Part shown: positions 1 through 50,961 of the stretch, piece after piece
Position numbering within the stretch: the first letter of the stretch is position 1
Layout of the letters: each line of letters opens with the position of its first letter
DNA from: a virus
Taxonomy: Duplodnaviria > Caudoviricetes
Length of the DNA: 50,961 bases
Reading direction: 5' to 3' (one strand)
IMG/VR virus record: IMGVR_UViG_3300041809_000337
Location: 1-50,961 of that record
Translations under genes and position numbers: made by a program
Notes under the pieces: model-generated
Told to the model about the DNA's origin: nothing
Seen by the model: the letters and a program-made list of their open reading frames with translations, nothing else
The model's database searches: none

Positions 1-879
1 CCCTTTCAACTAGCCGGTGGTAACGCAGCCAACCAGGACTATGACTATCAGTCTGGTTCGGGTATGGATAATTTCATGTCCCGCTCGATTGACGAGGTGA
101 GCTGGCAATCAAGTCTAGGTACCAATTACAATACTTTGAGTGAGTTGCCGATAGGTCTCCTCCCCACCACAGCCACCCCAACCAATAATGAATCTACCCA
201 AGTCAGTGGGGCTAGTTCAGGTACGGCAGTCTTAGGCGGAACAGGTACGGGTAATGCTTCAGGCGGTGGGTCGGCTGCCAGTGGAACGGCTGCCGCTATA
301 AATATTGATAGTGGTAGCCAGAATATTACTATCTTTGACGGTACTAATAACCGGCTTATTCTTGGTCTCAATCCGACCACTAATACATGGGGAGGGTTTT
401 CAACTCCTCCTGGCATAAATATCACTAACGCTAAAACCCCACAACAATTGGCTTGGAGTACTGATTATCCTTCACTTATTGTCCTAGCTAACGAACAAGT
501 TCAGTTTCCAGCTATCCCTGTTACTACTACTGAATACGTTTGGCAACAATTTGTTATCCCTCACGGTCAACCCAACATCCCAGCCTTCTTTGCTTATGTC
601 TATATTAATTTTAAGACTACTCCGATTGCTAACTTTGCCCAGAACTATTATGCTCCGATTATATCTAATATATCTTTTGCCGACCCACAAAATACTCTTT
701 ACTCATTCTATGTCGGCGTAGATACGGTGAATCTTTATTTACAAAGATTAATTACAAACAGTATGTCTAATGTCACAGCTAACCCCAGTACGGTTACCTA
801 CCAGATACTCCAACAGACGGCTGGGGCGGTATCACTGAATCCCAATGCTGTCTATACTTCTGGCTCCCAAATTACTTAG
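1..879 (+). CDS. Virion/tail structural protein, 5'-truncated at the window edge
   Basis: Frame is open from base 1 (PFQLAGGNAANQ...) through the ATG at 64 to TAG 879; Gly/Ser/Thr-rich and beta-rich; follows the tail nozzle-like gene when the genome is wrapped. Confidence 0.6.
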   Translation, partial: PFQLAGGNAANQDYDYQSGSGMDNFMSRSIDEVSWQSSLGTNYNTLSELPIGLLPTTATPTNNESTQVSGASSGTAVLGGTGTGNASGGGSAASGTAAAINIDSGSQNITIFDGTNNRLILGLNPTTNTWGGFSTPPGINITNAKTPQQLAWSTDYPSLIVLANEQVQFPAIPVTTTEYVWQQFVIPHGQPNIPAFFAYVYINFKTTPIANFAQNYYAPIISNISFADPQNTLYSFYVGVDTVNLYLQRLITNSMSNVTANPSTVTYQILQQTAGAVSLNPNAVYTSGSQIT

Positions 880-890
880 TGATACTTTTA
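877..890 (+). promoter_or_regulatory. Conserved late-gene upstream motif TAGTGATACTTTTA
   Basis: Starts 45 nt before ATG 922; the same motif recurs at 23489/23501, 42687 and 46895. Confidence 0.6.
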
Positions 891-921
891 ATTTCTAACC
901 TAATCAAGTAATACTAACAAT

Positions 922-2133
922 ATGAACCCTACATTACAAGGTGGTGGCATTTCTCTAAACACTCCAAGTGCCCCAACTTCTTTTTCTACCCAAGCAACTC
1001 AAGGTGGGGCAGCTAGTGCCTTACAGGGTGGCGGGAATATTTCAGTACAAAATGGTGCTAGCCCACAAACAACCATTAATCCTCAAGCAGGGGCGTCTAA
1101 TGTAATTCAAAATCCGGCCGGTGGTGTAATTCCTACAGCTGCACCTCCAGCCTCAACCCCAGCCAATAATCTTCTGCCGAACGGGATGACAGTTGACCAG
1201 CTCTATGCCCAAATTCTAGCTGGTGAAAAACAAGTGGTTGCTAATACTCAGCCATTTCAAGGGAACATAGATATAAACGCCTTGCAATCCCAAGCCCAGG
1301 CATCAGCCGGAGCCGCTGTTAATCCTCTATATACGAATTATATGAATCAGTATCTTCAGGGTTTAGCCGGTCAAGCTGGTTCGAGTGATGTGAACACGCT
1401 TCTTAATGCTGCTAATACAGGTAATTACAGTGGCTTAAATGGCGCAGCTGAAGTTCAGAACGCTATGAATCTTCAGCAAGAACAAGCTGCTCTTGGGAAT
1501 ACACTGGCCGTCAACACCCAAGCTCAGAACTACGCCGGCCAGCAGAACGCCGCTACCCAAGGGAACATCAATGCTCAGGCTGCTAACTATCAACAACAGA
1601 GTGCTCTGGCTAATAATGCCAAGATACAAGCGTTGCAAGCAGCTGGTGGTGCTGCCGGATTGGGTGCGTCGGGTTATGGGCAAGGTCAGCTCTGGCAAGC
1701 TGAGAATGCTAGAAACGTAGCTGATGCCCAACAGCAAGGTCAGTTTCAATATCAGAGAAATACTTCTAACATGTCCACCCAAGATACCTTTGCCCAACTT
1801 GCCCAGTCCAGTGCCTACGCTCAGACCGGCGAGCAAGAACAAGAAACTCAGACTAACTTTAATCTTAATAACTACTTACGCCAGGCAGCTGCCAGTGACC
1901 AGAGTGCCCAAGAACAAATCCAGACTGCCCAACAAAATGCTATCAATGCTGCCACCTCACAATATATGTCTCAAAATGTCACAAATGCACTTGCTCCTTA
2001 CCAAAGTAACCCACAGCAGTACGGTATGGGTATGCAACAGTACGCATCTTATCTAAACCCAAGTTCGTCAATGGCAGCAGCACCGGATATAGGTGGTATG
2101 ATATCGCAACTTGGAATAGGGAGTAATGTATAA
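922..2133 (+). CDS. Putative internal virion/ejection protein (Gln/Ala/Asn-rich, helical)
   Basis: 403 aa; composition and position after tail genes are typical of podovirus ejection proteins. Confidence 0.6.
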   Translation: MNPTLQGGGISLNTPSAPTSFSTQATQGGAASALQGGGNISVQNGASPQTTINPQAGASNVIQNPAGGVIPTAAPPASTPANNLLPNGMTVDQLYAQILAGEKQVVANTQPFQGNIDINALQSQAQASAGAAVNPLYTNYMNQYLQGLAGQAGSSDVNTLLNAANTGNYSGLNGAAEVQNAMNLQQEQAALGNTLAVNTQAQNYAGQQNAATQGNINAQAANYQQQSALANNAKIQALQAAGGAAGLGASGYGQGQLWQAENARNVADAQQQGQFQYQRNTSNMSTQDTFAQLAQSSAYAQTGEQEQETQTNFNLNNYLRQAAASDQSAQEQIQTAQQNAINAATSQYMSQNVTNALAPYQSNPQQYGMGMQQYASYLNPSSSMAAAPDIGGMISQLGIGSNV

Positions 2134-3023
2134 TGAATCCACAAGCACCAGCAGTAACACCAGGACAACCAGTAGCTCCGTTAGCTAACAACGTCAACCC
2201 ACAAGGCACTGTTACTCCTCAGGCTATGGGTGCGCCAACCCCCTCCCAATTACCTACAGCTCCCACACCTGTAACTCCTCCGCCAGTGTCAGCTATTCCC
2301 CAACAAACTAATCAGCTTCCGCAACAGCTTAATAATATTGCCGACTACTATTCAATCCCTCGCCAGACTGCGGCCATGGTAAATGCTGCCCAAGCTCAAG
2401 GTGCTAACGCCCAACAGGCAACTAAGTACTCGACGGCTCAAGCTGGATTTAGCGTGGAAACAGCCAAGCAGATGCTAGACCCCAGTAGTTATAATATAGT
2501 TCAAGACTCCAGCAGTCCTATGGGTGTTAAAATTACTAATCCTATGGGTGAAGAAGTAAGTTTATCTACTTATAATAATCTGACAGGACAGGAAAATCCC
2601 GTATCAGTTCTTGAAAACTCTTCTAACCCACAAGCCCAGCAACTATATGCTGACTACACCAACTTAGAAAACTATATCCAGACCAGGCAGGCTGCCGACA
2701 ATGGTAGCGTAGCTGCTATACAAGCCTTGGGCGATTACTATGACGCTAATCCAGGTTTAAAGAATGTTGATCTGGGGCAGCTACAATCAGCCTTTATGAA
2801 TACTTACGGCCAACAACTATATGGCGTAACTCCAGGCGGACAGAACCTACAGCAGTCTATAGGTACTAACAATATCCAATCCGCTGCCAACCCAGCCACC
2901 CAGAGTGCTTATGAGGATCCAGCTTACGTTGCTGCTCAACAAGCTAATCCCTATAACACGGCTACCCAAGCTGGTGGTTCGCCATCTCAAATGTTATCTT
3001 TACTCAATAACGCAGGACAATAG
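2133..3023 (+). CDS. Putative internal virion/ejection protein
   Basis: 296 aa, Pro/Gln-rich N-terminus, TAATG coupling to the previous gene. Confidence 0.55.
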   Translation: MNPQAPAVTPGQPVAPLANNVNPQGTVTPQAMGAPTPSQLPTAPTPVTPPPVSAIPQQTNQLPQQLNNIADYYSIPRQTAAMVNAAQAQGANAQQATKYSTAQAGFSVETAKQMLDPSSYNIVQDSSSPMGVKITNPMGEEVSLSTYNNLTGQENPVSVLENSSNPQAQQLYADYTNLENYIQTRQAADNGSVAAIQALGDYYDANPGLKNVDLGQLQSAFMNTYGQQLYGVTPGGQNLQQSIGTNNIQSAANPATQSAYEDPAYVAAQQANPYNTATQAGGSPSQMLSLLNNAGQ

Positions 3024-3025
3024 TC

Positions 3026-6000
3026 ATGGCCGATCTAGTTATGAACTTTCTGGAAAAAGCCCTTCCGACTGTCGGTATGGTGGCCGGTGGTGCAATCGGT
3101 GGTTTAGTTGATCCGTTTGGTGGCGAAGTTATCGGCGGTGCATTAGGCAGTGCTCTAGGCAAAGCAGGTGAAAATGCAGCTACCGGACAAAAAGTTACCA
3201 GTGGAGTAATGGGTTCAGCTGCCGGTGGTGCGTTCGGTGCATTAGGCGGTTCGTTGGCTGGTTCGTTCTTGGAAGGTGCAGCTCCAGAAATAGCAGGCGC
3301 TACTGGCGTATTCGGCAAAACGATGGCTGGAGCAATTAAAGGTTCAGTGACTGGCGGCGCAGGCAGTACGGCTGGAGCAGTGGCTCAAGGCGAACCCATA
3401 ACTGGTAAAAATCTGACTATGAATTTCTTACAAGGTGCAGCTATTGGTGGAGTAACTGGCGGGGTGCTAGGCGGTGGCGCAGAGGCTCTTAAATCAGCCA
3501 GACGGCTTAACCAAGTTGGCGGTATTAATAACCCGATTGATGATGATACTGCCCAAAAAGCTGCTGAAGAACAAGACCCGACTAAAGTTGAGAAAATTCT
3601 TCAGCCAGAGACTGGCCCAGTAGTGTCTAAAGATGTTGCTCCGGCTGTAGCTACGACCAGCAAAGGCGACCCAGAAATTGTTAAGAGTATAGTCCAAAAT
3701 GATATTAATAAGAAAATATCGCCAGCAACAACCCCCTCCCCTGCCCCGACCCCCCTGCCACCCACCACCCCTGTTAGCGATATAAATACCCCACAACAAG
3801 TTGCAGGGCAGGCAAGTGCTGCTGAAGAAAACTTTATGAACCCACCAAGCGAAACACCCACGCCTGAAATCGCTTCTACAAAAGTCAGTAAGTTAGGTAC
3901 GATGAGTGAGATGGGCGACATACTAAATACGGGCGGTACGACTGATGAAGCCCTTTATCATTACATGACAAAAGTGCCTGGTGCTAATATGTCAGACGCC
4001 CAGAACGCTCTTGACCAGACAATCCAATCAGCCGGTGTAGACAAAAGTAAAATCAATGCTTCACTGAATCCGCAGTCAGACAAAGTAAGTTTTGCTCCAG
4101 TTAAAGAGGGTGATGATATGGGTGCGCAACTGAACGGCAGGTACGCTGGCGAGAAGCTAGGCCAAAACGGTGCGCCTGCCTACGAAGCTATGCAAGCTCT
4201 CGATCCATCAGACCGTGAGCTTACTAGGTACTTGCGTGGCAAGAACGCCCAACAAGTGGAAGACATCATCAAGCAAGCCAAAGACCCAGCAGCTTTCAGA
4301 ACCTACGTCAATGCCGCTAAGAACTATAACGATTACGCCCAAGCTGGTGGTGCCCAATTAGGCCAGCCACTGCCGTATCGGGTGAACTACGGTGGCCGTA
4401 CAGCTTACGAACCGCCCGAAGGACTGCCCGAAGCTGGTCCTAAAGGCGCAGCCAACCCAACCACTCCTGCTTATACACAGCAACGCTACTTCAATACCCA
4501 CGAAGAAGCCCTGGCTGCCGGTTACACCCCTCGCTATGACGACCCGCTGGAAGAACTCAAGAACGACATTAACCAACGTGGCTACAACCAAACTCAGCTG
4601 GCTCTGGCTAAGGGTTACGAAGACGCCCATCCAGGCCAAGTCCAACTTCTTAATGACAACACTCCCTTAAAAGCTGGCTATCACCAACTCCTAGTGCCAG
4701 GCGGTGAGCATATCGCCATGCCCTCAAGTATAGCCGACCCAATCAATAATCGTATTATGACCAGTACGCCTGGAAAAATCTTAGGTAAGTATGACACTAT
4801 CAACGCTGCCGGTAAGCAACTGGAACTAGGCGGTGGTACGTTCCACGGTTTCAATACCATGGGTGCGTTTGCCGGACAGCAACTGAGCAGCGGTAAACTA
4901 TTCACTGATCCTGGTGCGCTAGGTAAAGTAGTTTCCAACTTCTTCAGCGATAGAAACATGGAGAAATACATAGCCGATAACAGTGACGCTTCAGTCAACC
5001 CCAGTGGCGGGGTGGATACCAACCACAGCGTATCAGATGGTGCTAAGGCAGCTGGACTGAACATTAAGAACACTTCGATAGACTTAGATAACCCTGGAAG
5101 AGAGGGTCTGGCTGGCAAGATTGCCAATATTCCAGGCTTGAAACAAATCCATCAAGCAGTCTTTGACAGACAGATCCCGTCTATGATGTTAGAAACCTTT
5201 AAACAGAAGACTGCCGGTTTGGACATTTTCGGCAGTGCTGATGATCGTCTGCAGGCTGAGAAGATCGCTAGAGGAATCAATAAAGAGTTTGGTGTAACTG
5301 ACCACGACTTGGCGGGTATGACATCTAGGCAATTCAAAGCAGCTGGACGGGTGCTGCTTGCGCCAGGTTATCAAGAGGGAGTTATCCACACCCTGATGAC
5401 AGCCCTTGACCCAAGAAGCTTAGGTACGGCTGAGGGTTTATTAGCCAGACAAGCAGTCATAGGTAAGGCTCTAGTGATGGGTGGGCTGGCTACAGCTGGT
5501 GCTGTTGCCGGTGGGGATTTTCAAGGCATGACACCCAAGCAAGTGGCTATGGGGATTATGAATAAAGCGATCAACCCCAGCTTCACGATTGCTGGCTATA
5601 AGGTCAGTACTCCAGCCACATTTATTTCAGATGTTGCCAAGCCAGTTGAGGAGTCTGTCGCTAGCGCCAAGCAGGGTAAAGGTATCGCTGCTGGTGCAGA
5701 AGATTTTGCTAGCTCGCACTTAGCCTTTGCGCCCAGTAAAATTGAGGAGTTTGCTACCAATAAGAACTACGAAGGTAACGCTATTTACGGGACGGACTAC
5801 TATGGCCGACCCATCCCAGCTACTAATGTAGCTCAGAACTTAGCTAGTGGTGTGTTGCCTATCCCTCTAGCCCAGACCAGTCAAGCAGCAACAGGAGCAC
5901 AATCATGGCAGGCTGCACTGGCTAACGAGGTAGGCTTCAACGCCGGCCCATCTAGTAACCTAGATTATGCTCCTGTAGCAGCTCAGACTTACGTGCAACA

Positions 6001-6412
6001 AATGGAAGGCACGCCCAATGTTCCAAGTAGTGTATTAAAAGCTAACACTGACTTCGCTAAAGCTTTAGGCAGTCTTAATGTTTCACGCACTAAAATAGTT
6101 GCCAAAGCTGAGGCTGCTTACATAGCCAAGGATACTTCTAAGATGCAATCCATCATGTCCAGCTATAATAATAAACTTCTAACTGCACTCAAGCCTCTTG
6201 AGCAAAACGGCGAATCAAAGAATGTTACACCATATATGTTAGAATTACTAAGACAACAAACGATTACCTATAAAGACATGACTAATAATGCTGCTTACGC
6301 AACTAAGACAAACCCGACAGCTTATGGCGTGCCTATCGCAGCTCTAGCTAGCGTACCCACACCAAGTAATAATGCCAATACTTTAATCAATAACACAGCT
6401 AACGGTATTTAG
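3026..6412 (+). CDS. Large internal virion/ejection protein with N-terminal glycine-zipper region
   Basis: 1128 aa; GGAIGG/GGALG repeats in the first ~150 aa; third and largest of the ejection-like trio. Confidence 0.6.
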   Translation: MADLVMNFLEKALPTVGMVAGGAIGGLVDPFGGEVIGGALGSALGKAGENAATGQKVTSGVMGSAAGGAFGALGGSLAGSFLEGAAPEIAGATGVFGKTMAGAIKGSVTGGAGSTAGAVAQGEPITGKNLTMNFLQGAAIGGVTGGVLGGGAEALKSARRLNQVGGINNPIDDDTAQKAAEEQDPTKVEKILQPETGPVVSKDVAPAVATTSKGDPEIVKSIVQNDINKKISPATTPSPAPTPLPPTTPVSDINTPQQVAGQASAAEENFMNPPSETPTPEIASTKVSKLGTMSEMGDILNTGGTTDEALYHYMTKVPGANMSDAQNALDQTIQSAGVDKSKINASLNPQSDKVSFAPVKEGDDMGAQLNGRYAGEKLGQNGAPAYEAMQALDPSDRELTRYLRGKNAQQVEDIIKQAKDPAAFRTYVNAAKNYNDYAQAGGAQLGQPLPYRVNYGGRTAYEPPEGLPEAGPKGAANPTTPAYTQQRYFNTHEEALAAGYTPRYDDPLEELKNDINQRGYNQTQLALAKGYEDAHPGQVQLLNDNTPLKAGYHQLLVPGGEHIAMPSSIADPINNRIMTSTPGKILGKYDTINAAGKQLELGGGTFHGFNTMGAFAGQQLSSGKLFTDPGALGKVVSNFFSDRNMEKYIADNSDASVNPSGGVDTNHSVSDGAKAAGLNIKNTSIDLDNPGREGLAGKIANIPGLKQIHQAVFDRQIPSMMLETFKQKTAGLDIFGSADDRLQAEKIARGINKEFGVTDHDLAGMTSRQFKAAGRVLLAPGYQEGVIHTLMTALDPRSLGTAEGLLARQAVIGKALVMGGLATAGAVAGGDFQGMTPKQVAMGIMNKAINPSFTIAGYKVSTPATFISDVAKPVEESVASAKQGKGIAAGAEDFASSHLAFAPSKIEEFATNKNYEGNAIYGTDYYGRPIPATNVAQNLASGVLPIPLAQTSQAATGAQSWQAALANEVGFNAGPSSNLDYAPVAAQTYVQQMEGTPNVPSSVLKANTDFAKALGSLNVSRTKIVAKAEAAYIAKDTSKMQSIMSSYNNKLLTALKPLEQNGESKNVTPYMLELLRQQTITYKDMTNNAAYATKTNPTAYGVPIAALASVPTPSNNANTLINNTANGI

Positions 6413-6428
6413 GAGAGCAGAAAGAATC

Positions 6429-6833
6429 ATGTATATATATAAACGCAGTCCCATAGCTACAGGTGAAAGACAAGGTGAGTGGGTTTACTTCAGAAATAAC
6501 CTCATTACTAAAGAAGCCACAGTCCCGCACGAAGTCAAAGATAAGTTAGAGTACGCCCCCAGCGTGGAGTTTGACGAGCAACCCGATAAAAAACATTGTA
6601 TATTCTGTGACGCACCTTCATGCCGCACACGCCTGCTCAACTTAGTGACAGTTGAACTTTGCGAGTGGCACTATCAGAATATGAACTTAGGGAAGATAGC
6701 CTTCCAAGTTAACTTGCTTCGTAAAGAGGCAGAAAGGAAAGAAAATGGCATTCACCAAGAGGAACTCCGGCGAAGGAAGACCCAAAAAAAACACAAACGG
6801 GCCAGTCGGAAAACCGAAGTTGCACTCCATTAA
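6429..6833 (+). CDS. Hypothetical protein with Cys/His zinc-binding motif
   Basis: GGAGAG RBS; CIFC...C...CEWH. Confidence 0.6.
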   Translation: MYIYKRSPIATGERQGEWVYFRNNLITKEATVPHEVKDKLEYAPSVEFDEQPDKKHCIFCDAPSCRTRLLNLVTVELCEWHYQNMNLGKIAFQVNLLRKEAERKENGIHQEELRRRKTQKKHKRASRKTEVALH

Positions 6834-6897
6834 TGCTGGCAAAAGCGGCCATCCTGTCAAGGGTAAGGGTACTAAGTTAGCTGGTAAGGCATACTAA
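6745..6897 (+). CDS. Small Lys/Gly-rich basic protein (50 aa, not in ORF track)
   Basis: AAAGGA RBS; MAFTKRNSGEGRPKKNTNGPVGKPKLHSINAGKSGHPVKGKGTKLAGKAY. Confidence 0.65.
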   Translation: MAFTKRNSGEGRPKKNTNGPVGKPKLHSINAGKSGHPVKGKGTKLAGKAY

Positions 6898-6898
6898 A

Positions 6899-7030
6899 AT
6901 GTCTCGAACCTATCAGAATGGATACCGGCCTAAGAGCAAGGGCTCTAAGAAGAAACGATCTATTCATGTCTCAATTGACAAAGGCTTAAATGTCAAGTCG
7001 GTTAAGATTAAGTTGAAAGGGAAATCGTAA
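6899..7030 (+). CDS. Small Lys-rich basic protein (43 aa, not in ORF track)
   Basis: MSRTYQNGYRPKSKGSKKKRSIHVSIDKGLNVKSVKIKLKGKS; abuts both neighbours. Confidence 0.65.
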   Translation: MSRTYQNGYRPKSKGSKKKRSIHVSIDKGLNVKSVKIKLKGKS

Positions 7031-7197
7031 TGGCTAAGAGTATGAAACTAGGTGGTGGTGGTCGTTTTGCTGCCCTAGCTAAGAAAGCTGGTGGTGGTAA
7101 GAAAGGCGCAGCTATAGCTGCTGCTATCGGGCGTAAGAAATATGGTGCTAAAAAGATGGCTAAGATGAGTGCTGCTGGCCGTAAACGGAGTAAGTAA
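7030..7197 (+). CDS. Small Lys/Ala/Gly-rich basic protein (55 aa, not in ORF track)
   Basis: MAKSMKLGGGGRFAALAKKAGGGKKGAAIAAAIGRKKYGAKKMAKMSAAGRKRSK; TAATG overlap. Confidence 0.75.
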   Translation: MAKSMKLGGGGRFAALAKKAGGGKKGAAIAAAIGRKKYGAKKMAKMSAAGRKRSK

Positions 7198-7440
7198 ATG
7201 GCTAAGAATTATGGCAGAAAACCAACCACCCCACAAGGCAAGAAACTCAGCATTGACCATCTTAAACTGCAGGCCAAGATAGATAAGCAGAAGGCCAAAG
7301 ACCACGACGAGCTGGCTAAGAAGGGTATTGACCTTGCTTATAACACCGCCCACTCCAAAGCCCATAAGAAAGATGTCAAAGACCGTATGAAGTATATGAA
7401 GAAAGTCCGTAAACTTAAGGTTAAAGCAGCCAAAATATGA
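7198..7440 (+). CDS. Small Lys/His-rich basic protein
   Basis: 80 aa, directly abutting both neighbours. Confidence 0.7.
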   Translation: MAKNYGRKPTTPQGKKLSIDHLKLQAKIDKQKAKDHDELAKKGIDLAYNTAHSKAHKKDVKDRMKYMKKVRKLKVKAAKI

Positions 7441-7757
7441 GCCCTCAAACTCCTACTCTTGATGTACTGGCTACTAGGATAGAAGGTTTAACCGATGGGA
7501 TGAACCAACTCAACCAACGATTCGATGTTTTTCAAGCCAACTTCACTCGTAATGATGTTTATACAATCAGGCATGAAGAACTTATTAAAGAGGTCGCCGC
7601 TGTCAGAACCATGGTAAATAACCAAACTAACCAGTTACAGAATTTCAAAGAAGAGAGTGACCGCATGAAAGGTGCTATTAACCTGCTTAAAGTAGTTGGC
7701 ACCGTATTGACAATCTTCGCTGCGATAATGGGTAGTCTATGGTGGACGAGGAGATGA
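7437..7757 (+). CDS. Coiled-coil protein with C-terminal TM helix (lysis module)
   Basis: Hydrophobic C-terminus LLKVVGTVLTIFAAIMGSLWW; ATGA overlap. Confidence 0.65.
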   Translation: MSPQTPTLDVLATRIEGLTDGMNQLNQRFDVFQANFTRNDVYTIRHEELIKEVAAVRTMVNNQTNQLQNFKEESDRMKGAINLLKVVGTVLTIFAAIMGSLWWTRR

Positions 7758-7758
7758 A

Positions 7759-8187
7759 GTGGTTAAGTGTTCAGTCGACCAGAACGCCCAAGATATAGTT
7801 TCGCTTAAAGAATACTTCAGTAATATCATAAGTGATTATAAAGATAGGGTTGATGAACGGTTTAACTTGCAAGACAAGGCTGTCCAAGCTGCTCTAAATT
7901 CAGCCGAGCGGGCTGTTACTAAAGCTGAAACTGCTACCGAGAAAAGGTTTGAGGGCGTCAATGAGTTTCGGGCTGCCCTGTCCGACCAATCCCAGAACCT
8001 ACTTTCCAGGTCTGAATATGCGACAGGCCACCAATCGTTAATTGAAAAGATTGATGGTTTGACTACGAGAGTGGCAGCTATGGAAGGCGGTAATAAAGAT
8101 AGGGTTCAGGCGATAAGTTTTCTCATAGGCGGGGCTGGAGTGTTGGTAGCATTAATAGTGGGCATCCTTTATATTGTAAAGAAATGA
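7759..8187 (+). CDS. Coiled-coil protein with C-terminal TM helix (lysis module)
   Basis: AERAVTKAE...KRFEGVNEFR helical core; C-terminal TM followed by KK. Confidence 0.65.
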   Translation: MVKCSVDQNAQDIVSLKEYFSNIISDYKDRVDERFNLQDKAVQAALNSAERAVTKAETATEKRFEGVNEFRAALSDQSQNLLSRSEYATGHQSLIEKIDGLTTRVAAMEGGNKDRVQAISFLIGGAGVLVALIVGILYIVKK

Positions 8188-8522
8188 GTAAACAAGATTT
8201 TGATAAGAACTTAGCTCTATGGGTAACCAGCCATGTCAGTACGATGAACTGTGCCTACCTGTTCTGTATTATCGCTCTGGTATCTTTACCGGCTATTCTG
8301 ACCGACGCTTTCCATATACATGTCTTTCCCAGCTGGATGATTGCCAATGGCTTGATTCTAATCGTGGCTTGGATTGCCCAGACTTTTATTCAACTTGTGC
8401 TATTATCAGTAATTATGGTCGGACAGCAATTACAGGCTGAAGCTACAATTAATCACGTCACACAAAAACACGATGAACTTAAACGGCATTTAAATAAGTT
8501 ACATAAAGGAGTAAAGAAATGA
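8184..8522 (+). CDS. Two-TM membrane protein (DUF1003-like)
   Basis: WIAQTFIQLVLLSVIMVGQ motif; two hydrophobic segments. Confidence 0.55.
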   Translation: MSKQDFDKNLALWVTSHVSTMNCAYLFCIIALVSLPAILTDAFHIHVFPSWMIANGLILIVAWIAQTFIQLVLLSVIMVGQQLQAEATINHVTQKHDELKRHLNKLHKGVKK

Positions 8523-8707
8523 TTGGAACACTACTCGTAATACTATGGGGAATCCTGCTTTGTATTAGTCAGGTATTCTTGCAGTGGGTGACATTTACTG
8601 TCACTGGGTTTAAGGTTATAGGTTTCATTGGTTTGGTTGGGTTCGTTCTGTGGCTGGTCAGCGGCTACTACCGGCACGCCAACCCCAACGCACCTAAGTG
8701 GTTGTAG
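8519..8707 (+). CDS. Small two-TM membrane protein, holin candidate
   Basis: 62 aa, two hydrophobic helices, AAGGAG RBS, upstream of the endolysin. Confidence 0.55.
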   Translation: MIGTLLVILWGILLCISQVFLQWVTFTVTGFKVIGFIGLVGFVLWLVSGYYRHANPNAPKWL

Positions 8708-8756
8708 ATTTACCATTTAGTATGTTATAGTGAGTGAGTAATAAGGAGAATAAATT

Positions 8757-8987
8757 ATGGCAGTATTAGATGATGCGGTGGCCTCACTGCAAGCAGTACA
8801 AACAGACGACGCTGATGTCCAGGCAAAAGTGGCAGCAGCTCTAACAGCGGTGCAAGCGGCACAGGCAGGAGAAACAGTGGACCCCAACGACGCATTAGTA
8901 GCAGCTATAGTGGCAGCCTTTGTAGCTGCTGGCTATACGGTTACACCCCCAGCACCAGTAGTACCCGAAATACCTGCGGTAGCCTAA
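8757..8987 (+). CDS. Small acidic Ala/Val-rich protein
   Basis: TAAGGAG RBS; 76 aa. Confidence 0.7.
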   Translation: MAVLDDAVASLQAVQTDDADVQAKVAAALTAVQAAQAGETVDPNDALVAAIVAAFVAAGYTVTPPAPVVPEIPAVA

Positions 8988-8988
8988 C

Positions 8989-9963
8989 ATGGCTTGGCTA
9001 GGAGGCTGTGACGTATCTCGTTGGCAGGGCAACATTGATTGGGTTGCCCTTGACCCAGGTACGGCCTTCGTAGTCATCAAAGCATCAGGCGGAGATGATG
9101 GTTTATATCGTGACTCCCAGCTCACCGCTAATCAGACCGGCGCTCGCAGCATCTCATCCACTACGGGCGTCGGTTATTATCACTTCGCGGGCGGTGGTGA
9201 CCCAATAGCCGAAGCCGATTATTTTATACAACAAGTCGGTAACTTAGAGCAGGGTGAGTTTCTAGCTTTGGATTGGGAGATTGCCAACTCCGACCCAGTG
9301 AACTGGTGCCTGGCCTTCGTCAATGAAGTCCATGCCAAGACTAACATCTGGCCGCTGCTGTACGTCAATGCCTCAACTCTTAATAAATATACTTGGACAC
9401 CAGTAACGTCTAATTGCGGAGTATGGGTGGCCGATTGGGCAGTCAGCCCAGACGCCAGCATTGGCACCTCTTATACATACGTCATGCAGCAGTATAAAGA
9501 CAACGGTACGTTTCCAGGCATTACAGGTAATGTTGATGCTGATGCGTGGTTTGGAACCTTAGACGAACTTAAAGCCTACGGCTATCAGACAGCCTCTGTG
9601 CCTACTCCTGTGCCTACACCAGTACCTGTGCCAGCCCCAGCCCCTACGCCTGTTCCAACGCCCCCTACGCAGCCCACTTCACCTGTTATAGTCAATCAAC
9701 CAGTCAAGCCAGTTCCAGTCCCTGCTCCAGCCCCTAAACCGACACCCATACCAGTAGTATCAACTTTTAATGAGGATTTAACAGTGTTTGAAAAGTTTAT
9801 CCAAGAGCTGGGCAAACCAGCTAAGTATTCCAAGTTCTACGTAGCCATACTGGGCGTAGTAATCGCTTACTTGACCCACAAGTACGGCTCAACACCGTGG
9901 CTGACAGACGTGATCTACGCCCTGACCGCAGCAGGGGTTTATGTTGCACCCAATGTAAAATAG
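8989..9963 (+). CDS. Endolysin: GH25 muramidase + Pro/Thr linker + C-terminal two-TM holin-like domain
   Basis: DVSRWQG, IKASGG, GYYHF, LDWE, QY and VDAD GH25 motifs; PVPTP repeats; hydrophobic tail ending LTAAGVYVAPN. Confidence 0.9.
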   Translation: MAWLGGCDVSRWQGNIDWVALDPGTAFVVIKASGGDDGLYRDSQLTANQTGARSISSTTGVGYYHFAGGGDPIAEADYFIQQVGNLEQGEFLALDWEIANSDPVNWCLAFVNEVHAKTNIWPLLYVNASTLNKYTWTPVTSNCGVWVADWAVSPDASIGTSYTYVMQQYKDNGTFPGITGNVDADAWFGTLDELKAYGYQTASVPTPVPTPVPVPAPAPTPVPTPPTQPTSPVIVNQPVKPVPVPAPAPKPTPIPVVSTFNEDLTVFEKFIQELGKPAKYSKFYVAILGVVIAYLTHKYGSTPWLTDVIYALTAAGVYVAPNVK

Positions 9964-9967
9964 ACCG

Positions 9968-10216
9968 GTGGAACACTTTCCTTGCGAACCGAACGCTGCC
10001 TGTAAGAACTGGCCTCATTGTTATTCGGATGTCCACCACCTCTATTATCCTGCTTGTGATTATAAAACACGTCTTGAAAAAGAGTTTCGTGACTTGGAAG
10101 TTAATAAAATAGCCATTTGCCGAGCCATCCATGATGAGATACACGCCGAGGATACACCCCCAGATAAGCCCAGCCATCGGTTCATGTGCGAAGAAGTTAG
10201 AGAACACTTGAGATGA
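9968..10216 (+). CDS. Small Cys/His protein, possibly degenerate HNH-like
   Basis: DVHH...ICRAIHDEIH. Confidence 0.45.
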   Translation: MEHFPCEPNAACKNWPHCYSDVHHLYYPACDYKTRLEKEFRDLEVNKIAICRAIHDEIHAEDTPPDKPSHRFMCEEVREHLR

Positions 10217-10407
10217 ACCCTAAAGAAGAAATAATGTTAGCACTTGAGTTCTGGGATGGCGAAAAGTATATGGCTGAACTTGCCTTAGCTGAAGCTAACG
10301 ATTACCTGCGAGTCCTCGAAGAGGGGCTGTGCGCTGTATATTTAGAGGAGCAAAGGGGACTTCCTCAAACCAACCCAGATACTTCCGTTCCTCCGCCGTT
10401 ATCTTAA
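10213..10407 (+). CDS. Hypothetical protein, last gene of the rightward arm
   Basis: ATGA coupling; 64 aa. Confidence 0.5.
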   Translation: MNPKEEIMLALEFWDGEKYMAELALAEANDYLRVLEEGLCAVYLEEQRGLPQTNPDTSVPPPLS

Positions 10408-10475
10408 ACTTCCTCTCGCACTCAAGTCTCTCAGCTTCTGCTATGGCTTCGGCTTCTGCTACTCCTGCGAATAGT

Positions 10476-10691
10476 TCATCCGACAACGACTTTATTCTGT
10501 AATGGGTGCGCGTTAGACGTTTCATGGGGGCGTAACTCATGGGGGGAAAGCTCCTTAGGAGCAAATTGCACGTTACGCTTGGGTTTCCTGGTTAATATGA
10601 TAATTAGAATAGCAATAAAGTTGCCGACAATCAACACGTAGGGTGCGAGTTGTCTGGCGAAGTACACTGTATCATCGAATAAATAGCCCAT
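10476..10691 (-). CDS. Small membrane protein
   Basis: AAGGA RBS; one TM helix. Confidence 0.55.
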   Translation of the reverse strand: MGYLFDDTVYFARQLAPYVLIVGNFIAILIIILTRKPKRNVQFAPKELSPHELRPHETSNAHPLQNKVVVG

Positions 10692-10692
10692 C

Positions 10693-11220
10693 TTATTCCT
10701 TTATTTTTATTAGATACTCTAACTGGGTTTTTGAGTCTGTAATAATTCCCATTAGCTCATCTTTACTGAATTTATAGTATGGGGTGGCTTTGTCTAGCTT
10801 TTCCAGCTCGTCCGGTACTTCGTCGCCATACTTGAGTTGGAGTGCTGGGCGATATTTCTCTGGGTTGCCGTTCAGCCACTTGTTACAGTGGTTCTTGCAT
10901 TGTAGGTTGACGTTCATCTCGTTGTATTTCACGACCTTGCGGCCACGCTTGATGTAATGTCCAGCGTCCCACCCCAAATCAAAGTGTAACTTACCGTCTG
11001 GGGTAAAGTGAGCCACCCGCCCAGAGTGTGAACAGCTTATACACGTCCCATACCAAGCCGTGTCCTTAAATACACTGTCACGCAAACGGACGTATTTACT
11101 GAACCACTCCCACGCCACTCGGTCTAACTCTTGGGTATTTTTCTGGGCTAGGGTCTTATATTTTCTAGGCTTCTGGTTTGGGTGTCCCCAAAGTTTCGGC
11201 CTTTTCTTCGCTCTTAGCAC
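10693..11220 (-). CDS. ninG: NinG/Rap-like recombination endonuclease
   Basis: FSKYVRLRD, CISC, DAGHY, NVNLQC..HCN..L.GN and YG motifs. Confidence 0.85.
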   Translation of the reverse strand: MLRAKKRPKLWGHPNQKPRKYKTLAQKNTQELDRVAWEWFSKYVRLRDSVFKDTAWYGTCISCSHSGRVAHFTPDGKLHFDLGWDAGHYIKRGRKVVKYNEMNVNLQCKNHCNKWLNGNPEKYRPALQLKYGDEVPDELEKLDKATPYYKFSKDELMGIITDSKTQLEYLIKIKE

Positions 11221-11356
11221 GTCTAGCCTCTATTCCTTTCCTTTGTGCAGCCCTGGCTGCCTCTTTATTTTCAAAGTAGTGGTATGGGTGGCGCCTCTTA
11301 GCCTGCATGGCACGCATGTACTCGCTGATAATTAACTGTCTGGCTTTCTCTTTCAT
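11165..11356 (-). CDS. Small basic protein with KGG-like motif
   Basis: GGAGG RBS; FENKEAARAAQRKG. Confidence 0.6.
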   Translation of the reverse strand: MKEKARQLIISEYMRAMQAKRRHPYHYFENKEAARAAQRKGIEARRAKSEEKAETLGTPKPEA

Positions 11357-11851
11357 TTAGTCCTCCAAGAAATTTTCTGGCATGGGTTCGCGCTCTGTGT
11401 CATAGTGGTCATCAAAGTCCTCGTCCGAGGTGCTTTTCTGGTAATAAGGACCGTGGGCATTTACCGGTATCTCCGGTATTTCCGGTGTTGGTTCGTCTTC
11501 GCCCACCAGCTTATCAATCTTTTCTTCTATTCGTCTGAGTGCTTCCATCATCTCACCATCAGAACGGGTCTGTGAGCTTAATACAGGCTTTGTGGGCTGT
11601 TCTGGGTTTGAAGCTGACTCAGACACCACCTTGACCTTACGAAGCTGCCAATAGGTAGTTCCGTTCTTAGACTTTTTCATGGTCTTTTCTTCAGCCGTTA
11701 TGTCCATACCTTCTACGATATCTTGGTTGGACGAATTAAAACTTATCGGGGTGTCGTCACCCTCAGCGTAACCCCAGTACCTTTGAAAGTACATGGGGTC
11801 GAACTCACCCTGTTTGCTGATCTTAGTCAAAGTAAATTCAAACACGGGCAT
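11357..11851 (-). CDS. Putative ssDNA-binding protein (OB-like N-terminus, acidic tail); start revised to MPVFEF
   Basis: AAGGA upstream of ATG 11851; beta-rich N-half, acidic C-terminus DEDFDDH...FLED. Confidence 0.5.
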   Translation of the reverse strand: MPVFEFTLTKISKQGEFDPMYFQRYWGYAEGDDTPISFNSSNQDIVEGMDITAEEKTMKKSKNGTTYWQLRKVKVVSESASNPEQPTKPVLSSQTRSDGEMMEALRRIEEKIDKLVGEDEPTPEIPEIPVNAHGPYYQKSTSDEDFDDHYDTEREPMPENFLED

Positions 11852-12098
11852 GCTCCAATCCTTTGTCAAATGGCTCATCATTCGGCCTAAACCAAGGCTC
11901 TTTGTTCTTAATACCTTTACGTGAGCTCTTAGCCCCGCCAAGTTTTCCACAGGCAACAGCCCGTTCGTGGTCGTTCCAAAAGCCTCCGGTGTGGCCGCGC
12001 TGGCCGCCAATCCTGCCGATACGCTCGTAGAAATCACGCCCATACTTAGCATAGTTCATATCTCTGCCTTTTATCCCGCCTACTTTTGTAGCACTCAT
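11838..12098 (-). CDS. KGG-repeat (general stress/Con-10-like) protein
   Basis: YGRDFYERIGRIGG, TGGF, GKLGGAKS; AAGGAGG RBS. Confidence 0.8.
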   Translation of the reverse strand: MSATKVGGIKGRDMNYAKYGRDFYERIGRIGGQRGHTGGFWNDHERAVACGKLGGAKSSRKGIKNKEPWFRPNDEPFDKGLEHARV

Positions 12099-12113
12099 GA
12101 TGTTAATCCTCCT

Positions 12114-13304
12114 TCATGCTTCCGTTAAATTTAAATATTCACCTAACCCAATTCCGAAAGCCCTGGCTTGGCATAAATCAGCATCGCCTATCTCGCCGAC
12201 TTTAGGCTCAACCCACTCCAAGAAAACCCTATCAGTACTAGCATCTTTCATAACTATGCAGTATTCAGTCGAACCAGTATCCATGAAGTTTTTAACACGG
12301 TAAAGTTTAGTGCCTTTCTCTCCGGTATGTATGAGTTCGGCTTTCATCTGTTTGAGAAGCCTGTCTGGGCGGAGCATAGATAAGGCAGCAGCCCGTTGGT
12401 CGGCATTACCAATCGTCAGTACGTCTTTGGCGGTTACTTTATGGTTGATTATCTTGTTGTAAAGTTTCTCGTCAAACTGTACGCCTTGAAGAAAATAGAA
12501 TCCTGTCCCATTTGACCACTCCACCGCTTTGCCGTGGTCGTAGTGAAGTCGCTGGTCATTAGTAATCATGCGAGGCATAGGCACTAGGATTAATTTATCT
12601 TTCATGGGAAAGAAAAAGCCTAAGCCATTCTCTAGGGCTTTCAGGCTTTCGGTAGATATTTCAATCCATTTAAGGATAGATTTATCTTTTTTTTCAGAAT
12701 TGAGTAATCCAGCTAAAGACGCTGCGTCCCACGCTGCGTCCCGCGCTGCGTCCCACGCTGCGTTCCACGCTACGTTCCGCGCTACGTTCCGCGCTACGTT
12801 CCGCGCTGCGTCCCACGCTGCGTCCCGCGCTGCGTCCCGCGCTACGTTCCGCGCTGCGTTCCGCGCTGCGTCCCACGCTGCGTTCCACGCTGCGTTCCAC
12901 GCTACGTTCCGCGCTACGTTCCGCGCTGCGTTCCACGCTACGTTCCGCGCTACGTCCCGCGCTGCGTCCCGCGCTACGTCCCACGCTATTTGAAACCCAA
13001 TTACCATATCTTCGGCAATTTCAACATTAGGCATTTTTGTACCTAAAATTTCGTATTGTCGCTCAAAGCATTTTAAAACTACCTTCTCATTCCAGTAAGG
13101 TTCATCATAGTTAAGTTTTGCCAACCTATCTATAACTTTCTGGGCAGCTTTATTAATCTTTGGTGGCGTAAGTGACTGGTCTCCAGCAATCGTAGCCCCG
13201 ACTTGCCATAATGCGCCAAGTTGTGCAAAATTCTGTTGAGCCGCCTGCTGATTAGCCTGATTAAGCTGACTCATTAAATTAGATAAGTTATCTTCATTAT
13301 CCAT
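12114..13304 (-). CDS. DUF6745-like protein with A[RW][DN][AV] tetrapeptide repeats
   Basis: RLH...AVEW..G...YFLQGV, NADQR and DASTDR.F...V.P motifs; GAGGT RBS. Confidence 0.7.
   Translation of the reverse strand: MDNEDNLSNLMSQLNQANQQAAQQNFAQLGALWQVGATIAGDQSLTPPKINKAAQKVIDRLAKLNYDEPYWNEKVVLKCFERQYEILGTKMPNVEIAEDMVIGFQIAWDVARDAARDVARNVAWNAARNVARNVAWNAAWNAAWDAARNAARNVARDAARDAAWDAARNVARNVARNVAWNAAWDAARDAAWDAASLAGLLNSEKKDKSILKWIEISTESLKALENGLGFFFPMKDKLILVPMPRMITNDQRLHYDHGKAVEWSNGTGFYFLQGVQFDEKLYNKIINHKVTAKDVLTIGNADQRAAALSMLRPDRLLKQMKAELIHTGEKGTKLYRVKNFMDTGSTEYCIVMKDASTDRVFLEWVEPKVGEIGDADLCQARAFGIGLGEYLNLTEA
12723..12986 (-). repeat. 22 x 12-bp coding tandem repeat GCG YGG RAC GYA
   Basis: Read directly; only three positions per unit vary. 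Confidence 0.95.
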
Positions 13305-13312
13305 ACTTACCT

Positions 13313-13639
13313 CTAGTCGAAAACCCTTTGGGTTACTTTAGACCAAGGGTTGTACTCTTTCTTATAAGTAACTTTGTACTTGCCCTTAGGTACAGTCAAA
13401 GTCTTATGGGCGTCAATTTGTTTCTGGTGGACTAACTTGGCTGGCTCGAACAGTTCTAAGTAAAGCTCTTGCTTATCTTTAGCTGTCCAGACTTTAAATT
13501 CTTTCTCGGCTTCAAGCACATGATGGTGGCCGGTCTCAGAATGGCCGACTATAAAACTCTTAAACTCTTTGCCTTTTCTCTTTGGCACTGACTCTACTTC
13601 TTGTAATAGAACTTCGCCGTGCCTGATTGAATGTCTCAT
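13313..13639 (-). CDS. Conserved His-rich phage protein (RHGEV...ETGHHH), usual neighbour of DUF6745-like genes
   Basis: RHGEVLL, GHSETGHHH, LVH...H, EYNP.....VFD; GGAGG RBS. Confidence 0.75.
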   Translation of the reverse strand: MRHSIRHGEVLLQEVESVPKRKGKEFKSFIVGHSETGHHHVLEAEKEFKVWTAKDKQELYLELFEPAKLVHQKQIDAHKTLTVPKGKYKVTYKKEYNPWSKVTQRVFD

Positions 13640-13647
13640 ATATCCTC

Positions 13648-14046
13648 CTACTTATTAAATAACTTAAACTTATGTTCATCAACCACAGCGTGGTCAGATA
13701 GCCACTTTAGGTTAGTGTCTATGCCGCTCAATCGAGTATCAATTCCATCTATCTTATCGTAGATATTATTGAGTATTCTGCTACAGGCATCAGCCGGTTC
13801 TGGTACTGGGTCGGGAACCACGTCTAGCATTGGTTCTGGTTTCTGTGCTGGTTGCTGTGGATGATTACTTAAATACCGCTTCTCTTTATATTCCTTAAAG
13901 CAGGCAGAAATATGTACCAGGCTGAGTGTACCGGCAGCTTTACCCGATAATCTTTTTATGTCCTCTATTGTGGCTCCTCTTTCTTGAAGGGCTTTGATAA
14001 ATTCAAAGTCCGCTTTGGTTAGGTGTTTAGTTCCTTTAACTCCCAT
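13648..14046 (-). CDS. Putative HTH DNA-binding protein
   Basis: LTKADFEFIKALQERGATIEDIKRLSG helix pattern; GGAGG RBS. Confidence 0.55.
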   Translation of the reverse strand: MGVKGTKHLTKADFEFIKALQERGATIEDIKRLSGKAAGTLSLVHISACFKEYKEKRYLSNHPQQPAQKPEPMLDVVPDPVPEPADACSRILNNIYDKIDGIDTRLSGIDTNLKWLSDHAVVDEHKFKLFNK

Positions 14047-14047
14047 T

Positions 14048-14857
14048 TTATATACCCTCCTTGATTAACTTACTTAACGGTGCCAACATCTTATATAACT
14101 TTAACACTTCCAAAAACTTCACTTCACACTCTCTGACGGTCAGCCCCAACTCTGACGCCCTCAATGTATTAACTACTCCCTCTTTACCTACCCTGATAAC
14201 CATTAAGTCAGTGGGATATTCGTCTGCATAGTTATGCCCTAACTCTTTATGTAATCTAGTAAACTTTTCCTCACGGTAAGCTAAGTTATACCCACCTAAC
14301 TGTAAGAAATGCTCGCTGTAAATCCCTAGCGGCGCAGTCCGTGAAGCATTGGTTGTCTTCCAGTCGCACAGCACCACCTCACCATTAATTCTTAAGATGG
14401 CGTCAAAGGTTCCGGCATAATCATTTGCCTTTGAGTAAACTATCTTTTCTATACTTAATACTTCGGGCTTAAACTTATCAACCCATCCCAGAAAAGCTTT
14501 ATATGGTTTCTGAATATCATCAGGTATATCAAGATGTTCACCTTTCAGATGGCTTTCAATCGCACCGTGTACACGCTTACCAACATCCTTGCCCGTATCA
14601 CCTTTAATAAGATAGGCATGGAGAGCTTCGTTTAGCATGGGTTCGTCAACCGGTACGCCACTTTGGACAAACTGACGAACATATTTATCATATTCATTCA
14701 TTGGCCACATCATCAATGCCGGTTTGGATAAGGTGTCAAGGACGGTAGTCACGCCAACTGGTGATCGTCCAGTTTCAGCGATCAAATATCGATTACGGGC
14801 TAGGGGATCAAAGTTAACCGTGATGGTGTCGTTATACAGTTTAGTTATACTAATCAT
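14048..14857 (-). CDS. PD-(D/E)XK exonuclease (recombination); start revised to MISITK
   Basis: GVTTVL, G.RVH..IE, YAGTFDA, DWKT, QL..Y. Confidence 0.85.
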   Translation of the reverse strand: MISITKLYNDTITVNFDPLARNRYLIAETGRSPVGVTTVLDTLSKPALMMWPMNEYDKYVRQFVQSGVPVDEPMLNEALHAYLIKGDTGKDVGKRVHGAIESHLKGEHLDIPDDIQKPYKAFLGWVDKFKPEVLSIEKIVYSKANDYAGTFDAILRINGEVVLCDWKTTNASRTAPLGIYSEHFLQLGGYNLAYREEKFTRLHKELGHNYADEYPTDLMVIRVGKEGVVNTLRASELGLTVRECEVKFLEVLKLYKMLAPLSKLIKEGI

Positions 14858-14996
14858 TTGGATCATCTCCATACTGTTCCTCATACCAAAGGCTGAAATC
14901 TGAAAAGTCTGGGTGCGTACCTGTTTGCTCGCAATCAAGCACGTACAGCTGCCACAGATAATCAATTTCTGTTCTGGTTAATTCAAATAAGTTCAT
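14850..14996 (-). CDS. Small acidic protein (48 aa, not in ORF track)
   Basis: MNLFELTRTEIDYLWQLYVLDCEQTGTHPDFSDFSLWYEEQYGDDPND; ATG lies 6 nt after a -10 box. Confidence 0.6.
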   Translation of the reverse strand: MNLFELTRTEIDYLWQLYVLDCEQTGTHPDFSDFSLWYEEQYGDDPND

Positions 14997-15241
14997 GTCT
15001 TAATCCTATCACTAACTGAGCGGTTATGCAAGGGCTTATCCACATGCTTGGGGTATCTGCCGCAAGGCTTGTCCCAGACCTCGGAATACCAGGCTTCGAC
15101 CTCATCACCAATCTCGGAAGGCTTGTAATGTGGGATGGTGTAGGTTTCATCATCGTCCAGAATGACAGTGTTTAAATAAAAGGCTGAGTGGAATTTACTC
15201 CACTTCTTTTCTACGCTTACTACTTTAATGATTTCTTTCAA
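14993..15241 (-). CDS. Hypothetical OB-fold-like protein (likely TTG start, MKEIIK)
   Basis: GGGGAG upstream of TTG; the ORF-track start at 15304 overlaps another small ORF. Confidence 0.5.
   Translation of the reverse strand: MKEIIKVVSVEKKWSKFHSAFYLNTVILDDDETYTIPHYKPSEIGDEVEAWYSEVWDKPCGRYPKHVDKPLHNRSVSDRIKT
15003..15044 (-). promoter_or_regulatory. Sigma70-type promoter (TTGCAT-17-TAGGAT) with adjacent DnaA box; likely leaderless transcript
   Basis: -35 at 15026-15031, -10 at 15003-15008, TTATCCACA at 15036-15044. Confidence 0.6.
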
Positions 15242-15331
15242 ACCCGCACTCCCCGTCACGCCCGCTACACGTATAGCCGGCCAGGTATTTGGGGCATAGC
15301 CCAAGCCGGTGTAAAAGTCTTTGCATCATTT

Positions 15332-15550
15332 TCATTTCCTACCTTTGTCCTGGGGCGGCATTATTCCGCTTACTGTATAACTTTCTTTATAAATATTTTG
15401 TTTAATTGCTATGGGTTGCCCGCAAGTTGGACAATGAACACAATGTTCTTTATCGTGTGTTCGTTTTGCTTTAGCATATCCTTCAGGAGACATACCCCAG
15501 CTTTCAAAATTACCCGTATCACTTGGACAATATGGACAATTCGCACTCAT
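15332..15550 (-). CDS. Small zinc-finger protein
   Basis: CPYC...H..EH...CPTC. Confidence 0.65.
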   Translation of the reverse strand: MSANCPYCPSDTGNFESWGMSPEGYAKAKRTHDKEHCVHCPTCGQPIAIKQNIYKESYTVSGIMPPQDKGRK

Positions 15551-15726
15551 TCCAGTCCTTTCTTTTTAGTTATGGGTCGCATTATATTGCTTCTAATTTT
15601 CAGACAGCCATAGCAAATCTGGGTGAGGGCGGTTTTAGCATCACAGTAAGTACAGGGCAATAAGCCTATTTCGCAGGTATGTTGGTCTGTTACAAATGTT
15701 TCAATTATTTCGTCTAATTCAGTCAT
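15547..15726 (-). CDS. Small Cys-rich protein (59 aa, not in ORF track) sharing its C-terminus with 16051-16242
   Basis: MTELDEII...KTALTQICYGCLKIRSNIMRPITKKKGLE; ATGA overlaps at both ends. Confidence 0.7.
   Translation of the reverse strand: MTELDEIIETFVTDQHTCEIGLLPCTYCDAKTALTQICYGCLKIRSNIMRPITKKKGLE
15565..15630. repeat. 66-bp direct repeat, copy 1 (copy 2 at 16069-16134)
   Basis: 58/66 identical by manual alignment. Confidence 0.9.
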
Positions 15727-15977
15727 AGCTTGCTCCTGGGATGGGTGGGGTCAACGTATCGTACATATTGCCACCATTGATTATCATACGGGTCATATAT
15801 ATAGTCGTAGAGTTGGCAACGCCGTCTATAAACCCAGCATAGCCAGACAACACCATCATCTAAAGTGTCATGAGGCAACCATGCAAATTTCTTACGCCAA
15901 GATGTTATGGGAACCCCAAATCTCGGTTTATTGTCATACCAATCCGCACCCACTCCAGCCTCACCGTTCTTAGTCAT
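15723..15977 (-). CDS. Hypothetical Trp-rich protein (start MTKNG)
   Basis: W...FAWLP......VWL motif; ATGA coupling with a 26-aa ORF at 15974-16054. Confidence 0.6.
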   Translation of the reverse strand: MTKNGEAGVGADWYDNKPRFGVPITSWRKKFAWLPHDTLDDGVVWLCWVYRRRCQLYDYIYDPYDNQWWQYVRYVDPTHPRSKL

Positions 15978-16050
15978 GATGTCCACTCCGTTCCACCACC
16001 GCGTGAACCAGGGTATTTGATTTTATGATTGTAAAGTTGTTTAAGTGTTT

Positions 16051-16242
16051 TCATTTGCTTTCCTTCTGTTTAGTTATGGGTCGCATTATGTTACTGCGAA
16101 TTTTTAAGCAGCCGTAGCAAATCTGGGTGAGGGCATCGTGGAAACTAGAGTAAGCCACCTGTTGCATGTGATGTCCCTCGCACTGCTGAATATGTTTGCG
16201 GACTTCTGTTTGGGTTGGCAGATATTCGTAATCAAAGGTCAT
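16051..16242 (-). CDS. Small Cys/His protein
   Basis: AAGGAG RBS; CEGHH...CYGC. Confidence 0.65.
   Translation of the reverse strand: MTFDYEYLPTQTEVRKHIQQCEGHHMQQVAYSSFHDALTQICYGCLKIRSNIMRPITKQKESK
16069..16134. repeat. 66-bp direct repeat, copy 2
   Basis: See 15565-15630. Confidence 0.9.
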
Positions 16243-17003
16243 CTTAGCTCCTTTAAGTCTTTAGCTAGCTTGAGCATGTAAGCATTAATCTTTTTGGTTA
16301 AGGCGTCATTGGCGGCATAGGTGGCATCGGTGGCATCGGTGGCATAGGTGGCGGCATAGGCGGCGGCATGGGTGGCGGCATTGGTGGCATTGGTGGCGGC
16401 ATTGGTGGCGGCATAGGCGGCATAGGCGGCATTGGCGGCGGCATAGGCGGCATCGGCGGCATAGATGGTGGCATTGGCGGTGGCATTGGCGGTGGCATTG
16501 GAGGCGGCATAGGCGTTATAGGTGGCATAGGCGGCATTGGCGGCGGCATAGGCGGCATTGGCGGCGGCATCGGCGGCATAGGCGTTAGCCTTAGTCGGCT
16601 TCTTTAGATATTTCTTAGCCGCCTCGATTGCATTTCTTGGTCGCTTATCATTAGGGTATTGCTTTTCGTAAATGTCAATGACTAGCTCGGCGGCGTAAAC
16701 CGCCAACTTGACCGAAGTTATCTTATCCCACTCCCACGCCTGAACTATCCGCATTTTCTGATGACAGTGCTTATCATTTTCAGCGTCTTTGTCTTTTTTA
16801 CCGGCAACTTCAACCTTAGCCAGGACTGTTCCGCTCACATACGAAAAGGCTTGGTAAATCTTATCCGAACAGTGTAAGCCGTTGTGACAGCACCTTATCT
16901 TGCCCTTAACCTCTTGCCATTCGTTTATACGCCAAGTAACATTACCAGAGCGTGACACAATCTTCTTGCGATGGAGGTCTAGGAATTTGTAATAAGTTTT
17001 CAC
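16239..17003 (-). CDS. Phage protein with C..GLH domain, YP.D.RPR.AIEAA (Imm5-like) helix and Ala/Tyr/Asn repeats
   Basis: CCHNGLHCS; YPNDKRPRNAIEAAK; AAYAAANA tract. Confidence 0.7.
   Translation of the reverse strand: MKTYYKFLDLHRKKIVSRSGNVTWRINEWQEVKGKIRCCHNGLHCSDKIYQAFSYVSGTVLAKVEVAGKKDKDAENDKHCHQKMRIVQAWEWDKITSVKLAVYAAELVIDIYEKQYPNDKRPRNAIEAAKKYLKKPTKANAYAADAAANAAYAAANAAYATYNAYAASNATANATANATIYAADAAYAAANAAYAAYAATNAATNATNAATHAAAYAATYATDATDATYAANDALTKKINAYMLKLAKDLKELR
16310..16586 (-). repeat. Low-complexity GCC-rich coding repeat (9-12 bp units)
   Basis: Arrays of ggcggcatag/ggtggcattg on the + strand. Confidence 0.9.
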
Positions 17004-17299
17004 TTTAACTCCTTATTAGTTATGGGGGCGGTATTATCTATTATTTTTTTGGGTATTCGTTCAACCATGCCATAATGTTCGCCGAATTGTTCTGTCTTGG
17101 GGCTGTATCGCCCAGCCAACACCACGCATAAATCGTCTTCATAAACTCGCCACCCCACGCTTGTAACTTTATATGCTTCGTCTTTAGCAAAACTCGTTAA
17201 CTCATCTGTATCATGCCAACTACCGGCTACGTTTTGGACATCAACCCAATCAACCTTTACTATCGGGGGATAATCGACCCTACCAATATCACTTGCCAT
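17000..17299 (-). CDS. Hypothetical protein (V.W.D...W...SVGW family)
   Basis: Coupled ORF, GGGAG RBS. Confidence 0.65.
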   Translation of the reverse strand: MASDIGRVDYPPIVKVDWVDVQNVAGSWHDTDELTSFAKDEAYKVTSVGWRVYEDDLCVVLAGRYSPKTEQFGEHYGMVERIPKKIIDNTAPITNKELK

Positions 17300-17540
17300 G
17301 ATTAGACTCCCCTAGGTGTTTTTCCCACCCATCATATTTTAATTCAGTTCTGGTATGAATTTTGCCGTCTAACCCTTCATAGTCTTCTGTCTTGGTGGGT
17401 GGGTTAAAGTAATAATCAGAGTTACCGACCTTGATAACTACTGCCTTGCCGCTGTCTAAAATTACGGCGACTGCCCCATTCCTAAACAATTGATTGAGCA
17501 TATCCAACTTACCAATGGCTTTTATACTATCAGGGTTCAT
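17289..17540 (-). CDS. Hypothetical protein (start MNPDS)
   Basis: GAGG RBS before ATG 17540. Confidence 0.6.
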   Translation of the reverse strand: MNPDSIKAIGKLDMLNQLFRNGAVAVILDSGKAVVIKVGNSDYYFNPPTKTEDYEGLDGKIHTRTELKYDGWEKHLGESNHGK

Positions 17541-17907
17541 TGTGATTATCCTCTCCCTCAGCATTGGGGTTAGACTTTAATTGTTTGATACGAGCTTCTA
17601 TCCACTTAAGTTCAATATCTTTAATCATAAAAATGGATAACATCAAAGAAGATTTAATATGTTCTTTATACTTCTCAGCTTCGTCAATCCTACCTTTAAC
17701 TACTTCTTCAGCAAGTACCTGTTCAAAGTTAGCTTCATGTAATTTATGGAGTTCGTTATTAGCTTTTACTGCTTCAACCTCACGCCTATTACAATAATCA
17801 TTGATGGCTTGTTTGGCTTCTTGCCGGTAGGAAATAACCTCACTATCGTGGATATCTAGTTGGTCTAATAGTTTTTCTAGCTCATCATTTGAAGTATCTT
17901 TAGTCAT
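17530..17907 (-). CDS. Hypothetical helical protein
   Basis: EAKQAI, GRIDE, RIKQLK mosaic motifs typical of phage early small genes. Confidence 0.6.
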   Translation of the reverse strand: MTKDTSNDELEKLLDQLDIHDSEVISYRQEAKQAINDYCNRREVEAVKANNELHKLHEANFEQVLAEEVVKGRIDEAEKYKEHIKSSLMLSIFMIKDIELKWIEARIKQLKSNPNAEGEDNHNEP

Positions 17908-18071
17908 GGAGTGGGTGAGGAAGTATCCTCACAACTCCTCTCCTCGAACAATTTGTCGAACTCATCGGTCAGGTAAGTAGGGAAGTCTTCTATCTCTACC
18001 TCTTGAAGTTCTAACAGAGCTTTAGCTATCTCTAGTTCTTTTTGCACTTCTATGAGTTGGTCTTCATTCAT
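17904..18071 (-). CDS. Small acidic protein (55 aa, not in ORF track), first gene of the operon
   Basis: MNEDQLIEVQKELEIAKALLELQEVEIEDF...; ATGA overlap with the next gene. Confidence 0.65.
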   Translation of the reverse strand: MNEDQLIEVQKELEIAKALLELQEVEIEDFPTYLTDEFDKLFEERSCEDTSSPTP

Positions 18072-18077
18072 GTCTTT

Positions 18078-18142
18078 AGTCTAGCATAGCTGTTCAGTAA
18101 TGTCCAGTGTAACATAAATGCCTTGTGATAACTTGTGGATAA
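18078..18142 (-). promoter_or_regulatory. Promoter TGGACA-17-TAGACT (extended -10, leaderless) with upstream DnaA box
   Basis: -10 at 18078-18083, -35 at 18101-18106, TGTGGATAA at 18134-18142. Confidence 0.6.
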
Positions 18143-18151
18143 GTCGGGGTA

Positions 18152-18180
18152 TAAAAGAAAAGCCCCCTATTGCTAGGGGA
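18152..18180 (-). terminator. Rho-independent terminator
   Basis: CCCCTA-GCAA-TAGGGG hairpin followed by GCTTTTCTTTT on the minus strand. Confidence 0.7.
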
Positions 18181-18196
18181 CTAAGCTTACGACGGC

Positions 18197-18234
18197 TTGA
18201 CAACATACTAACACGTGGATTATTATAATGTCAA
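18197..18234. promoter_or_regulatory. Overlapping bidirectional promoter pair
   Basis: + strand: TTGACA(18197)-18-TATTAT; - strand: TTGACA(18234)-18-TAGTAT. Confidence 0.6.
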
Positions 18235-18491
18235 CTCTAGGCAGGCTCACGACGGCCACCAGGGGAGTATAAAGAACCTGGTACACAGCTCGAAAGAGCC
18301 CACAAGTCGGACAGAGGCTAGGCGTATGGCCAGTGATACGCCCACAGTGCATGGTCTGCAAGCTCATTAACAAATTTAGATTGTCACAAATATTGTTACT
18401 AGTCTTGTTAGATAAACAATAAAGACAACCTAACATTTAGCGCACCCATGCATAGTGGGCGAGTTGTGAGGTTGCCTACACCTAGAGGGTT
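18233..18491 (+). ncRNA. Candidate ~260-nt highly structured ncRNA of unknown class
   Basis: Helix 18238-53/18463-78 (15/16 pairs), helix 18339-54/18446-61 (15/16), GCTC-GAAA-GAGC tetraloop, ACCAGG/CCTGGT stem; begins at the predicted TSS. Confidence 0.65.
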
Positions 18492-18522
18492 ATTAAAAGA
18501 ATAGGCTTATTTGACGTGTATT

Positions 18523-18551
18523 AAAAAAGCCCGGCAGCATAACTACCGGGC
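18523..18551 (-). terminator. Rho-independent terminator of the leftward 19.9 kb operon
   Basis: GCCCGGTAG-TTATG-CTGCCGGGC-TTTTTT on the minus strand. Confidence 0.8.
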
Positions 18552-18619
18552 AAGTTCAGAATGATGGGTTCCGCTGGATGGCCTTGTAACCATGGTGCCG
18601 AACCCACTACATTATACAT

Positions 18620-18712
18620 TCAGAACATAACAAATATAAACGCACCCAGTAAGTATAGAAATATCCCAAAGCCTAAGACTTCAAGAACATCTATCCATAG
18701 CTTGTCTTTCAT
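18620..18712 (-). CDS. 30-aa single-TM peptide (not in ORF track)
   Basis: AAAGGA RBS; MKDKLWIDVLEVLGFGIFLYLLGAFIFVMF. Confidence 0.6.
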   Translation of the reverse strand: MKDKLWIDVLEVLGFGIFLYLLGAFIFVMF

Positions 18713-18762
18713 TTTTATTTCCTTTATTTATTATTTATTACAATTCTACAACATTATATTAA

Positions 18763-18859
18763 TGGGTTCGATTTACACTAGACCGACGGCCAGTATTGTT
18801 ACGCAGGCAAGACCTGCCGCAAATCACCCTGACCCGTCCCTCCAGTACAAACCAACCCA
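18763..18859 (-). other. ~97-nt long RNA hairpin in the leader of the TM peptide gene
   Basis: TGGGTTGGTTTGTACTGGA pairs with TCTAGTGTAAATCGAACCCA using several G-U pairs; inner GACGG/CCGTC and GCAGG/CCTGC stems. Confidence 0.6.
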
Positions 18860-18982
18860 CTCCATTAAACACTTCATTAGTAACAGTACCTAACACGTGT
18901 ATAGGTGGTTGGCTGTAGGCATGCGGCCTCATTTAAACCGTCGCAACTGCATTACTGCTGTAGTTGAAGGTCACCAACACCA

Positions 18983-19153
18983 TTATTCTACTACTTGGAA
19001 CTTACGGGCCCACCAGATTTCTCGGCTGCCCATTTCGTTTCGTGCTTCTTCTATTGCTTCTCGCCAATCGTGTCCGGAACAAAGTAATACTTGTGGTTCC
19101 CAGAACCCGAATTGCTCATACTGAACTTCACAGGTTACAATAAAGTGTTTCAT
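18983..19153 (-). CDS. Small hypothetical protein (56 aa, not in ORF track)
   Basis: AAAGGTG RBS; MKHFIVTCEVQYEQFGFWEPQ... Confidence 0.65.
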   Translation of the reverse strand: MKHFIVTCEVQYEQFGFWEPQVLLCSGHDWREAIEEARNEMGSREIWWARKFQVVE

Positions 19154-19256
19154 GATTTTACACCTTTCATGATTGTTATATAATATTGCGAACCCCTAAC
19201 ACGTGCTAAACACTGTTACTAATTGATAGGCACATCACAGACTAGCGGTTAATTAA

Positions 19257-19595
19257 TTAAGCGTAAACTTGGCTATTTACTAACTTTTGTATCTCACGGG
19301 CTAGCAAATGCTTGTATAAGTCCCATACTTGCTGATTGCTATATTTCTTATTCTCTGGATTAATACCAAGTGAATTTAAGAAATCTTCTTGCTCTTGGTA
19401 ATAGATTAAAAATGTACCACCTTCAACCAAATGTAGGCCGGTCATATAATTATTCTCGTTACCGATTCGCATTGAATTGATTTGCTCTGTTAAATTAGCA
19501 GTAGAATTGTCGTTATTCCATCCCATATCAGATGTAAAATAACTCAAAACATGTTCTTGCACTTTAGCAATGACTTGCTTGTTGTCCGTTCTCAT
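19257..19595 (-). CDS. Early hypothetical protein
   Basis: 112 aa, GGTFLIYY...WDLYKHLLAREI. Confidence 0.7.
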   Translation of the reverse strand: MRTDNKQVIAKVQEHVLSYFTSDMGWNNDNSTANLTEQINSMRIGNENNYMTGLHLVEGGTFLIYYQEQEDFLNSLGINPENKKYSNQQVWDLYKHLLAREIQKLVNSQVYA

Positions 19596-19598
19596 ATT

Positions 19599-19832
19599 TT
19601 ATATCCAATCCTTAGGGAAGGTTTTACTCCAGTTTATGCCTAGATAATCAGCGTAAGCTTTTGCATAGCCTTCCGTAATAGCTAAATCAGCACCATGATT
19701 AGTAACCCATACATAAGATTGTAAATCTTTAATTTTATCTTCGTACCACTGTTTAACAGTAGTCTTATTTGGCTTGAATTGATTCAAGTGGCTGCTCATA
19801 CCATTGTAAAAGTATTTAGTCAGAGTTTTCAT
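19599..19832 (-). CDS. Early hypothetical protein
   Basis: AAAGGA RBS; first gene after the strong promoter. Confidence 0.7.
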   Translation of the reverse strand: MKTLTKYFYNGMSSHLNQFKPNKTTVKQWYEDKIKDLQSYVWVTNHGADLAITEGYAKAYADYLGINWSKTFPKDWI

Positions 19833-19964
19833 AGTGTTTAATCCTTTCTGTGAAACTTATTGATAACTTAATTGTTATCTTAATAAGCCCTTACTGATGC
19901 TTTACCGTGATTGATTTGTGAAGTTTCAAGTTAAGTAATATCTTTTTGGCTTAACCTAACCTCT

Positions 19965-20023
19965 ATTGTATGCTCACATAACGGCTATGTCAATACCCAT
20001 TATTAAAGATTATCTGTGGATAA
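19965..20023 (-). promoter_or_regulatory. Strong early promoter TTGACA-17-TACAAT with upstream DnaA box
   Basis: -35 at 19988-19993, -10 at 19965-19970, TGTGGATAA at 20015-20023. Confidence 0.75.
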
Positions 20024-20336
20024 CTTAATATTTTACGACAGGCCATTTACAAGCCGCACCCACCCATTACAACCTTTAAACACTAAAATATACTACTTAA
20101 AGCCTAGAAGCGGTTTAAAATGCTTTAAAATGCGTCTAACGAGTTACCAGACTGAGTTACAACCTTGACATACTTACGCCCACTCAAAACGCACCCAACC
20201 CAATACATTAAAAGATGTACTAAAGTCTTAGGTTTATTCAATTGATTGTTTTTATAGTAGATTGTATTTTTATTCATAGCATTATCATAATATCACATAT
20301 TCATTTATAAGTCAATGATTATGTTATAGTTGATTT

Positions 20337-20795
20337 ATGGTTGAGTTATCTGAGAAGCAAGAGAAATTGATCGAGCTTAAGTCACAAGGCATGAAAAATA
20401 AGGATATAGCCGCCATATTATATCCTGAGGCCACAGAACACGCCGGGGCGGTGATTATATCACGTGAGTTACAAAAACCCCACGTCGCAAAATACGTCCA
20501 ACAGGGAAGAGACGCAATACTAAAGAAATATGATATCAATTGGAATACAATAATCGCCAAACTTGTGATCATGTTAAACGCAGAGAAGACAGACGGTTTA
20601 ACCGGTGAGATCAAGCCGGATTATGTCTTGCAACTCCAGGTTATCAAGACAATCCTACCCATGCTTGACAAGGCCAACCCACAACAAAACCCCATTAAAA
20701 ACTATCCAGAACTACAAAGAGCTTTAGACAAAGGGAATGAGGTTGAATTACAAAGACTTGTTTTCAAGAAAAACGAACCCATAACAAACCCATAA
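20337..20795 (+). CDS. terS: Terminase small subunit
   Basis: LSEKQ N-terminal HTH, A...SRELQKP.V..Y motif; upstream of TerL. Confidence 0.75.
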   Translation: MVELSEKQEKLIELKSQGMKNKDIAAILYPEATEHAGAVIISRELQKPHVAKYVQQGRDAILKKYDINWNTIIAKLVIMLNAEKTDGLTGEIKPDYVLQLQVIKTILPMLDKANPQQNPIKNYPELQRALDKGNEVELQRLVFKKNEPITNP

Positions 20796-20940
20796 CAAAT
20801 ACTTAAACAACTCATAATATAGACAAGTAAGAACAGATAAAAACTAACGAATACGGAACAGACAAGCAGACAACAGACTGGACTAGACAAAGCTTAAGCA
20901 TTTACAGCCCTTTTAAGCCTTTTTAATCTGTTAAGTTGTA

Positions 20941-21215
20941 TCAATCATCAACTATAGAACTAACTATACAGTCGCACATTACACATTGTACATTACACAT
21001 TGCACATTGTACGACCTAACTAACAGATACAGCCAACTCACTACATACATATACATATATACACACTATATATAGCGTACACATAACATATTAAGATATT
21101 ATATTAACCAACTTGCTAGGTTGACAATCAACAAGATTAACAGATACAGCTTGCCTAGTTGAGTGCTACACACCGTCATGTAATCTACACACTATATATA
21201 CATATATTAATCAGA
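20941..21215. repeat. Non-coding repeat-rich, strand-biased region; candidate pac/terminus region
   Basis: ACATT(A/G) arrays framed by GTCGCACA...TGTACGAC; TAACAGATACAGC x2; TACACACTATATATA x2. Confidence 0.55.
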
Positions 21216-21273
21216 CAGTCCGATTCACCCAGTCAGATTCTTCTCTCGCTGGCTAGAAAAAAATTTATCTCTA

Positions 21274-21326
21274 TTGACAATGTATAATGTATAAGGTACA
21301 ATGTATACATTAAAGGTATAAGGTAT
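21274..21326 (+). promoter_or_regulatory. Promoter TTGACA-17-TACAAT overlaid by 7-bp A(T/G)GTA(T/C)A operator-like repeats
   Basis: -35 at 21274-21279, -10 at 21297-21302; ATGTATA ATGTATA AGGTACA ATGTATA...AGGTATA. Confidence 0.75.
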
Positions 21327-21606
21327 GATTCAAATAACAGCCTATCTTAAAGATGAAGAAGATTTAAAGATATGGAAGAAGGTGGAGAACAAGTCAGCCT
21401 TCCTGCACAATACATTACAAGGTATACATGGTAATGTACAAGGTAGTAAACCAGTCAGAATTGATACTGTTCCTGAAGCTGAAGAAGCTGTCAAACAATT
21501 AAAGCAAGGAAAGAAAGTTAAGGACATGCATACTTGTCCTAATGGTCATTTGGTCCCAGAAGGTAGTACTAAATGTATGGCGAAAGGTTGTAAGTATAAT
21601 GGATGA
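21325..21606 (+). CDS. Putative ribbon-helix-helix regulator with C-terminal zinc finger
   Basis: QITAYL strand plus NKSAFLH helix; CPNGH...C...C. Confidence 0.55.
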   Translation: MIQITAYLKDEEDLKIWKKVENKSAFLHNTLQGIHGNVQGSKPVRIDTVPEAEEAVKQLKQGKKVKDMHTCPNGHLVPEGSTKCMAKGCKYNG

Positions 21607-21943
21607 GAGCGATAAGTTCGAATTTACGATAAAGATTGGGCCTGATGATGAGTTCAGGGGTTTGGTTGAAGCCAAATCTAAAGTTAGAAAAGTCGGTAAT
21701 GGAGATAAGGATTGGGTAGACGTTCCATTAGCTGCTGTTCCTATTATTAAAGATGGCTGGCCACCCATGCCGGATTACATGGATGGACGTCAGTACTATT
21801 TGTGGTGGAAGAACGGATTCAAGCTTCAGAACAAGGAAGGTTGGGCTGGGTTCGGTGAACCGGAAATATTTAATCCCTACCCAGAATACCCCAATGCAGT
21901 TATAGTTATGGCTGGTGCGAATAGTAGAAGGTGGGGAGCGTGA
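21599..21943 (+). CDS. Hypothetical protein (start MDESDK)
   Basis: Coupled between the regulator and TerL. Confidence 0.55.
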   Translation: MDESDKFEFTIKIGPDDEFRGLVEAKSKVRKVGNGDKDWVDVPLAAVPIIKDGWPPMPDYMDGRQYYLWWKNGFKLQNKEGWAGFGEPEIFNPYPEYPNAVIVMAGANSRRWGA

Positions 21944-21955
21944 TACACTTAAGGA

Positions 21956-23491
21956 ATGGACGCTAACCAGCTCAGTCTTATCAAGATAGCCCAGCGATGC
22001 CGGTGGGACCTGTTCTTTCTCGCTAAGTACATCCTCCATTATGATCTGATGACTGAGGATGTCCATGGGGATATGTGCAGATATGCCGAGTCCCTCTACC
22101 AAGCCCATCCTGCGGATTGGATACCGCCGGAAGAAAAAGTAGGCGAAGGGCTGGAAGACCAGTTCCATTACGGAAACTCGGATCTGATGATCCTTATGCC
22201 CAGAGGCACGTTCAAAAGTTCCGTCATCACTATCGGGTTCGCCCTCCAGTATATCCTGAACGACCCCAATGTCAGAATCCTGATAGACTCTGAGACGTTC
22301 TCCAAGAGCAAGGCGTTCCTGGCAGAGATCAAGGGACATATGGAATCCAACGAAGAGTATCGGGAAATCTTCCGGACGGTCCATGGGATTTATCCCAATG
22401 AAGGCAGGAAGAAAGAAATCCTCTGGACTGATTCACATCTGAATATCGCCTGCCGGACACGCCAGAGGAAGGAACCGACACTCTCCTGTGCCGGAATCGA
22501 CGTCACCAAGACGGGTATGCACTTCGACCTGATACTTTTCGACGACCTGCACTCCGAGACCAACGTGACGAACAAGGACCAGATCGACAAGGTCAAGGAC
22601 CACTGGAGACTGTCCTATTCCCTGCTCGACCCAGGCAAACCGATGATTATCGTCGGTACACGTTGGCACTTCGACGACCTCTACCAGATGATTCTCGATG
22701 ATTATCGGGACACGTTCAACATCCTGATAAGAAAAGCCATCCTGCCGGACGGCAAGGCGTTCTTTCCAGAGAGGCTTCCCTTGCCTGAACTGACTAAACT
22801 TAAACATAAGTTAGGTAGTGGGAATTTCAGCAAGCAGTATCTCAACGAACCTATCGACGATGAGACGGCCACGTTCAAGAGAAGGGACATGATTAAGCGT
22901 GACTGGGCGCTGGTCAAGGACAGGCCCGTCAACTGGTATCTCTCGGTCGACCCTTCCTACGCCGGTGAGTATTCAGACTACGCCGCCCTGGTCTGCGTGG
23001 GGATGGATTTCCTGCGGGAACTCTATGTGCGTCATGTCACCCGTCAGAAGATGACCTACTCGGAAATCATCGGTAAGATATTCGAGCTGAACCAGCAGTA
23101 CCAGCCCAAGATGATTATCTTAGAGACCGTCTTCGCCCAGAAATCCATCATGTACGAACTCAATAATGAGATGAAACGACGTGGGGTGTGGCTGCCCATC
23201 CAGGAAATCAAACAGCAGAGCAAGAGCAAAGAGGAACGGATTAGAGCCTTAGCTCCCTTCTACGAGTTCCACCACATCTACCACATTAAAGGTTGTCCCC
23301 AGCTGGACGAACTGGAGTACGAACTGTTACGCTTCCCGTCCGGTAAGAACGACGACACTATCGACGCCCTGGCTAACGTTCTCGGCTTTGCCCAAGCCCC
23401 TACTGCTAGGACGAAGGCGACTGAGGGTTATCCTGACGACCCCCGCCCTACTGCTTACAGACCACGCATTTCTCGCATTACGGGCTACTAG
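21956..23491 (+). CDS. terL: Terminase large subunit
   Basis: Walker A-like PRGTFKS, TG.HFDLILFDD, GTRWH..D, SVDP, DYAA, and DDTIDALA nuclease motif. Confidence 0.95.
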   Translation: MDANQLSLIKIAQRCRWDLFFLAKYILHYDLMTEDVHGDMCRYAESLYQAHPADWIPPEEKVGEGLEDQFHYGNSDLMILMPRGTFKSSVITIGFALQYILNDPNVRILIDSETFSKSKAFLAEIKGHMESNEEYREIFRTVHGIYPNEGRKKEILWTDSHLNIACRTRQRKEPTLSCAGIDVTKTGMHFDLILFDDLHSETNVTNKDQIDKVKDHWRLSYSLLDPGKPMIIVGTRWHFDDLYQMILDDYRDTFNILIRKAILPDGKAFFPERLPLPELTKLKHKLGSGNFSKQYLNEPIDDETATFKRRDMIKRDWALVKDRPVNWYLSVDPSYAGEYSDYAALVCVGMDFLRELYVRHVTRQKMTYSEIIGKIFELNQQYQPKMIILETVFAQKSIMYELNNEMKRRGVWLPIQEIKQQSKSKEERIRALAPFYEFHHIYHIKGCPQLDELEYELLRFPSGKNDDTIDALANVLGFAQAPTARTKATEGYPDDPRPTAYRPRISRITGY

Positions 23492-23514
23492 TGATACTAC
23501 TAGTGATACTTTTA
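23489..23514 (+). promoter_or_regulatory. Tandem late motif TAGTGATACTAC-TAGTGATACTTTTA
   Basis: Second copy starts 44 nt before the portal ATG. Confidence 0.65.
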
Positions 23515-23544
23515 TAAAACCAAGGTCTGTGGTTAAGTCGGTAT

Positions 23545-25962
23545 ATGGCAAATATACCTCAGGCTAATACTTCTGGCTATACCGACCCATCAACCATCCC
23601 TGTAGACGTCAACTATCCAGTCAATACCCAAGGCACCGGCGGTACGACTAACACTGGCATGGGCGGGCGTCCGGCCCTCAGAGGCCAGATCAGTTACAAC
23701 CCGGCCAACAAGAAAGAACGTGAAGTCAGACGTCAGACCTACTACCGCTATTACCAGATGCGGGACAACGACTGGCGGACAGAGGCTGAGCGGGAGTGGG
23801 AAATGGCCGACAAGGAATACCAGCTCTGGCTGAGTGACGAGGCCCTATCCTCGATGACCACCCAGAACAGTTCTTCAGCCGCTGCTTTTAATTATTCTTA
23901 TCCCACCACGGGAATACCCGACCCAGACGAAACCCGCTCCAAACTGAAACTGCCTGACGCTTTCGCCGCTATCCAGTCCCACATGCAGGAAACTATCGCC
24001 AGGAAAAGCCGTCCGACCCTGACAGCCACCAACTCGTCGGAAGAACCTGTCCAGGAATTTGCCAACTCAGTCCTGAACTACAACATGAACAACACCAACT
24101 TTGATTATAACTATTATATGAGTGGGTTGGCCGCAGCGATTCGGGGCACGAGTTTCCTCTACGACTACTACCGGCTGGAGCAGCGCTGGGTCAAAGACCT
24201 TGATGACATCGATAAGGACGGTAACTATATATATAAGGAAAGACAAGTCACTGACTGGGACGACGACTTCACCGAGTGGCTGCCCAACGAGTTCTGCTAC
24301 ATAGACGAGAAAGCCCGAACGATTGACTACGCTGACGACGGTGTCCGCCGTGAGATACTGAATATCCGTGATTTCCAGCGCATCTACGGCATGAAGAAAG
24401 ACTTCATCAACCAGGACCTCGTCACCCGTGGCGGCGAAACCACCACCCGCAGTTTCTTTAAACTGCCTAAAGACATCACCGGCAATGACGTTGAGGTACT
24501 CCACTATTTCAACCGTGCCCTGGATGCCTACTGGGTGGTAGCCAACAACGTCGTCATCCACTACGGCCCGCTCCCCACCAAGCACAAGGAGATTCCGTTC
24601 GCTGTCCGCTACTACTACCGGGTGCCTGGACGGTTCTGGGGTATGGGGATTCCGAGAATTATCCACATGCTGGCCGAAGAGCGCAACACGATTAGGAACA
24701 TGAACATGGATCGCCAGCACATGCAGATCAACCAGATGTTCTTCCATAACAACATGTACGATATCGACGAGGAAGACCTGGTCACCCGCCCAGGCGGGCT
24801 GATTTCCATCGACACCAACGGCCTGCCGATTAACCAAGCTATCCAACCCCTTGTTATCCCAGACGTCGGGCCGTCTTACTTCAAGACCGACGAGATTATG
24901 ATTCAGGATATTTCCAGGGCAATCGGTATCGACCTGGAGAAAGAGGAAGAACCCAGTGCGACGGCGACGGCTGCTGCCCTCAAGCAGGAGAACTACCTGA
25001 AGCGGATTGTCATGCTGGCTACGCTCGACGAAATGGAAACGATAATTAGAGTCGGACGTCTGAAGTGGAGCAACATCCAGTTCTTCTATCCGCTGGGACG
25101 GATGGAGAAAGTCACCGAGACCCGTGAGGAGAAAGAGCAGCAGGTCTTCAAGACCATCACCACCGACGGCAAGAAGTTCCAGGTCAAGAACGTCAACGGC
25201 ACTCCCACCCTGAACGTGGAAGACGTTATCGGCGCTTCTTCGTTTGAACTCAACAAGAAAATGGCCAAGTATCTGGAGGGCAACTTCGATATATCGGTTG
25301 ACGCCACCCAGTTCACCCCCGTATCCAGAACTGTCCAGCAGACCAGGACGACAGAGATGTTCACCTTATTTATGAGCAACCCCCAGACCGCTGCCCTGAT
25401 AGACATCGGTAAGGGCATGTCCCGTGTCCTTAAGGTCAATGACGAGAAACCGCAGGACTGGCTAGCAGGCTTCAACCAAGACCCAGGCAGCGCCATGCTC
25501 CAGGCCGAAACTGAGAACCGTGTCATGGCTGCCGGACAACCCCTCGGCCCCACCCCAGGCGCTACCGAGGAACACACCCTTATCCACATCATGTTCACCC
25601 AATCCCAGGAGTACAACCAACTCATCCAGACCAAACCGTTTATTAAACAACTCTTCGCCCAGCACATCATGGGCGAGCACGAGGCCAACCCCGCCACCAA
25701 CTCGGCATCCCAGGCCATGAGCGCCAACGGGCTGGGCGGCAACCAGAACGGCCCGCCAGCGCCTCCAGGCAATCCGCAGATGCAAGGCCCTAACGCCCAA
25801 CCGCCAATGGGTGCCAACCGCCCCACCCCGCCGACAGCCGTCGGTCAAATGCCCAACCTACCGGCTATGGGTCTGACCTCTCAACCCCAGAACCAGCCTC
25901 TCGCCCAAGCTGGCGGTTTCACCCAGACCCCACTTAATAAACCAGTACGTACTAGCGTGTAG
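23545..25962 (+). CDS. Portal protein (podovirus type) with Pro/Gln-rich tail
   Basis: 805 aa after TerL; IPF......PGRFWGMG, RPGGLI and TATAA motifs. Confidence 0.9.
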   Translation: MANIPQANTSGYTDPSTIPVDVNYPVNTQGTGGTTNTGMGGRPALRGQISYNPANKKEREVRRQTYYRYYQMRDNDWRTEAEREWEMADKEYQLWLSDEALSSMTTQNSSSAAAFNYSYPTTGIPDPDETRSKLKLPDAFAAIQSHMQETIARKSRPTLTATNSSEEPVQEFANSVLNYNMNNTNFDYNYYMSGLAAAIRGTSFLYDYYRLEQRWVKDLDDIDKDGNYIYKERQVTDWDDDFTEWLPNEFCYIDEKARTIDYADDGVRREILNIRDFQRIYGMKKDFINQDLVTRGGETTTRSFFKLPKDITGNDVEVLHYFNRALDAYWVVANNVVIHYGPLPTKHKEIPFAVRYYYRVPGRFWGMGIPRIIHMLAEERNTIRNMNMDRQHMQINQMFFHNNMYDIDEEDLVTRPGGLISIDTNGLPINQAIQPLVIPDVGPSYFKTDEIMIQDISRAIGIDLEKEEEPSATATAAALKQENYLKRIVMLATLDEMETIIRVGRLKWSNIQFFYPLGRMEKVTETREEKEQQVFKTITTDGKKFQVKNVNGTPTLNVEDVIGASSFELNKKMAKYLEGNFDISVDATQFTPVSRTVQQTRTTEMFTLFMSNPQTAALIDIGKGMSRVLKVNDEKPQDWLAGFNQDPGSAMLQAETENRVMAAGQPLGPTPGATEEHTLIHIMFTQSQEYNQLIQTKPFIKQLFAQHIMGEHEANPATNSASQAMSANGLGGNQNGPPAPPGNPQMQGPNAQPPMGANRPTPPTAVGQMPNLPAMGLTSQPQNQPLAQAGGFTQTPLNKPVRTSV

Positions 25963-25999
25963 TGTTGATTGCTAATTATGAAAGGCTGTGTATAACTTA

Positions 26000-26245
26000 A
26001 TGACAGGACTTAGTTCAAAAGACAAGCAAGCCCTTGCAACTTTATACGAGTATCCAGAATACAAAGCACTGATTAAGTGGAACGAGACTAAGATTAACGA
26101 AATCGGCTCCCAGATTATTAGCGTAGTCATGGGTCAGCCAGGCTCGTCGGAACGTGTCGCCATGCTACAGGGACAGGCCAACGCCCACCGCTTTATGCTG
26201 CTGGAACTTAAGAAAATCCATAAAGACAATACCAAAGAACCTTGA
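26000..26245 (+). CDS. Small conserved protein following the portal (start MTGLS)
   Basis: LQGQANA motif; position between portal and scaffold. Confidence 0.65.
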   Translation: MTGLSSKDKQALATLYEYPEYKALIKWNETKINEIGSQIISVVMGQPGSSERVAMLQGQANAHRFMLLELKKIHKDNTKEP

Positions 26246-26272
26246 GTTTCTGTGAGTTTCTGTGAGTTTCTG
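26243..26272 (+). repeat. 3 x TGAGTTTCTG tandem repeat
   Basis: Read directly. Confidence 0.9.
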
Positions 26273-26380
26273 AATGTTGATACCTGCGGACCCACCCTCC
26301 CCGCAGATACCAGCATTTAGCTGGTTAGAAAAAATCTAATTACGGGAGCAATCCCAGGGAAAAAATCCCAGGAGTTTAAA

Positions 26381-27259
26381 ATGGCAAAACTATCTGACAA
26401 GCAAAAGGCCGCAGCAATCTTAGGGGACGTAGAGGGAACCCCAGTCGAAACCCCCATACGAGACGAGACAGGCCCAGCGCCCGAAGAACAGCAAACCAAC
26501 GATGAAATCGAACCAGTCGAGGAGAAATCAGAGCTTGAACCCGAAGAAGAGGAAGTAGCAGCAGCTAATCCTCCCGAAGAGAAAGAGCCTGAAACCGAGA
26601 CTAAACCTTTTACAAAGCAATTCCCTAATCTTAAAGGTGAAACAGCTGAAGAATATCTGCCGGAACTTGAGAAAGCCTACGACAACAGTTTCAAAGAAGC
26701 CTTGAGATTGAAGAAAGAGAACGATGAGATGAAGGCCACCGTTGCCCAGGCGCAACAGGTTATCGCCCAAGTTCCAACTCAGACTCCACCGCCTCCAGCC
26801 GAACCCACCCCAACTGTTCCTGCACCTGCTTCAATATCTACACCCGCTACTTTAGCCGAACAAAGAATACTGGCTATGGATACCACAAATATGTTTGCGG
26901 CCTTTGATGAGTTTACCAAAAGTTATCCACAGGCCAGAAACGAGCAGGAGTTCGCTGATTTCCAAAAAGTCAGCAATGGCGTGAACCAAGCCTTGACCGA
27001 CAGACTAGGCCGCACCCCGACCTGGCTGGAACTATACCAAGGTATCGCTGGTACGCTCAGTTGGCAACCCACTACCCCCACCCCGACCAAAGACGCAGTC
27101 ATTAAAGACGCAGGCGTCAGCTCACACACTAACTCCACTACCCTGCCGCCGGCCAAAAGACCGAAAGTCAGCGATGCCCAAATAGACGCTTATCAAAAAA
27201 TGTTCACCTCTAAGACTAGGGAAGATGCTATAAAAGATTTGTCCGAAGTAGTCGCTTGA
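26381..27259 (+). CDS. Capsid scaffolding protein
   Basis: Acidic Glu/Pro N-terminus, ELEKAY coiled coil; AGGAG RBS; precedes the capsid genes. Confidence 0.8.
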   Translation: MAKLSDKQKAAAILGDVEGTPVETPIRDETGPAPEEQQTNDEIEPVEEKSELEPEEEEVAAANPPEEKEPETETKPFTKQFPNLKGETAEEYLPELEKAYDNSFKEALRLKKENDEMKATVAQAQQVIAQVPTQTPPPPAEPTPTVPAPASISTPATLAEQRILAMDTTNMFAAFDEFTKSYPQARNEQEFADFQKVSNGVNQALTDRLGRTPTWLELYQGIAGTLSWQPTTPTPTKDAVIKDAGVSSHTNSTTLPPAKRPKVSDAQIDAYQKMFTSKTREDAIKDLSEVVA

Positions 27260-27288
27260 ACTCCATTTACTAACTAAAGGAGTTTACT

Positions 27289-27807
27289 ATGTCTCAAACT
27301 GTAGCGGGACTACAAGTCCCAACAGCTATAGGACGTATAGACGGCCACACCAACTATGCCTCTCAAGCCTTCGTGGTAGCGAGCGGTGTAACTGTTACCA
27401 ATGGAGATTTTGTATATTTCTCCAGTGGTGCGATTACCTCTGCTGCAGCTTACCAAGCAAGACTAATCGGCATGGCAGAAGGTACTGGTACGGGTACGGC
27501 AACGGGAACAGTTACTGTTTCTGTTTGCGTTGACCGTAACATGCGATATCTACTGAAGTCGGTAACTTCGTTGACCATTTCTAATGGCACCAACAGTTAC
27601 ATCGGTCAGTATTTTGATATCACGAACGGTACCGGTACTGGTGTTCAAACGGTTACTGCAGTCGGAACAACTGTCGGTCAATTTGTACTGATAGGTATTC
27701 CTGGTATGACTGGTTTCCCATCATCGGGATTGACCGGTTTGCCAACTGGTAACTATGGCGTGTTTGTATTAGCAAACTCATTCTTAAACCCATACGTGGC
27801 GGGTTAG
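27289..27807 (+). CDS. Capsid decoration/cement protein
   Basis: V..GDFV...G, IG.A motifs; between scaffold and MCP. Confidence 0.7.
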   Translation: MSQTVAGLQVPTAIGRIDGHTNYASQAFVVASGVTVTNGDFVYFSSGAITSAAAYQARLIGMAEGTGTGTATGTVTVSVCVDRNMRYLLKSVTSLTISNGTNSYIGQYFDITNGTGTGVQTVTAVGTTVGQFVLIGIPGMTGFPSSGLTGLPTGNYGVFVLANSFLNPYVAG

Positions 27808-27819
27808 GAAGGATAAATT

Positions 27820-28110
27820 ATGGCATCACAGAGACCTACCTGGCCAGACATCCTCGACCCAGCTTTCCGTAAGATTTACGGTGACGAAATTCGTCAGTTG
27901 CAACAGCAAGTATTCTCTATCTTTAATGTCGACACCTCGGTGAAAAACATTGAAAAGGATTCGAGTGCTACTGGTTTGTCACGCTTGGTTCAAACGAGTG
28001 AGTCTGCGCCTATAACATACGAAGATGAAGTTGAAGGGTACAACGTTATATATACCCACCTAAAGTTTGCTAAGGGTACTTCGGTGTCTCAGGAACTTTG
28101 GGAAGATGAT
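27820..28110 (+). CDS. Major capsid protein exon 1 (Mu gpT-like HK97 fold)
   Basis: E...ITY, YTH.KFAKG..VS.ELWEDD; ends at the predicted 5' splice site. Confidence 0.85.
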
Positions 28111-28739
28111 TTTGTAACACTGGTCATCGATAAACTGAAAATGATAAAGGGAACGCTAAAGCAATTAAAGCAATTTGCCACGCCAACCCTTAGCAAGCAG
28201 GGATTAACAATTTGAATAAGAAGCACTTGAAGCAGCGAGCATATCTGGCTGGCTTCGTTGACGGGGAAGGTTGCATAACCATTGTCCGTTCAGCAGGTCA
28301 AGCGAGATGTAAAATCGGCTACTCAATACGTGTAGATGTCGGCCAAAAGGACGGCAAACTGATGGACTTACTATATGGACTCTACAACGGCCACGTTTGT
28401 CAAGAGTTAAAAGATGGTAAGTTCGCCCATTACCGTTGGACGGTATACGGCAAATCAGCCTACAAAATTTTACACGACATTGAGCCTTTCTTGATTATCA
28501 AGAGAGAACAAGCTCGGCTCGCTATGGAATTCTTTGACCGTTCATTAAAACGGCGAGAGGATTCCGGCAGATATAGTCTGACTCCAGAAGTTATCGAACG
28601 TAATGATAGCGACTGGAGTAAGATTCGAAAGCTTCATAAAATATACAGTCAATCCCATGCAGCTGCAGAGACTAAGTTTTTCAGCGCTCCAAAGAGCGAA
28701 GCGATAGTCCACCCTTAGATGAAAGTCTAGGATAAGGTA
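28111..28739 (+). mobile_element. Group I intron in the major capsid gene
   Basis: IGS ACTGGTCATC pairs with exon GATGAT via terminal U-G; R element GCAGAGACTAA and S element GAAGCGATAGTCC form P7; P8 CGCTC/GAGCG; P9 TAGA-TGAAAG-TCTA. Confidence 0.9.
28212..28718 (+). CDS. Intron-encoded single-motif LAGLIDADG homing endonuclease
   Basis: YLAGFVDGEGCI, V.QKD, PFLIIKREQA. Confidence 0.95.
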   Translation: MNKKHLKQRAYLAGFVDGEGCITIVRSAGQARCKIGYSIRVDVGQKDGKLMDLLYGLYNGHVCQELKDGKFAHYRWTVYGKSAYKILHDIEPFLIIKREQARLAMEFFDRSLKRREDSGRYSLTPEVIERNDSDWSKIRKLHKIYSQSHAAAETKFFSAPKSEAIVHP

Positions 28740-29381
28740 CAGTTTGGCGTGATGAGGAGAAAGCCCCAAAACCTCGCCAATGCTAAGATTCGGACAATTG
28801 AGCAATTCGGTGCTGATATTCTCAACAACGGATTTACCGCCGGTGGTGGCGGTTCAGCGCCTTTTACAGGCCCTGACTCAGTAGCGTTGTTCTATAATGC
28901 CCACCCTCGTGAAGACGGTGGTTCCACACAGAGCAACTACATCACCGCTGACCTGAGTGAAGATTCGATTGAAAACGGACTCGTTACTATGCGAGCTACT
29001 CTCGATGGTAAAGGTCAGCTCATGTTAGTTAACCCCCAGACATTACTAGTTCCGCCAGCCTTGGAAAAGGAAGCTAGAATCCTAATGGATTCCATGCAGC
29101 GGACTGGTACGACTAACAACGATATCAACCCCTATAAGGGTCGGCTCGAAGTTAAAGTTTGGGATTACTTGGGTTCCGTAGCCGGTGGTTCGGATACAGC
29201 TTGGTTCATTTATGATAAGGCTGTTTCAGAACTTAACTGGTTTAACCGCTCAGATTTAGGTCTGCAAGGCCCCGATTGGGATTTCGATACTACTACCGCA
29301 AGGTGGAAAGTCGTTTGCCGTTGGAGTGCCGGTTGGTCAAACTGGCGGGGGTGGTATGGTAGCCTAGGTACTAACGCTTAA
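28740..29381 (+). CDS. Major capsid protein exon 2 (spliced product about 310 aa)
   Basis: GPD.VALF..AHP, P.TLLVPPALE, NDINP, TAWF, GWSNWRG.YGS. Confidence 0.85.
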   Translation, partial: QFGVMRRKPQNLANAKIRTIEQFGADILNNGFTAGGGGSAPFTGPDSVALFYNAHPREDGGSTQSNYITADLSEDSIENGLVTMRATLDGKGQLMLVNPQTLLVPPALEKEARILMDSMQRTGTTNNDINPYKGRLEVKVWDYLGSVAGGSDTAWFIYDKAVSELNWFNRSDLGLQGPDWDFDTTTARWKVVCRWSAGWSNWRGWYGSLGTNA

Positions 29382-29389
29382 ATTAACGT

Positions 29390-29427
29390 CTAGGTAGTGG
29401 GCGGCAATTAAGCCGCCCCATCCCTAG
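29390..29427 (+). terminator. GC hairpin after the MCP gene (attenuator/stabiliser, no U-tract)
   Basis: GGGCGGC-AATTAA-GCCGCCC inside CTAGG...CCTAG. Confidence 0.5.
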
Positions 29428-29444
29428 CGAAAGGATTTTTAATT

Positions 29445-30305
29445 ATGGCAATTGGAGATAAAACATACCCCTGGGCGATGCATACTGCTTGGGGCTTAAG
29501 TGTACCGCAGGTCTTGAAAGATGTAATTGAGACCACTGGTGGTTACACTAATAATAAGAAAATGGTTTCAGCAGGTACGGCAGCGGCAGTTTTAGCTTCA
29601 ACGGCTGGTGCGGCAACAAAACAAACTATTACGGCGGGTATTACCAACCCAGACGTACCAAGAGTTCTAGCCATCACAATTGGTGGTTCTGGATATTCTT
29701 CTGACAGTATTCTTATCAACGGCGTAAACGTTGAAGGTAAACCGATTACCGATACAATAGCTTATACGGCTAATGCCCAGGTAATTGGTTCGTTGGTATT
29801 TAAACGAGTTACTTCTATAGTCATCCCAAGTACATCAGGTACTTCGATGACACTTACGGTGGATACTACGAACCGCATCGGCCTTGACCACCGTCTAGTC
29901 CCTAATTACTCGACTATCGCTTGTCTGTCGGCCACGCTGACAACAGCTTACACCGACCACACCACAACAGCTTTCCATACTAACTTCCCGATTGTGGAAG
30001 CAGCCGTTTCGGCTTCTAACATTGACGGTGAGTTCGTGGAAAAGAACTGGGCGCAGCCAGCCACCGCACCTAACGGAACCACTTACCTGATATTCTTCTA
30101 CTGGTTCTACAAAGTTCTGGTCTATCCGCCAAAGGATTCGCCGGAGTTCTACTCGACGACTACTTCAACAAGTTCATCGACTTCTTCGACGAGTACTTCA
30201 AGTACTTCAACCAGTGCAAGTACGTCTGTCAGTTCAACTTCAGTTTCGACTACAAGTATCTCAACATCAAGTACATCAACTTCGACAACCACGTTGCCGG
30301 TATAA
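29445..30305 (+). CDS. Virion structural protein with C-terminal Ser/Thr tract
   Basis: ITNPDVPR.L.IT, FK.VTSI motifs; ~47-aa S/T tail at 30153-30293. Confidence 0.75.
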   Translation: MAIGDKTYPWAMHTAWGLSVPQVLKDVIETTGGYTNNKKMVSAGTAAAVLASTAGAATKQTITAGITNPDVPRVLAITIGGSGYSSDSILINGVNVEGKPITDTIAYTANAQVIGSLVFKRVTSIVIPSTSGTSMTLTVDTTNRIGLDHRLVPNYSTIACLSATLTTAYTDHTTTAFHTNFPIVEAAVSASNIDGEFVEKNWAQPATAPNGTTYLIFFYWFYKVLVYPPKDSPEFYSTTTSTSSSTSSTSTSSTSTSASTSVSSTSVSTTSISTSSTSTSTTTLPV

Positions 30306-30318
30306 GGAGGGCTAATAT

Positions 30319-30672
30319 ATGGCTATGTTACCAGGCGACTATCAAAGTAGAATAGGAAGTACTAACAGAGGTGCAGCGATTAACTCGGGGTTGGCTGTCA
30401 GCCCCGTCTACTTCGCTGGCGGCGAAACAGGTGCACAAGTTACTGGTGCAGGCAGCATCATTACAACTACTTCAGTCAACGCCACTTCAACCAGCGGAGT
30501 CAGCATGTGGTTTCAGGACACTGCTGGAACTAAACAGTACATCATGCAGGGCGCACTCACAGCCAGAGACTATAAGCAAAACTTTTTCTGTCCTTGGCCA
30601 GTCTACATAACTACCGACGCGAGCGTAACGGTTTACGTAGCACCGCTTGCTAAGGGAGAGACTACGGGCTAA
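30319..30672 (+). CDS. Small virion protein (putative)
   Basis: AAGGAGG RBS; beta-rich. Confidence 0.6.
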   Translation: MAMLPGDYQSRIGSTNRGAAINSGLAVSPVYFAGGETGAQVTGAGSIITTTSVNATSTSGVSMWFQDTAGTKQYIMQGALTARDYKQNFFCPWPVYITTDASVTVYVAPLAKGETTG

Positions 30673-31031
30673 TGGGTACACTCTATCGGGCTAAATCTGA
30701 AAACTTCTGGTCGGCAGCAGCTGTCGGCGCACCTAACCAATGGGTACATATGGATTCCGGTAATACCGGAACTGTAACGATTGTTCCGGCCCAACAGACA
30801 CTCAATACTACGTCTGGAGATATTAAACCGATAATTCTCCAGAGCGTGACTGTTAATGCTGCTGGTTCGTCGGCAGGAACAATCATTTCTGACTCAGCCA
30901 GAGGCGTGATTGCTATCCAGAAAGCGTCTATTCAGGAGAAGGACTACCACTACAACATACCCTTGAGAGGAAATCTGGTGGTAAACAATAGTGGTGGTTC
31001 CGACCTCACGATAGCGTATATTAGAGACTAG
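30672..31031 (+). CDS. Small virion protein (putative)
   Basis: TAATG coupling; beta-rich. Confidence 0.6.
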   Translation: MGTLYRAKSENFWSAAAVGAPNQWVHMDSGNTGTVTIVPAQQTLNTTSGDIKPIILQSVTVNAAGSSAGTIISDSARGVIAIQKASIQEKDYHYNIPLRGNLVVNNSGGSDLTIAYIRD

Positions 31032-31032
31032 T

Positions 31033-31236
31033 ATGGTCTGTGCTAACTGTAAGAAAAAGATTCCAGAGGATTCCTTTAGGATTAACTGTTCGTATTGCAA
31101 GGATTTTTGCGACGAGATTTGTTACATGAAGTTCCATGACAAAAGGCATGGCTGTATCAACCAACCCAAACCAGAAGTAACTCAAGAGAGTAAATTCAAA
31201 AGGTTGGTAAAAAAGTTGACAGTGATGTTTGAATAA
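31033..31236 (+). CDS. Small zinc-finger protein
   Basis: CANC...CSYC..FC...C..FH. Confidence 0.6.
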   Translation: MVCANCKKKIPEDSFRINCSYCKDFCDEICYMKFHDKRHGCINQPKPEVTQESKFKRLVKKLTVMFE

Positions 31237-31252
31237 TGTTACGTTTGTGTTA

Positions 31253-32578
31253 ATGGATAACTCCAAACGTAAGATTTACATATTAACTAATTTCGGCCAA
31301 TATCTTAAAAGTTACTCACCCATAATAGTCGTTTCATCCCAGGTCAATATGTTCAAACGGGCTGGTTATGAACCAGTTCTGATTGCTACTGAGTCTTGGA
31401 ACCCACCGGAAGAATCTATCTTTGCTGGCGTGGAAACCAAACGTATCCCCAACGTAGTGATTGACGGCACGACAGTCGACCAGGCGTTTGAAGATGACGT
31501 CGATATGCTCTATGACCACCTGGATAAGATAATAGAAGACGAATCGGTGGTTTTCACCCATGACTTAATCTTCTTACCAGACTACGTCAAGCACAATGTG
31601 GCTTGTCGCAGGATTGCCGAAGAACGCCCCTCAATCCAGTGGATACACCTTATCCACTCGGCTACCGCTCCAGGCTCTCTTATTAAAGAACGGGCTATGT
31701 TTGGCGAGAAATATGAGGAGTTGCTGAACTCCAAGTTCCCGAACTCCATCATAATGTACCCCAACGCTTATGATATTCCCCGTGTGGCTGCCAATTATTC
31801 TTATGAAGAGAACGAAATTGTAGAAGTTCCCCACGCTACCGATCCGGTTGAGGGGATGAGCCGGATAGTCAAACGGCTATATGACGAATTGAGCCTCGGC
31901 GACCCTGAAGTATTAGTCTTATACCCATTAAGGTTAGACAGGGGGAAGTACGCCGAGGCTGATGTCTACCTTATGGCTGGTTGTAAGTTGAACAACATGA
32001 CCTCACACGTCATCTTTTGTGACTTCCAGAGTACCGGCGGTGACAAAGTGACCTATCGGGAAGACCTGAAACGCCTCGCCAAAGAGCTTGAGGTGGAAGA
32101 TCGGGTGACTTTCCTGTCCGAATTTGATGAAGCTGCCTCTATGGAAGTACCGCATGAGGTAATTTTAGAGCTTTTCACCCTGTCCAACGTCTTTTTACTG
32201 CCCAGCAAGAGTGAAACCTACTCACTGATAGCCCAGGAAGCCATGCTGAGGGGCAATCTGTGCCTGCTCAACCACGATTTCGCCCCATTCAGGCAAATCT
32301 ATGGCAAAAATGCCCTTTATAAGCAGTTCAGCGGTGCAAATATCGCCATAAACGGTGAAGACGGGGAAATTACCACCACCCATTCCAACATTAACGAGTA
32401 TTACCGGACAATGGCCAGTAATATTAAGTACTATTTGGAAAATGAGAAGGTTATCAGGGCCAAAACGTGGGTCAGGACTAAGCGAAACCCAGACCACATC
32501 TTCCACAATTATATAGAACCACTTTTAAACATGGAGCAACCCAGTGCCGACGTTCAGCGTGACGATTCCCGTATATAG
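31253..32578 (+). CDS. Glycosyltransferase, GT4/GT-B fold
   Basis: RLDRGK, FLLPSKSETYSLIAQEAM (EX7E). Confidence 0.9.
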   Translation: MDNSKRKIYILTNFGQYLKSYSPIIVVSSQVNMFKRAGYEPVLIATESWNPPEESIFAGVETKRIPNVVIDGTTVDQAFEDDVDMLYDHLDKIIEDESVVFTHDLIFLPDYVKHNVACRRIAEERPSIQWIHLIHSATAPGSLIKERAMFGEKYEELLNSKFPNSIIMYPNAYDIPRVAANYSYEENEIVEVPHATDPVEGMSRIVKRLYDELSLGDPEVLVLYPLRLDRGKYAEADVYLMAGCKLNNMTSHVIFCDFQSTGGDKVTYREDLKRLAKELEVEDRVTFLSEFDEAASMEVPHEVILELFTLSNVFLLPSKSETYSLIAQEAMLRGNLCLLNHDFAPFRQIYGKNALYKQFSGANIAINGEDGEITTTHSNINEYYRTMASNIKYYLENEKVIRAKTWVRTKRNPDHIFHNYIEPLLNMEQPSADVQRDDSRI

Positions 32579-33416
32579 TGAGCTAGAGCCCATCCAAAGC
32601 GGCGCGTCTGGTAGGCGTCATTTTAGAGGTAAGTCAGTCCAGCGGGCTATCAAGTCAGTAATGAACCAGCAATTCCGTGACTGGGAGCTGATTATAATAG
32701 ATGACGGCTGTGTGGACAACATCACGCCTAAGATTTTGGATTCATTCGCTAAGATGAGCGACAAAATCAAAGTTATCCACAATGAAACTAATATCGGCCG
32801 GTCGGCAGCCAGGAATCTAGGTATGGAACACTCGACTGGCGACTGGTTGTGCTGGCTGGATTCAGATGATGAGTATTCTACAACATATCTCAGGGACTTA
32901 AGCAGGGCTGTAGAGGAGTTTCCAGAATATAAGATATTCAACTTCGGCAGTATTATCTATTGGGGTGATTACCACACGGAAGTCAGGAACGCTTTCAAGC
33001 CTGCCATTGAGGGCAAAGGGCATGAGTGGTTCAGGTCGGGTCATGTCGGAGCAGGTTCGTTTATTTTCAGGCGGGATTTGTGGCTAAGTGATGAAAAGTA
33101 TCGTATCCCTGATGACGGCAGTCCCTATCATTTTGCGGCGGCCAGTAAAATCCCACTCAAACTTGACCCAGTAGAGGACAAATATAAGTGGGATAATACC
33201 GAAAACCCTGCTGGGGCTTTTCAAGACGGCGTACTCAGGCATGGTCTTTCGCTGGGCAACCCTTACGGGGATGACTACTGCCAGTTCTACTACCTGACTC
33301 GTGATAACCTGAGCAAGCCCTTAGATATGTATCTTTATATCCAGTACCCCAGAACCAGCGAGGATGTCTATAAGGACTTCGGCGAAGTCTTCGATACGGG
33401 GGTGATTGATGGTTGA
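32544..33416 (+). CDS. Glycosyltransferase, GT2
   Basis: FSVTIPVY, ELIIIDDG, GRSAARN.G, WLDSDD. Confidence 0.92.
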   Translation: MPTFSVTIPVYSELEPIQSGASGRRHFRGKSVQRAIKSVMNQQFRDWELIIIDDGCVDNITPKILDSFAKMSDKIKVIHNETNIGRSAARNLGMEHSTGDWLCWLDSDDEYSTTYLRDLSRAVEEFPEYKIFNFGSIIYWGDYHTEVRNAFKPAIEGKGHEWFRSGHVGAGSFIFRRDLWLSDEKYRIPDDGSPYHFAAASKIPLKLDPVEDKYKWDNTENPAGAFQDGVLRHGLSLGNPYGDDYCQFYYLTRDNLSKPLDMYLYIQYPRTSEDVYKDFGEVFDTGVIDG

Positions 33417-34203
33417 TATTCACCTGGTCTCTTGGAACCGCCCAAACATAACCAAACTGGTTATTGGTACTATCCATAGGAACAGCTGGACAGATACCTA
33501 TAGGTTGCATGTCTTAGACAACGGTTCAAATAAAGAAACAACCACCATGCTCCAAGAAATGTTTGATAAGAACCTGCTTCACTCCTATATCAACCTGATG
33601 GAGAACAAGGGGCTGGAGTTCGCCAGAGAGTATATGCTGGAGAGAAACACATTCAATGATTACTTCATAGACGCAGACAATGATTGCCTGCCCTGTCAGA
33701 TGACTGTTGACGGTGACTGGATTTCCCGTCTGGTTGACCTGATGGACAAGTACGAAGATTACGCTGCTATCGCCTGCCGTACCCAGGTGATGATTGGGAC
33801 GGGTAATATATTTGAAGATGACTCAAAGGATATTACGGACTTTGCTCACCCAGGCGGTAGTTTAAGAATAATGCGTACTGAAGCAGTCAAACGGGTGGGT
33901 GGCTGGGACAGGGAGATGTCAGGCCGAGGCCAAGAAGAACGCTATATCTGCGGTAAACTTCGAGACGCTGGTTATAAGACTGGCTTCGCCACCCATATCC
34001 CTACGCTGCATTTATTCGGCATTAAAGATGACACCGACCGCTGGGGATATCCTAAAGAGTGGAAACCCGAACAAAGCGGCCACTCGGACATCTGGCACCC
34101 AGCCCTAGACCAAGGTGATACTTTCGTAGATATTGAACCATTTGCAGGTGAAGAATTAACAAGGATGTATTTTAATGTTGACAGTTATAGTCAGAAGAAC
34201 TGA
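33406..34203 (+). CDS. Glycosyltransferase, GT2
   Basis: SWNRP, VLDNGS, DADND, VGGW. Confidence 0.88.
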   Translation: MMVDIHLVSWNRPNITKLVIGTIHRNSWTDTYRLHVLDNGSNKETTTMLQEMFDKNLLHSYINLMENKGLEFAREYMLERNTFNDYFIDADNDCLPCQMTVDGDWISRLVDLMDKYEDYAAIACRTQVMIGTGNIFEDDSKDITDFAHPGGSLRIMRTEAVKRVGGWDREMSGRGQEERYICGKLRDAGYKTGFATHIPTLHLFGIKDDTDRWGYPKEWKPEQSGHSDIWHPALDQGDTFVDIEPFAGEELTRMYFNVDSYSQKN

Positions 34204-34885
34204 AGAACCTAAGGTTATTCAGATGACCCAATCAGATTTAGTTAAACAGCTTGACCCAATACAGGGGTCTGAGATTCTGCTGGAAGACTCGTGGACAGTC
34301 GGACTCAAGAAAGTCCGTACCCCTTACGTCTGTCTGGTGGAGGCTGATTGTACCCTAAGCGGACAGTACTTCTTAAACAACTTCAACCTGCTTAAAAAGA
34401 GCGAGTTTACCAATCCAGCCAGCAAGGGTTCCAGGCGTGGGTTGGCTGAGGGCGGTTATAAGAAACTGGCAATCCTCAGTTCGGCTCTGGGAATTAAGAA
34501 CTTCGCCAACCGGATTTATAACTTTCACCTTGAAGAAACCCAAGACATAGATGTCAACGGAGTTACGGGCAAGAGTTATCATGTCCAGCCCCAGCGTGAG
34601 AAATTAGACATTTACCTCTATGCCGTACAGATAGGTTTCATACCTGGGGCGATTATGCGTATGGCCTCGATTGAAGACGTGATTGACAAACTCCACTGGG
34701 ATGAGAGCGACCTTATAAAATTATCGACTGAAGTTTGCTTCCATTTGTGGGATACTAATAGGCGTGTCGCACTCAATCCAAGTACTACTTACGTCACTAA
34801 CCAAGAGGGCTATGAAACCCCACCCCTGTTCACTACTAAAGTACCGGATAACGCTATCCATATCTTCCAGAGGGAGTATCTGTAA
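34175..34885 (+). CDS. Divergent GT-A-fold glycosyltransferase-like protein
   Basis: GLKKVRTPYVCLVEADC (DxD replaced by EAD); cluster context. Confidence 0.55.
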   Translation: MLTVIVRRTEEPKVIQMTQSDLVKQLDPIQGSEILLEDSWTVGLKKVRTPYVCLVEADCTLSGQYFLNNFNLLKKSEFTNPASKGSRRGLAEGGYKKLAILSSALGIKNFANRIYNFHLEETQDIDVNGVTGKSYHVQPQREKLDIYLYAVQIGFIPGAIMRMASIEDVIDKLHWDESDLIKLSTEVCFHLWDTNRRVALNPSTTYVTNQEGYETPPLFTTKVPDNAIHIFQREYL

Positions 34886-35499
34886 TGGCTGATTTCTGGG
34901 CGAAACTTATGAGCAATGACGAGAATACTGCCGCCCATTACATGGAAACGTATGGCGAGGGTATAGGCTCGGACACCCGTATGATACTCGGTTCGTTCAT
35001 TAATGATAAGGAAACAGTCCTAGATGTGGGTTGCGGGCCAGGCTGGAACTATGCCCACTTTATGAAATACGGTCCGAACGTCAGAAACTATAAGGGTCTG
35101 GATTATTCCCCCATGTTTGTCAAAGTAGCCAAGGAGCGTAACCCAGAAGCCGATTATCAGCTTGGTGACTGCCGTAAGCTGGAAGAGGCAGACAAGTCCT
35201 GGGATGTGGTTATACTCCAGGATGTACTGGAACACACCAATGGGTTTGAGAAACCCGTCCTAGAGGCTCTTAGAGTGGCTAAGAAGCGGATTATCATCAC
35301 CTTCTGGCACTTGAAAGACATGGACGACCCACACATCAATGATGACGGAGATGACGGTTGGGGAGCGTGGTATGATAAACGGGAGTGGGAGAAGTTCTTA
35401 GACACACTGGATTACCACTGGCTAATGACTGAAACCCCACCCACCGCCAACAGGCAACATCTCTTTTACATTTTAGACAAGAAAGAACCCCATGGTTAA
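34885..35499 (+). CDS. Class I SAM-dependent methyltransferase
   Basis: VLDVGCGPG, GLDYS, DVV....VLEH. Confidence 0.92.
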   Translation: MADFWAKLMSNDENTAAHYMETYGEGIGSDTRMILGSFINDKETVLDVGCGPGWNYAHFMKYGPNVRNYKGLDYSPMFVKVAKERNPEADYQLGDCRKLEEADKSWDVVILQDVLEHTNGFEKPVLEALRVAKKRIIITFWHLKDMDDPHINDDGDDGWGAWYDKREWEKFLDTLDYHWLMTETPPTANRQHLFYILDKKEPHG

Positions 35500-36844
35500 A
35501 GACATCATTGTGGGCTATGGTCAGATCGGCCAGGCTGTTCACGAGGTCATCTGTCCCGATGCCCATACCTACGACATTAACCAGAAGAACCGTAAGGCTG
35601 CTCCGGTAGGCGTGATGCATATCTGTTTCCCCTACTCCGAAGATTTTGTCGAGCAAGTGAAAGGCTACATCACACGCTACGAACCGCAACATGTTGCTAT
35701 CTGGTCAACCGTGCCGATTGGCACGACTGATAAATTCCCTCAAGCTGTCCACACCCCCGTTGAGGGCGTCCACCCAAACCTAGCTAAGAGCATTAAACTA
35801 ACGACCCGCTGGATTGGTTACAACCGTAAGATGTCAGGTGCGTTCTTTGAGCATTACTTCAAGGAACGCCATCTCCAAGTACGGCTCGTACCCAATACCA
35901 GATACACCGAAGCCCTTAAACTCTTAAGCACTACTGAATATGGGCTGAATATAGTCTTTGCGGATTACAAAGCTGAGGTGGCTAAAGCGATAGGCATGGA
36001 CTACCAACTCACCAAAGACTGGAATAAGGACTACAACCAGCTTTACAAAGAACTCGGCTTAAAGCAGTTCCAGAAGTTCATACTCGACCCACCCAAAGGG
36101 AAGATTGGCGGCCATTGTCTAATCGAGAATGCAGTACTTCTAGATGAAGTTTATCCTTCTACGTTGCTTAAGAAATTATTATCTCTTAATAAAGACCTAT
36201 CGACTATTAAAGAAGTAAAGCCTTATCTTAATCGTACATGGCTTTATGCGGAATATTGGGGGAAAGAGAAAAGCTCTGAGGATATAGGTAAAGAATGGGG
36301 ATGTACAGGCGCTAATATTTTGCGAGTGATGAAGCAGTTTAATATAAAGCGCCGGACTCAGAAGTGGAGTGCAAGCGAGATTGAAGCATTAGTTAAACTT
36401 TCTGTAACAAATACTTTTAAAGAGATATCAGAAGAAGTTGGAAAAACGCATGACGCTGTTCGCTTGATGGCAATTAAGCTTGGCCTGAAGAGTATATATA
36501 ATCCTGGAGAGAGAGATGAAGTCACTAGGCAAAAAATAAGTGCTTCTCTTCAAGGGATATCTTTAGAAGAATGGGACGGTTTTAAGGAAACAGTTAATCA
36601 ATTAATCAGAAAATCTGAAGCTTACCAGGATTGGCGCAAGTCAGTCTTTGAACGAGATAGCTACACTTGTCAACATTGTGGAGCTAGTAGCGGTAGCGGA
36701 AAGGCTGTCGTTTTACATGCTGACCATATAAAACGATTTGCTGAGTATCCTGAGTTAAGGTTTGACATTAATAATGGTAGAACCCTGTGCGTAAATTGTC
36801 ATCGTAAGACAGATACCTGGGGTGGAAGGAAGGTAAAGAAATGA
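35492..36844 (+). CDS. UDP-glucose/GDP-mannose dehydrogenase-like domain fused to HTH repeats and an HNH endonuclease
   Basis: VGYGQIG, STVP.GT, TE..KL, IGGHCL; C-terminal WR..VFERD.YTCQHC, HADHIK, NGRTLC..CH. Confidence 0.85.
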   Translation: MVKDIIVGYGQIGQAVHEVICPDAHTYDINQKNRKAAPVGVMHICFPYSEDFVEQVKGYITRYEPQHVAIWSTVPIGTTDKFPQAVHTPVEGVHPNLAKSIKLTTRWIGYNRKMSGAFFEHYFKERHLQVRLVPNTRYTEALKLLSTTEYGLNIVFADYKAEVAKAIGMDYQLTKDWNKDYNQLYKELGLKQFQKFILDPPKGKIGGHCLIENAVLLDEVYPSTLLKKLLSLNKDLSTIKEVKPYLNRTWLYAEYWGKEKSSEDIGKEWGCTGANILRVMKQFNIKRRTQKWSASEIEALVKLSVTNTFKEISEEVGKTHDAVRLMAIKLGLKSIYNPGERDEVTRQKISASLQGISLEEWDGFKETVNQLIRKSEAYQDWRKSVFERDSYTCQHCGASSGSGKAVVLHADHIKRFAEYPELRFDINNGRTLCVNCHRKTDTWGGRKVKK

Positions 36845-37464
36845 TTATCTTTGACGCCGATGATTTCGCTTGCTCGCACGTTATCTCAGACCAGTGTCAA
36901 TCCCATGACTGTCGGGATAAACTGGACGAGTTCCACTATACTAATCCTAGTTTTAAGGCTACGCTGTTCGCCATCCCAGGCGAGATGACCTACGAGCTGT
37001 GCGAGTGGTGTAGGGCTAATAACAGTTGGATACAACTGGCAGTACATGGCTTCTTGCACAGCTCAAACTACGAGTGCAGCGAGATGTCCTACGATGAGTT
37101 CGACCAGCACGTACGTGATTTGCAACCCATGATAGACAACTACTTCGTTAAAGGTTTCAAAGCCCCAGGCTGGCAGATAAGCGATGACTGCTATCTTTGG
37201 CTCAAGGCTCATGGCTGGTGGTTGGCAGACCAATCCTACAATAATATGCGCCGAGCTAATTTAGCCAAAGAGATACCAACCTACGTGAATAACAACGGTA
37301 ACTTCGTGGCTTGGAACGGCAGTCAAGATACTGACCTTAGTGGTGGTATGCATTTCCATTGTTGGGATTGCGTCGGCAATGGTGTATATGAACTATCCAA
37401 CCAGATTAAGGATCAAATTAAAGATGAAACGAATTTTAAGTTCGTAAGCGAGGTATTACTATAA
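36841..37464 (+). CDS. Polysaccharide deacetylase-like (NodB/DUF2334) protein
   Basis: FDADD, HG.LH, FKAPGW, HFH. Confidence 0.75.
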   Translation: MIIFDADDFACSHVISDQCQSHDCRDKLDEFHYTNPSFKATLFAIPGEMTYELCEWCRANNSWIQLAVHGFLHSSNYECSEMSYDEFDQHVRDLQPMIDNYFVKGFKAPGWQISDDCYLWLKAHGWWLADQSYNNMRRANLAKEIPTYVNNNGNFVAWNGSQDTDLSGGMHFHCWDCVGNGVYELSNQIKDQIKDETNFKFVSEVLL

Positions 37465-38078
37465 GTGGACATTACGGAGGCAATCCTTATGCGTGGGGCG
37501 GAGGCGGTTCTAATGGGCCGCATATTTCCAGGTACTTTATGGCTCGTGGCTGGGTAATGCCTGGCGAAACTGTCATAGATGCGGCCTGTGCTACAGGTTA
37601 CGGTTCTCATTTAATCGGCCAGTATGCAGGTAAGGTTATCGGACTGGACATAGACGAGGGCTGTATAGCTGAGGGCTATCACCGTTGGGGCGCACCCAAC
37701 CTAGAGTTTAAACAATTTGACCTAAGTAAAGACGAACTACCAGACGCTGATACCCTGATTAGCATTGAAACCTGCGAGCACATCAACGACTTAGACCACT
37801 TTATAGACCAGACCTGGAAACACATCCGGCGGTGTATAGTGATATGTTCACCTATCGGCGGTACAAGCTGGGACTACACCCCAGAACAACTCAAAACTCC
37901 GGCTGGCGAGAATAATGATTTCATTACCGAGGGAGACTTAGCCAGACCGTTTGTCCAGCGTGGCTGGGTAGAGGAGTGGCACAACTCGATTGGCTACTCA
38001 TCAATGTTTATATTCTTTAAAGTACCCCCGACAGTCCCAGAGGGCTATACGGAAGGAGCGTTTAAAATTGAAAATTAG
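37461..38078 (+). CDS. Class I SAM-dependent methyltransferase; probable ATA start
   Basis: HISRY, VIDAACATGYGS, SIET.EH; GAGGT RBS before ATA 37461. Confidence 0.85.
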   Translation: MSGHYGGNPYAWGGGGSNGPHISRYFMARGWVMPGETVIDAACATGYGSHLIGQYAGKVIGLDIDEGCIAEGYHRWGAPNLEFKQFDLSKDELPDADTLISIETCEHINDLDHFIDQTWKHIRRCIVICSPIGGTSWDYTPEQLKTPAGENNDFITEGDLARPFVQRGWVEEWHNSIGYSSMFIFFKVPPTVPEGYTEGAFKIEN

Positions 38079-38136
38079 CCCAGAAGATCAAGAATTAGTT
38101 GATAAATATGAATGGCGTGTTAATAGTCGAGATTAA
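38068..38136 (+). pseudogene. N-terminal remnant of an HNH endonuclease
   Basis: GAAGGAG RBS + TTG; MKISPEDQELVDKYEWRVNSRD* resembles VDDDDYEWLNQWKW of the intact HNH at 40076. Confidence 0.5.
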
Positions 38137-38149
38137 ACGAGGTAGCAAT

Positions 38150-39016
38150 ATGAGAGTTCCAGATTATTCTGTAGTTATACCAAGTCTATATGAAGTAGAC
38201 AGTAAATATTTAGAATTATGCGTAAATAGTCTTAGGGGTTCTGGTTTTGGGGGGGATATTATTGTTGTTACTAATGGTGGAAAAGCTAAACCAGACTTAC
38301 GACATATACCTAATATCACTGTACATATGCATAATAGGAACCAAGGACAATGTTCTGCGGTTAATGTGGGTGTTCAAATTGTCAATCCAGCCCATAAATA
38401 TATTATGGTTAGTAACAGTGATATGTACTACGCCCCAGGCTGGGATAAGCACTTGGTCAATTGTGTCGACGAGGAAACCAGACAGTTCAAGTACCTGTGT
38501 ATGAGCCCGAACCTTGTCGAACCCACCAATAACAACGGTAGTGCCGACCCATTCCTGAAATATGGTAATTACTACAACATAGAGGACTTTGAGAAAGAAG
38601 AGGTAGACAAGCAGATTAAGCACTTACTGACTGGGAAAAGCCTTAAGCCGGAACCAGGCTTTAATCTGCCGTTCATTATCAACGCCCAGCTCTGGCGGGA
38701 TATTCAGGGGTATGACGTAGCCTACGACCCCTGGGGAAGCAACTCTGACACTGATTTACAGACCAAGATAAACTTAGCTGGCGTTAAACCAGTTAGGCTT
38801 CGAGATGTCTTGGTCTATCACTTCTCGAATAAGTCGGGGACATTTGACGGCACCCACCAAGAAGAGTGGCAGAAGAACTTCGACTATTACCGTACTAAAT
38901 GGGGTTACACCCGTGATGACGAACCCAAGGCAGATGTGTGGTATAACAAGAACATGGTACTTAAAGACAAGTTAATCTATCATCCGGTTTACGAGGGTAA
39001 ATATGCTGACTCTTGA
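38150..39016 (+). CDS. Glycosyltransferase, GT2 (start MRVPDY)
   Basis: YSVVIPS, GQCSAVN.G, SNSDM, GYD..Y.PWG, VYHF. Confidence 0.88.
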   Translation: MRVPDYSVVIPSLYEVDSKYLELCVNSLRGSGFGGDIIVVTNGGKAKPDLRHIPNITVHMHNRNQGQCSAVNVGVQIVNPAHKYIMVSNSDMYYAPGWDKHLVNCVDEETRQFKYLCMSPNLVEPTNNNGSADPFLKYGNYYNIEDFEKEEVDKQIKHLLTGKSLKPEPGFNLPFIINAQLWRDIQGYDVAYDPWGSNSDTDLQTKINLAGVKPVRLRDVLVYHFSNKSGTFDGTHQEEWQKNFDYYRTKWGYTRDDEPKADVWYNKNMVLKDKLIYHPVYEGKYADS

Positions 39017-39107
39017 AGAAATGGAACTCAAAGCTAAACTGGGAGCTTTCAGTATCTATGACATAGAAATCTTTGTAAATGTAATGCGTTTTATATAAGG
39101 AAAGAAT

Positions 39108-40031
39108 ATGCGAATACTTAGTATTGGGAACTTCTCTGGTAGAGCATGGGATGGTTCTATAACTGACGAGAACCATATCGCTAATGCGTTAGAACAATTA
39201 GGGCATGAAGTAATCAGGCAACAGCGTGAAGATAATAATTTAAATACTGGCGGTACTATCAATACAGGCCAAAGTGATAACGTAGATTTTATACTTATTG
39301 CCCAATGGGACAGATACCCAGAAAATATGGTACCAGACTTAAAAAAGACATTTAAAGTACCGATAGTTTACTGGGCGTTTGACTATCAGGCTGATGGTCA
39401 AGACTGGCATGAGAAGTTAGTAGTGAGTTCCGACTTGTATCTTTCAAAGCGAATAGCCGACTCTAAATACCCTGGCTGGCAATGGCTTTCACAAGATTAT
39501 GCACCTGAGTTTCTACGGAAAGCACCTTATCCCAATAAAGATATAGACGTACTTTTCACGGGCTCTTACTTACCGTGGGCTAAAGAACGTAATGAAACCC
39601 TCAAAGCAGTTGATGAAAAGTTTAACCTAGTAATCCATAGCGTTAATGAGTGGCCTGGGTTCAAAGATGTGCGCCCACCCATACTAGATGAAGGACTACC
39701 TGGACTGTATTCCAGAGCTAAGGTTATCCTCTCTATAGACCATACAATCGAGGCTGGCTACTGGTCAGACCGCACCGCCCAGATAATGTGCTGTGGGCGC
39801 AGACCGCTATTCCGATACGTTCCCCTGTCTGAAGTCAGGTTCAGAGATTGCGTGGATTATTTTTATAACGTGGATGATTGTCTGAAAAAGATAGAAGAGC
39901 GTTTGGTAAAAGACAATCCCAAGAAGGACCAGAAGAGCTGTAAGTTTGGCCAAAGATATTTGCGAACCCATAACAGAGTGAAGGACTTACTAACTATAGT
40001 CAATGCGTATCTCAATGTTCGATCCGTATAA
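39108..40031 (+). CDS. Glycosyltransferase, CgeB-like GT-B fold
   Basis: DIDVLFTGS, R, YSRAKV.L, YWSDR. Confidence 0.8.
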   Translation: MRILSIGNFSGRAWDGSITDENHIANALEQLGHEVIRQQREDNNLNTGGTINTGQSDNVDFILIAQWDRYPENMVPDLKKTFKVPIVYWAFDYQADGQDWHEKLVVSSDLYLSKRIADSKYPGWQWLSQDYAPEFLRKAPYPNKDIDVLFTGSYLPWAKERNETLKAVDEKFNLVIHSVNEWPGFKDVRPPILDEGLPGLYSRAKVILSIDHTIEAGYWSDRTAQIMCCGRRPLFRYVPLSEVRFRDCVDYFYNVDDCLKKIEERLVKDNPKKDQKSCKFGQRYLRTHNRVKDLLTIVNAYLNVRSV

Positions 40032-40068
40032 TGGCAAGTTCACCAACGATATGGTGAATGGTGTATAA
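40003..40068 (+). pseudogene. Orphaned 5' end of the GT4 gene at 40513
   Basis: MRISMFDPYNGKFTNDMV vs MKIAVFDPYNGKFMKDPC. Confidence 0.8.
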
Positions 40069-40075
40069 TATGAAT

Positions 40076-40516
40076 ATGAAACAGATAGAGCTGACTCGTG
40101 ATAAACAAGTAATGGTGGATGATGATGATTATGAATGGCTCAATCAATGGAAGTGGTTTTACGATAATAAATATGCTGCTAGGACTACGTGGACTGCCGA
40201 AGGTCAAAAGAAAATATACATGCACCGACAGATTATGGGTTTCCCTCAACAGGCAATAGACCACAAGGACCGTAATAAGCTAAATTGTCAACGATATAAT
40301 CTACGTCCTACTACTGCACGAATTAATGCATTGAATAAAGATAAGCTATCTCGAAATACCTCTGGATATACAGGTCTTATCTGGTGCAAAGATGGGAGAT
40401 GGAAAGCTGAGGTTTATGTAAATGGTAAAGCTATTGCAAGATACTCTAAGTACAAAGAAGTTGCTATCGAAAAACTAATAGCTTTGAGAAAACACTATTA
40501 TGGAGATTTAGCATGA
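40076..40516 (+). CDS. Free-standing HNH homing endonuclease with AP2-like C-terminus
   Basis: YMHRQIM, IDHKDRNKLNC.RYNLR, NTSGYTG, W.AE; TATAAT just upstream. Confidence 0.9.
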   Translation: MKQIELTRDKQVMVDDDDYEWLNQWKWFYDNKYAARTTWTAEGQKKIYMHRQIMGFPQQAIDHKDRNKLNCQRYNLRPTTARINALNKDKLSRNTSGYTGLIWCKDGRWKAEVYVNGKAIARYSKYKEVAIEKLIALRKHYYGDLA

Positions 40517-41475
40517 AGATTGCGGTTTTCGACCCATACAATGGAAAATTTATGAAAGACCCTTGTGATTGGTGGACTAATCATGGCTACGAGGTAAAGC
40601 GGGAGACCTACTATAACCCAGAACTGGTAGATTGGGCTGACGTGGTTTGGTTTCATACCGCAGACAATAACCTACTCTCTGCGACCAACCCAGACCAAGC
40701 CCTTAAAGACGAATGGAAGTATACGAATAGACCTGGGGCTTGGGATATGCATGAGATGGACTTGTCTAATAAAAAGATAATCGTAGAGCCTATAGATATT
40801 GAGATATGGGGTGGGTCGCATGCCCACGACAATATGTGGCAGTTAGTTGATGATGTAGTTTTCTTAGCACCACACATCCAACAGATTATGATGGCCGACT
40901 CACGCCCCCAGCAAGGACACTTTAAACAATACGTAATTCCACCTGGCGTGGACTTGAACCGCTGGACATTTGCCGAACACAATCCAGGCAAAAAGATAGC
41001 CATAGTCTCCGAGAAGTGGATTATTAAAGGTATGCAGAATATCTTGCAAATAGCTTATGAGTTACCGAGAGATTACGAGTTCCATTGGGTGGGAGTTTGG
41101 TCTAATGATTACCCTTATTTTCACGACTACTGTATGGACTTTATCCAAAAACATAACCTCAACTTTATATTCTATGATTGGGTGGACAATTTAGACGAGT
41201 GGTTGGAAGACAAAAACTTTCTTTTACATGCCGGCATGAAAGAGGCTTTCTGTTTTGCGATCGCTCAAGCTATGGCTAAGGGGATTAAACCTATCCCTCA
41301 CGCTTTCTACGGGTCAGAGGACATCTGGCCTGAGCTGACCTGGAACACACCACAGGAAGCCATTAAACAAATCAAAGGTGACTACGATTCGTACTCATAC
41401 AGACAGTATCTAATTGACCATGAGTATACAATAGACCAAAGAATGGAAAAGATTGAGGAGATAATACATGGCTGA
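40513..41475 (+). CDS. Glycosyltransferase, GT4/GT-B fold
   Basis: IPPGVD, KG, EAFCFAIAQAMAKG.KP. Confidence 0.85.
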   Translation: MKIAVFDPYNGKFMKDPCDWWTNHGYEVKRETYYNPELVDWADVVWFHTADNNLLSATNPDQALKDEWKYTNRPGAWDMHEMDLSNKKIIVEPIDIEIWGGSHAHDNMWQLVDDVVFLAPHIQQIMMADSRPQQGHFKQYVIPPGVDLNRWTFAEHNPGKKIAIVSEKWIIKGMQNILQIAYELPRDYEFHWVGVWSNDYPYFHDYCMDFIQKHNLNFIFYDWVDNLDEWLEDKNFLLHAGMKEAFCFAIAQAMAKGIKPIPHAFYGSEDIWPELTWNTPQEAIKQIKGDYDSYSYRQYLIDHEYTIDQRMEKIEEIIHG

Positions 41476-41728
41476 CGTATTAGTCTGCGGGGCTGGCGGG
41501 TTTATCGGCTCAGACGAAATGGTCAGCATCAACGAGCTGGCTGAGATGGTGATGAGGATTGCCGGCAAAAAGCTGAGGGTTAAACACATTGATGGGCCTC
41601 TGGGTGTCAGGGGGCGCAGCTCGGACAACCGGCTAATCAAGGCTAAACTTGGCTGGGCACCCACCGCTAAACTGGAAGACGGTCTGAGAGTTACTTACGA
41701 TTGGATAAGAAAGGTTGCCAATGCTTGA
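41468..41728 (+). pseudogene. Internally deleted NAD-dependent (GDP-mannose 3,5-epimerase-like) sugar epimerase
   Basis: VLVCGAGGFIGS joined directly to C-terminal DEMVSINELA...GPLGVRGRSSDN..I...LGWAP; catalytic YxxxK core absent. Confidence 0.85.
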
Positions 41729-42689
41729 CGTTCACCCTAAGTGGAATACCTTCATTATTATCACAGTTCTGACGGTGAATATTGAGCGTTGTCTGGAAAC
41801 GCTTTACAAGTACACTGAACAGAGTAGTTTCTACGTTTATATAATTGACGTGTCAGTAAAGGGTATAGACGCCAACGCCTTGAGAGATAAGTATAAAAAT
41901 CTCATGGTGATACGCTCACCCAAAACTGACTTGCGCTATACGGGCAATCTTGGGTTTTCCACAGCCTGCAATCTGGGGATACAGTTAGTTCAAACACCTT
42001 ACTTTACTTTACTGAACGATGACGTCGAGATGGTGAACTCTGGCTGGTGGCAGGGCGTACTCGATACCTTTCATCAAGTAGAGGAGGCCACGCCTGATAG
42101 TCCGGCGGTAATAGTCTGTCCTGCATCAATCCGATTAGCCGATTGGTCAGTCGGGCGAGCAGACGGGGATGACTTTGATATCTTGCCATACAAGACTGAG
42201 TATACACAGGCAGACTACGATTTTCTACTACACGAATCCCATTACGTTAATAAACATTTAACTATTGAACCAGATTCAGTCTTTGACGGGGTGACGATGT
42301 ACGCCTGTGTCTGTGATACCCAACGGTTCTTGAAAATTGGTATGCTGGATAATAAATACTATGTCGGCTCCGGTGAAGATTACGACTACTCTTGCCGTGC
42401 TAGGATGATGGGATTCCGCTCAGTCGCTACTACTAAGAGCTGGGTCTGGCACTGGTGGTCATCAACCTTTCGGGCACTCAGGGCTGAGAAAGAAGAAGTT
42501 AAATCCCTGCAAATACCTGAGCTTAGCTGGAATCATAACCATGAGAAGTGGGGTGAGAACTTCGATATCTGGGGCGTGAAGTGTAGCAAGTGCGGTGAGC
42601 AGATGCGCTCTAAAGACGGTGTTACGGCAACTTGTTCTAAGAACCACGAAGTTTACCAAATGCCCGAAACCAACTTCTTGCCTTTGTAG
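41721..42689 (+). CDS. Glycosyltransferase, GT2, with C-terminal Cys motif
   Basis: NLGFS.ACN.G, LLNDDV, IG.LD, GEDYDY..R. Confidence 0.9.
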   Translation: MLDVHPKWNTFIIITVLTVNIERCLETLYKYTEQSSFYVYIIDVSVKGIDANALRDKYKNLMVIRSPKTDLRYTGNLGFSTACNLGIQLVQTPYFTLLNDDVEMVNSGWWQGVLDTFHQVEEATPDSPAVIVCPASIRLADWSVGRADGDDFDILPYKTEYTQADYDFLLHESHYVNKHLTIEPDSVFDGVTMYACVCDTQRFLKIGMLDNKYYVGSGEDYDYSCRARMMGFRSVATTKSWVWHWWSSTFRALRAEKEEVKSLQIPELSWNHNHEKWGENFDIWGVKCSKCGEQMRSKDGVTATCSKNHEVYQMPETNFLPL

Positions 42690-42700
42690 TGATACTACTA
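42687..42700 (+). promoter_or_regulatory. Late motif TAGTGATACTACTA
   Basis: 14-bp identity with 23489; 44 nt before ATG 42731. Confidence 0.6.
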
Positions 42701-42742
42701 ATTTAGCCTGTAAAATGCCACGCTTTAGACATGGCACTTGCG

Positions 42743-43150
42743 TTAGACAAATCGACTGGTAAAAGTTCGGCAGTTTTTACAAACATGCTTCCTCAGCACC
42801 TTGCCAGTGTATTTGCTAATCCCGTTTTTGTGAAAATCAGTTTCAGGAAATATATTTCCACACTCAAAGCATTGACGCAACCCATCCTTAGTTTTAAGAG
42901 GATTTCCAACTTTAAGTCTACCTTTACGGATTTTATCTCGCATATTATCCAGTTGGCTACCGAGAAAAAGATGGTCTATATTCACACAAGTTGGATTATC
43001 ACACGAGTGGCATACAAGCATACCACTGGGTATTTTCCCTTTATTTATAATCCAAGTATATCTGTGAGCACCTATTGTTCTACCCCTATACCACTTAGCT
43101 CCGTAGCCGTTTGGGTTTATAGCTTTATCCCACAATATGCAGTCTTTCAT
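42743..43150 (-). CDS. Antisense HNH endonuclease (start MKDCILW; alternative start 43177)
   Basis: GYG, AHRY.W, VCHSCDNP.CVN.DHL..G...DNMRD...KGR; C-terminal CxxC...CxxC; TACAAT 6 nt upstream. Confidence 0.9.
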   Translation of the reverse strand: MKDCILWDKAINPNGYGAKWYRGRTIGAHRYTWIINKGKIPSGMLVCHSCDNPTCVNIDHLFLGSQLDNMRDKIRKGRLKVGNPLKTKDGLRQCFECGNIFPETDFHKNGISKYTGKVLRKHVCKNCRTFTSRFV

Positions 43151-43203
43151 ATAGATATTGTATACCCCAAGTGCCATAAAGTAAAGATAGAGAGGGTAGC
43201 TAT

Positions 43204-43896
43204 ATCGCTCTAGCGTTTGTTGAAGGTAAGGTAGTAACTAACGGGACTGGCGTAGCTACTACTCCGGCTTTTACTAATACCTTTGCAGTCGGTCAACTTG
43301 TAGTTGTATCAATAATTTATAGTGGTGGCTCAAACTCTACTACATCTGTTACTGACAACGCTACCACCCCGAATACTTACGTCCCAATTCCGGGGGCAAT
43401 TATTAGTAAGGGTGGCACTCTTTCTCAAGTAGTTTACTACTCTGTAATTACAACGGCTAAAGCCAGCCCAACTGTAACTGTAAACTATAACTCCGCAGTT
43501 ACTAATGCCACTGTAGCAGTTCAATATTTTAATGGATTTGTTGGCACCCCAGAACTAGATCAAGCCTTTTCTTCTGTAAATACCTCATCGACAACAGATA
43601 CATCGGGTACTTCAGCTACTACTACTCAATCGACTGAACTAGTTATAGGTATGGGGACCTACACCGGAACGGCAACTACCTTTACTCTGGGCTCCGGTTA
43701 TACCAACTTAACAGCCGATAACGTCTCCAATGAAGCCGTGGCGATGGAGAGCAAGGTAGTTAGTTCTACCGGTACTCAAACGGCAACCTTTACTTTGGGT
43801 GCCGCAAGAGTAAATACCGGTGGAGTAGTAACTTTCTATGACCTCTCGACTGCCGTTTCGCCTATAACATTTAACCAAACTAGGAGAGTCCTGTAA
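43204..43896 (+). CDS. Virion/tail beta-rich protein; ORF track shows only the last 81 aa; probable ATC start
   Basis: Frame open from 43180 with no ATG/GTG/TTG until 43651; (I)ALAFVEGK...VGQLVVVSI...SVTDN...NTY; GAGAGGGT upstream. Confidence 0.7.
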   Translation: MALAFVEGKVVTNGTGVATTPAFTNTFAVGQLVVVSIIYSGGSNSTTSVTDNATTPNTYVPIPGAIISKGGTLSQVVYYSVITTAKASPTVTVNYNSAVTNATVAVQYFNGFVGTPELDQAFSSVNTSSTTDTSGTSATTTQSTELVIGMGTYTGTATTFTLGSGYTNLTADNVSNEAVAMESKVVSSTGTQTATFTLGAARVNTGGVVTFYDLSTAVSPITFNQTRRVL

Positions 43897-46637
43897 TGGC
43901 TACTCAAACCGTATCGGCTGTAGGCGGAAACTGGAGTTCAAGTGCTACCTGGTTACCTGGAAGTATACCCGCAGCTGGCGATGATGTAGTCCTTAATAGC
44001 AGCTCCGGTAACTTAACTATCGATGTCAACACTGTTGTAGTTCGGTCGTTTATTTGTACTGGCTTCACGGGCACTATTACGCATAACGCAGGAGTAACTT
44101 TAAATCAGGGGGGGGCAACAGCACCAGCCTCAAATATTGCGATAGTTTTTGCAGGAACCTACACAATAGGAAATGCAACCACCTCAGCCATTTCGATTGC
44201 CGACACCTCTGCCGCGATTAACACCTATAACTTCAACGGTGCAACTCTGGGAAATGTAACTATAAATAACGGCACAACAACGACTATGAAGTTAGTGACA
44301 TCCGGCTTTAATACTGGTGCAACAGCTACCGTTACGCATACCCAAGGTGGCCTTAACCTTAACAGCCTAAACTGTTCGTGGGGTTTTTATAGTTCGGCTA
44401 ACTCAAATACGCGTGCGCTTAATCCTGGCACTGCAACTATTACACTTACCGGTGCCGGTGGTACTTCACTTAACTTAAGTCCGGCTACCAATATGACTTA
44501 TACGTCATCTACTGAAACGTGGATTTTGAGCGGATTAGCTCCTGCGGTTGCCATAGCAAGCAATGTTACTTTTGCTACAGGAAGCACGATTGCGTTTACC
44601 GGCGGCGGCGGCGCAGTCATATTTGGTAATAACCAGTTCGGCAATATTACTTACACCGGCACGGCTACCAAAACCTGTAGCCTTACCATCCTATCGTCAC
44701 GAACAAATACCGGTACGCTAACCATTAACGGTAATAGTGCGACCAATCGTGTCCTTTTTGGTGTTAGTCTGGTTGGTTCACAATATACAGTTACCAGCGC
44801 GGCCAATTCATTTTCAAATGTCGATTTTCAAGGCATTACTGGCGCTGGCGCAGCATCTTGGGACGTACATGCTATAACTGGTAACTCTGGTGATTGCGGC
44901 GGTAATTCTGGCCTTATGCTTACTAGTTCCGTACAACAAACCTGGAGTGGCACATCGGGTGGTAACTGGTCGGCAAATGCCTGGACTACACGAGTACCAT
45001 TACCACAAGACGATGTAGTGATTAGCTCGGCTTTTTCAGCCTCTCAAACCATTACATGCGATATGCCGCGTCTCGGCCGCAGTATTAACTGGACGGGGGC
45101 AACAGGCAACCCGACATTTGGCTTTACCGTAACTTCAAACACAATGTATGGGTCACTAACCCTAATTTCCGGCATGACCTACACCGGTAGCGGTGCGCTA
45201 ACATTCGCCCCCAACGGCAGTTATAACTTAACAACCGCTGGGCTAACACTTACCAATGGGCTAACACTTGCTAGTGGTGCTGCCGGAACTTTAACGCTGC
45301 AGGGCAATCTTGTAACTAGTAGCTCGCTGACATTAAACGCCGGCACATTCATCGACAATGGCTATACAGTAACTTCTACTACCGTTTCAGTCACGGGTGC
45401 AACTTTAACTAAAACCGGTAACTGGTCACTTACCTCAACCTCTGCAGCCACTGTTTGGAACTGCACAGCGGGAACGATAAGCGACACGGGCACGACTACT
45501 ATAACGAATGCAAGTACGAATACCAGAACCTTTGCCGGAGGCAGTAAGACTTACGGCACCCTTACCTATACTGTGGCCGGTTCAACTGGTCTACTAATTA
45601 TTACTGGCTCCAACAGTTTTGCGACTATTAATTTTAGTGATGCTAGCAATGCGCGAACTCTACAGTTACCTTTTGGCTCGACAAACACTTTCGGGAGCGG
45701 TTTTAATGTAAACGGCACAAGCGGCAAGCTCATGACCGTTAACTCTAGTTCTGTGGGTAATGCTGCGGCAATTAGCTATAGCGGTACAGGGCCTATAAAC
45801 TGCAACTACTTATTCATACAAGACAGTGCACCGGCGCAAACAAATACTTGGTTTGCGGGTAATAACTCAACGCTTGAATCAAACACCGGCAACTGGATTG
45901 CTGGTACCAGTACCAGTACCAGTCAATCGTCTACCTCTAGCAGTACGTCTCTCTCTACCTCTACTTCTATAAGTTCTACGTCCAGCTCAACATCCCAGTC
46001 CACCTCCACCTCGATTAGTTCCACTAGCAGTAGTACCTCTACCAGCCAGAGCTCTACCTCATCCTCTATTTCCCAGTCGACTTCCACTAGCATCAGCTCA
46101 ACCTCAAGCAGTATATCTACCACTCAAAGTACTTCTACTAGCCAGTCCAGCACTAGCTCATCAATCAGTACGTCTCAATCAACCTCCACCAGCGTGAGTT
46201 CCACATCCAGCAGCACCTCGACCACCCAGTCCACCAGTACTTCACAATCCTCTACCAGCTCGTCTATCAGTACCAGCACTTCCCAGTCCAGTACGTCTAG
46301 CTCTACCTCTACATCCCAATCATCCACTAGTAGTTCTACATCACACAGTACCTCAACTTCCCAAAGTTCTACCAGCAGCAGCACCTCGCAGTCAACTTCT
46401 ACCAGCCAGTCAAGCACTTCCAGTTCCGTATCAACCAGTACTTCCTCTACCAGTTCATCAAGTAGTATTAGTACTTCTTCGACCTCATCCAGTATCAGTA
46501 CAACGGTTAGTTTCACCACTTCGACTTCCAGCACCTCTACAAGCAGTACTTCCAGCTCTACCAGTTCTACTACCACGCTGATTGACTATGGGTTTAAACC
46601 ACGCATAACAAGTCACTGGAGGCTCAAATGGCGTTAG
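43896..46637 (+). CDS. Large beta-helix-like tail spike/adhesin with ~224-aa Ser/Thr tract
   Basis: Two GGNWS..W....P...DDVV modules, autotransporter-passenger-like G/T/N repeats; STSTSQSSTSSS repeats at 45906-46577. Confidence 0.8.
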   Translation: MATQTVSAVGGNWSSSATWLPGSIPAAGDDVVLNSSSGNLTIDVNTVVVRSFICTGFTGTITHNAGVTLNQGGATAPASNIAIVFAGTYTIGNATTSAISIADTSAAINTYNFNGATLGNVTINNGTTTTMKLVTSGFNTGATATVTHTQGGLNLNSLNCSWGFYSSANSNTRALNPGTATITLTGAGGTSLNLSPATNMTYTSSTETWILSGLAPAVAIASNVTFATGSTIAFTGGGGAVIFGNNQFGNITYTGTATKTCSLTILSSRTNTGTLTINGNSATNRVLFGVSLVGSQYTVTSAANSFSNVDFQGITGAGAASWDVHAITGNSGDCGGNSGLMLTSSVQQTWSGTSGGNWSANAWTTRVPLPQDDVVISSAFSASQTITCDMPRLGRSINWTGATGNPTFGFTVTSNTMYGSLTLISGMTYTGSGALTFAPNGSYNLTTAGLTLTNGLTLASGAAGTLTLQGNLVTSSSLTLNAGTFIDNGYTVTSTTVSVTGATLTKTGNWSLTSTSAATVWNCTAGTISDTGTTTITNASTNTRTFAGGSKTYGTLTYTVAGSTGLLIITGSNSFATINFSDASNARTLQLPFGSTNTFGSGFNVNGTSGKLMTVNSSSVGNAAAISYSGTGPINCNYLFIQDSAPAQTNTWFAGNNSTLESNTGNWIAGTSTSTSQSSTSSSTSLSTSTSISSTSSSTSQSTSTSISSTSSSTSTSQSSTSSSISQSTSTSISSTSSSISTTQSTSTSQSSTSSSISTSQSTSTSVSSTSSSTSTTQSTSTSQSSTSSSISTSTSQSSTSSSTSTSQSSTSSSTSHSTSTSQSSTSSSTSQSTSTSQSSTSSSVSTSTSSTSSSSSISTSSTSSSISTTVSFTTSTSSTSTSSTSSSTSSTTTLIDYGFKPRITSHWRLKWR

Positions 46638-46897
46638 ATTCACGAGTTCCGCAGGTTACAGGGAAAGCCCAACCCCATACCGTTACACCTTTAGACGGTT
46701 ATCCGTCATGTCTAGTTGATGACCCTGTTTATACAGTAGATAGTCCTTATGTATTGGTGGGTTCGCCAATCACCCCGATTGGCGACATCAAACTGGCCAC
46801 CTCAACCAATAAGCCTAAAACAACTGGCACTTCCCTGCGGATAAAGAATAAGACAGACACCAACGCCCCGCACATCACAACCCGTATTAGACACTAG
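46628..46897 (+). CDS. Small hypothetical virion protein
   Basis: GGAGG RBS; 89 aa. Confidence 0.6.
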   Translation: MALDSRVPQVTGKAQPHTVTPLDGYPSCLVDDPVYTVDSPYVLVGSPITPIGDIKLATSTNKPKTTGTSLRIKNKTDTNAPHITTRIRH

Positions 46898-46908
46898 TGA
46901 TAGTTTTA
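46895..46908 (+). promoter_or_regulatory. Late motif TAGTGATAGTTTTA
   Basis: 45 nt before ATG 46940. Confidence 0.6.
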
Positions 46909-46939
46909 TATGGGTACGATTTAGTGTATAGATTAAACC

Positions 46940-47749
46940 ATGTCGTTTCCGAGTAGTACTGATTCGTTCACAGGCTTCACTTCAGGTGAAACTTTGCAAG
47001 CTGCTTCCCACGCCGCCCAGTCCAACCAAGAACAAACCGCTATAGTCGCCCTAGAAACTAAGGTGGGTACGGGTGCGTCTACGCCTGTGGCCAGTACGGT
47101 TCTCAGAGGCAACGGCACAGGCACAACGACTTACGACCAAGTACATCTGACCAGTGATGTGAGCGGTGTACTGCCGACAACCAACGGCGGAACCGGCACG
47201 ACCTCAACGACAGGCTCAGGTTCAAACGTCTTCAACACCAACCCGACCCTGACGAACCCAACCATAACTACTCCAACCCTAACCTCTCCTACTTCTACAG
47301 CCTTAAGCAACTCTAGCGGTCTTACTAATACTGGCGGCCTGACTACTGATACACTAGCAGCTTCAGGTGTGGCAACCCTAGCCTCCTTAGTCCTTAATGG
47401 TTCTCTGACTGGTACGGGATTGGTTTCACAAGTTCAGACTTATACTAATACGGGCAGCGCGGGTGGAACGGGTTACTATATAAATCTTGGCGGGATTAAG
47501 ATGTGTTGGGGACAGACTGCTTCTCAATCTAGCCATAATGCTCCAGCCTATAGCATTTACTTTCCAACCAGTTTCTTTACTACCGTACAATCTATTAATT
47601 TAACAGTTAGTTCAGTAGGTACTGACGTTACCCAATTAGTTGTTAATGGTTCTGGTTTAGTGGCAAGTGGAATATCTGCTTACTTTGATAGTGTTTCAAA
47701 CTCAGCTGGTGCTACATTAACGGCAGACTGGTTTGCAATGGGAACTTAA
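46940..47749 (+). CDS. Tail fibre protein
   Basis: FP.S.D N-terminal anchor, AIVALETKVG, LP..NGGTG, C-terminal LGGIKMCWG...FPT.F...W.A.G receptor-binding-like domain. Confidence 0.8.
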   Translation: MSFPSSTDSFTGFTSGETLQAASHAAQSNQEQTAIVALETKVGTGASTPVASTVLRGNGTGTTTYDQVHLTSDVSGVLPTTNGGTGTTSTTGSGSNVFNTNPTLTNPTITTPTLTSPTSTALSNSSGLTNTGGLTTDTLAASGVATLASLVLNGSLTGTGLVSQVQTYTNTGSAGGTGYYINLGGIKMCWGQTASQSSHNAPAYSIYFPTSFFTTVQSINLTVSSVGTDVTQLVVNGSGLVASGISAYFDSVSNSAGATLTADWFAMGT

Positions 47750-47770
47750 AGGACAGCAATAGGAATATAT

Positions 47771-48964
47771 ATGGTAATAAGTACATTTAACCCCGACACA
47801 TCAGACCTAGAAAAGACTTTTCTAGCCCAGTCATATAACTCAGGCGTAACCTCAATCACAGTTAGCAACAACCAACTAATCTCAAATAACAACCGTATCC
47901 AGTTAGGCGAAGCTGGCATGTCCACGACTGAGATAGTCACAGCTGGCACTCCGGCAGCTGACGGGATTACCGTACCTGTCGGGGCTACGCTGTTCTCCCA
48001 CAACGCTGATGACCCAGTCTACATACTCCAGTTCGACCAAGTCCAGTTCTACCGCTCTACAACAGGAGTGAGCGGGGTTTACACGCTAGTAGCCACAGTC
48101 AACCTTGATGTCACTAACGAGGGGCTGGAAACCTCATACAACGACCTGACCTCACAGGCCGGCTACTACTACCAGACAGCCATGTATAACTCAGTCACGA
48201 CTGTCACCAGTGCCTACTCCGACCCACTACCAGCTGTGACAGGCTGGGCTAGAAACCAAGTCGGCTATCTTGTTGACCAGATTTACACCGAGATTACCGA
48301 CCTGACGGAAGACTTGCTCTCTAGGGATGAGATGATTGGCTACTTCAATGAGGTCAATGACGACCTGATGATGGGCGTGGTCAGACCCTACAACTTCTTA
48401 CGCACACGGATAGTCTTACCGAGGGTGGCTGGGGCGAACTCAATCGCCTACCCGTCTAACTTCTGGAAGTTCGACCACATGGACTATAACTTCGTCAACA
48501 ACACCACTAGCCCTGTGACGAACAATACTTACACCGTAGAGGTGGTTGACCTGACTTACTTCCGCAACCGGCATATCACTAACGAGAACGATGTCACCAC
48601 CCAAGACGACACCGTCCAAGAGTTGTGTATCAATGAAACCATGCAGGAGTTCGACTACTATCCTTTCTCCGCCACTAGTTCACCAGCTGTCTGGTATCTT
48701 TACTACTGGCAGACTTTCACTCCGCTGGTCAGCGAGGCGAATATCATCCAGACGCCCACCCCGCGGATTTATAAACTCTACGCCGAGTACAAGTACTACC
48801 TGAAACGCTCGGCCACCAACCCCAACTATATGCAACTCTCCACCAACTACTACCAGCAATACACTATGGAAAAGATGCACATCAAACAGCAAGACCGCAT
48901 AGATGCTGGCACTCCAAGACGCTTTGAGAACGAGGGGTGGGTGCGTAAATCGTATCGGAGATAA
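47771..48964 (+). CDS. Head-tail adaptor protein with N-terminal extension
   Basis: Helical module with YFNE..DDL...RPYNFL, YP.NF.K; position before the nozzle-like gene. Confidence 0.65.
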   Translation: MVISTFNPDTSDLEKTFLAQSYNSGVTSITVSNNQLISNNNRIQLGEAGMSTTEIVTAGTPAADGITVPVGATLFSHNADDPVYILQFDQVQFYRSTTGVSGVYTLVATVNLDVTNEGLETSYNDLTSQAGYYYQTAMYNSVTTVTSAYSDPLPAVTGWARNQVGYLVDQIYTEITDLTEDLLSRDEMIGYFNEVNDDLMMGVVRPYNFLRTRIVLPRVAGANSIAYPSNFWKFDHMDYNFVNNTTSPVTNNTYTVEVVDLTYFRNRHITNENDVTTQDDTVQELCINETMQEFDYYPFSATSSPAVWYLYYWQTFTPLVSEANIIQTPTPRIYKLYAEYKYYLKRSATNPNYMQLSTNYYQQYTMEKMHIKQQDRIDAGTPRRFENEGWVRKSYRR

Positions 48965-48969
48965 TTTAA

Positions 48970-50961
48970 ATGCCCAGACCAGGCCAGAACTCCTTTAACC
49001 TACTTGACCTATCGGGTGGTCTTCAGACTGCCACTTCCCACCTGCTCAAGAAACGCATGGAAGTCTATAACTCGTATAACGCTGCTTATAATATCCGTAT
49101 TGGGGCGGCGGCACGCAGGTTGGGTTACGAACAGCTAGGCCAGACAGTCCAATATGGTAATGATTCGCTTTACGGAGGGATTTTTAATTATGGCTCGAAC
49201 AATAACCGTATCTTTGCTGGTGTTAATAATGCTAGTGGTTCTAACGCTACTCTTAATTTTCTGGATTCGGGGGGTTCATGGACTCCTGTTATCACTAACG
49301 CTCCCGCCAATACCCGCTTCCAGTGTCTGAGTTATCTTGACCAGTTCTATGTGGCCGGTAAATCTCCTGGTAATCAGTACTTCCCGCTGACTACGATTAA
49401 CTCGCAGATGGTAGCCGATAATACCTCGAACGCTTCCAATGTCTTAGGCGCACCGCCCTGCAAGTTTATCGCCCAGTACGCTGGTCAGCTCTATGCTATC
49501 AACTGCAAGATTGGCAACAACAACTATCCCGACAGGATGTATATCTCCTCACCGGCTATGGATGTGGTCACGCAGGTGCAGACTGCGGTCAACGGTTGGA
49601 CAACCCAGATACACGTTGACTCCGTCCACTACCTGAAAGTCGGTATGACTATCGACATCTACGGCGCACTCACCCAGAACCAAGAAGTATCAGCTCTCCA
49701 GATTACCTATGTGGATAAAGTCAATAATATGATTGGCTTCTCAGGGCAGGTAATTAACGTCAATATCAATGACGAGGTGTGGATAAGTGGGCGGTTCGGC
49801 CAGCTGACGACCCTGTGGAATACCGACTACCCGACTCCCCAGACTTCCGACTGGATTAGGATTCCGACAGGACTGGATGAAAACCCAGAGTTCATTGGCT
49901 GGATTGTCAATAACAACCGGCTGTTCCTGTTCTCTAAGAATACATTCTTTAAATGGGATGGCTCGAACTTTACCCAGCTTGCGCCCTCAGTGGGTTGCGT
50001 GTCGCATGAAACTATCTGCAATATCGGCTCGTGGACGCTGTGGCTGCACACCACCGGCGTCTGGGGCTATAATGACACCACCGGCCAGCTGAAGATGATA
50101 TCACGGGCTATCGGGCCGCTTATTAAACTGATTAACCCGACTAACCTTGCCCACGCCTCAGCGGTGATTTCCAACCGGACGTATAAACTAGCTGTTTCCC
50201 AACTGATGAGTTCGACTACTAACACGACCTCGACGTCCACCAGCTCCACCTCCACCAGCTCGACCAGCTTTTCCACCAGTTCCACTTCCACGTCCAGCAC
50301 CTCAACCAGCACGGTTACGGGTACGACAACTTCCACTAGTTCCACTTCATCTTCTACATCGAGCACAAGTACCAGTTCCACTTCTGTAAGTTCTACCAGC
50401 TCAAGCACTTCGATTAGTTCGACCAGTACTTCGACTACGGTTTCTACTACGACCACCCAACCCACTACTAAACAATGTATCCGCTTCTGTTATGAGTTCG
50501 ATATGAACATCTGGTGGCAAGAAGTCCACAACCGTGAGATGCGCTTCCAGTTCATGCACGCTATGAACGGCTTTACCAAACCTTACTTCACAGACGAGAA
50601 CGGTATGGTGTTCCGTGACGAGGTCGGCAACACTGACGCCGGTCTGTCAATCCCCATGACCGTGGAGTTCGGCCGGACTAACTGCGGTATAGAGCAGCAG
50701 AAAATCTTTGACGCTGTGCAGATAGACTCCGAAAAAACTAGGACAGGTCTGATGCAGTACTCGCTAGACGGTGGCGACTGGCGGACGCTGGGGCAGATTG
50801 ACAAGGACATCACCACCATGGTCTTTCCGCAGAAGAAGCCTGAACTCAGTACTGGACACGACATCAATATCCGCTTCACCCACAACAACTCCGGCGACCA
50901 GCCACTGTTTAACGGGCTGACCTTATACTTCGACAACTACGAGTCAATTGTCGGAGAGTTG
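48970..50961 (+). CDS. Tail nozzle/DNA stabilisation protein (beta-propeller type), 3'-truncated, with internal Ser/Thr tract; absent from ORF track
   Basis: ATG 48970; DLSGGL, RRLGY, R.Y.S, GCVS..TI motifs; frame still open at 50961 (664 codons); S/T insert at 50209-50469. Confidence 0.8.
   Translation, partial: MPRPGQNSFNLLDLSGGLQTATSHLLKKRMEVYNSYNAAYNIRIGAAARRLGYEQLGQTVQYGNDSLYGGIFNYGSNNNRIFAGVNNASGSNATLNFLDSGGSWTPVITNAPANTRFQCLSYLDQFYVAGKSPGNQYFPLTTINSQMVADNTSNASNVLGAPPCKFIAQYAGQLYAINCKIGNNNYPDRMYISSPAMDVVTQVQTAVNGWTTQIHVDSVHYLKVGMTIDIYGALTQNQEVSALQITYVDKVNNMIGFSGQVINVNINDEVWISGRFGQLTTLWNTDYPTPQTSDWIRIPTGLDENPEFIGWIVNNNRLFLFSKNTFFKWDGSNFTQLAPSVGCVSHETICNIGSWTLWLHTTGVWGYNDTTGQLKMISRAIGPLIKLINPTNLAHASAVISNRTYKLAVSQLMSSTTNTTSTSTSSTSTSSTSFSTSSTSTSSTSTSTVTGTTTSTSSTSSSTSSTSTSSTSVSSTSSSTSISSTSTSTTVSTTTTQPTTKQCIRFCYEFDMNIWWQEVHNREMRFQFMHAMNGFTKPYFTDENGMVFRDEVGNTDAGLSIPMTVEFGRTNCGIEQQKIFDAVQIDSEKTRTGLMQYSLDGGDWRTLGQIDKDITTMVFPQKKPELSTGHDINIRFTHNNSGDQPLFNGLTLYFDNYESIVGEL

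Follow-up and report, generated by a model that had tools for sequence, protein, structure and literature searches.

In ColE1, RNAI and the RNAII primer come from the two strands of one and the same DNA segment, and RNAI is fully complementary to RNAII. The divergent type I toxin-antitoxin (TA) loci, which include tisB/istR-1, zorO/orzO, and shoB/ohsC, carry a folded RNA of 250-350 nt. Small RNAs such as P22 sar, P1/P7 c4, and the P4 CI RNA come from temperate or satellite phages, have known protein targets, and owe their specificity to a short complementarity with a neighboring transcript. Morons are independent promoter-gene-terminator inserts located between phage genes. In the msr-msd non-coding RNA (ncRNA) of retrons, terminal inverted repeats close the molecule around small hairpins, and a long hairpin stands at the 3′ arm. 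For the 6S RNA of lambda PR′-tR′ and the StxS RNA of Stx phages, a short RNA by-product of PR′ control has been described (PMC7547250). Phage-encoded anti-sRNA morons are known from EHEC prophages (PMC4104026), and virulent phages are reported to encode ncRNAs and to make antisense RNAs as well as short 5′ RNAs that end at terminators (PMC10914365).

The DNA examined here is from an uncultured phage of peat and wetland samples (IMG/VR record IMGVR_UViG_3300041809_000337), and the window, meaning the whole stretch that was analyzed, is 50,961 nt long. Between two leftward early operons lies a cassette of about 450 bases with no protein gene, which has the look of a regulatory RNA module that varies between strains and belongs to no described type. 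Its features are collected in Table 1.

Table 1. Features predicted in and beside the cassette, with coordinates in the window
Feature	Coordinates	Strand	Remarks
Perfect DnaA-box 9-mer	18134..18142	+	immediately to the left of the cassette; retained in strains lacking the cassette
Exchangeable non-coding cassette	18145..18596	.	unit present or replaced among related phage populations
Predicted small RNA, 46-47 nt	18152..18198	-	16-nt free 5′ tail, then intrinsic terminator
Small-RNA terminator stem-loop	18161..18182	-	9 pairs, then T run
Rightward sigma-70-type promoter	18197..18226	+	TTGACA, 18-nt spacer, TATTAT; 11/12; predicted start ~18233
Leftward sigma-70-type promoter	18205..18234	-	TTGACA, 18-nt spacer, TAGTAT, extended TG; 10/12; predicted start ~18198
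Candidate operator motif CTAACACGTG, 10 nt	18208..18217	+	in the spacer common to both promoters
Predicted structured RNA, ~246 nt	18233..18480	+	from fold statistics; 3′ end undefined
Closing helix, 5′ arm	18238..18253	+	pairs with 18463-18478; probabilities 0.87-1.0, one mismatch
Site complementary to small-RNA 5′ tail	18243..18256	+	13 bp, one mismatch
Hairpin with 13-nt loop	18258..18282	+	pair probabilities 0.88-1.0
4-bp hairpin with GAAA tetraloop	18288..18299	+	pair probabilities 0.99-1.0
Extended hairpin, 123 nt	18339..18461	+	GC-rich base 18339-54/18446-61; upper part AU-rich; inverted repeat I2
Closing helix, 3′ arm	18463..18478	+	pairs with 18238-18253
Intrinsic terminator of upstream leftward early operon	18529..18551	-	10 pairs, 7 G-C, T6; inside the cassette

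Extent of the cassette and its variation among related phages

Comparison with contigs of related phage populations in other peat samples delimits the cassette. In contig X2, sequence identity extends over 18114-18617, save for a 12-nt insertion after 18571, and each of its seven substitutions falls within 17980-18113, the 134-nt flank to the left of the identical stretch. In contigs X3, X4, and X5, the match ends at 18144 in every case, with 134, 14, and 114 unlike letters beyond this point, respectively, and the loose end is common to X3 and X5. Since X5 matches again from 18597, the borders of the cassette are placed at 18144/18145 and 18596/18597. The break at 18144 was found in three runs, which come from three different studies, and both forms, with and without the cassette, are present in X3. 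Apart from X2, only a part of X3 provides another copy of the cassette, both being identical in sequence, and the identity in X2 may reflect recent recombination and not constraint. Here, we noticed that the flank carrying the DnaA box is kept in X3, X4, and X5, where the cassette is replaced by unrelated sequence. To the right of the cassette, a 110-aa + strand frame is broken by indels in X5.

In the complete and collinear relative G001, the matching gap holds no detectable counterpart of the cassette and no similar sequence; its fold is not significant (z -0.89) and the promoter pair is absent. A 9-mer, ACTCTAGGC, is common to the cassette region and G001, though at chance level (E 2.9), and it was dropped as a sign of homology. 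A MITE was also rejected as an identity for the cassette, as terminal inverted repeats were not seen at the borders (judged by eye only).

Searches for families, homologs, and coding signal

With Rfam 15, the whole window gave no match at the gathering threshold, and at E values of up to 10 there was nothing relevant, with the families of type I antitoxins and toxin mRNAs also drawing a blank. Below threshold, the highest-scoring hits in 17800-19300 were terminator look-alikes, at 13-18 bits where 38-84 would be required. CsrB-, 6S-, or Y-RNA-like decoys, which were judged by eye only, gave no Rfam signal and were set aside. A retron ncRNA was likewise rejected, there being no Rfam retron match and no reverse transcriptase in the phage: a six-frame search of the whole record with PF00078 returned no match at E up to 1 (controls, 4/14 genomes).

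No homolog of the region 17900-18800 was found among phages by blastn, nor did the cassette match plasmids or E. coli genomes. Exact-word and pattern searches of IMG/VR also found no homolog of the cassette; three hits (L013-L015) had only an 18-mer in common, on contigs with a GC content of 0.70, and were dismissed as chance. Scans of IMG/VR with the neighboring 125-aa and 112-aa proteins found none, and the sole hit of a metagenome scan with the 20-mer of the left junction (L010) was an unrelated bacterial contig. When the pattern of conserved promoter plus DnaA box was searched for, G001 alone matched. A TerL profile run on genome contigs brought up one distant relative, the 49.7-kb contig L011 (GC 0.52), which sits in a MAG labeled Lysinibacter, possibly as a misbinned phage contig; the cassette was not found in it. 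None of the 11 runs listed for the region is an RNA run.

As for coding capacity, the small open reading frames (ORFs) of the cassette comprise one of 14 aa with a Shine-Dalgarno-like GAGG and one of 23 aa lacking a Shine-Dalgarno sequence. The start codon of the latter (18351-18422) falls within a helix, and the ORF contains a leucine-rich run, its hydrophobic stretch covering only about 10 residues. No cassette ORF, the 23-aa one included, had a match in Pfam.

Interlocked promoters and a shared motif

The overlapping opposed promoters that the initial annotation had placed at 18197-18234 were found there, both held by the same 38 bp with their hexamers interdigitated. Promoter-like sites of at least 11/12 number five in the window, all within 18197-21302, as against 0.8 on average and never more than 3 in 20 shuffles. 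The leftward promoter is the nearest upstream - strand site of at least 10/12 for the operon 18071-10693, and is, in fact, the only such site between 18640 and 12475. Moreover, the candidate operator motif CTAACACGTG occurs in three perfect copies in the window (18208, 18890, and 19196), all on the + strand, where 0.10 are expected and none of 100 shuffles reaches three. Another divergent promoter pair, at a distance of 1 kb, also has the motif next to it, which suggests control of both pairs by one DNA-binding factor. A second + strand promoter at 19157-19184 has a predicted antisense transcript that is plain and unstructured (z +0.69).

Predicted fold of the long RNA

The rightward transcript had been proposed to fold end to end, and our computations bear out this fold, together with the helices 18238-53/18463-78 and 18339-54/18446-61 and the GAAA hairpin. 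As the best 250-nt + strand fold of the genome, 18233-18480 has a minimum free energy (MFE) of -90.4 kcal/mol (z -5.41), with none of 200 shuffles folding as well. After GC correction, its residual of -28.8 kcal/mol is reached by none of 1015 windows taken every 50 nt, the runner-up + window (-27.0) being 1.8 kcal/mol behind, though the coordinates of the exact window were chosen and those of the others were not. The closing helix has 15 bp, with its first paired base 5 nt from the predicted start. In the closing helix, the helix 18339-54/18446-61, and the hairpins at 18258-82 and 18288-99, pairs reach probabilities of 0.81-1.0 if one mismatch in each is set aside, and the AU-rich upper arm spans about 18360-18440. 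No + strand terminator was found in 17500-19500.

On the - strand, the same region folds with -84.4 kcal/mol (z -3.84), and its GC-corrected residual of -18.6 is matched or beaten by 17 of the 1015 windows. Since the - strand also folds well and G-U pairs make up only 5 of the 79 pairs in the + fold, the predicted energies favor the + strand modestly, and a better case for it is made by where the promoters and terminators lie. The hairpin at 18321-42, earlier taken as mutually exclusive with the 18339-54 helix and as part of a switch, can form at a cost of only 1.7 kcal/mol beside this helix if the latter is shortened slightly, which is a weak point of the proposed switch.

The small RNA and its pairing with the long RNA

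A short leftward transcript that ends at a terminator and begins with a stretch complementary to 18245-56 had also been proposed. Both parts agree with our predictions, as the terminator stem lies at 18182-18161 and 18185-96 shares 92% identity with 18245-56 over 12 nt. The predicted duplex of tail and target has an energy of -21.3 kcal/mol, which only 1 of 1000 shuffled tails matches. Across the genome, three of 618 windows match this energy, two of them covering the small RNA's own gene; the tail target is the best non-self site, with the next best only 0.8 kcal/mol weaker. Taken over its full length, the small RNA would form a duplex that does not stand out, its energy being equaled in 9.7% of windows. 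The two predicted transcripts diverge without overlapping, from about 18233 (+) and about 18198 (-), and their complementarity amounts to 13 bp in trans. In cofolding, the gain (ddG) is -13.6 to -14.7 kcal/mol with the nascent long RNA and 0.0 with the folded full-length RNA, and the terminator hairpin of the small RNA stays intact in cofolds with the long RNA.

Replication genes and origin signals

The locus had been put forward as an RNA-controlled origin in a phage with no recognized replication gene. The perfect DnaA box at 18134 is indeed present, but the window has ten such perfect copies, scattered and mostly inside structural genes, and the 9-mer is in 17-fold excess in the genome. When one mismatch is allowed, there are 25 boxes in the genome and only two in 17000-21500, leaving the 18134 box solitary, and the densest 600-nt window holds three, at about 32.5-33.3 kb. 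A better-conserved DnaA box stands beside a conserved promoter at 19965-20023. A lone perfect box next to a structured RNA is no evidence of an origin when the 9-mer occurs ten times. Cumulative GC skew falls steadily through 10-27 kb and does not turn at 18 kb, so the skew switch looked for at the element was not seen, although this is a weak test for an origin as skew in small phages follows transcription. Accordingly, neither the cluster of boxes nor the skew turn of a DnaA-dependent, oriC-like origin is found at the element.

Within the searches made, the statement on replication genes held. Searching the early ORFs with Pfam, PHROGs, and NCBIfam revealed no polymerase, helicase, primase, or initiator, and six-frame searches for DnaB_C, Phage_rep_O, and RVT_1 recognized no replication gene. 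With phmmer against the PDB, the early proteins of 396, 231, and 132 aa gave nothing below E 0.0098 and nothing meaningful. In the protein Atlas, early proteins fell only into DUF6745 or unnamed viral clusters. The DUF6745 protein is the largest unknown early protein, and its AF2 model, built from 60 of the 373 homologs found, is confident (pLDDT 82); among 182 matches at E up to 10, none was a PDB fold match at E up to 0.001, and the term ‘DUF6745’ was not found in the literature searched. A hidden initiator was thus not encountered among the family, phmmer, or fold matches. As the 231-aa ORF has only three homologs, which span 137-164 aa, its true start probably lies later than annotated.

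Interpretation

We favor, at the level of an even call, the reading that 18145-18596 is a self-contained and protein-free ‘RNA moron’, a candidate ncRNA pair that would serve early-gene timing or phage competition and not replication. It has its own promoter and terminator, and it is present or replaced among relatives with sharp borders. A protein-coding gene, the other mark of a moron, is missing, as there is no credible ORF and no family match, and hence it would be an RNA-only moron. The new class of phage ncRNA that the initial annotation offered as one option agrees with the strong fold, the locus's own promoters and terminators, the lack of coding signal, and the Rfam result, and the two RNAs are a candidate for it.

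For the RNA moron, the following mechanism can be envisaged. With the opposed hexamers interdigitated, a single RNA polymerase would occupy the 38-bp block at a time. Rightward firing would yield an RNA of at least 246 nt with a closed multi-branch fold, made up of the 15-bp helix, small hairpins, and the 123-nt AU-rich arm, whereas leftward firing would yield the 46-nt RNA with its 16-nt free 5′ tail and intrinsic terminator. Pairing of the tail with the 5′ arm of the closing helix would be confined to the nascent long RNA, and because it gains nothing once the helix is closed, the small RNA would act kinetically by redirecting the folding of the long RNA. One factor that binds CTAACACGTG may control both divergent promoter pairs, by which the module would be wired into the promoter network of the early region. 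We infer that both RNAs are made and that they pair with each other, in a module for early-gene timing or for competition between co-infecting relatives, with replication not being its task.

For phages of uncultured hosts, genome annotation rests almost wholly on proteins, and a protein-free two-RNA unit swapped between near-identical strains would show that moron cargo can be pure RNA. The cassette would also add a large structured phage RNA that lacks an Rfam family. Moreover, if the two RNAs interact as modeled, they would supply, outside plasmids, a second natural case of control through the co-transcriptional capture of a folding intermediate.

Unlikely, yet in need of weighing, is that the cassette has no dedicated function, with its signals and fold having arisen in a fast-evolving, recombination-prone gap and the long RNA being spurious or an antisense or convergent by-product. 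The cassette is confined to a single lineage, without a homolog in phages, plasmids, E. coli genomes, G001, or L011. Other windows fold nearly as well, as does 27351-27750 (+), and the gap at 18300-18900 is structure-rich on the - strand too. In addition, because the 19157-19184 transcript is unstructured, + strand promoters in this region need not make structured RNAs. What speaks against a functionless gap is the coincidence of several independent signals: two promoters score 10-11/12, there are two terminators, the helix opens 5 nt past the start, only 1 in 1000 shuffled tails equals the complementarity, and a 10-nt motif is shared.

It is also rather unlikely that the 46-nt RNA is a prematurely terminated leader of the operon 18071-10693, driven by the promoter at 18234-18205 and dependent on antitermination for read-through, with the rightward RNA as a separate divergent product or a part of operon control. 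The layout of a PR′-type locus is certainly present, with a promoter, a terminator close behind (16-46 nt after the start), and an operon downstream whose first gene starts at 18071, and this promoter has no - strand competitor of its grade nearby. A short RNA by-product of PR′ control is described in PMC7547250, and premature-termination short RNAs in phage 5′ UTRs are reported in PMC10914365. However, no Q- or N-like protein was recognized among the early ORFs in general Pfam, PHROGs, and NCBIfam scans, and a weaker promoter of the leaderless type (18106-18078; 9/12, TG) lies directly before the gene. As part of the conserved flank, this promoter is present even where the cassette is missing. 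In cofolds, the terminator hairpin is also intact when the long RNA pairs, which leaves no simple route for antitermination by RNA.

We would give only a slim chance to a further reading, according to which the cassette represents a single allele of a specificity module made of RNA alone. Here, the 46-nt RNA would capture the nascent 5′ arm and decide between two folds of the long RNA, with a kinetic logic like that of ColE1 copy control, and related strains would carry non-cross-reacting alleles beside the conserved DnaA box. As no replication, lysogeny, or repressor genes were recognized in the phage, the module could set replication priming or exclusion between relatives that co-infect a cell. 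If true, phage RNA switches would gain a new class, one whose members are exchanged as cassettes.

Quite improbable is a divergent type I TA-like locus, in which the long RNA would be a locked toxin mRNA and the 46-nt RNA its antitoxin near the 5′ end. The divergent promoters, the predicted complementarity of the small-RNA tail to positions +11 to +24 of the long RNA, and the long-range 5′-3′ closing helix that buries the transcript all conform to this type, as do the helix-bound start codon and leucine-rich run of the 23-aa ORF and the accessory, swappable behavior of the cassette. This ORF, however, lacks a Shine-Dalgarno sequence, a typical membrane toxin would have a longer hydrophobic run, and the Pfam and Rfam searches turned up neither toxin nor TA family.

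Finally, an RNA-primed origin, with the long RNA as the primer, the small RNA as its inhibitor, and the DnaA box at 18134 as a helper in a phage without replication proteins, is very improbable, for although the promoter is strong, the upper arm AU-rich, the replication proteins unrecognized (the DUF6745 model included), and the predicted effect of the small RNA on nascent folding reminiscent of ColE1 control logic, the cassette is replaced in three other runs that keep the DnaA-box flank, G001 lacks it despite the same gene order, the box is solitary with a better-conserved one at hand, the skew has no switch, and the two RNAs do not overlap as the defining geometry of RNAI/RNAII demands. The ColE1-like origin first suggested is thus given up, as antisense overlap, retention in close relatives, and any RNAI/RNAII match (Rfam, plasmid blastn) are all missing, and the view of the cassette as the phage's replication origin is not supported.

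Comparison with known systems

Taken as an RNA moron, the cassette shares with other morons a self-contained make-up, its own promoter and terminator, and its presence in some relatives and absence from others. Unlike them, it has no protein gene and carries two opposed promoters for two RNAs, in a phage without lysogeny genes, as neither an integrase nor an HTH_3 repressor was found. With P22 sar, c4, and the CI RNA, it has in common a small phage RNA with a short complementarity to a nearby transcript, in regions that vary among phages alike in other respects, though here the partner is a large non-coding RNA.

With ColE1, the likeness lies in a long structured RNA with a strong promoter and in a small RNA predicted to pair only with the nascent 5′ part. 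The genes of the cassette, however, diverge and share 13 bp in trans, they have no sequence or Rfam match to those of ColE1, the unit is replaceable, and there is no sign of a primer function. The divergent type I TA loci resemble it in their back-to-back promoters, short 5′ complementarity, and accessory mobile behavior, whereas the cassette has no convincing toxin ORF and no family match. The long RNA also resembles the retron msr-msd in its closing terminal repeats, the G after the 5′ arm, the small hairpins, and the long hairpin abutting the 3′ arm, but there is neither a reverse transcriptase nor an Rfam retron match to go with it.

The lambda PR′-tR′ and StxS type is similar in having a strong promoter, a terminator within tens of nucleotides, and a long operon downstream, and in yielding a short RNA that may itself be regulatory, as is predicted here. 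The cassette differs in that no Q-like antiterminator was recognized, an opposing promoter is interlocked with the leftward one, and the whole unit is swappable.

A strain-variable cassette

Contigs from four other peat metagenome runs (X2 to X5), placed on positions 17800-19000, gave the most informative result. In X2, the stretch 18114-18617 is without any substitution and carries one 12-nt insertion after 18571, and the neighbouring 134 nt (17980-18113) hold 7 differences. One contig each from X3, X4, and X5, which belong to three studies, follows the window precisely to 18144, where it passes into unrelated sequence (134, 14, and 114 letters, respectively); this continuation is common to X3 and X5, with the X5 match resuming at 18597. 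Moreover, X3 also yielded a contig identical to 18300-18520, and thus both forms coexist in that run. These matches and breaks mark out 18145-18596 as a cassette with sharp borders; related populations have other sequence in its place and not a simple deletion. Within it are the upstream operon's terminator, the gene for the long RNA, a promoter pair, and the gene for the small RNA together with that RNA's terminator; the DnaA box at 18134-18142 is in the flank retained outside. As for further strain breakpoints, 29 nt at 17909-17939 are replaced by 203 other letters in X5, and one X3 contig ceases to match past 18793. The entire 17.9-19.0 kb stretch is a hot spot of mosaicism.

The only complete relative found, G001 (a 47.6-kb circular assembly), has a TerL 72% identical to that of the virus and is collinear with the window. 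Here, the stretch matching 17003-20337 showed no protein or DNA similarity, and the matching non-coding gap lacks both a significant fold (z -0.89) and a promoter pair. The cassette is likewise absent from L011, a more distant relative. Taken together, the cassette is most likely a strain-variable, RNA-only accessory module with the hallmarks of a moron, and its predicted role would be either in the timing of early genes or in competition among related phages. The analysis shows the sequence signals, their statistics, and the polymorphism, and from these the transcription of the two RNAs, their pairing, and the role of the module are inferred. A cassette with no dedicated function seems to us rather unlikely.

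Genomic setting

The virus is recurrent in wetland and peat metagenomes, and its record (50,961 bases, all of it in the window) has a completeness estimate of 98%. The element is located inside the leftward early block, in the mostly non-coding stretch 18072-19256; the only named products of this block are a NinG/Rap-like nuclease, a PD-(D/E)XK exonuclease, DUF6745, and DUF7666. The DUF6745 and DUF7666 proteins share alanine-rich AAxxAA repeats, and searches with either retrieve the families of the other; the literature searched made no mention of DUF6745. A 231-aa ORF (11357-12052, - strand) has only 3 homologues (137-164 aa), which cover its C-terminal 54-71%, and its true start is probably downstream of the listed ATG. 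Among GTDB genomes, the sole match to the TerL family was L011, a 49.7-kb contig of phage-like size (GC 0.52) in an actinobacterial MAG labelled Lysinibacter; it may have been binned there by mistake and is therefore a poor clue to the host.

Coordinates of features in the window
Feature	Position	Strand	Details
Rightward promoter	18197-18226	+	TTGACA-18-TATTAT; consensus scan, 11/12
Leftward promoter	18234-18205	-	TTGACA-18-TAGTAT, extended TG; consensus scan, 10/12
Intrinsic terminator and T run of leftward transcript	18182-18161	-	
CTAACACGTG, perfect copies	18208-18217, 18890-18899, 19196-19205	+ (all)	3 within 1 kb
Second interlocked divergent promoter pair	19157-19209	+ and -	+ TTTACA-16-TATAAT (11/12); - TTAGCA-18-TATTAT (9/12)
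Leftward 11/12 promoter	19993-19965	-	-35 in a 17-nt block conserved window vs G001
DnaA box	20015-20023		in a 13-nt block conserved window vs G001
TGTGGATAA copies	5382, 15036, 18134, 20015, 24659, 25580, 26923, 32773, 49710, 49778		mostly inside structural genes
Small early genes block	~20277 down to 10693	leftward	
DUF7666 protein	16239-17003	-	with Imm5-like part
DUF6745 protein	12114-13304	-	
Structural and packaging genes	from 20337, through record ends to 8989-9963	rightward	including TerS, TerL, portal
TerL	21956-23491	rightward	
GH25 endolysin	8989-9963	rightward	last of structural/packaging run

Interlocked promoters and a shared motif

The two opposed, overlapping promoters of the initial annotation were recovered exactly as described. 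They occupy one 38-bp block, in which the start site of each falls at the -35 hexamer of the other. Such sites are not common noise in this window: only 5 reach at least 11/12, all in 18197-21302 (mean of 0.8 in 20 shuffles), and 9 of the 20 reaching at least 10/12 are in this same 3-kb stretch. The spacer common to both promoters holds the 10-nt motif CTAACACGTG, whose 3 copies compare with 0.10 expected (3 reached in 0/100 shuffles), and the copy at 19196 adjoins the second interlocked pair. By this recurrence, the cassette appears connected to the regulatory circuitry of the phage itself, with CTAACACGTG as a candidate operator for some regulator. The + transcript predicted for the second pair is unstructured (z +0.69) and would simply run antisense to the 112-aa early gene (19257-19595).

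Fold of the predicted long RNA

The + strand of 18233-18480 folds with an MFE of -90.4 kcal/mol (z -5.41), equalled by 0/200 shuffles, and every helix named initially was recovered, at pair probabilities of 0.81-1.0. When 1015 windows of 250 nt were folded per strand and compared by GC-corrected residuals, the exact element had the lowest + strand value (-28.8 kcal/mol, reached by 0/1015 windows); the runner-up, in a structural gene at ~27.5 kb, had -27.0, though the element's coordinates were chosen and the others were not. Several overlapping 250-nt windows in structural genes at 27351-27750 (+) fold nearly as well (residuals -23 to -27 kcal/mol).

The - strand of the long-RNA interval is less exceptional (z -3.84; residual -18.6, reached by 17/1015 windows). 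With only 5/79 pairs being G-U, folding energy favours the + strand no more than modestly. Architecture is the better argument and supports the same strand: on +, the closing helix starts 5 nt past the predicted start site, and on -, a terminator (18551-18529) and a promoter flank the interval. The proposed switch between hairpin 18321-42 and the neighbouring helix is weak, as the hairpin can be forced for 1.7 kcal/mol with no more than a trimming of the helix.

Just right of the cassette is a gene (18620-18712, - strand, AAGGA ribosome-binding site) for a strongly hydrophobic 30-aa peptide, which had no family match; a small membrane protein and a toxin-like peptide are both possible identities. 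The gene is followed by hairpin 18565-18606 and then the 18551-18529 terminator. Between this gene and a 56-aa one, the leftward early transcript includes a 98-nt extended hairpin (18764-18861), clearly a - strand RNA structure given its -49.1 kcal/mol (z -5.19) on that strand vs -27.2 on +. Within this hairpin, CGACGGC, the core of the small-RNA/target repeat, occurs a third time (8 copies in the window, 3 of them in 18190-18790).

The small RNA and its predicted pairing

The leftward RNA is predicted to be 46-47 nt with a 16-nt unpaired 5' tail, in keeping with the short terminated transcript (~45 nt) first proposed. Its complementarity to the closing helix of the long RNA was also confirmed computationally, the tail pairing with 18243-18256 in the 5' arm at -21.3 kcal/mol (equalled by 1/1000 shuffled tails). 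In a scan of 618 genome windows, this target is outscored only by the gene of the small RNA itself, and the next-best site trails by just 0.8 kcal/mol; taken at full length, the small RNA forms a duplex that does not stand out (9.7% of windows as good). In cofolds, the tail binds the nascent long RNA (ends at 18262, 18300, or 18345; ddG -13.6 to -14.7 kcal/mol) but forms no intermolecular pairing with the completed, closed one (ddG 0.0), where holding the target open costs 15 kcal/mol. Hence, if the two RNAs meet, they must do so during transcription. Since the terminator hairpin of the small RNA is unbroken in every cofold, pairing gives no simple antitermination route.

For an accessory module, the two mutually exclusive promoters would form a toggle giving either the large structured RNA or the tiny one, and the tiny RNA could interfere with folding of the large one. 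Alternatively, the small RNA might be a terminated leader of the 18071-10693 operon, for which lambda PR'-tR' and StxS offer a parallel (PMC7547250); comparable short 5' RNAs are described in virulent phages (PMC10914365). This explanation is in our estimate unlikely.

Coding potential and family searches

The cassette has no credible protein gene. Of its small ORFs, one encodes 14 aa and has a GAGG, and the other encodes 23 aa and lacks a ribosome-binding site; the longer ORFs crossing its promoters had no family match. A divergent type I toxin-antitoxin module, for which the 23-aa toxin is doubtful, is graded as quite improbable. The Infernal/Rfam check gave no family at threshold anywhere in the window, and only terminator look-alikes in 17800-19300 at E up to 10.

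Replication genes and the origin question

The RNA-controlled origin of the initial annotation is very improbable, as the element is exchangeable among strains and absent from G001, its DnaA box is a lone one, and cumulative GC skew, checked for a switch, has no turn near 18 kb. The box at 18134 is indeed a perfect 9-mer, TGTGGATAA, but fails as an origin mark, being 1 of 10 scattered copies in the window (0.58 expected; 0/100 shuffles reach 10). With one mismatch at most, 25 boxes are found, only 2 of them in 17000-21500 and with no cluster at 18134. G001 has only 2 copies of TGTGGATAA and L011 has 0; this lineage-specific excess might reflect, among other possibilities, titration of host DnaA or its recruitment.

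As premised in the initial annotation, the early ORFs include no recognisable replication gene: Pfam, PHROGs, and NCBIfam scans named none, and DnaB_C, Phage_rep_O, and RVT_1 gave no match in six-frame searches. For the DUF6745 protein, the largest early protein of unassigned function, AF2 modelling was confident (pLDDT 82), and the model matched no PDB fold. Missing recognisable replication genes are weak evidence and do not point to the cassette. In the early intergenic region, only two islands, 20-29 nt apart, are conserved between the window and G001 (L007 1744-1810). The region 19965-20023, 1.8 kb right of the element, is better conserved than the latter, and no other part of the genome is as AT-rich (GC 0.35); it is a better candidate than the element for a DnaA-controlled early promoter or origin. 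For the cassette, the origin claim fails the available tests.

Comparison with known systems

General background for comparison comes from the moron concept, type I toxin-antitoxin loci, the P22, P1, and P4 RNAs, retron architecture, and ColE1. As with morons, the cassette carries a promoter and a terminator of its own and is polymorphic for presence or absence, with sharp borders, though it is free of credible protein genes. The modelled pairing resembles ColE1 control in its logic (pairing during transcription), whereas the ColE1 geometry differs. None of the described families tested matches an exchangeable cassette without protein genes that combines a closed 246-nt structured RNA with a divergent RNA of 46 nt, as predicted for this single lineage. 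Phage-encoded small and antisense RNAs, as well as RNA-bearing morons, are of a known kind (PMC4104026, PMC10914365).

Follow-up and report, generated by a model that had tools for sequence, protein, structure and literature searches.

The locus described here raises the question of whether a group I intron in the major capsid gene of a tailed phage can end in A and still be excised precisely. A terminal G (omega-G) is near-universal in group I introns, yet its absence is no ground for excluding an intron from the family; the intron in this gene departs from the rule, its terminal base being A. The locus lies in IMG/VR record IMGVR_UViG_3300041809_000337, the whole analysed stretch of which (50,961 nucleotides) is referred to as the window. 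An initial sequence-only reading of the window had placed the last intron base at A28739, on the basis of a ten-nucleotide guide pairing across the ligated junction GAUGAU|CAGU and of a restored reading frame, EDD-QFGVM.

The major capsid gene is interrupted by a 629-nt insert

A Mu gpT-like major capsid gene was found to be split by an insert of 629 nt (28111-28739), located between codons 97 and 98 (Table 1). The last codons of the first exon, GAA GAT GAT, run up to 28110, and the second exon continues from 28740 with CAG TTT GGC GTG ATG. When the region 28749-29381 was compared with Pfam, matches were obtained to PF25209 (E 1.9e-10, 41.9 bits against a cut-off of 27) and PF10124 (E 4.2e-8, 33.3 bits against a cut-off of 20.1), and the exon 2 product also matched PHROG 371 'major head protein'. 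The capsid relatives are 310 aa long and, among the matches listed, are at most 91% identical over exon 2. Since both Pfam cut-offs were passed and full-length relatives exist, the gene is assigned to the Mu gpT-like (HK97-fold) major capsid proteins. No DNA match to the stretch was found among GenBank phages, and their capsid or endonuclease proteins are just 23-38% identical.

Table 1. Positions of the capsid exons, the insert and its predicted structural elements in the window.
Feature	Position	Strand	Details	Evidence
Major capsid gene, exon 1	27820..28110	+	97 codons, 3' end ...ELWEDD	ORF
Major capsid gene, exon 2	28740..29381	+	QFGVMRRKP..., 213 codons + stop	Pfam matches, homologues
Group I intron (highly probable)	28111..28739	+	629 nt; 5' end UUUGUAAC, 3' end GGUA	X5/X7 RNA contigs; helices; weak Rfam match
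P1	28105..28128	+	28105-28110 with 28123-28128; U28110-G28123 at the 5' splice site	pairing check, shuffle control
P10, 5' strand	28119..28122	+	ACUG, with CAGU 28740-28743 (first four bases of exon 2)	pairing check
P3, 5' strand	28135..28141	+	CUGAAAA, with UUUUCAG 28678-28684	base pairing; family covariation
P4	28147..28191	+	28147-28151 with 28187-28191, around the P5 region	pairing; covariation in ORF-less relatives
P6	28192..28664	+	28192-28205 with 28651-28664; AA/A internal loop, bulged A28657	pairing; covariation
LAGLIDADG homing-endonuclease ORF (putative)	28212..28718	+	168 aa, UUG start, single LAGFVDGEG motif	Pfam, PHROG
P7	28668..28710	+	G28668-C28710, bulged A28669, G28670-C28709 to A28674-U28705	encloses P3', P8
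P8	inside 28668..28710	+	28685-28689 with 28694-28698, loop CAAA; J8/7 AAGCGA	
P9.0	28711..28738	+	J7/9 ACC 28711-28713 with GGU 28736-28738, 3 bp	pairing
P9	28714-28731	+	hairpin, 7 bp, GAAA loop	pairing
Last intron nucleotide (omega position)	28739	+	A	RNA joint 28110-28740; X2, X6

The insert is absent from joined contigs of two metatranscriptomes

Two metatranscriptome runs from different studies (X5 and X7) contain contigs in which position 28110 is followed directly by 28740. At both joints exactly 629 nt were skipped, with TT..TA ends and zero positional ambiguity (both 0). This was the only joint reported from the contigs, none being listed to 28743 or 28738. The spliced form is known from these two assembled contigs, one of which has a short side of 30 nt, and RNA libraries can hold DNA; the uncovered parts of X5, X6 and X7 and the word depths were left out of the evidence.

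Such joined molecules could also be produced by an isogenic phage variant without the intron, present as DNA or as mRNA, rather than by splicing of the copy in the window. Under that reading the insertion boundaries would not change, although proof of splicing with a terminal A would be lacking. In its favour, all of the runs were represented by contigs, RNA libraries can contain DNA, and X7 covers the exons without the intron. This explanation is considered improbable on several grounds. The joint was present in two of the three RNA runs and in none of the one DNA run, and X5 contains, in addition to the joined contig, an unspliced contig of the same sequence (28081-28540). The joined contig of X7, which is 1003 nt long, showed no differences from the window over 291 + 392 exon bases (683 in all), whereas the intron-less relatives that were listed are at most 91-93% identical, the nearest homologue among the matches listed having 91% protein identity over exon 2 and the nearest complete IMG/VR locus 93%. 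Furthermore, the capsid gene is essential and DNA with the intron was met again, at shares of 0.80-1.00, in four DNA runs that belong to four studies (2017-2025), so that the interrupted gene must somehow be expressed. As this case demonstrates, public metatranscriptomes are able to settle the splice junctions of uncultured phages.

The insert has the architecture of a group I intron

A core comprising P1, P3, P4, P6, P7, P8, P9, P9.0 and P10 was drawn by hand and verified base by base; P5 was without convincing pairing. The sequence-only reading had described P7 as canonical, a view that was borne out by the pairing of G28668 and G28670-A28674 with U28705-C28710 around the bulged A28669. From the Tetrahymena core, we take G28670-C28709 to be the position of the guanosine-binding pair. 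A28739 sits between the 3-bp P9.0 and the 4-bp P10.

Covariation was observed in three of these helices. For P3, 24 of the 27 unique family members have a corresponding 7-mer that pairs, when G-U is counted, at six or seven of its seven positions with the bases that follow GACUAAGU, and in those same 24 the 7-mer is followed by a UGAU-like J3/4. The P4 pairs read CUUG/CAGG, CAUG/CAUG and CUUG/CAAG in ORF-less relatives (alignment, by eye), and the base of P6 reads GGC/GCC, CGC/GCG and GCG/CGC in relatives and AGC/GCU in the window (from alignments). Assignment to group I depends on this hand-drawn model together with the P7/J8-7 motif and with covariation that was in part read by eye.

Most of the endonuclease ORF is contained in the P6 loop, and its 3' end overlaps P6', P7, P3', P8, P7' and the start of P9. 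The LAGLIDADG motif appears in the translation as YLAGFVDGEG, and the protein matched Pfam PF00961 (E 1.1e-5; score 26.6 bits, cut-off 23.1) and PHROG 5046 (E 5.4e-24). From its one motif and length of 168 aa, the putative endonuclease is expected to act as a homodimer.

No Rfam match was obtained in the window at the gathering score. In E-value mode, Intron_gpI (RF00028) matched 28482-28731 at E 1.8 with a score of 13.2 bits, the threshold being 50, and this sub-threshold match served just as a pointer to P7-P9. Gathering matches were likewise absent from six loci with related introns, and the 200-nt intron of locus L034 gave no match at E ≤ 1. The low score is probably due to the 445-nt insert in P6 and to the unusual family, which is a limit of the model and no defining property of the RNA.

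An element that removes itself in some other way would be compatible with these sub-threshold Rfam scores, here and in the relatives, and with a last base that is not G. It would have to account for a guide that serves both P1 and P10, for the U-G pair where the 5' splice site lies, for a P3/P7 pseudoknot, for a P7 of the form AGACUAA...AUAGUC in which an A is bulged, for a J8/7 of 6 nt and for a peripheral loop that contains a LAGLIDADG ORF, and it is regarded as very improbable. An intein was rejected because the reading frame closes at 28213-28215. The ends of group II introns, GUGYG...AY, are absent from the insert, and no reverse-transcriptase ORF was found. Overall, the insert is highly probable to be a mobile group I intron that carries a LAGLIDADG homing endonuclease and is exactly excised.

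The 3' splice site follows A28739

Alignment with capsid homologues, by which the sequence-only reading had proposed to count the residues after EDD, gave a uniform result. All 118 of the full-length homologues (from the best 120 matches) were free of gaps and insertions in the 12 residues around the junction, and the residue after DD was Q in 109, E in six, L in two and A in one; F was found in none. Similarly, all 28 of the IMG/VR loci that contain both exons were without the insert, exon 1 directly adjoining exon 2 in 26 of them, and WEDD|QFGVMRRK was read in 11 of 11 close IMG/VR loci. None of the 29 IMG/VR loci that matched exon 2 contained an insert.

The guide, ACUGGUCAUC (28119-28128), pairs without interruption with GAUGAU (28105-28110) and CAGU (28740-28743), giving ten contiguous pairs (6+4) for the A-ending junction; for the G-ending alternatives the corresponding values were 7 (6+1), 7 (7+0), 6 and 4. 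When the first 30 intron bases were shuffled and the junction was kept fixed, 552 of 200,000 shuffles reached ten contiguous pairs together with a U-G pair at the splice site. With the junction left free, guide runs of 10-16 pairs arose by chance, so the guide alone would not settle the junction. The junction U28110|C28740 is fixed by two independent lines, the homologue alignment and the RNA joints, and it is very likely that the insert is excised from the mRNA exactly between these two bases.

The intron could in principle end in a normal G (G28742, G28737 or G28736), with a capsid protein that differs by one residue at the junction. There are G residues no more than 3 nt to either side of A28739, the sequence GGUACAG is similar to GUAACAG, the tail found in some relatives, and a splice from U28113 to U28743 would give EDD-F-FG with the length unaltered. 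Given that the RNA contigs report just the joint from 28110 to 28740, that all 118 homologues run through the junction with neither gap nor insertion and without F, and that each of these alternatives loses guide pairing, a G-ending intron is extremely unlikely.

A28739 is genuine and is no assembly error, because the A is retained in a DNA assembly made independently and in an unspliced contig that came from an RNA library. The DNA assembly (X2) has a contig that is unbroken over 27820-29366, with three differences from the window, none of them at 28739. The RNA-library contig (X6, 28507-29060) retains A28739 and shares two of the X2 differences (28978 and 28983). X2 and X6 are separate assemblies from a slightly different strain and have the same letter at 28739 as the window, so that three independent assemblies have A as the final base of the intron. 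A misassembled or misread G, an idea for which no support was found beyond its being the obvious explanation of a single odd base, has a negligible probability when neither X2 nor X6 has any other letter at this position.

These results upheld the main claims of the sequence-only reading, namely the contiguous ten-nucleotide guide, the restored EDD-QFGVM frame, the loss of the adjacent P10 in G-ending alternatives and the placement of the last intron base at A28739. It had also suggested that an intron in so highly expressed a gene could throttle capsid synthesis. The reading had named the use of G28742 or G28737, or an assembly error, as outcomes that would speak against it; no joint at either G was reported, and the A was kept in X2 and X6.

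A checked relative of the intron ends in G

The P7/J8-7 core motif was detected by motif search in 33 IMG/VR loci, none of which has the intron in this capsid gene and none of which has the ACCC J7/9 of the window. Bacterial and archaeal genomes gave no matches, either by the core motif or by protein. For the endonuclease protein, no relative was found in IMG/VR, and a search of JGI metagenomes returned one locus, L032. Both L032 and the 33 IMG/VR loci resemble the window in their core motifs and in J3/4, and L032 also has a LAGLIDADG ORF (34% identical) in P6 and lies in a major head gene (PHROG 9953). The window intron differs from most relatives in that it is without the extra hairpins that they have after P9, and in its J7/9, which is ACC(C) in the window and GACC in most relatives.

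The last base of the L032 intron was checked independently and is G. Its guide-derived junction is contiguous by PHROG 9953, exon 1 ending at profile position 138 and exon 2 starting at 139, and an AC/GU (P9.0-type) arrangement stands directly before the terminal G. From guide-compatible sites that were picked by eye, we infer that nine further relatives also end in G; the picked sites lie 4-6 nt past a conserved GUAACA. An automatic search for splice sites in the relatives, which used guide pairing and open frames, was noisy and gives weak support at most: in two passes it placed the true junction of the window outside the top four in one and third in the other, and for L056 the longest pairing pointed to a site after C. 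The guanosine-binding pair in the window intron is identical to that of the G-ending relatives, with no compensating change.

Two ORFs of 209 aa, P0001 (93% identity to the window over exon 2) and P0008 (86%), begin at the same Met as the exon-2 ORF of the window. Because of this shared start, they probably mark interrupted capsid genes in relatives.

A possible route through the second splicing step

In the mechanism proposed here, the first step would take place as usual, with free guanosine attacking P1 at its U-G pair. The second step would require A28739, in place of a G, to sit in or move through a guanosine pocket (G28670-C28709) that is unaltered. The register of A28739 would be kept by the 3-bp P9.0 just before it and the 4-bp P10 just after it, P10 extending P1 on one 10-nt guide. 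Exon ligation would probably be slower than with a terminal G, and 3' splice-site hydrolysis and full-length circle formation, side reactions for which a terminal G is needed, would be suppressed. In the Tetrahymena intron, the G414A change impairs the second step when the pocket (G264-C311) is unaltered; since the guanosine-binding pair is unchanged here too, the second step should be poor. To rescue the Tetrahymena laboratory mutants, the binding pair had to be converted to A-U, whereas the pair in the window intron stays G-C and, unlike with those mutants, the spliced product occurs in nature.

It is doubtful, though conceivable, that the terminal A is a selected feature of an intron situated in this very highly expressed late gene and not a tolerated defect. 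If it were selected, the A would abolish terminal-G-dependent side reactions that waste capsid mRNA, P9.0 and P10 alone would choose the 3' splice site, and a small natural ribozyme would be carrying out the second step without guanosine recognition. Ligation might then need a helper, for example the LAGLIDADG protein of the intron acting as a maturase, and such dependence would couple capsid production to expression of the intron gene.

Comparison with known introns

The general group I mechanism is described with a terminal G in the available part of PMC3984707, and in that of PMC8146996 this base is called 'universally conserved'. Phage group I introns with endonuclease ORFs are known to interrupt core genes, including the major capsid gene, in crAss-like phages (PMC7886860, as far as available). 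Descriptions of mobile group I introns in phages, in the portions available, assume or state a terminal G, whereas the window intron ends in A. No published case of a phage or bacterial group I intron ending in A was found in a search that left the Greek-letter term and supplements aside, and no mention of a capsid intron was found in the available part of PMC6669764. Intron-mapping software scores the terminal G, according to the accessible text of bioRxiv 10.1101/2020.01.27.920355, and the present intron is a warning case for annotation pipelines that demand it. As a compact phage intron with a terminal A and an ordinary G pocket whose exons are still correctly ligated in nature, it offers a natural test case for a second step without guanosine recognition. 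It might also yield ribozymes in which 3'-site hydrolysis is reduced, a property relevant to designs for RNA circularisation and trans-splicing.

A natural counterpart is the ND5-717 intron in the mitochondria of hexacorals (sea anemones and mushroom corals). In the sea anemone Stichodactyla haddoni its last base is A, its precise splicing is documented by RNA-seq junction reads, and it is classed as group I despite the terminal A (PMC8146996, available part). ND5-717 is described as obligatory and vertically inherited, with the ND1/ND3 genes in P8 and without a homing endonuclease, and in some species it is removed by back-splicing (PMC6545197, available part). The window intron, unlike the obligatory ND5-717 as portrayed in that part, is absent from all retrievable relatives; it is phage-borne, has a LAGLIDADG gene in P6 and interrupts a late structural gene. 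What it shares with the ND5-717 intron of S. haddoni is precise splicing of a naturally occurring group I intron in spite of a final A.

Excision of the insert in natural samples

Twenty public runs from 17 studies, seven of them RNA libraries, contained part of the stretch; their labels named wetland, peat, pond or soil metagenomes, or in some cases just 'metagenome', and their dates ran from 2017 to 2025. Splice-joint analysis was carried out on contigs from four of these runs, comprising three metatranscriptomes (X5, X6 and X7) and one independent DNA run (X2). X5 and X7, from separate studies, each yielded one contig joining 28110 to 28740, a joint that skipped 629 bases (ends TT..TA) with zero bases fitting both sides. 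The X7 contig (1003 nt) showed no differences from the window over 27820-28110 and 28740-29131; the short side of the X5 contig was just 30 nt. Unspliced contigs spanned the 5' junction in X5 (28081-28540) and the 3' junction in X6 (28507-29060). The joined form was present in two of the three RNA runs and absent from the DNA run, counts that refer to assemblies, with RNA libraries that may contain DNA and a single run as the DNA-side check. The insert is cut out at U28110|C28740 with A as its last base, and the joint in the X5 and X7 contigs upheld the sequence-only reading, which had placed the intron end at A28739.

One alternative to a genuine A28739 was an assembly error. The X2 DNA contig covered 27820-29366 with the insert and differed from the window at three positions (28978, 28983 and 29243), none of them 28739; the X6 contig also kept A28739 and shared two of these three differences. 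X2 and X6 both carry this base, so the A is shared by the window and one or more slightly different strains assembled independently, and such an error is very unlikely.

Junction in protein homologues

A search of exon 2 against a large protein collection gave 537 matches at E ≤ 1e-10, and the best 120 of the 537 were aligned to the joined-exon translation. These 120 were mostly 310 aa in length, the count obtained by joining exon 1 to 28110 (97 codons) with exon 2 from 28740 (213 codons). The N-terminal part was present in 118 of the best 120, none of which had a gap or insertion in the 12 residues around the junction; the residue following DD was Q in 109, E in six, L in two and A in one. 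The remaining two (P0001 and P0008) were 209-aa ORFs, 93% and 86% identical to the window over exon 2, respectively, with the same start Met as the exon-2 ORF of the window, located after its 3' splice site. ORFs of this form suggest that both genes probably carry an interruption at the corresponding position. In IMG/VR, 29 loci encoded a relative, and no insert lay between the exons in any of the 28 that contained both; the 11 close loci all read WEDD|QFGVMRRK (DNA GAYGAY|CARTTYGG).

The predicted restoration of EDD-QFGVM therefore agreed with the homologues. The G-ending alternatives EDD-FG and EDD-LQFG, already disfavoured from the sequence, were excluded by the homologue alignment and the IMG/VR loci, as were EDD-VQFG and EDD-F-FG, the last a G-ending option (U28113 joined to U28743) that had not been listed previously.

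Interrupted capsid gene and endonuclease ORF

The completeness of the window was estimated at 98% (whole IMG/VR record, 50,961 bases). The two capsid ORFs and the LAGLIDADG ORF between them are as expected of an intron with a homing-endonuclease gene; closure of the frame at the exon-1 stop excludes an intein (see table). The 3' end of the endonuclease ORF extended through P6', P7 and P8 into P9. Its start codon was UUG, 8 nt downstream of AGGGA (28199-28203; both within 28199-28214), the sole Shine-Dalgarno-like stretch for this ORF. Since AGGGA forms part of one strand of P6, ribozyme folding and endonuclease translation may be mutually exclusive. Downstream, the capsid gene was adjoined by an ORF at 29445-30305 (286 aa) whose C-terminal ~45 residues were almost pure Ser/Thr (STSSSTSSTSTSS...).

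Ribozyme structure

No Rfam match was obtained on the window at threshold; in E-value mode, Intron_gpI gave a sub-threshold alignment (28482-28731, 13.2 bits, E 1.8) that assigned AGACUAA and AUAGUC to P7 and a GAAA hairpin to P9. The remaining helices were drawn by hand outward from this alignment and each pair was verified by script. P2 was absent from the hand model, with J1/3 as GAUAAA, and the pairing of P5 was unsettled.

Features of the interrupted capsid gene and hand-modelled elements of the intron
Feature	Position	Strand	Details
Exon-1 ORF	from 27820	+	reads ...SQELWEDD, then stop at 28213-28215
P1	28105-10 with 28123-28		ends in U28110-G28123
P3	28135-41 with 28678-84		
P4	28147-51 with 28187-91		
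P6	28192-205 with 28651-64		loop contains most of endonuclease ORF
Endonuclease ORF	28212-28718		168 aa, between the two capsid ORFs; YLAGFVDGEG motif; Pfam LAGLIDADG_1 above cut-off
J6/7			GCA
P7	G28668-C28710, G28670-C28709 to A28674-U28705		bulged A28669
P8	28685-89 with 28694-98		
J8/7			AAGCGA
P9	28714-20 with 28725-31		
Exon-2 ORF	28749-29381	+	different frame; PF25209, PF10124, PHROG 371 (phage capsid families)

The terminal A was flanked by two pairings, P9.0 on its 5' side (GGU 28736-38 with ACC of J7/9, 28711-13) and P10 on its 3' side (CAGU 28740-43 with ACUG 28119-22). P10 was continuous with P1, and the script verified the single 10-nt guide proposed from the sequence. When the first 30 intron bases were shuffled 200,000 times with the junction fixed, 552 shuffles gave 10 pairs; the G-ending alternatives reached 7, 7, 6 and 4 pairs. 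P7, which had been described as canonical, checked base by base, and its motif, including the guanosine-binding-position pair, was identical to that of G-ending relatives, so that no compensating change in the guanosine pocket was found in this comparison. The only nearby difference seen was in J7/9, which was ACC(C) in the window and GACC in most relatives.

Related introns

The endonuclease of L032, a metagenome locus with a related intron, was 34% identical to that of the window, and the gene it interrupts encodes another major head protein, PHROG 9953. In the L032 intron the guide GUUCUGUCCGC pairs with GCGGAU|GGAAC; on the PHROG 9953 profile, exon 1 ends at position 138 and exon 2 begins at 139. 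These contiguous positions indicate that the junction is correctly assigned. This intron ended in G, right after a GU able to pair with AC of J7/9.

A scan of IMG/VR for the P7/J8-7 core motif found 33 loci; L032 and the window added, the set comprised 27 unique sequences. Of these, 24 had an upstream 7-mer, followed by a UGAU-like J3/4, that could pair with the bases after GACUAAGU at six or all seven of its positions, G-U pairs included; the sequence of this helix differs between members, so P3 covaries. In six ORF-less members, inspection of the alignments also revealed covariation of P4 (CUUG/CAGG, CAUG/CAUG, CUUG/CAAG) and of the P6 base (GGC/GCC, CGC/GCG, GCG/CGC; window AGC/GCU). At least 26 unique phage introns (L033-L065, L032) shared the core AGAGACUAAGU...AUAGUCC(G)ACC, J3/4 UGAU(UGAC) and often the tail AGUAACA. 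Rfam Intron_gpI gave no gathering matches in six of these loci, and none at E ≤ 1 for the 200-nt intron of L034; the family seems to lie outside the coverage of this model.

In nine further relatives the selected guide-compatible site, taken from noisy candidate lists, ended in G 4-6 nt past a conserved GUAACA, which hints that terminal G may be the family norm. Many relatives conserve this hexamer (28114-28119 in the window; tails of L033-L065) 4-6 nt upstream of their inferred 3' splice site; the 3' tail of the window intron, AUAAGGUA, contained neither GUAACA nor extra post-P9 hairpins. The closest structural relatives of the window intron (J3/4-P4 UGAUAAGGGG type, ORF in P6) were L032 (308-1026), L053/L065 and L061, which interrupt another major head gene, identified in L032 as PHROG 9953. 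Exon 2 of these relatives began GGAAC, with the reading G-T- seen for L032 and L053. The UGAUAAGGGG-type subclass seems to prefer capsid genes.

Probable splicing mechanism and comparison with known introns

By the established group I mechanism (PMC3984707), a free guanosine would attack at the U-G pair and release exon 1, which would in turn attack the bond following A28739, the final nucleotide of the intron. A terminal A is expected to bind a G-C pocket poorly (Tetrahymena work on G414A and G264-C311); we therefore infer that positioning of the 3' site would fall to P9.0 and P10, with ligation slower than for a terminal G. The intron may throttle capsid synthesis, as the sequence-only reading suggested.

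In a literature search using Latin-letter spellings, no phage or bacterial intron ending in A was found. To our knowledge, no earlier phage intron of this kind has RNA-level evidence of correct splicing from natural samples, and the window intron is the first such case known to us. Phage capsid-gene introns were already known (PMC7886860), as was a terminal A in hexacoral mitochondria (PMC8146996). Like the window intron, the sea-anemone ND5-717 intron ends in A, and the authors describing it propose that this base prevents 3'-site hydrolysis and circularisation (PMC8146996); by analogy, A28739 could do so in the window intron.
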